Shown here one piece after another: positions 1 to 64,000 of a DNA stretch of 64,000 nucleotides. The notes below the pieces were generated by a model that worked only from the letters and a program-made list of their open reading frames with translations, made no database searches and was not told where the DNA came from. Positions within the stretch are counted from its first letter, which is position 1, and the number at the start of each line of letters is the position of its first letter. Source of the stretch: Saccostrea cucullata (Eukaryota); contig NW_026938254.1 of assembly GCF_032062105.1 (NCBI RefSeq), forward strand, positions 248,001-312,000, given 5' to 3'. The position numbers and the translations under genes are program-made.

Positions 1-34500: not shown

Positions 34501-37500
34501 GAAATGACGGAAAAAATCCGTGGTCAACTCAGTGTATAAATAATGGACTAAACATTGGTATGAAAAACGTCAGTAAGCATTTCATTCAATGATAAATTGT
34601 ATTTGCTGACAAAGTCATTGTATCGACCATAGAATTTACGAAATGATGACTTTAAACGAGACTGTTAATATTCTTGTTTCATCAACTTGCTTGTCAATAA
34701 TTTACCTCGTTTAAGAAATTGTTCATACGTAGAGCATGCTCTTGCGTATCGAATCAAATGAGATATAAATACTCCGTATGCAGGTGATGAAGGTATATTG
34801 CTGCATAAGTAAGGGAAGTTGACGATAGAAAAGTGAAAGTCATCACGTTTATCATATAGCTTGGTTGTTAAATTACCATTAGTCTCTTTTTCAAGTAAAA
34901 TATCCAAGTATGAAGCAGAAGTGTCGGACTCTGTGGTATCTTTTGTCTCAAGCTCATCAGGATATATCGTGTCGACGTAGTGATGGAAATTATCATTATT
35001 AATTAACAATACGTCGTCTATATAATTAAATGTCGAGTTGAAGGCCACAGCAAGTGTTTTCTTCTTTTCACGTAAAAGATTTTGCATAAATTCTGCTTCA
35101 TATGAATATAAAAATAAGTCTGCTAATAACGGAGCGCAATTTGTACCCATGGGAATTCCAATAGATTGTTGGAATACCTGGTCTCCAAAAACCACATAGA
35201 TATTGTCAATCAGAAACTCAAGCATCTTCTTGATGTCAACTTCAGAGTGCTTATATGTGCAATCAGAATCTGTTTTAACAATATAATTTTTCAAATGACC
35301 AATGACGAGGTAGGTAAACTTACGAGTTCCATTTTTGTTGAAGAAGCAGCTGTCAATGATATCAAAAAGCCTGGATTTTAATTTGTCGTGGGGAATTGTT
35401 GTGTATAAAGTAGAAAAGTCGTACGTTTTTATGCTGTTGATTTTTGTAAAGTTTTGTGATTTCAAATTGTCCAAAAGTTCTTTAGAATTTTTAAGTATCC
35501 ACATCTGATTTACACCACTTCTTGAATATATAGTTGTACAGTACTCTTGAAGTTTTTCCTTCACTACTGTCAATATTTTAGTGAGAAGTAACGAAAGAGG
35601 CTTGGTTGAACATTTACTGGAACCTGCAAGATCTGGAGATTATATGTCTCCCATAGATGTTCCTGTGGCTGAATTTGATGAACCTTGTGCTTTAAGTGAA
35701 GAAGCAAGTGCACGCACCGTGCGAAAAACTTACCCAAATGGTTTCAGGACTACGAAGTTGATTTAAGTGCTCAGAGCTATAAGATAAGCTATTGTAAATA
35801 TGTAGATAACCTGTCTTGATAATATTGAAATATGAGTACTTGAAGTTTTTGTATAATTTTCATAGATCATGGTTAATACAAAGATTACTCCCAGGAAGGA
35901 AGGTCATCGATGTCCGATGTGTCATCTGAGAATTCTAGACGAGGTTGAGTGGGAGAGACATGTGGTGGAATGCGGCAGACAGCGGAGACAGAAGAAATTC
36001 GAATGCACCGATTGTGATTATGCTACTAATAAGAAAAGTGACATGGGGAGACATCGCTGCACTCGACATAGTGAAGTAGTTACGGCTGCAACTGATAGCG
36101 GCACAGATGATTGGGAACAGTTGGACCAAGGAAATCTGTCTGATGTGGTCGGGAGCACAGCACAGAGTCGTCCTGCGGAAGCCGTCTGTCAGAGGAAGCC
36201 TACCAGGCCAGCTCAAGTCTCTGCGCCGATATCCAAGTCCATAACCAGCCAGGACCCCTTGACGCCACGTGCTCCATCACCATTCCGACATCCAAAGACA
36301 ACTCCCAGAAAACGGTCCTCTGTTCATTTGGATGCACCTCCCGTACAGTTGCCATCTCTAACTCAGGATGCCAGTACGCAGACCCACATGTATCATCAGT
36401 TAGTTGATGCGAGTACCCTGACGGATAAAGACTGTGAAGAGAAAGGCACCCAAACAGAGAAAGAAAAACGGCGAAGATTAGACAGGGTATAGGAGACATA
36501 CCAAAGAGACGGGAAAACAGTCGTTGAAGTGCATGAGGAGGAAAGCTGGTTTTGAAAACAATATTCTCAGTTGTTATTTTTCTGACATTGATATTGGATG
36601 ACGATTTCATGTCATATTGGATATGTTTGCACATTATGAATCATTGGTTGATTGTTTTCTTATTTTATCAATGACAATGTTTGATGATATTTGGTTAATT
36701 TGTGTGTGCAACATTTGTTACATCTTATGAACAATGAAAGCCAGGTAGCTTTAAAATTTGTTGTTATTTTGTTTTATACCACGCGTTATATCTTTAGCCC
36801 AGGTAGTTAATGATTTAATGCGGGACGCATTCCTGGAGGCGTGGGTAATGAAACAGAACTAGGAATCGAAATGATAAATCCCATTCTGTCCTCCGGAAGC
36901 TTCGTGTGAAATAAATACTTCCTGTTTAGTTTACCCTTTCGATCCTCGGAGATCACGTGATAGTTTAGGGTATATAAGCAGCAATATCAGAGCTCTAAGT
37001 CAGTTCCAGACTGAAGTCGACACCAGTAAGTTGTTTCCAGTGAAGGTGAGAATTGTAAACTTGCTTAACAAGTCTTATGTGCCTGAATAAGGCTTTCAAG
37101 ACTGTTGTATTTATTTTACAAGTTGGTAAATATTTCTTGTTTGCTTAGCTAGGAAGCGCACGTGCTCCAGGACAGAATAGGATATTGTATATATTGTTAA
37201 TTAAAGTCCTTGATTGAGAAGTTTTATAATTATTTGATTTATTCCTTAAAATGCTCAGGCAGAGCAACCGAATCTTGTTTGTAATTAAGCAATTTTTTAA
37301 AACTATTTTTATCCATTCATTACATTTTATTAAAGTAAACTTTTCCTTTTTTATATTTTTAAGGGAGGGACTGTATTGGTTGTGCTAAAACAGGAAGTGG
37401 AAAGACCGCAGCTTTTGCTTTACCTATTCTACAAAAACTTTCAGAGGATCCTTTTGGCATTTTTGCATTGGTGTTAACCCCAACAAGGTTTTTGATATAT

Positions 37501-40500
37501 GCACATCTTTACAAATTTTTAAAATGATTTTAATACAATTTTATAAAATAGTTTGAAAATAAAAGCCATAGAACACTCACCAAAAATGATGACACTCTTG
37601 AGATGGTAGGCTAAAAATCAAGCATTGTTGCAAATGTATATTTGTTTTTACAGAGAGTTGGCCTTCCAGATAGCAGAGCAGTTTAATGTCCTTGGAAAAC
37701 CAATCAATGTTAGAGTAACTGTCATCACAGGAGGACTGGGTAAGGGCTATAATGTACAGACGTACATATATACCATAGTTATGATTATCGTACTTACAGT
37801 AGTTAATGCTCCTATTTACTATACATGTAGTTATGATGATATTGTAGACATGATGCAGCAGGGTATAGATCTGCAGGTAAAGCCCCACATAGTGATCTCC
37901 ACACCAGGGCGACTGGCTGACCACCTACAGAGCTGTGATACGTTCAGCTTACGCAAAATCAAGTTTCTGGTCAGTAGCAACAAGAAAACAAATTAACGTT
38001 TTATATTTGATTCTTTTCATTTGTAATTTGAATTCTTCAGCATGTGTTACTCTTGGTTTTTCTATACAGGTATTGGATGAGGCAGATCGCTTGATTGAAG
38101 ATGACTTTGGGGAACAGCTAGAGACTATATTTAAAGTTCTCCCCAAAAAGAGACAAACACTTCTGTTTAGTGCTACAATGACAAAACACTTGAAAGATTT
38201 ACAAGATGTGGCCATGAACAAACCTTTCTTCTGGCAACAGAAATCAGAGTAAATAATGAATAAGTAAAAACTTATGTTTAACAAATAAAAAAATCTTTTT
38301 ATGGTGAAAATTCTTTCAGTGTAATGACCAATTTTAATTAGTTCATGAATAACAAATATCATATGAAATATCTTTTATTGCTTATTTTTCTGTCATTTTG
38401 AATTTGAAAATGTAGACTTTCTTCACAAATTCACACAGTATAGACATTGGAAATTTTGAAATTTATTAAGTGAGCAAGAATCCTTGACAATGTCCTGCAA
38501 TGGTCATTTTTTTGCATTGTGTCCATTTTAACTTTGACTAGGGTAGCCACTGTTGAGGGTCTGAAGCAATACTATGTCTTGATGCCGGCAGATATAAAAG
38601 ATGCCTACCTTATACACATCCTGGACAAATATACAGAGGCCAATAAGAAAAGTTCTATCATGATCTTTACCAACACATGCAAGTAAGATCCTTAGATATA
38701 TTGCATATGTATGTTTCTGTTAAATAAAACACAGTCTCTTTTTCCAAACATTTACTAATTTAAATTAAAGCAACCTTTCACTCATCTTCGCTAGCCAAGG
38801 GTTTCTGATATGCTACTCTCCTCATGAACCCTTGGCATATGGTTAAGTCAAAAGACAGGATTGTTTTGGTCACGTGATCTCGAATCTATCAGATACACAC
38901 AAATTGTGTCAACAACAGAAATAAAGACGCGTGTTTAAAAAAAATTAAATCAAAGGTTTTTTTCAAGAATATTTAAGAAGAAGTAATTGAGTTATACTTA
39001 TTTATTGTTTACAGCTCAATGCACTTTTTAAGCTCACATGGTTTTTCGCACAATTTAAGGTCACATTCTTTTTGCAATAAAGTGAACATTTTCAACTTTT
39101 AATACGAGATATAGCCCTAATATATATTAAATATCTCATGCTAAAGGTACATATTCTTTAAATTCATTATCTTAAATGTTTTAAATGGGACTTCATTAAT
39201 GAAGAATATGACGTTACATCTGTATGATTTCACCATAGGTATTTACAAATTAAAATAATTCAGCTTTCCTTGATACTTTTTAGCTGAAATTCTCAAACTT
39301 ACATCTTAAAGATGAGTATTTTTTAAAGTACTTCATATGTTTTCCATACTCATCGTGGTTTTGTTGAAATGTAGTGCCGAAAAATGACAATGATATGTAA
39401 AGAAATCATGCAAAAGGACAGGATAAAAAAGTATTTTTCATCTTTTAAAATAGTAAATTGTTACCATTGAAAAGAAATTTCTTTTACATTTACAATCTGA
39501 AACTTAAGAATTTTGCAGTCGGGTGTATCTTTCAGGATGCTAGATTAAGAAAGTAACCCTACAAAATGCGAGCTTTTTAACATGAAAAGCAGTTGAACAA
39601 ATGAGAAATACTATTATCATCTTGCGCTTTAGAGAGTCATGTATTGTACAGAAATACAAAAATTACATGATTTGCACTGTTTTTGAGTCAATGCAAGGCA
39701 AAGTAACTGCTTTAAAAAGAACGGGTACATAAAGGCTACATTTGGCAAGAAACCACGAAAAACTATTTGGAAACTATCACAATCCATCAGCCAAGAGTGT
39801 ATCAAAATCCTACCAATAATTATGTGTGAATTTTGTTGAAAGTTAGTGAAATAAATTTAAAAGTAAGTTAAAAATCATTTTTGAAATTATTTTGTTGCCT
39901 CTTTACACAATTTTGCAAAATACAATGTGACCTTAATTTGTGCGAAAAACCATGTGAGCTTAAAAAGTGCGTTGAGCTGTATAGTACAAATCTGAACTTC
40001 AATATAGATTCTTAATCACATATTTAGAAGATATTGGATGACACCATAGCTATTCATAAAATTGCATGTTATCTTATGGATCGTTGTTTACTTGCATTTT
40101 TCACTCCCGATATTAAACAGTCAAGAAGTATCCCGAAAGCAAAAATCGCCATGTACAAAAAACAATTGCTGATTGGTCGACTGGGTGTACCGAATCCCAA
40201 TCAGAACTCGAGAAAAAAAAAAACAACTTCTATCAGCTCCGTATGCCAAGGGATTATGAGGAGAGTAGCATATCAGAAACCCTTGGCTAGCGAAGATGCC
40301 TTTCACTAGGCCAAAATGAAAGACATTTACCAGTACTTTTCTGTGTAGTCTTAGACATTCATTAGAAATATTTTGCATACAACTTGCCCGATTTTTTTAT
40401 TGTTATTTAAATGTCTTAATTTTTGGACAATGAATCTGAATATAGCTTCTTTTAAATGTGTTACAGTGCATAACTGTGAAAAATTAGAAATAGAAATATT

Positions 40501-43500
40501 TAAGACACACACAGATTCTGGGAATGATCTGTATAATTTATGTGTTATCGATACAGATTCTATGAATGATCTGTATGATTTTTGTGTTATAGATACACAC
40601 AGATTCTGGGTATGATTTATGTGTTATAGATACACACAGATTCTGGGTATGATTTATGTGTTATAGATACACACAGATTCTGGGTATGATTTATGTGTTA
40701 TAGATACACACAGATTCTGGATATGATCTGTATGATTTATGTGTTATAGATACACACAGATTCTGGGTATGATTTATGTGTTATAGATACACACAGATTC
40801 TGGGTATGATTTATGTGTTATAGATACACACAGATTCTGGATATGATCTGTATGATTTATGTGTTATAGATACACACAGATTCTGGATATGATCTGTATG
40901 ATTTATGTGTTATAGATACACACAGATTCTGGGTATGATTTATGTGTTATAGATACACACAGATTCTGGGTATGATTTATGTGTTATAGATACACACAGA
41001 TTCTGGATATGATCTGTATGATTTATGTGTTATAGATACACACAGATTCTGGGTATGATTTATGTGTTATAGATACACACAGATTCTGGATATGATCTGT
41101 ATGATTTATGTGTTATAGATACACACAGATTCTAGGAATGACCTATATGATTTATATGTGTTATAGATACACGCAGATTCTGGGTATGATCTGCACACAG
41201 CTAGGCCTTCCCTGTGTTGTGTTACACTCCATGATCAGACAGAAGGAGAGGTTGGCAGCCCTGGCTAAATTTAAATCGAATCAGATCAATATTCTGATTG
41301 CCACCGATGTGGCCAGCAGGTAAGAACACCACAGCTTTGTTTGCAGATCAACCAATCAATCCAATAAATTTTTTAACGTGGTATTTTTGAATTAGAAAAT
41401 TTTACTTTCTATACATGATAAGCCTTTAAATATGCATGCAAATATTATCAACGTAACCATTTTAATTTTACAAAGAATGAAAGATGTATAAAAACAAGCA
41501 CCAATTACATGTCCATGTATCATCCCACATTTTTCAATTCTCTTGAATCATCTTTCGTAAAAGAAACAAGTATTGATAGAAGATTGATAATTTTGTTAGA
41601 GGGTTAGACATTCCTACCGTGGACCTGATTATTAACCACAATGTTCCTAATAAACCTAAGGACTACGTACATCGTGTGGGACGTACAGCTAGAGCAGGTA
41701 AAATAGGCTGATTCATGGAACATAATTTTGATTAAAAAAATCATTTAGTGTATGAGTAATTTATATTTCTCCAAAATCTCTACAGAATGGTTAAACAGTA
41801 AGATTGTTGTTTGTAAAAGATTTAGATTATAGGCAAAATTTATTCCTAAATACAAATGTCTATTCAATTAATCTCAGATTTTATAATGGGAAAAGAGATC
41901 ATAAATGAAAATAACAGAATAAATAAAAATAAATATATTTTCAGGTCGTCATGGAACTTCGATTACCTTGGTAACCCAGTTTGATGTCCGCCTGGTTCAC
42001 GCCATTGAGGAGTTTGTCAGTATGTCTGTCTGCAATGTATTCAATACTTTTTGCATTTTTACAAAAAATTCTGACTGAATATGAGTACATCTTTGCACTG
42101 ATGTTATTTCCAACAGATTCCAAAATGGATGAGTATGATACCAAGGAAAAAGAAGTAATGAAGATTTTGGTAGAAGTTGCTACTGCAAAAAGAGAGGCAG
42201 AAATTGTAAGTGATTGTAGATAGACAGTCTTTATGTCACCAATTGTATATCATTCATTTTATCATGTACTGTATCATGTATACTTTATCTGAAATCATTC
42301 ATATCGACAAAAACATCATTGTCAATGAACTTTATTGACAACCCTTGTACAATTATTATTTTTATGTAAAGTTTCTTTCACATCTTGATAGAAATTGGAT
42401 GAAAGAGACTTTGGGGTCCAAAAGGAAATAAACAAAAGGAAGAGGCTGCTGATGGAAGGAAAGGTAACCATTCTTTAGTTTTGTAATTAGGTATTTTGTT
42501 TTGCTACTCAAGTAGAACTTCAAACTGGAATGTATCAAAGTTTTACTGTAAAATACATAATAATGAGGCATTATATTTAGAAATGCATAAGTAAATTCAA
42601 AAACCCAAATACTCGATTGGGGACTATTTCCACAGGTTGTAATTTTTGTATTTTTTTGTATTTTTCTTCTCTTCTGACACTTTCACGGATAGGTGAATTT
42701 CCAGTTTATTTGTATGCACCAACCAAATTGCGGAATTGTTTTCTTTCATTTTTCATGCGAATGTAATGATTACAATAGTCTACTTTATAAATGGCGGGTT
42801 TTGTGGTAGTAAGGTGGCGATATGGATATAAGAGATGGTAGGACTAATAACCTGCTCGTAGCATTACTCTGTTTCGTGTTAACTAACGTCATCGTCTCGG
42901 TTGATTGGAAACCATTCCAGGCCCTCTCTGACAACGGGTAACAAGTTTTATGGGGGAAATTTTACAACAAAATGTTTAGTTAGCTGTTTTTGCCATTTTC
43001 ATTAATTGGGAAATTCGAAAACCGAACCCCATGGAATTCCGAAAACTGTAACAATATTGCAAGAAATTCGAATCGTCTCTAAATATTGAAAAACGATGTG
43101 TATATCTCAGGTGCATTAAATGGTGCAACAAGATTTGTTGACAAATTTGTCGTCATCAAATTGCACGTGATTTGTGCTTTTTAGCGTTTTCCCTACGTGA
43201 CGTCATACATTTTACGGTTGAGTAATTCTGAAAATTCATTTTGGTGCATAGTAACTAACATTCTCATCTGACCAATTTTCGGTCATGCGGTCAAAAAAAT
43301 TTCGAATATTATGCTACCCTGCGTTTCTTTTTCCTTTCAGTATACATTATCTAGCAAAAAGGATAACTCTGTATAAAAATGTTTTAATCACAAAACACTG
43401 TAAAATTTTTAATAAAATTATAAAATGTTGTTAGTGTGGGAATTTATGTTGCAGCTCATACTGAAAAAAGTACAGAAACTGCATAAGTGGGTTGTGTATT

Positions 43501-45088
43501 TTTTTTTTTATACCCCCCGCAAACGAAGTTTGGGGGGATATATAGGAATCACCTTGTCCATCTTTCCGTCCGTCTGTCTGTGCAAACGTGTCCGGTCCAT
43601 ATCTTTCTTACGGAGGAACATTAGAATCTACTACTCCACACAAAGATTGCCCATGACCTAAGGGTGTGTCATGACCTTGACCCAAGGTCATTTGGGGAAG
43701 TTCAAGGTCATTGGAAGAACAATTTCATAATTTTTGTCCGGTCCATATCTTTCTTATGGATAAACTTGGTAGGTTCTAATTTCACACAAAGATTACTTAT
43801 GACCTAAAGGTTTGTCATGACCTTGACCCAAGTCATTTGGGGAAGTTCAAGGTCACTGGAAGAAAAATTTCATAATTTGTGTCCGGTCCATATCTTTCTT
43901 ATGGATAAACTTGGTAGGTTCTAATTTGACACAAAGATTGCTCATGACCTAAAGGTGTGTCATGACCTTGACCCAAGGTCATTTGGGGAAGTTCAAGGTC
44001 ACTGGAAGAAAAATTTCATAATTCGTGTCTGGTCCATATCTTTCTTATGGATAAACTTGGTAAGTTCTCATTTCACACAAAGATTGTTCATGACCTAAGG
44101 ATGTGTCATGACCTTGAGTCAAGGTCATTTGGGGAAGTTCAAGGTAACTGGAAGAAAAATTTCATAAATTGTGTCCGGTCCATATCTTTCTTTATTATGG
44201 AAAAACTTGAATCTACTACTTCACACAAACATTGCTTATGACCTGAGGTTGTGTCATGACTTTGAACCAAGGTCATTTATGCAAGTTCAAGGTCACTGAC
44301 AGCAAAAGTTCATAAATTGTGTCCGGTCCGTATATTTAGTCTATTTTTTTTTCATTTATAAAAAATATAATAAGCAATTACATTTGCACTAAAAATGCAT
44401 TTCTCTCTTCTCTTAGATCCATAAAGTATTCATGAGAGTATGCACCTCTGAAAAACCCAGCGGGGGGTATTTTGTCCCGTTTGGACAGTTCTAGTTTTTT
44501 TTGCAATAACTATAACCTTAATTCCCATACTCACAATCAAAGGAAGACATTTAATGTTCATATATGTCTGTTAAAATATGCTAAGTCATTACAATTCATA
44601 CTTTCTTAAGAAAAATCAGGTCACATCAATTCCTGAATTGACTGACTTTTGAAAATAAAACTTTGTTAATTTTTAACCACTAATAATATCTAATATGTAC
44701 CAAAAATATCAACATTGTCTTTAATTTCTGTAAAAGAGCAGCCTCTCCCAAGCAGAAGTGGGATTTAGACACCTTGTATCATATTGTCTAATACTCCTAC
44801 ATAATGTATTAGCATTTGATGTTAGATTTTTACTTTTAATTGATTTCATCACTGATCTTTTGAATCTCGTGCCCCCTGCCAAGAGGGAAAAACTGCCCAG
44901 TCTGCTTAAAGTTAGTTTTTATATGGACACTACCTGTTATTCTTGATTATGTAAACAAAAACATGTACAATGTATATGAAACATTACAGGATCCAGATGA
45001 AGAGGCCAGAAAGAAACAGAAATACATCAAGGAAAAAAATCTAGAAAGAAAGAAGAAAAGGAAAGAAAAACTTGAACAAAAGACTTGA
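28563..45088 (+). CDS. DDX49: DEAD-box RNA helicase DDX49 (Dbp8), 12 exons; start uncertain
   Basis: Exons 28563-28629 (..[15 protein letters not shown]), 37364-37487 ([41 protein letters not shown]), 37654-37739, 37848-37969, 38070-38248 (DEAD, SAT), 38542-38682, 41167-41319, 41600-41697 ([16 protein letters not shown]), 41945-42019, 42117-42205, 42392-42463 (KEINKRK) and 44990-45088. Phases are consistent. AATAAA at 46009. Confidence 0.93.
28647..29119 (+). repeat. 5' LTR (outer 8 bp missing)
   Basis: Matches 36857-37276, ends gttaca just before the PBS, and contains tatataa. Confidence 0.92.
29199..34329 (+). pseudogene. Gypsy gag-pol with disabling lesions
   Basis: ATG at 29199. In-frame stop at 29370, frameshift near 32020, stop at 33244. 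CCHC knuckle [14 protein letters not shown], protease LIDTGAS, RT YLDD, RNase H TDAS and integrase [15 protein letters not shown]. The C-terminal tail resumes at ~35587 after the nested insertion. Confidence 0.92.
34327..35586 (-). mobile_element. 5'-truncated Penelope-like retroelement (RT at C-terminus, probably Naiad clade) nested in the Gypsy integrase tail
   Basis: RT ORF 35573-34665 with [29 protein letters not shown] and SYLDI. The frame continues past a premature TAA to ~34548 with no GIY-YIG after the RT. Its 3' region matches 60690-60960. Confidence 0.85.
35869..36555 (+). CDS. Extra ORF (ORF3) of the Gypsy element: two zinc fingers + Pro/Thr-rich linker; one internal stop at 36490
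   Basis: CPMC..HVVEC and CTDC..HRCTRH. Splice acceptor ttttcatag lies 3 nt before the ATG. The frame stays open after the TAG until TGA at 36553-36555. Confidence 0.7.
36849..37276 (+). repeat. 3' LTR (outer 19 bp missing; 34-bp internal deletion)
   Basis: Starts TG directly after the PPT. About 7 substitutions versus the 5' LTR over 420 bp, counted by eye. Confidence 0.92.
38783..40298. mobile_element. Non-autonomous DNA transposon with ~60-bp TIRs and a 9-bp TSD (AcademH- or Mutator-type)
   Basis: TIR catcttcgctagccaagggtttctgatatgctactctcctcat and its reverse complement. TSD cctttcact at 38774-38782 and 40299-40307. Confidence 0.9.
39012..39979. mobile_element. Nested Tc1/mariner-type MITE
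   Basis: ~55-bp TIRs cagctcaatgcactttttaagctcacatggtttttcgcaca.. / ..tgtgcgaaaaaccatgtgagcttaaaaagtgcgttgagctg, flanked by TA on both sides. Confidence 0.8.
40500..41190 (+). repeat. Minisatellite (37/46-bp units) built from the DDX49 intron 6/exon 7 junction
   Basis: The unit atttatgtgttatag|atacacacagattctgggtatg repeats about 15 times; the last copy is the real exon start. Confidence 0.95.
43505..44496 (-). mobile_element. HINE/Helentron non-autonomous element with ~5 internal ~146-bp tandem repeats
   Basis: Hairpin ccccccgcaaac-gaa-gtttgggggg, (tccg/tctg)n, repeated catgaccttgacccaaggtcatttggggaagttcaaggtca, and a ctagtt end. Confidence 0.8.
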
Positions 45089-46056
45089 TTAAAAGGTTTA
45101 CAGCCTTTGAAAGAAAATCTGTGCAATATTAAAATGTTACAAGTTGTGAACTACATGTAGATATCACAGAAGTGTTAAATGAACTTCCACCAACCCTCAA
45201 TCTCTTAAAGATCATGTCAGAACTTTCAAAACACTTGCAGATACATGTACTTGTAACCCACAAATCACAGGTATATATACCTGCAACATACATGTATGTG
45301 AGAAATTTTAAGCTCTGAAACCTGACTCACAATTTATAAGATCCAGACTTTTTTATGTACTAGTCACAGGAACATGACATAAAAATATTTGTGATAAAAG
45401 TTGGATGAGATTTGTTAAGCAGTGATGTATATAATTATGAAAGTGTAGTGATTATAATTATATAAAGCTACATGTATGGGTGCAATGGCAGAAGATAAAC
45501 TCTTTGTGTAGTGTTTAGCTGTATGTTTATACATGTAATACCATGTACAAGGTATAATGGTATATGTAACAATTTAAGTGAAATGTTACAGCTAAATTTA
45601 TTGATTAGAAGTAAAAAAGTAAGCTTGATGTAAAAGTGAGTGTAAATTATAATGTAAGCATGTGTAATAGAGCAGAAGTATGATGTTAACTTAAATTTGC
45701 AATGAGAGGAACTAGCTACTATTTAAGCTTCTGTCAGTCTAATCTATGGAGTTTAGAAGTCTTAAAAAAATAATTTTAGGTGTTATCTTTATTTTAAATT
45801 TTCAGAGAATTTGATTCGAAAAGGATTGATAAGAATGTTTTTTTTTTTTATTTTCACTGAATGCATACCCAAAACATGTATACTGCTGACTGTAGATTGA
45901 TATAGCAACTCACAAAGTCTTACAACAAATTAAGCAATGTCTGGTTCATTTTGCAGTTTAAACAGACAGTATCCATTACATATTATTCATTTCTTTGAAA
46001 CATTCATTAATAAATGTTATCAATGGAACATGTTTTTTTTATTTCTAAAGAATATA

Positions 46057-46269
46057 TACTGTATACAGGTTTATTTTCACCCCGTGTTAGTTTCGCCCTT
46101 TTGAACTTGTGAACAATTTTGCCCCATTTTAAATTCGCCCAGTCATAGTTCTGCATCCAGCACCCTTAAGAAATTATGAGGTGTAATTTGAATTCGCCCC
46201 GTTTTAAATTTGCACAATCAAGGAGAGGGCGAAAATAAAACTGGGGCGAAAATTTCCCTGTATACAGTA
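46057..46269. mobile_element. MITE
   Basis: TIRs tactgtatacagg / cctgtatacagta with internal ttcgccc motifs. Confidence 0.75.
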
Positions 46270-47071
46270 TTAAGGAGTAGATGAGCCCTATTGATTTTGA
46301 GGTTTCAAGATCAATAGTCAAAGTGTCTCAATATTGGGTCCTCTCTGGAGATGACTATTATTGATCTTTAAGGTCAATCACATAGACACTTTAGACAAAG
46401 GAGGATACTGTCATCTCAGTTTGTCTAGAACCATTTGCTTTACAGACACGATTTGTTCCTTTCTAGAATGAATATTTTGTTACTCCTACTGATATTGAGA
46501 TCTAATCAAGTTGTTCCTTTTTTTTAAAAAGAAAATTCCCACACATGTGGCATTTGTGTTTCTTAGCATTTCTTCTTTGTTACTATTGTGACAGTCAGAC
46601 ACAATCTGGTCATCACATTTTTTACCTTTCATGCCCTGCCATTTGCTGTGGAAGTAACACCTGATGAGGACAGATTTTAAATATCACCAGATTATAGAGC
46701 ACCTGACTGGAGATTCAGGGGGCATCCTGTTTAAATCCTGGTCTAGTTTATTGCAATTTTCTCCCTTCCTGGTACATTATATCAATATCCATTGCAGAGA
46801 TATCATTCTATCAGACAGGACAAATGTATGAGCTAATGGTATTTTACAGCCGTTGAATGTTTGATCAGTCAATAGACCAAAATAATTTTCCTAAGCTGCT
46901 GAGAACAGCTTATTAAAATGTTCTATATTGTCCAAAGTAAACTCGGCCAAATGAAACAGAACTTGCACTTTGATGTATTTATAGCACCATGCATGCAAAG
47001 GAAAAATGTTTTGGATTATTGACAGAACTGATATTAAATAACTTATTACCTTATAAAAGCACATGTACATG

Positions 47072-47155
47072 TGTAACGGGAGAGGAGAAAATGCAGCGGA
47101 CCAGACCGGGTGTTTCAGGGGGCCCTGGTTCGAATCCCGGTCTGGTCCGCTGCAT
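47072..47155. repeat. Short fold-back tRNA-derived repeat
   Basis: atgcagcggaccagaccggg ... cccggtctggtccgctgcat, with the B box ggttcgaatccc. Confidence 0.6.
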
Positions 47156-47858
47156 CCTGGTACCTAGCATGGTGATTTATTACGGCACTGCCATTAATAC
47201 ACTTACTTGTATTTTGCAGCTTTTATAAAATTAATTATGTAGAAAATTCCTTATACATATACTAGTATTCCATTTATTTTGAAGAAGGGGTAAAGAACAT
47301 GTAAAATATAATTTTTGAGAGACTTAGACAATCTGCATGGGTATATATTTTTGTGTGCAATAAAAGAAAAAAACTCCAATATATTTATCTTATTTTCTTC
47401 ATTTATCTTTGAAAAATTTTAAAATGTAGTCGCAATATATCTTATTTCACCAAAGTATTACCAAGGTATAGTTTTAAAAATTATTTTATCAATTATTTTT
47501 ATTTCGATCGGGATCGGATAACATTTTCAAGCACCTCAATGACAATGATTGTGATTACAGAACGGAAAGTCGGTCAGGATTACAGTGATAGGCCTTGACA
47601 TTTACTGTTTATATTTTGATTTACTACGATACCTGCAATATTTCAAATATTTAAAGAGTATATTTCGATATTTTAGATTCAATATATATCTGCTATTCTT
47701 TGGGCTGGTGCAGTGGAATTGAATTTACAGGAAGCAAAAGTCCAGTGACACGTTCGTTGTACATGATTACATTGTTGTGTAACACTAGATTTGTTTTGAG
47801 GTTGTAGGGACTCGTAAATGTTAGAATTGAAGCCAATATCATCATTTGGTATTGAATT

Positions 47859-50800
47859 ATGTCGCTAGCGGTAAGATGTGGGATCAGAATTAGTGTTCGA
47901 AGTCTATCCGGGAAATCGCGCAGATCACTGGCCACTGCTGCAGGTATGTCCTAGTTTGGGATCATATTGGTTCAAGTTATGCTTGTTATGTTATGAAGTT
48001 AAAAAATTGAAGAAAAAATGAGTATATCAGCGCTGATTCATCCTTTTTATTTCAATGGATCAATTTACTGGTGTGTATTATATAATAAAATTATATAATA
48101 TCACGAATCCTGTCAAAATTTGTGAATTGTGTAATTATAAGTTGTTATACAATAGAAATAAATTGTCAACATGATCTATGCTTTTCATATAAATGCCAAT
48201 AAGGATTTAAAGTGTACTGTGTTATCCGTCATCGCTTTAACTATACGGTTAACATCATACCAAGCTTCCCTTGGTGTAGTGCTTTATATATATATATATT
48301 AAACAATGTTCCTTCAGTATTCAAACTGTGCTTATCTCCTTTATAGGTGGAGTTAGAAATCAAAACAAAAAGAAGGTTCTTAGTCAACTTGGGCAGTGTC
48401 AAAAATACAGACCTTTTCATGTGACCTCATCTCTGGAGTCCAAGGGAGGAAGAGAGAATGGAAATGGAGGGGAGACAGGGGGGCCAGATCAAGGGGGCAG
48501 TAGTTTCGGGGGAGAGGAACGTAGAGTCAGGCCTTGTTCAAATTGTGGAGGTGCCCTCAATATTGATTCCAGTGGTAAGTTCTTCTATGAAAACATCATT
48601 TGAATGTTTACATATCCATAAATTTGATTATACGTTTGATTTGATGAATGCTCTATTCTCTTATTTATTTTGGCTGTGGTGTATCCATGAGACATAATAT
48701 GATGCGTCAAAAGCATTTCTGTACTTCTCATCATGCTCATCAGAAGAAAACTTTTTAATTTATCATGATTATGATGAAGAATCGACTAATTTCTTCTTCT
48801 TCTGGCTTCTTCCCTTTGTGGAGTGTACTCAACTTGAGTTTCAATACTCCACGAGTTCCAGTAATAGCATATATTTATATTTTTTAAAAGCTGTCCACAT
48901 GTAAAGGTAGAATGAGTTACTCACTTGGAAAACTTTCCTTAAGAATATGTATAACTGTTGTTTGTGAATTTCTTTTTTTAAAAAAATAAGGTGCCTGATT
49001 AATGACATTATGATCGTACACATTTGCAAGTACAGTTATTGAGAAAATTATAGCATTTGTCCACAAACTTTATAGACAACCTTTATATTACAGTTTGATG
49101 TGTTTATATTTATTTGTTTCTTTAGTGATGATTAATGGATTTGTGAAATGTGACAACTGTAAACAGATGATCATGGTATCGGAGGAACAAGTTGACCAAG
49201 AGTTTATCAGAACAGAAGAAGAGGACAAGAGCAGTATACCAACCCCTAAAGAGGTAAGGTTCATTAAAAAGAAGCCCTTCATTTAGTACAGATGTCAACC
49301 ATAATTGTTGAGAAACTTAGCAAAAAAATCATTCTATGAATGCTTTACTCACTGATAAATGAAAACAGCAAGTGGAGCAAGACTAAATTTAACTTATTCT
49401 TTTCTTAACCATTATTTGGATTGATCTTTGGTAGTGTAAAACTATCAGCTAGACATTTCAACCAAAAGCCAAACTCGGTGAAAATGTCTTTGCAGTTAAT
49501 TAACTTATTTTCCAGGGCAAATAATGCAATGTCAGATCAAATTCAAAGTTGTCTTTATTATCTAATAAATGAAGTCTTTGAAAGTGTTCACCATCTTTTA
49601 ACTTTCATGATTGTTTTCATAGATCCATAGATTTCTGGATGAACATGTAATCGGTCAGGAACTGGCTAAGAAGAGCCTTTCTGTAGCTTCCTATAACCAC
49701 TATAAGAGGGTCCGCTGGTGTAAAACTAGCAGTCAGACATCTCAACCAAAAGCCAAACTCGGTGAAAATCTCTTTGCAGGTAAAGTTGATATAAAACTTC
49801 TGATTTCATTATCCTTAAAAGTAATATGTAATACTTGTAAGTGTGTAATGTATATAATTGTCAGTCAGATGATCTGTAAATATGAAAGGAAGATCTGAAA
49901 AAATGAATTCTGTGGATGATCAGTTGTCATTATTTATTAATATGTATTTATTTCATTGAGTATAGTGCAAATAATGAATGTATGTGTTTTATTGTTTATT
50001 TTTTCTCAGAGTCCTTGGAGGCAGCCATCAGAGGCCATTCCTCCAGTGCCCTGGGGTTCAATTCTCACCAAGAAGAGGAGAGTGACCCCCCAATGTTATC
50101 CCCAGAGACAGACTCTAAACCAATTACATTACAGAAAAGTAATGTCTTAATGCTAGGACCCACTGGCTCAGGTAATTAGTGACAATTTCTATAGTTTTGA
50201 CTGCTGTTAATTTTTTGCTTTATTTTTTATTATTTTTTTTTTTTTTTGTAAAATATATGCATTTGCAGAGAGACATTTATATGACTTGTATAGAAAGGTT
50301 GGTTTTATAGGAAAATGGAAAACAATGGAAAATGGAAAACAAATCAAAATATTCATTGAAATGAATTTACTAATGTTAATTCTTGTAAATGAATGAGGTT
50401 TACGGAAATAGTTTTTCCGCCTTTTTTTACTCAGGCAGTTATGTTATGCTGTTACGTCATTATGTTAACTTGAGCGCCTCTTTTAGTGCGCCTTTGAGCA
50501 ATTGATAACTACGAGCTACTTGTGCTATTCGCAAAACCCACCCACCCCCACCAGTAGTATTACTGCAGTCTGTATACTTGTATAATTTAGCACATATGGG
50601 AGGTTACATGTACATTCACATGTATGTTCTTTGTGTTTTTATTCTACTTTAAGTTGAGCTATTCACTGTGCATTGCAAATAAATCTTTGTACGCCCAGAC
50701 TCATCTTTTTTATATATATTGAAGTAAAAAATTAAATTTTATGGATTTGTCTCTGCTTGCTACTTTAGGGCAATGATTAAATGGGCATGTCTTTATATTT

Positions 50801-53800
50801 CAAAATCTTTCAAATTCAAGATGAGCTGATGCCATACATACAGTATAAGGTTAAAGTTTGTAAGCTCTAAGCAAGTCCATTCCCAAGTATAAGTAGTGAC
50901 CATACGTAATGGATGATGCATCTAGGTTCACATATTCTCAGATCTGCTTAAGATGCTGCAACTGATCTACATTTTCTAGATGATTGCATGTTAAGTTTTT
51001 GAGCAGGACTATTTGTCATAGAGATTCAACCAAGACTAAACTTGCTTGGATTTTGAATCTAGGGATGCACAATACAACAACATTAAAAAATTTTAGTTTG
51101 AGACTTCCATAACTTATAGAAAATAAATCTAGATGAGCTTGATAATCTTTTATATCTTTTGTTTTTAGGGAAAACTTTATTGGTGAAGAAGTTGGCAGAG
51201 TGTCTGGACGTTCCGTTTGCGATGTGTGATTGTACGTCTATCACGGCTGCTGGTTACGTCGGAGAAGATGTGGAGTCCGTCATCTACAGACTACTGGAGA
51301 ATGCAGACTTCGATGTTGAAAAATGTCAACAAGGTTAAACTGACTTTTAATGATGAAAGAGTTCTTAATGCAATGTCAACAAACATTCCTGGCAATAATG
51401 AATTAAAAGAAATATTTGAGTTTTTAGGTCATGTAAGTCACTCAAAAATATGGGACTGAAATGTATGAAAACTTCCTGTCCTAGTTTGAATTTTTAAGTT
51501 TCTTCAAATGATGGCCCACAGGGGCAGGGTGGGCTGCAGTTGTGATAAAAAATTTACAAAGGATAAAAAAAATGAAAAAAAACTTTTCCTAAAGAACTCC
51601 AAAGCCATGATTAATCATAAAACTAGGTATGATAAAGTAGATTAGAACTTGAATAATGTGTAATGTACTCCAGATGAAACTGCTTGTATTCAATTTTTGC
51701 AGTTCATATTTTAGATGGATATTATACAGTAATTAAAAAATAATACAACATCTTGTAGGTATTGTGTATCTTGATGAAGTGGACAAGATCAGAAGCATTG
51801 TGCCTGGAAATTCCTCAAGGGGCATTAACTCCTCCCGAGATGTAGGTGGAGAGGGTGTACAACAAGCTTTCCTCAAACTCCTGGAATCTAACGTCGTCAG
51901 TGTCACTGATAAAATGGGGAAGAGAAATGCACATGAGACCACCTACCAAGTGGACACCACTAACATTCTATTTATAGCCTCAGGGGCATTTACTGGTATC
52001 TCAGAAATTATACATGGCAGAACCAATCAAAAGGTGAGAGCAGTGTGATCAATGGGAAGAAGAATCTCCAAATATCGAGATTCAGAGTGGGTTGAAATCT
52101 TGAGCCAGAGATGAATACCACCACCACAAGGGGCTTAATTGTTTGTTGTTTCGTTTCAGTGAATTATATGTATATGTGGTTTTATGACTGTATATGTTGT
52201 TTTGGATTTATCCATATGGCTTTGACACTTGTAGGCATTGTTGACCATTGGCTTTTTGTTTTACTTGAATGACCTGGATTTTCCCCCAAACATATGTTTT
52301 ACATATTACCCAAGTTGTACATTTTGTAACATAGAGAAGCCTTTAACTTCTATTTTTGTTTTTGTTTCAGAGTTTTGGCTTTGGTAATCATGATGATAAA
52401 TCTATTCTGATGGAAGAGGAGGAGAGAAAACTCTCTGACATAGAACAGTTAAACCTGAAGTATGATAGACTTCTGAGTGAGGTGGAGACCAGTGATGTGG
52501 TCAAGTTTGGACTGATTCCCGAATTTGTGGGCCGGTTCCACATAGTGGTATCCTTACACAGTCTTAATGAGGATCACCTAGTGAAAATCTTAACAGAAAC
52601 TAAAAACTCTCTTATAGCACAGAAGGAATTCCTGTTGTCTTATGATGAGGTATTACAGTTATATTACATGTAATCTCATTAAATTTACAATAACTTTTGA
52701 AGATATGACTGCCTGGCAGCAAGTTTTAGTATTAGTGAAGTGAATGATAAGCTAATAGATTTTCATAGTGTTGAGCTAATTATATTTCTATTGTGCTGAG
52801 CTAAAGGTATTTCCCAGGTGTTGATCTAAAGGTATTTCCCTGGTGTTGATCTAATGGTATTTCCCTGGTGTTGATCTAATGGTATTTCCATGGTGCTGAG
52901 CTAATTATATTTCCATGGTGCTGAGCTAATTGTATTTCAAAGAGCCTATTTTGATGGATTTCTTATTTTTTTCAGTGCCAGCTGATTTTTACAGATAGTG
53001 CTCTAAGAGCCATAGCACAAAAAGCCATAAAGAAGAAAACAGGAGCCAGAGGCATTCATCACATACTGGTTAGTTTCCTTAAACTACTTACACTAAACTC
53101 AGTTAACCTAAAGTCAGAGGAATCTGTGAATTTTATTCAATTCCCTAAATCCATTTAATATGTAGCCAATTCACAATATACATACACAGTACCGGGTAAA
53201 ACTCAGTTATAACAAAGTCACTGGGCCCTATTTCGCTATATCTGTTCTTCGTTGTATCCGTATATTTAGCTGGGGATCCAAGATTACTTCGCTATATCCG
53301 TGAATTCGCAATATCTGTGTTCATAGTAAACAAGTTTTACTGTATAGTTTTCCTTCAAGTATGAATACGAATATGTTTTAGAAAGTATAAAATAAAAATC
53401 TTACTTAAGAGCACTTACATTTTTTGATAGATTCAATTTGAAATATAAATACTAAGGTACCTGTAAGGGATACAGAAATACTCTCTTAATCCATAAAGTT
53501 GATATACATGTGTAAGAATTCATTACAATGTACATGTATAAGAGTTATGCCCCTTTACTCTTAGATACAGTATTTTTGTGAAAAACAGAACGTTTATATA
53601 TATATATAGAATTAACTTTTAAAAAAAGAATGTTATGAATAAAAATATTATGAATATGAGAATATAAAAAGGTAAAATATAGTTGATGTCATCATTTAGT
53701 TGACACACAAAAAGGTGATTACCGTCTCATAAAAAGAGACTTGCTTGCCTCATTGAATCGAGAAATTTTGACCTGAGAAACTTAAGATTGATTTCTTTTG

Positions 53801-54219
53801 GCCTCACTGAAAAATTTTACAATGATTGTAAAAAAGTTTGCCTGGGCAGTGGGCATCTAAAAAACTTCACTATATATCTGTAACTTTACTGATTTGTGTT
53901 TGTACTAAACAGGTTTAACTGTATATCAGCAAAAATAAACTCAAGTTACATGTATGTACATCATCTTAACCTAAGCATCTGTTATTTGGATTAATTTTTC
54001 TATAAAATAAATTCCTTCTATTTTTCTCACCAACTCATTTCTATTCAAAAGGAGGAGGTGTTGTTGACCCCTATGTATGAGGTACCCAGTATGCCTGATG
54101 TGGAGAAGGTCATCATTACTGCAGACACCGTAAACAAAAAGGAACCACCCACCTACATACGACGGGAGAACATAGAGGAACCGATTCAGAGGCCCATCCA
54201 AGCCACCGGACTAGCATGA
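47859..54219 (+). CDS. CLPX: Mitochondrial ATP-dependent Clp protease ATP-binding subunit ClpX-like, 10 exons
   Basis: Exons 47859-47943 (Arg/Ser-rich presequence), 48347-48574 (CSNC), 49126-49253 (CDNC, PTPKE), 49623-49779 ([14 protein letters not shown]), 50010-50171 ([13 protein letters not shown]), 51169-51333 ([12 protein letters not shown]), 51759-52033 ([24 protein letters not shown]), 52371-52649 ([10 protein letters not shown]), 52976-53068 (TGARG) and 54052-54219. Confidence 0.92.
52768..52938 (+). repeat. 26-bp minisatellite in CLPX intron 8
   Basis: ggtgttgatctaatggtatttccct repeated about 6-7 times. Confidence 0.85.
53187..53344. mobile_element. Degenerate mariner-type MITE
   Basis: cagta..gtaaaactcagttataacaa ... 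aaacaagttttactgta, with internal ttcgctata repeats. Confidence 0.45.
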
Positions 54220-55322
54220 GGGCATCCTGGTGTTTATTTATTGCTTCAGATCCAGTGAGAAAGATTTTATAAAGACGACAATGGAGGAAAAAATGACTGT
54301 GAAAATAAGCGAGATTTTTTGTGATGATTGATTCAAGGAAAAAAAAATAACTGTATAAGAAAAGACTGTGAGTGAGGGAAATGGGGAAAAGTTTTTTATG
54401 CTAATTTGTCATTAGGTTTATGTTGGCACACACACATACATATAAAATCTTCTGGGTTTACAAAAACACCAGTGTTATGCTCAATTTTCATATTCTTATT
54501 GAATTTGTGGTAATTAAGGTAACTGAACAGACACCATTGGTTATCCCTTACAAAATTTTGTGTTTTTATGTTACTGTTTTAGTGAAAATACTGAGGGGAT
54601 TATGATATTGTTTATTTTAATGATGTATTTTTTGCACTTCCATAAAGCTAAATACATGTATGAATACCTCTTCCTAAAATAATTTGAAATAATTATTAAC
54701 TGACTAGTTTTGTTAATTTTACAAAATGGCATCATTTACTTGTTAGATGCATTTATCCATATTAAAAGGATTTAAGAATTATATTTTTGTGAAGTTTATT
54801 TTTTAGCATTTTAATTTTTTTTAAAACCACATTTTAAGGTCCTTGTACCAAACATCACACTGTGACATACAATATAACGCGTTTCTTTAGCAGGTACAAA
54901 ATTTGGCATTGGCTAGCAGAATGGTATGCCAATAATTTTGGCAAAACTTTTTTTTTGGCAGACACACAGTTCGATGACTTTGTATAAGAAAGAAAGTTCA
55001 AAGTTAATCTTTTAGATGAGTTTTCGGTGTGCTTAATCTACGTTAGATGCTGATTCACACAAGAGTTTGAGTAAACCTAATATCAGATGAGAGATAAATT
55101 GTTCAACAACATACAGTTATAAAGTTAACTTTTTTCATGTAAATTTTATACACAAGGGAGCCAACTTAGAGATCAAAATTTTAGCAGACTGCTTCAAAAC
55201 TGGTAAAATAAGCCAAAATATCTCCCTGCTAAATATTCCAGAAAAAAACGGTATATGATATTCAAGCTTTCAATGCAAGAAACCACCCATCCAAATAAAC
55301 AAAAAAAAATGTTTAGTTTTAA

Positions 55323-56149
55323 TCATAAAATATCAAGTGTAAGAAAATTTTGTAAAATTGATGGACATTTAAGTTGTTCCAATTTCATTTCCACATGAAC
55401 ACCATCCATTTGACTCCTAATTGTCTTTCTACACAGATGTTTTAGACACATGGGATCGTAGGTACAATTTAGAATATGTTCATGTAAAGAGCTTGAACTA
55501 GGCTGTGAAAATGACCTAATCCAGCACTGGTCATTCTGTAGATTGTACCCTGCCTCTAATAACAATGAAACGTTGTCTGCATCATTTTGACTCGTCAGAG
55601 TTTGTAATGGTGTACCTTTTCCAACCAAGGCAACATTGTTTGAAATGCAACCAGCTCGAATGAGGGCTCGAGTTAAATTTTTATCGCCGTGAATACAAGC
55701 GTAGTGGAGCGCAGAACAATGGAGTAAGTCCACCTGGTGGACATTCGCGCCATTTTCAATCAAAAGTTTGACCATGTCGCAGTTTCTAGCGAAGGCAGCA
55801 CGCAGAAGCGGTGTCGTCTGCTCTTTGTCCACGTGGTTGACGTCAGCTCCGTGTTTGATGAGATATGCCGCCACCTGATACTGGTTGCCAAGACAAGCCC
55901 AGTGTAGAGGCGTCCGCCCCTGACAGGGGTCACTGAAATTTACTGACGTCCCAATATCTATCAAATATCTAACGATTTCCATGTGCCCTTCGTTCGCTGC
56001 AGCGCCAAGCGCGCTGGCGCCCTCCCACCGCAAAGGATGGTGCGTGACGACATGTTTATCCACTCCTCCCGAAATCAACTGTTGCACCTCGTTCTTATTT
56101 CCATTGAAGATGGCTTCAAATATGAGAGAATGTGGATCTTTTCTCCTTT
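55323..56149 (-). CDS. Ankyrin repeat and SOCS box (ASB-like) protein, main exon; N-terminal exon(s) unresolved
   Basis: About 5-6 ankyrin repeats (GRTPLHWAC, TTPLLRAA, SALHYAC) and a C-terminal SOCS box (PMCLKHLCRKTIR..LKCPSILQNFL). Acceptor ttgtag at 56150. Confidence 0.9.
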
Positions 56150-57581
56150 CTACAAAACAAGGAAATAAAACTTTTTTTAAAAAAATATATAAAACGTTAA
56201 AAAAATGTAATTACTAATTTAGGCGCGCTCAGAGATAATATTTGCTAGAAAACCTTCAAGATATTTTTTTTACATTCATCATATTCGGCGTGTTTACTTT
56301 ATGAGTAAGGGAAAAATGTTTTGACTACGATCCACCCTGAAATACGGCTGAGCGAAATGCATAAAATTACACAATTGATATTTAAAAACACGTCATGCAC
56401 TGACTGCACTTGGTAACTTGGTGTAGCTTTAACAGGGAAATGGATATTTAAAAGGATTCGTAATGGCATTGATTACTACATCTATTTATGGTCTAACAGA
56501 AAATGGGCAAAACATCTTCAAAATCATACGAACTCGATCAATTGTGTTAATTTCTTGGATTACGTTGATTTTGAAAATTTGTGAACTGAAACATCTGTAA
56601 TGGATAAGGATTCTTTTGTTAGTTCCGATACTAATTCTGTTCAATGTACTATTCTTTTCCTGTAGATAAGGAAGCCTAACATTTTCTGTGTCACGTCTTT
56701 GAAAAGTGTCCAAGGTATATGTGTGTTGTTTAATATTTCCACTTAATTACATGTACTTGGTATAACCCCCCCCCCCCCCCCGGAAAATTATACGACAGCA
56801 ACTTACCAGTTTTACTGTCCTCATTAAAAATATCTGAATCACAAATTTTAACAGAATCAATTATTCGTTACTTTATCTTTGTTGACATTTGTTTGTTGAG
56901 ATTTACTTCAACGTGTTCAAGTGTTGGTCAGTAACCTTTCCCTGATTTAGTTCTCTTTTATATGAAAAGAAAGGTTAAAAACGTCAAGCGTCTATGTTTT
57001 ACAATCGTTTAACCAGTGTTATCAAAGATAACGTATATAAGGTACTCACCGAATTGTCTTGTGAACCTGTCGGTGTACAACTGTCCATTAACAACGTTTA
57101 ACCAATACATACTTGTCTATCATCTTACTGTGCCATGTGTTTTGTAACTTTAAAACCACGTGATTTCTTTGTTTCCCTAGTACAAATATATCGCATACGT
57201 AACGCGCTAAACATAAACACATGAAATTATGCATGAATTCAATGTTCCATAAAGTAGCTAGCATGTCCCAGAAAGAAACCAGATACCAACATCGGTAATG
57301 ACAGGCGCGAGTGTCAATGAATATAACTTTCTACGACATATAAATATTGCTGCTTCCATTCATGTTCTTCGTTCATCCAATAAGAGCCTCTCGGCAAGCT
57401 GAGATCGAGAAAACAAATCAAAACCCCTTTCCAAAGAAGACCCCGGTGGGTCACAACACTCACCTGTATCACCTCCAGGCACATTTGAATGTTTATTACC
57501 CGAACTCACACTATATCTGGAAGGGGGGGGGGAAGATTTTTTTTTTAAACATCCCCCCCCTCCCCTTTATTGTGGACGTAG

Positions 57582-59031
57582 AGCTCACCTGAGTTGAAAG
57601 CTCAAGTGAGCTTTGTATATATATTCTTTGTCAAAAAAAAAAACTGCGTCTAAAATATTACAATGTACTAATTTTGTGTCCGTCTGTCTGTAAACTTTTC
57701 ACATTTTCGACTTCTTCTGAAAAGAAATTTATTTTGCCATTTTGGGTGGCCAATTTCAACCAAACTTGCCACAAAGTATCCTTGGGTGAAGGGGATTCAG
57801 GAAATTTTTGCTTTTTCAAATGAAGGGCCACGCCCTCATTGCAAGGGGAGATACTTCTTTATGCTTTGGGAATTAATGAAAATTTGGTGGTAAATTCATT
57901 TTACTTTCTTTTAAATTTACAGTTTCTTAAAAATCTTCTTCAATCAGAACCACTGTGCCAGGAAAGATGAAACTGATGGGGAAGCATGCTCAGGTAGTGT
58001 AGATTCTAATTTGTTCAAATCATGACCTCCGGGGGTAGGGCGGGGCCAAAATGGCCGACCAAAGTTTAACATAGAAATATATAGGAAAATTCTTTAAAAA
58101 AATCTTCTTCTTAAGAATGACAAAGCCAAATTCATCATATTTATATGGAAGCATCCTCAGGTAGTGTAGATTCAAATTTTTTTTCAAATCATGACCCCCG
58201 GGTGTAGGGCGGGGCCAAAATGACCGACCAAAGTTTTACATAGAAATATATAAAAAATTCTTTAAAAATCTTCTTCTCAAGATTGACAAAGCCATAATTC
58301 ATCATATTCATATGGAAGCATGCTCAGGTAGTGTAGATTCAAGTTTGTTCAAATCATGACCCCCGGGTGTAGGGTGGGGCCAAAATGGCCGACCAAAGTT
58401 TAACATAGAAATATATTGGAAAATTCTTTTAAAATCTTCTCAAGAATAACAAAGCCATAATTGATCATATTTATATAGAAGTATCCTCAGGTAGTGTGGA
58501 TTCAAGTTTGTTCAAATCATGACCCCCGGGGGTAGGGCGGGGCTAAAATGGCCGATCAAATTTTTACATAGAAATATATAGGAAAATTCTTTTAAAATCT
58601 TCTTCTCAAGAATGACAAAGCCATAATTCATCATATTTATATGGAAGCATGCTCAGGTAGTGTAGATTCAATTTTGTTCAAATCATGACCCCCGGGGTTA
58701 GGGCGGGGCCAAAATGGCCGACCAAAGTTTAACATAGAAATATATAGGAAAATTCTTTAAAAAAATCTTCTTCTTAAGAATGACAAAGCCAAATTCATCA
58801 TATTTATATGGAAGCATCCTCAGGTAGTGTAGATTCAATTTTTTTTCAAATCATGACCACCAGGGGTAGGGCGGGGCCAAAATGGCAGACCAAATTTTTT
58901 CAAGATATTATATAGGAAAATTCTTTAAAAATCATTTGCTAAAAAATAACAAATCCGATTGGTCATGGGACTACTTTTGGATTTAAACTCTACAATAAAA
59001 AGCCATTTTCTACTTTTTCCTACCCTTAGTG

Positions 59032-59065
<34 letters not shown>
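57582..59065 (-). mobile_element. Helitron-N2-like element carrying ~6 tandem 163-167-bp Cg170/HindIII-like satellite units
   Basis: Ends agctcacctgagttgaaagctcaagtgagc and gctcaggtgagcgatgtggcccatgggcctcttgt. The motif caggtagtg recurs at 57991, 58158, 58325, 58488, 58654 and 58821. Confidence 0.88.
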
Positions 59066-60319
59066 ATTCTTGTTTTTCCCAACACTACCTTTACTATAGA
59101 AAATGTCCATTTTAAAGATGGTCCCCCCCCACTTTTAACCACAGTATATTTATAGGAAGGAAATATAGGAAAAAATTGGAAGTGAATTAAGGAAGTTGGC
59201 CTTGAAAAAAGTTGGCCACTACACCCCCACCCCACCCCGAAATAGGATTTTCGAGGTTGGGCAATTTTTAATTTTCCTAATAAATTTTTTTTTTTGCATG
59301 TAAACTTTTTTTTAGGTAAGTAAAAAAAAATTTCCCAGGTTGGACCCCCCCCCCCACTTTCAAAAAACGATGCAACGTGCCTGACCTCTGCCCTGTTGTT
59401 TCCCTCTAAAATCCCAAGGCCGTAATTTGAATGTAACCCGTAATATTACCCGAACTCACACTATATCTGGAAGTCTGTAATCAATTATCTTTTGTGGTCA
59501 ATGGTTCTTGAGAAGATTTTTTTTTTAAAACACCCACCCTAATTTAATTTACCTTTTTTGTGATTATCTCCCGTTTATTGTGGACGTAGAGCTCTGCAGC
59601 TTTCCGGAAAAAAAAATTGTCAGACCGGAGAGCAACAGTGCCACCCATTGAAAAAGTGTATATATATTCTTTGCGTATAAAAAAAAACAAAAAAAAAACT
59701 GCAGTCTAAAATATTACAATGTACTAATTTTGTGTCTCTAGCATATTCTTTCACTTTTTCCACAACAAAACATTCCCTATAACCATTGTTTCAAGCTCTC
59801 TCTGGGCCTGAAAATTCGAAATTTATTTTGCCATTTTGGGTGGCAAGATAATTCGGAATCAAACGTGCTTCTTGCAGATGTCAACTATACTAGATGATAG
59901 AGGCGTTCTAAGGAAATTTTGAAAATCAAGCTTTTGTGCAGTTGGGGTAAGAAATTAATTCAGAACCGAGCGCAACTCTTATATATTATTGGTGGCATTG
60001 TAGCTCTCTGATCGTCCATCCCATTTTTTTTCCCGACCAGTGAGCTACAGATCTGCAGCTAGTGTGTTTCATTGTAAAACGTGACAACTTCAACTTTTCA
60101 ATATACATATTAATTATCACTTTCATATTATGGAGTTTATTTGAACAATTTCCAAAACGAGGTAAGTTATTGACAAAAAAGTAGATGACACAGGGATATC
60201 AAAAGTTTCGTCTAAAGTCATAAGTTCTAGGGTCGATACAATATTACCCTTTCAGCAATTACACTCTCTCTAATTAAGTCAAATGCATATTCTGATGGAC
60301 ATTTTTCATACTAAATGTT

Positions 60320-60627
60320 GTCGCCCGCGTGGCGCAGTGGCCAGAGCGTCTGCTCTGAAGCCGCGAAGTAAGGAGTTGATCCTTACGTCGCGGGTTCGAA
60401 TCCCACTGTGGGACGTGGTGACCGGCCCTTCGAATGAGACCGTATAAACCGAGGTCCCGTGTTGCAGTAGGTTCTGGCACGAAAAAGATCCCTCCCTGCT
60501 CAATGGCCCTAAGTGCCGAGTATATTATACAGTATAGGACAAAATTTGGAGCTCTTCACCGGCAAGTGGTGGCGTCTTCATATGAGTGAAAAATTCTCGA
60601 GAGGGACTTTAAACAATATACAATCAA
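60320..60627 (+). mobile_element. tRNA-derived SINE (Meta-domain-like core, (caat)n tail) with a 14-bp TSD
   Basis: A box tggcgcagtgg, B box ggttcgaatccc, core gagaccgtataaaccgaggtcccgtgt..ggcacgaaaaagatccc. TSD tcatactaaatgtt at 60306-60319 and 60628-60641. Confidence 0.9.
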
Positions 60628-60684
60628 TCATACTAAATGTTAGACAATTATTTACACACTGAATTGTCTACTGTTTATTCCCTT

Positions 60685-60962
60685 ATTTCTTGATCATGAT
60701 AATGAGCACCTGGCGGGTTAATCTCAGTTGAGATTCTGCTGGGCTAGATATTTGGAATTGACGCCCGCAGAGCGTCAAGTCCAAATATCTAGCCCAGCAG
60801 AATCTCAACAGAGATTACTGGCGGGTGTGACCGGTCGGCAAGGGGTTTCACTCCTTCATGATACCTGATCCCACCTCTAATGTTTTAGAGGTCCGGTCAT
60901 ATTCGCTCTGTCCCTGATTTGTATATTTTAAATGGACTGTTGAGCCTGTTCGTTATTTCAAT
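60685..60962 (+). mobile_element. Penelope-like element 3' fragment, interrupted by a hairpin MITE
   Basis: Similar to the reverse complement of 34335-34500 (ggcgggtgtgaccggtcggca..cctgatcccacctct..gaggtccg..gttcgttatttc). Confidence 0.75.
60719..60817. mobile_element. 99-bp fold-back MITE with a 9-bp TSD
   Basis: 46-bp arms (taatctc..gacgc / gcgtc..gagatta) around a 7-nt loop. TSD ctggcgggt at 60710-60718 and 60818-60826. Confidence 0.9.
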
Positions 60963-62905
60963 AAAAGTTTTAATCCCCTACTCCACTTTTTTATCAAGTT
61001 TGTCCAGTGGTCTAGCTTATACTTTATTTTTGAAAGTGGGTGGGCTCCTCATAAACAACTTATGAATAACTTCTCATTATCTTTTTTAAGGGGGTGACGT
61101 GGGGGTCCAATGTCTTTTTTAAACAAATATCTCAAGACCCCTAGACAAGTGAATGTAACGAACTTTATGAATTAAGCTTTTAAAATTTTATCAGCTTTTA
61201 TGTAACAGTTTAACTTTTATGTTACAGTTTAAACTTGAATTAATTTGCAGATTTTTAGTCATAGCCATGGATCGATATATATTTAATGTATACAAATTAA
61301 TCTTGCTTACAAGTTATAAATGTATATTTTTACCTGACTGCATTAAGATTCCGGGGATACTAAGTATTCACAAACACAAACACACACACATAAGAAATTG
61401 TAAATAGGGCACTACAGTGTGTAGATAAGTATCATCAAATAATGTCAGAGTGTCTCGGTCACTGACATTCAGTCGATATCACCATGTCCTCAGAAACTCT
61501 GCCTTGTCTGTGGGGCAGCTTTATGATAACAAAATCTGGGTCAAGCCTCATGCACGTGCTTAAAGTGTGTATTTATTTTTTTTTTGTTTATCCGAATGCA
61601 ATCAGAAAAAGGCAGAATACTTGCATGACTTAGTTTTCTATGAAACTAAAATTAATCTAGGTATCGGGAGCGATGATTTCTATTTGCAAAATATATTGAC
61701 ATTCTGAAATTAAATGAAAAAAAAACCCGCGCCAAATTTGTTTCGTGCAAACTTCTGAGACGCCCCATTATTTCCGTTGCTTTCAGTTTCAGTACTAGGC
61801 ATGGAGGTCGTTATTTTTGCTTACTGCGTGTTTTTCACGACTAGTACAATTACAGTTTCAAAGAAACTTTTTGAATAGTCTTATCAAACTTTTTACGCCC
61901 AGACGCTGGTACACAGTGGTGAGAGCTACTAAAGTGCATCACTGAACATTTTTGGACCTTAACATTTCTTTAACCTTGACCTTACTTTTCCTACATTTGT
62001 GTTCAGCTCAAAATTCAAAGGAACTGTTCAAGATATTTTTACATATTGACGAGAACTATTCTACTTCATCAATAGTGTTTGACCTTGACCTTTCAATATT
62101 TGACTTTGACCTTTCTTTTGAAATTTTCTTCATTTTTCTTAAATTTGTGATTAGCTTAGCTAAGATTCAAAGACACTTTTCAAAATATTTTTATCGAAAT
62201 TTATACGCTGATAAATATTGATGAAATCCGTTTCACTGCCTCAACATCTTTTAACCTTGACCTTTTTTTTGACCTAACATGATATAAAGTACATGGTAAT
62301 CTCAATTTCAACTTAGGATATTTTAATCAAATCTTACATGCTTATATACATTTTGGCTAGAGCTATTAAACTGAATCGACTTTTTTTTTTTACCTTAGCC
62401 TTTCTTTGACCTTGACCTCACATATCTTTTAAAATGATATCGAGATCATCAAGTTTAAAGAAACTATCCAACTTGAAGGTATTTCATCCAACTTCATTCA
62501 CTGATTTTCATTATTGAGGAACCCTGGACGGGACATCCATGTCCTATGGACATATTATTAATTATATACCGAAACTTATATCTTTAAAAATGATAATTTC
62601 AGTGATTTGGGGCTTTTATTTCAATGAGTCGACACTGAAAACATGCAGTTATATATGTTCAACCATAGACGTTTGCACAAACATGTGCAAAAGGATTGGC
62701 CTACATGTATCACAGAAACAAATATTTATGCAATTTATTTAAGTATTTACATGTATTATTACTTGTTTTAAAACTCATTTATATTTAAAATTTTCTCTCT
62801 TTAGTTCATTTGGAGTCAATGAAGTCACCTGCATAAAAAGAAAGACAACTCTATTTGAAGCACGAGAGTGTACTTTCATTTTGACAACACGGTCATGTGT
62901 CAGAC

Positions 62906-64000
62906 ATGGCTGTGCCATTCTTCAATGACACACGGTATTTTAGCTTTAGTGTAAAACTTCTGTTATCGGAATGTGAAGACGCAGCGAAACCTCCAGAAAA
63001 CACCCAGGATATTGCTTCTGAATGGAGTCTCGGGGCAGAGATATCCTCGTGGTTGAGGAAAAACATTTTTTATAACGAGAAAGTGAAAGTTGATACCTCA
63101 TGTTCGCTGATCAGAAGCTACCAAGGAGAGCTGGACATATATAGTGGATTTATTCTTGCGTGCATTTTTGTAATTTTCTTCACGTTAGTGCTGCCCTTAA
63201 CTTTCGTCAAGATTTTGGATTTCTTTGATAAGAAGTCGTGGAGATTGTTAACAGAACAGATAACTAGGCCTAGTAAAGACGATGATTCCATTTCTGAAGA
63301 CTTGGATGCTAATGAATACAATGAAACAGCTGCAACAAAACCCACATCACGGGAATTTATTCCTCTCTCTCACACTGCTTCTTACTCTGGGAATACATTT
63401 ACCCCCAGCTGTGACCTCCCATCATTCCTGAGGCGGACCGTGGATTGTCTGTTCCAAGAGCTTGACAAACTCTTGATAGGAAGGAATCCGCCTCAACAAG
63501 AAGGTCCTCTACACAGTACGGTGACTTCTTCCGTCCGTCTACCACGCCGAGCCTTACCTAGAGCCAGCGGAAGGCAGAACAGTTCCCCTACATTGTCCTC
63601 ACAGAACAACGAGGATGATACTGAAGCTCTCGCCTACAGAGAGTTCCTACATAATATAGTATACAACGGCACTTGTACTCAGATGATTGACATCCCAGAA
63701 TCTGTCCAACGGCCACTGCAAGGAAAAGGTAGAAAATTGATGGACTTCTACCTCAATTGCTGTATGGTCAGCTTTGAGGAGGTTTGTGTGTCAAACTTAA
63801 TAGTTAAATATACCATTCACCTTATAGACAAAGTTCTTAAAACAATGAAGCCATATAATGGTATCAGATATATACAGTGTTGTCCAACCGGAAGCATGCT
63901 GAAAGGCACAAAGGTTGGGGCTGCAAATCAAAGTGACTATTTCTTTGTATTCCAATGTACAGAGTTTGGACTGTCGTCTTTTATTGATCACAGTATAAAT
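62906..64000 (+). CDS. Transmembrane Mab21/cGAS-like nucleotidyltransferase-fold protein, partial (open to the window edge)
   Basis: 365 codons with no stop from ATG 62906; upstream in-frame stop at 62882 and an acceptor at 62804. Hydrophobic segment GFILACIFVIFFTLVLPLTFV (aa ~81-101). Motif PTGSMLKGTKVGAANQSDYFFVF at 63884-63952. Confidence 0.75.
   Translation, partial: MAVPFFNDTRYFSFSVKLLLSECEDAAKPPENTQDIASEWSLGAEISSWLRKNIFYNEKVKVDTSCSLIRSYQGELDIYSGFILACIFVIFFTLVLPLTFVKILDFFDKKSWRLLTEQITRPSKDDDSISEDLDANEYNETAATKPTSREFIPLSHTASYSGNTFTPSCDLPSFLRRTVDCLFQELDKLLIGRNPPQQEGPLHSTVTSSVRLPRRALPRASGRQNSSPTLSSQNNEDDTEALAYREFLHNIVYNGTCTQMIDIPESVQRPLQGKGRKLMDFYLNCCMVSFEEVCVSNLIVKYTIHLIDKVLKTMKPYNGIRYIQCCPTGSMLKGTKVGAANQSDYFFVFQCTEFGLSSFIDHSIN

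Follow-up and report, generated by a model that had tools for sequence, protein, structure and literature searches.

ORF3, a two-zinc-finger gene behind pol in an oyster Gypsy lineage, is under purifying selection and has been lost repeatedly

A Gypsy element with a third gene

The window, that is, the whole 64,000-nucleotide stretch of Saccostrea cucullata DNA that was analysed, contains a Ty3/Gypsy LTR retrotransposon, recognised by its PR-RT-RH-IN order, LTRs, PBS, PPT and target duplication. An additional open reading frame, ORF3, occupies an env-like position between pol and the PPT. The features are as follows.

28647..29119, + strand: 5' LTR, first bases altered in the window copy
28795..28829, + strand: TATA box (28795) and initiator-like TCAGTT (28824-28829), assigned from sequence
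28867..28875, + strand: candidate major splice donor in LTR R, AAG/GTGAGA, GT at 28870, predicted
29126..29148, + strand: PBS, tRNA-Leu type, from sequence and sister copies
29146..29154, + strand: post-PBS donor candidate TCG/GTAAGG, GT at 29149, family-specific, the weaker candidate
29199..34325, + strand: gag-pol in a single frame (CCHC knuckle, protease, RT, RNase H, integrase)
34326..35632, - strand: antisense RT-bearing secondary insertion, flanked by a 7-bp target duplication, within the integrase tail
35633..35775, + strand: rest of the pol tail, end approximate
35845..35865, + strand: pyrimidine tract and AG splice acceptor (AG 35864-35865), 3 nt upstream of the ORF3 ATG
35869..36555, + strand: ORF3, with ATG at 35869, premature TAG at 36490-36492 and TGA at 36553-36555
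36818..36830, + strand: short palindrome upstream of the PPT, kept in ORF3-bearing and ORF3-less relatives
36835..36848, + strand: PPT
36849..37276, + strand: 3' LTR, final 20 nt or so missing

The window copy is dead: gag-pol contains two stop codons (29370, 33244) and shifts frame near 32025, the antisense RT-bearing segment interrupts it, both ends are damaged and ORF3 carries a stop. The 1.3-kb insertion (34326-35632) is absent from sister copies and foreign to the element family; its match to RVT_1 (E 3.5e-5) is under the cut-off. The two LTRs differ by 7 substitutions over 420 aligned bases. In sister copies the LTRs start with TG, end with CA, measure 435 to 455 nt and are flanked by a 4-bp target duplication. 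A TATA box stands at a comparable place in 20 of the 22 ORF3-bearing LTRs viewed, and transcription of the window copy is predicted from the sequence to start near 28826. We take the PBS to correspond to tRNA-Leu. An empty-site allele at the host intron was searched for and not found.

In the window, ORF3 runs for 228 codons, with X at the TAG. The protein begins with two zinc fingers, C-x2-C-x12-H-x3-C and C-x2-C-x12-H-x4-H (residues 15-67), that is, a C2HC and a C2H2 finger, followed by an acidic W-x-x-DP motif, a basic RK-x-T-x-P motif, a disordered linker, two LC8-type TQT motifs and a C-terminal beta-hairpin. The original prediction had described two fingers, a Pro/Thr-rich linker and a charged C-terminus, all of which were confirmed in the sequence. 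It had also listed the repeats DASTQT, DASTLT and EKGTQT; these are present, but they do not make three LC8 motifs. The window copy has two, because DASTLT is without the Gln of the LC8 anchor.

Homologues were compared in alignments of 14 and 60 sequences. Among the 60, the C2HC finger is found in 59, the C2H2 finger in 55, an N-terminal M-x-x-TK-x-T in 55, the basic RK-x-T-x-P motif in 52 and an acidic W/L-x-D-P motif in 50. All 14 members of the smaller alignment have Lys or Arg at finger helix positions -1 and 6. The C2H2-type pattern C-x2-C-x12-H-x3-5-H/C is accompanied by the beta-beta-alpha fold; PF00096 matches 12 of the 14 members at E <= 0.1, and PF13909 is above its cut-off in member 1. 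AlphaFold2 (mean pLDDT 66, pTM 0.26) modelled two confident fingers and a long disordered linker, with a beta-hairpin at 202-227. Fold searches returned generic C2H2 proteins only, below significance: the best PDB matches were DNA-bound CTCF fingers, none at E <= 0.001, and no viral fold matched at that threshold. The Atlas structure search gave unnamed clusters at 0.94 and generic C2H2 proteins.

The view that ORF3, having neither signal peptide nor TM segment, is not an envelope was borne out by a 19-residue hydropathy scan of the 60 homologues and by the AlphaFold2 model, in which neither feature appears in the conserved frame. Hydropathy exceeds 1.6 in two homologues only, both times in an N-terminal overhang upstream of the conserved Met. 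A search for longer or fused forms gave five matches at E <= 1e-8; the two that were checked are multi-finger or finger-only matches, and the other three were judged by annotation. The acidic-aromatic patches are putative activation domains, and TPRK may be likened to a CDK site or a minor-groove motif. C2H2 fingers can bind RNA and proteins as well.

Distribution, selection and repeated loss

Thirteen further near-full sister copies of the window element were compared. In 10 of them all 228 codons of ORF3 form an open frame and in 3 the frame is broken; gag-pol is unbroken in 3 of the 13. LTR pairs are 97 to 100% identical in the 12 sisters with both LTRs, 11 of which have the 4-bp target duplication. 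A protein search of the genome gave at least 136 matches to ORF3 (150 of 194 candidates scored), and Gypsy pol lies directly upstream of the homologue at 20 of 20 distant loci, hand-picked across the score range, and at 17 of 17 nearer ones. Far from being a one-off, ORF3 is a third gene carried by a large Gypsy lineage of the oyster genome. The proposed check in related Gypsy copies thus came out in favour of the gene, which is neither absent or riddled with frameshifts in sister copies nor a single captured host fragment.

Between representatives of 16 families, ORF3 is 25 to 59% identical and integrase 53 to 96%. Trees of the two proteins have five well-supported groups in common, which shows that ORF3 was inherited along with integrase; their deeper branches lack support. 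The pairwise identities are weakly correlated (Spearman 0.18, a value reached in 187 of 5000 permutations).

Homologues with a species name belong to Saccostrea, Ostrea, Crassostrea/Magallana, Mytilus, Argopecten, Mizuhopecten and Pinctada, and many of them occur as groups of near-identical paralogues. The closest are Saccostrea oyster proteins, some of which are probably the same copies as those studied here and not independent. No full-length homologue appeared under a non-bivalve eukaryote name, most database rows being unnamed. The Gypsy context itself was established in the S. cucullata genome; a metagenome scan for it in other species gave one short, uninformative match of 16 residues. 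The homologues are filed as host genes, under the labels 'uncharacterized', 'C2H2' or 'RE1-silencing transcription factor-like'. REST/NRSF is a large multi-finger host gene, not a multicopy gene of about 230 aa inside LTRs. We reject that identity for the homologues, which have 206 to 292 aa and two fingers and, in this genome, lie inside Gypsy elements. This suggests that bivalve annotations count transposon genes among host C2H2 transcription factors.

ORF3 is under purifying selection. The predicted dN/dS below 1 was observed wherever it was computed: values were 0.33 to 0.46 between the window ORF3 and 10 sisters, and 0.12 to 0.34 in five pairs from other subfamilies; in deeper pairs, synonymous sites are saturated. 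Among 11 ORF3 sequences, shared changes gave 0.23 (10 synonymous, 8 nonsynonymous; P = 0.002) and singletons 0.69 (P = 0.15). Together with the open frames in sisters and the pol context, these values uphold the initial description of a conserved, non-envelope accessory gene of the retroelement. Intactness of ORF3 was dropped as a sign of selection after insertion. There are 3 breaks in 13 x 228 codons of ORF3 and, by a hand count, roughly 39 in 13 x 1762 codons of gag-pol; decay per codon is similar, so that intactness shows only that the frame was open in the founders.

This selected gene is nevertheless absent from many copies. Among the 48 closest integrase matches, 15 had no ORF3 match and all 15 were confirmed to be ORF3-less: four share a 730-nt deletion relative to copy L077, a fifth has lost a longer segment, and the other ten make up an ORF3-less subfamily. 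We also surveyed 20 distant loci outside the ORF3 list, drawn from 144 integrase matches: ORF3 is intact in 3, broken in 2 and absent from 15, proportions that give no genome-wide share because the loci were chosen for absent ORF3 matches. In these last 15, pol ends 88 to 207 nt from the 3' LTR and the LTR pairs are 96 to 100% identical. Near-identical sisters with and without ORF3 (93 to 98% over the body) were found in L093/L104, L090/L106, L113/L114-L115, L107/L110, L100/L102 and L109/L105, and in the sisters compared the acceptor was removed together with ORF3. A quick integrase tree, from which L081 and L089 were left out for their short matches, gave 9 changes, a count affected by the labelling of L100 and L107, whose ORF3 is broken, as lacking the gene. 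In some copies without ORF3, gag-pol is unbroken and the two LTRs are identical.

ORF3 was lost in at least six families, and the sisters without it continued to transpose. As whole ORF3-less subfamilies have been recently active, ORF3 is not needed for transposition: it is old, selected and dispensable in cis.

Splice signals and LC8 motifs

The strong acceptor that had been noted just upstream of the ORF3 ATG is confirmed (AG at 35864-35865) and conserved. A pyrimidine tract with a YAG 0 to 16 nt before the ATG was found at 20 of 21 loci, from about 14 independent families, the start Met having been set by hand at three of the 21. By comparison, this was the case for 10 of 230 ATGs in UTRs and LTRs, and for 785 of 10,500 shuffled spacers.

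The donor is another matter. The original prediction joined this acceptor to a consensus donor, CG/GTAAGG, just after the PBS (junction 29148 to 35866). The site is there, with its GT at 29149, at the PBS end, and has 6 of 9 matches to U1. It is kept in 10 of 12 own-family sisters; across 12 families no post-PBS site reaches 7 of 9 and five reach 6, and it was rejected as a family-wide donor. Its use would also keep two ATGs (28901 and 29075) and an ATTAAA poly(A) signal (29024) in exon 1. This junction is therefore not supported.

A donor with at least 7 of 9 U1 matches was found 60 to 120 nt past the LTR TATA in 11 of 13 families (shuffles, mean 2.2, maximum 6; neighbouring windows, 0 to 3 of 13; antisense, 10 of 91), a result to be read with the donor window and TATA boxes having been picked by eye post hoc and the score being a crude U1 match. 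In 10 of those 11 families this R-region donor would yield an ATG-free first exon, of about 44 nt in the window copy. It fits in all three further ORF3-bearing LTRs with a TATA call, two others having no call. Since the R-region donor is conserved and the post-PBS one is not, 28869 to 35866 is the better predicted junction. Among 11 ORF3-less copies with a TATA call, 5 retain the R-region donor as well, so that it may have uses other than ORF3, poly(A) control being one. Foamy viruses offer a precedent: their R-region donor precedes the poly(A) signal and has a part in selecting the poly(A) site (PMC3694450).

No splice joint was seen in eight RNA runs aligned to a sister copy, at very low cover (three raw runs with 55, 12 and 12 reads, and five contig sets). 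Contigs from X1, X3 and X9 cross the ORF3 acceptor unspliced; X1 and X3 may be DNA. Processed copies, spliced and re-inserted, were found neither among the own-family DNA matches, where not one starts at the acceptor, nor among the 17 nearer loci, all with pol upstream.

A TQT, VQT or IQT anchor is present in the C-terminal half of 52 of the 60 homologues (shuffled halves, n = 500: mean 7.1, maximum 14), and 13 have more than one. Position -4 is D, N, E or S in 57 of the 68 anchors, and position +2 is mostly D or E; LC8 binders favour such residues at both positions (PMC6607443). ORF3 thus has the sequence features of an LC8 client, namely a TQT-type anchor, a hydrogen-bonding -4 residue, a strand-breaking +2 residue and a disordered region. 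Many TQT peptides, however, fail to bind LC8 (PMC6607443).

We folded the LC8 of the S. cucullata genome with ORF3 residues 160-228. The predicted complex scored 0.54, against 0.02 for the best of three controls, with contact agreement between runs of at least 92% and partner pLDDT of at least 55. The threshold for the complex score was passed by 51 of 78 solved pairs and by 2 of 108 mismatched ones; passes at 0.60 or under came from only 5 of the 78 solved pairs but from all 4 passing mismatches. As LC8-peptide complexes have already been solved, the score may also reflect memory. The LC8-type motifs that had been predicted are conserved, and the model lends weak support to binding of LC8 by an ORF3 TQT motif.

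Proposed role and known systems

As an accessory gene of a bivalve Gypsy lineage, ORF3 is both conserved and dispensable. Our preferred reading, to which we give a probability of about 0.45, is that it encodes a nuclear two-zinc-finger regulator. Transcripts of the element would start in the LTR, and a fraction of them would in all likelihood be spliced to the ORF3 acceptor. The R-region donor at 28869 would probably be the one joined to 35866, an event that would remove the PBS and gag-pol from the RNA. LC8 would quite likely bind an ORF3 TQT motif and hold two chains in parallel, much as it dimerises ASCIZ (PMC5963919), turning two weak fingers into a four-finger binder. The dimer might then act in trans on its own LTR and raise or time transcription through the acidic-aromatic patches, a step for which we see somewhat less than an even chance. 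ORF3-less sisters would borrow the protein or go without the boost. Taken furthest, bivalve Gypsy elements would have evolved an independent circuit in the style of complex retroviruses, with an LTR-spliced, LC8-dimerised zinc-finger trans-regulator as a shared good, ORF3-less cheaters recurring beside helpers, and many bivalve 'REST-like' C2H2 genes being ORF3; we hold this rather doubtful.

No binding site for ORF3 was found, which counts against a regulator. The palindrome upstream of the PPT is an unlikely target, being constant while finger residues vary, and being kept by ORF3-less copies.

Repeated loss can be read in other ways. ORF3 could be an export factor like Rev or CERV, taking unspliced genomic RNA out of the nucleus; deletion of acceptor and ORF3 together, as seen in every ORF3-less pair compared, would then remove the intron and with it the need for export. 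The basic RK motif in 52 of 60 homologues fits this, and CERV of the Cer1 element is such a protein, with a spliced mRNA, a Cys finger and multimers (PMC10309623). The scheme is circular, however, unless the switch itself is useful, since ORF3 is the sole predicted spliced product; the finger residues and fold resemble those of DNA-binding C2H2 proteins, and the active ORF3-less lineages imply that an export factor is not required once the acceptor is gone. We regard export as unlikely. A role in counter-defence, in which ORF3 would blunt host silencing by guarding the element's chromatin or by diverting LC8 from host silencing complexes, is slightly less probable still. To our knowledge, a silencing complex like the LC8-dimerised piRNA complex of Drosophila is not known in molluscs, and one to three motifs could sequester little of so abundant a hub protein. 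Losses beside ORF3-bearing sisters would suit a shared good of this kind, and so would the faster divergence of ORF3 relative to integrase, but dN/dS is well under 1 wherever computed. The idea draws on LC8 dimerising that piRNA silencing complex in Drosophila (PMC7861614).

The remaining explanations fare worse. An adaptor of the particle or integration complex, accompanying Gag or integrase and relying on LC8 to be transported or on its fingers to select targets, would make sense of the LC8-type motifs, and viral LC8 partners exist, but LC8 acts mostly as a dimeriser (PMC6607443). ORF3-less copies also insert with normal ends, and the five longer matches include no Gag or Pol fusion, a slight argument; we consider the adaptor improbable. 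An envelope-like or fusogenic protein for cell-to-cell spread is suggested by the env position, the acceptor and the env-like recurrent loss, and is made very improbable by zinc fingers, disorder, the lack of membrane segment or signal in the conserved frame and the lack of a viral fold at E <= 0.001. We give as little credence to a neutral host zinc-finger fragment carried passively. The host 'REST-like' names of homologues and the gag-pol-like decay after insertion speak for it, but motifs are fixed at 25 to 59% identity, pol lies upstream at 20 of 20 loci, and dN/dS refutes neutral capture in the lineages examined.

Extra ORFs in the env position are already known (PMC5408684, PMC8220671, bioRxiv 10.1101/2025.03.14.642691), and most of those in LTR retrotransposons have no known function. 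In openly accessible papers we found no description of a C2H2, LC8-motif ORF3 in bivalve Gypsy elements; a note in a database such as Repbase may exist. The main text of the main mollusc LTR survey contains neither 'ORF' nor 'zinc' (PMC6238403), and 'zinc finger' does not occur in the available text of an env survey (PMC13524379). ORF3 has a readable anatomy and is deeply conserved in bivalves, and at least six families offer natural deletion controls; what accessory genes contribute to env-less elements can therefore be tested directly. ORF3 is also a candidate for a transposon-encoded client of LC8, a hub that in Drosophila works on behalf of silencing.

Several known systems share part of this layout. 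The env of insect errantiviruses and iERVs is likewise a third ORF behind pol in Gypsy elements, repeatedly lost in active lineages and expressed from a spliced subgenomic RNA (PMC12992720), as is predicted for ORF3. It has a signal peptide, a furin site, a fusion peptide and a membrane anchor (PMC12992720), none of which ORF3 has, whereas the predicted ORF3 donor is inside the LTR and its first exon non-coding. The C. elegans CERV, likened to ORF3 by description, is a nuclear, multimeric, non-env regulator of a Gypsy element with three folded domains, a C4-type loop and a leucine zipper in common with Gag (PMC10309623). ORF3, in contrast, lies entirely downstream of pol and carries TQT motifs besides its C2HC/C2H2 fingers; export depends on CERV (PMC10309623), while ORF3 is dispensable. 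In bdelloid LTR elements, non-env genes in the env position show family-specific gain and loss, but they encode enzymes or membrane proteins (GDSL esterase, DEDDy exonuclease, coiled-coil, TM), and 'zinc' is absent from the main text describing them (PMC5408684). The MDG1-group sORF2 is also an accessory ORF of env-less Gypsy elements, but a short transmembrane fusogen, mostly upstream of gag and on unspliced RNA (bioRxiv 10.1101/2025.03.14.642691). A sORF2/FAST fusogen identity is rejected for ORF3, which has no transmembrane helix.

Foamy viruses, vertebrate retroviruses with env and an internal promoter, are alike in layout. The gene for Tas, their transactivator and an accessory regulator, lies between pol/env and the 3' LTR. 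In both LTRs, their donor precedes the poly(A) signal (PMC3694450), like the candidate R-region donor here.

ASCIZ/ATMIN is a large host protein with many motifs, whereas ORF3 is mobile, with two fingers and one to three motifs. The ASCIZ/ATMIN fingers are N-terminal. Like ORF3, it combines zinc fingers with a disordered tail; it is a transcription factor whose TQT motifs bind LC8 and tune its activity (PMC5963919). The likeness is one of analogy, not homology, and in the Atlas ASCIZ/ATMIN appears against ORF3 as a weak structural row, with a TM of 0.25.

Host gene and ends of the inserted copy

A DEAD-box helicase gene, which we take from its motifs to be DDX49/Dbp8-like, carries the Gypsy element of the window in one of its introns, in sense orientation (host parts at 28587-28629 and from 37364 onward). 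The element begins 17 nt downstream of the host splice donor at 28630. If the exon of the helicase were trapped by the acceptor of ORF3, the two-zinc-finger gene behind pol, an early stop could result; the donor in the 3' LTR could, for its part, be spliced to the next helicase exon.

This copy is damaged at its 5' and its 3' outer end, whereas its sisters, the other near-full copies of the family, are not: the start is altered (28640-28647), and the 3' LTR, ending at 37276, lacks its last ~20 nt. Unlike the sisters, it also has no target duplication. An empty allele of its insertion site was looked for and not found.

Priming sites

In U5, the sequence TTCGAACCC at 29099-29108 prolongs the complementarity of the PBS (29126-29148) to the tRNA and may, judging from sequence, extend the contact between primer and template. 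The spacer between LTR end and PBS is 4-6 nt. Immediately 5' of the PPT, a 13-nt palindrome (36818-36830) is retained in families with and without ORF3 (L100-L134).

Variation among related families

Recombination between pol and ORF3 is likely in L082 and L083, because their integrases are 96% identical and their ORF3s only 54%. The families of these two loci, and those of L085, L086 and L093, carry an additional CPCC-like Cys/His cluster directly ahead of the TQT motif; it may be a metal site common to both chains of the predicted ORF3 dimer. At L064-L068 and L090 (contigs C6271, C9170 and C15463 of genome G000), elements stand in tandem arrays spaced by ~6.7 kb, in which neighbours appear to have LTRs in common.

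The ORF3 homologue P0134 is filed under a bacterial MAG of a bivalve symbiont, on a 1.9-kb contig; this is probably host contamination.

Other repeats in the window

34326-35632, antisense: truncated RT-bearing retroelement, inserted with a 7-bp duplication into the tail of the integrase
40453-41228: tandem repeat array, unit 37/46 nt
43588-44417: tandem repeat array, unit 146 nt
52734-52963: tandem repeat array, unit 25 nt
57946-58956: tandem repeat array, unit ~166 nt

A piece related to the truncated retroelement recurs at 60848-60895.

Follow-up and report, generated by a model that had tools for sequence, protein, structure and literature searches.

A probable membrane-anchored pseudo-cGLR of the oyster Saccostrea cucullata and its mollusc-wide family

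Membrane-anchored, catalytically dead versions of the cGAS fold have been described from vertebrates, namely the ITPRIP family and MiD49/51. MiD51 is a pseudoenzyme with one remaining acid that binds ADP or GDP through Ser and Lys contacts to the phosphates and acts as a recruitment platform for Drp1 (PMC3926961, partial text), and transmembrane segments have been proposed as a gain of early vertebrate evolution (PMC1784063, partial text). Active cGLRs are defined by the pattern h[QT]GS-x8-20-[DE]h[DE]h-x50-90-h[DE]h (Li et al. 2023, PMC9980059, partial text). In mouse cGAS, the E211Q/D213N protein binds NTPs and is essentially inactive, and Asp307 is the base that takes the proton from the nucleophile (PMC11091121, partial text). 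Here we describe a gene of S. cucullata whose product is probably a membrane-anchored pseudo-cGLR of the ITPRIP/MiD-type scaffold kind, found across molluscs and independently evolved.

The gene lies at the right edge of a 64,000-nucleotide stretch of the S. cucullata genome (the window; G000:C20391:248001-312000), and its features are listed in Table 1. An earlier note on this DNA had reported a 365-codon frame with no stop inside the window, and exactly this frame was found, running from the ATG to the window edge on the + strand, with an in-frame TGA (62882-62884) 24 bases 5′ of the ATG. The chance of so long a frame at the composition of the window is about 1e-12. When the sequence was extended to the right, as that note had advised, the frame stayed unbroken, with no internal stop, for another 987 bases past the window edge, ending in a TGA at L001:3580-3582, so that the whole CDS (G000:C20391:310906-312987) translates into a 693-aa protein (P0001). 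The gene is transcribed in a close relative, from which oligo-dT RNA reads and contigs, mostly 90-95% identical, cover L002 ~2820-5120 with few reads in each direction, and in each of the four runs (X21, X22, X3 and X1) no read covers L002 1069-1335 or 5341-5874. Reads fall about equally on both strands and thus do not give the strand of transcription. Contig pieces from the relative start at 62823, inside the probable 5′ UTR, and no splice junction linking the gene to an upstream 5′ exon was present among the 15 of 776 joints listed. Among 12 of the 16 indels in the relative's RNA, the two within the CDS are both 3 nt long, and those near the gene that break the frame lie past the stop.

Table 1. 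Features of the pseudo-cGLR gene, in positions of the window
Feature	Position	Strand	Basis or content
Probable 5′ part of exon (UTR)	62805..62905	+	Polypyrimidine-AG acceptor ends at 62804; acceptor scan
First 365 codons of the 693-aa CDS	62906..64000	+	Sequence and genome extension
N-terminal domain (aa 1-80), predicted lumenal or extracellular	62906..63145	+	Sequon N7-D-T, C23, C66, two predicted beta-strands
Single predicted transmembrane helix (~aa 81-105), basic residues after it	63146..63220	+	Hydropathy, charge, model helix 80-110
Conserved helix A (aa 171-190) in linker	63416..63475	+	L186 39/46, D187 40/46, L190 40/46; pLDDT ~84-95
Disordered linker; candidate phosphorylation sites in its conserved [ST]-P-R-L-x-R-R and S-S-P motifs	63527..63592	+	pLDDT<50
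Start of predicted Mab21/cGAS nucleotidyltransferase-fold domain (aa 272-675, mostly past the window)	63719..64000	+	VIA and Pfam
Degenerate catalytic loop: G329-S330 kept, Q342 for first catalytic Glu, D344 kept	63887..63952	+	cGAS alignments, family counts
CDS part beyond the window	outside	+	Contains Q463, K553, Mab-21_C lobe, invariant C-terminal tail

The neighbouring genes gave no clue to function. An ankyrin-repeat and SOCS-box gene (55323-56210, - strand), which is transcribed in the relative, stands head-to-head with the pseudo-cGLR gene, and an exon of an amiloride-sensitive (DEG/ENaC) channel (L002:6300-7106, +) lies directly downstream, ~1.3 kb past the stop. A spliced AAA ATPase gene (~48-54 kb, +; Pfam AAA_2, ClpX-like by sight) and a DEAD-box helicase gene (~37.6-38.3 kb, +) are also present in the window, together with LTR-retrotransposon-like gag/pol frames in several pieces (29373-34329, +) and a separate reverse-transcriptase-like frame (34665-35639, -), both named by sight. 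A 1065-aa frame at 19182-22379 (-) unites an OTU-like protease, C2H2 zinc fingers and a MULE/ZSWIM transposase domain.

Membership of the protein in the cGAS-like/Mab21 group, proposed in the earlier note, was borne out by the sequence past the window edge, where Pfam Mab-21_C matched aa 544-625 of P0001 (E 1.7e-10). Neither outcome that the note had named as refuting, a stop soon past the edge or no Mab21 fold beyond it, was seen. PDB sequence searches with P0001 matched cGAS, and among 23 orthogroup members Mab-21_C was matched in 23/23 and the Mab-21 NTase in 4/23. A complete Mab21/cGAS fold, having both an NTase core and a bundle of C-terminal helices, is predicted for aa 272-675. This part of the full-length AlphaFold model (pLDDT 69) matched MiD51 (VIA; Z 25.9, rmsd 3.1, 322 aligned) and cGAS (VIA; Z 25.4, rmsd 2.9, 311 aligned) in what amounts to a tie. 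A model of aa 164-693 from a deeper alignment (pLDDT 82, pTM 0.83) had as its best matches among 48,161 representatives MiD49 (25.9), Cv-cGLR1 (23.7) and cGAS (23.1), followed by Sp-cGLR1, Tc-cGLR, MAB21L1 and MB21D2. Homodimer prediction for aa 237-693, computed without an alignment, gave a score of 0.00, which speaks neither for nor against a dimer.

Alignments to cGAS placed Q342, D344 and Q463 at the three catalytic acid positions of this domain. The Gln at the first position, codon 63929-63931 in the loop TGSMLKGTKVGAANQSDYFFVF, was as the earlier note had read it, and the third catalytic Asp, which it had singled out for checking, is also gone. The conservation of these sites was counted in 46 orthogroup sequences (P0001-P0023, P0072-P0093 and P0095, which resembles a P0091 isoform; fragments P0094 and P0096-P0098 were excluded). 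An intact triad occurs in 0/46, placing the orthogroup outside the active-cGLR definition. An acidic residue occupies the first site in 1/46, the second (D/E344) in 45/46 and, with one gap, the third in 0/45; residues found instead are Q, R, H, A, K, S and others at the first and Q, N, R, K, H and others at the third. Residues kept across the orthogroup include G329 (44/46), S330 (44/46) and the phosphate-binding K553 (42/46), and positions that contact the nucleotide in cGAS are weakly conserved (S518 15/46, S520 21/46, Y573 24/46). Because the first and third acids are lost, and in light of the cGAS mutant and MiD51 precedents, we infer with some force that the domain is catalytically inactive, in line with the membrane-tethered pseudoenzyme suggested in the earlier note. 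That the pocket still binds nucleotide can be proposed less firmly, since other pocket positions vary, and the poor conservation of S518, S520 and Y573 indicates that it may not.

The part of the protein before this domain also agreed with the earlier description of an ~80-aa N-terminal region, one strong transmembrane helix and a Ser/Pro-rich linker. The hydrophobic segment (Kyte-Doolittle 2.7-2.8) is the sole one in the 365-codon frame and is followed by a linker rich in Ser, Pro and Arg. Topology was compared over 40 sequences of at least 670 aa (N-truncated P0013 excluded), which are related, so that the counts are non-independent. One strong N-proximal hydrophobic helix (KD>=1.9) was present in 39/40 of these, and the net charge after the helix exceeded that before it in 38/40 (means +3.8 vs -1.1). 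N-glycosylation sequons number 60 ahead of the helix, against 35.5 in shuffled sequences, an enrichment that is not seen behind it (159 against 182). In 31/40 a sequon stands at the first conserved Cys or shortly before it, the early sequon being missing in 9/40. C23 (41/46) and C66 (43/46) are present wherever a sequence covers them, the remainder being gaps, and beta-strands are predicted at aa 11-23 and 66-79, in a low-confidence region of the model. The conserved Cys pair, the sequon enrichment and the positive-inside charge point to a protein with its N-terminus in the lumen and its C-terminus in the cytosol. No cleavable-signal-like segment was seen at the N-terminus of the oyster protein, and an Atlas search with aa 1-112 gave no usable feature match, with every TM-by-query score <0.4.

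In the linker, conserved residues of these motifs are R211 (41/46), S226 (38/46), P228 (37/46) and P210 (36/46, replaced by V in oysters), and an [ST]PR motif occurs in 28/41. The most conserved segment of the whole protein is its C-terminal tail, Y-S-E-D-M-W-E-Y-E-Y-F-V-F-L (aa 680-693), in which S681, W685, E686, E688 and F690 are each found in 46/46, giving a family consensus of S-x-x-M-W-E-Y-E-[FY]-F. Of the proteins collected for comparison, those that carry this motif are all members of the orthogroup, cluster mates of these or fragments. Its last 10 residues are modelled with moderate confidence (pLDDT 62), as would suit a candidate partner-binding motif. A reading of it as a PDZ ligand was dropped because the C-termini of the orthologs differ (L, V, N, G, S, Y or F), and it does not fit the FFAT or LIR consensus.

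When 1.84 billion representatives were searched with a profile, 32 matches reached E<=1e-30, and each of the 32 best rows (E<=2.7e-50) is a member of the orthogroup or a fragment. P0099, the row that follows (1.4e-30), has its triad intact and lacks both the transmembrane segment and the tail. A second homolog search (alignment A2) added almost no members. Named orthologs come from Saccostrea, Magallana, Pinctada, three scallops, Patella, Biomphalaria and the chiton Liolophura; judged from these named sequences, most members carrying no species name, the family is mollusc-wide and ancient, spanning bivalves, gastropods and a chiton. In the S. cucullata genome, the NTase region had one matching place among 69 scored candidates, while Pfam Mab-21 had at least 150 matches (150/150 scored places, from 868 candidates). 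One copy together with deep conservation marks the gene as a conserved singleton standing beside the cGLR expansion and outside it. The earlier note had pointed to the expanded cGLR families of bivalves; the single genome match and the orthologs out to gastropods and chiton speak against that framing.

The orthogroup received 100% support in all five trees, where it sits amid triad-intact cGLR-like proteins. These are quick trees of very distant sequences drawn from the orthogroup's own profile matches, without vertebrate MiD, TMEM102, MB21D2 or MAB21L, and their AU tests used LG+G4 only. The labels ITPRIP, ITPRIPL1 and ITPRIPL2 come from source names for 4 rows and from resemblance for the others, and the labels cGAS (P0180) and MiD-like (P0147) were confirmed through PDB matches. 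Neither union of the orthogroup with vertebrate cGAS (p 0.117) nor its union with P0099/P0103 (p 0.133) was rejected. The oyster protein shares with cGAS, Cv-cGLR1 (8GJW), Sp-cGLR1 (8GJY) and Tc-cGLR (7LT2) the NTase core and helical C-lobe (Z 22-25), the GS loop and the phosphate-binding Lys, but differs in its incomplete triad, its predicted membrane anchor and its one conserved copy. It also lacks the zinc-thumb: C536 is found in 6/46, and the His/Cys set of the cGAS thumb does not align. Separately, P0115 (475 aa), which falls in the sister group of the orthogroup in two trees, is a Mab-21 protein with an intact E/D/D triad, a signal-peptide-like N-terminus and a C-terminal HDEL, and may be an enzyme of the cGAS fold in the ER lumen. 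Signal-like N-termini combined with intact triads occur in P0170 and P0127 too.

These comparisons bear on several other explanations of the gene. A still-active nucleotidyltransferase or hydrolase using non-canonical chemistry would be in keeping with the retention of G329, S330, G334, D/E344 and K553, each in 91-98% of the 46 sequences, yet the free variation at the first and third sites resembles relaxed constraint rather than new catalysis, and we consider such an enzyme highly improbable. It is also very unlikely that the protein is a mitochondrial outer-membrane Drp1 receptor like MiD49/MiD51 (MIEF2/MIEF1). Both are among its top structural matches and share its layout of transmembrane anchor, disordered linker and pseudo-NTase with one acid. 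The role could moreover be vacant, since a MiD-like query found no close match in the S. cucullata genome (best E 3e-6; the assembly may be incomplete), which suggests that a MiD ortholog is missing from this oyster; a Pfam MID51-like_C search of that genome returned nothing, its positive controls being likewise blank. The Z score for MiD51, however, is tied with that for cGAS, identity to the two MiD proteins is 14-18%, and P0001 has no sequence match to MiD51, which MiD-like P0147 matches at E 1e-44. In addition, PF21297 (MID51-like_C) had 0 matches in the 23 orthogroup members, and union with MiD-like P0147/P0204 was rejected (p 1.5e-13); a homolog search from P0147 retrieved no named MiD. 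The oyster N-terminal domain is also longer than that of MiD and bears sequons, pointing to the secretory pathway rather than to mitochondria. True orthology to vertebrate ITPRIP (DANGER1A), ITPRIPL1 and ITPRIPL2, with a role for the gene in controlling the calcium channels formed by IP3 receptors in the ER or nuclear envelope, is unlikely in our assessment. The layout of a short ectodomain and a single transmembrane helix before the Mab21 fold is shared, as is the decay of the triad, with first and third acids lost and the second kept. The best Atlas matches by features and structure are ITPRIP/ITPRIPL2 clusters, pairwise BLAST slightly favours ITPRIP (E 1e-12) over cGAS (7e-7), and automatic annotation names the Mizuhopecten and Biomphalaria orthologs ITPRIP. 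That BLAST match, however, spans just 118 C-lobe residues, and ITPRIP-like proteins form a separate branch in all trees, clustering with other, triad-intact proteins. They also begin with a hydrophobic signal-like stretch and lack the tail motif, whereas in the oyster protein the N-terminal Cys pair is conserved, helix A lies within a long linker and the WEYE tail is invariant. Union with the ITPRIP-like rows was rejected in two separately built alignments (p 3.9e-4 in the profile alignment, 8.1e-5 with MAFFT), as was union with single ITPRIP-like subgroups (p 0.0044 and 0.0036). The analogy to membrane-anchored ITPRIP and MiD proteins drawn in the earlier note is one of architecture, and the trees argue against orthology. 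An origin of the orthogroup independent of both, by convergence, is the better-supported reading of these trees, though not proven, given limited sampling and a simple model.

The earlier note had also suggested an innate-immune receptor. As an immune component, the protein would be a membrane receptor or sink for the cyclic dinucleotides of active cGLRs, or their dominant-negative partner, a role compatible with a cGAS fold whose pocket is partly kept, with the abundance of Mab-21 matches in the genome and with tree neighbours that are triad-intact and cGLR-like. We judge this distinctly unlikely, because the one copy found is deeply conserved, unlike the expanding cGLRs, the zinc-thumb set is missing and the flanking genes are non-immune. 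The domain is also far less basic than that of cGAS (net charge +4 in the oyster protein and a mean of +2.9 in the orthogroup, n=26, vs +9.9, n=7), although this is a weak point, as other cGLR-like rows average +2.2. The gene is retained in Biomphalaria, a heterobranch. STING has been reported absent from heterobranch gastropods and from the owl limpet (PMC9334734 and PMC11103948, partial texts). Retention in a group reported to lack STING speaks against a link of the gene to STING; there is a slim chance that a molluscan cGLR became a STING-independent membrane receptor for the cyclic dinucleotides of the hundreds of cGLRs in molluscs, signalling through the invariant tail and kept where STING is reported lost. 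Nothing was found in support of a role in immune sensing.

With two of the three catalytic acids missing, a scaffold is likelier than a signal-making sensor, and the explanation we favour, and hold to be likely overall, is that the 693-aa protein is a single-pass, catalytically dead, nucleotide-binding scaffold of the Mab21/cGAS fold and not a second-messenger synthase. Its small N-terminal domain would be glycosylated and disulfide-pinned, lying either extracellularly or in the lumen of the ER, with the transmembrane helix inserting as a reverse signal-anchor and a phosphorylatable linker leading to the cytosolic pseudo-NTase. The pocket may hold a nucleotide through the GS loop, D344 and K553, and the conserved C-lobe and invariant tail would draw a conserved partner to the membrane, the function being one in housekeeping or development. 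Such a scaffold would most likely derive from an active cGLR in the mollusc stem, independently of vertebrate ITPRIP and MiD49/51.

As it stands, the gene offers no evidence for a new immune pathway. A separate mollusc-wide lineage suggests that animals have, on at least three occasions, made a membrane scaffold out of the cGAS fold. Catalogues of cGLRs require an intact triad and so miss the family, and automatic annotation calls its members 'uncharacterized' or ITPRIP. Four ortholog accessions and two family motifs found no member in six supplementary files of Li et al. (PMC9980059), the long ones perhaps incomplete, and searches by ortholog identifiers and topic found no paper on the family in literature outside subscription. 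Having one conserved copy and an invariant tail, the family is an easy target for learning the function of a pseudo-cGLR, both in bivalves that are farmed and in the snail that hosts schistosomes.
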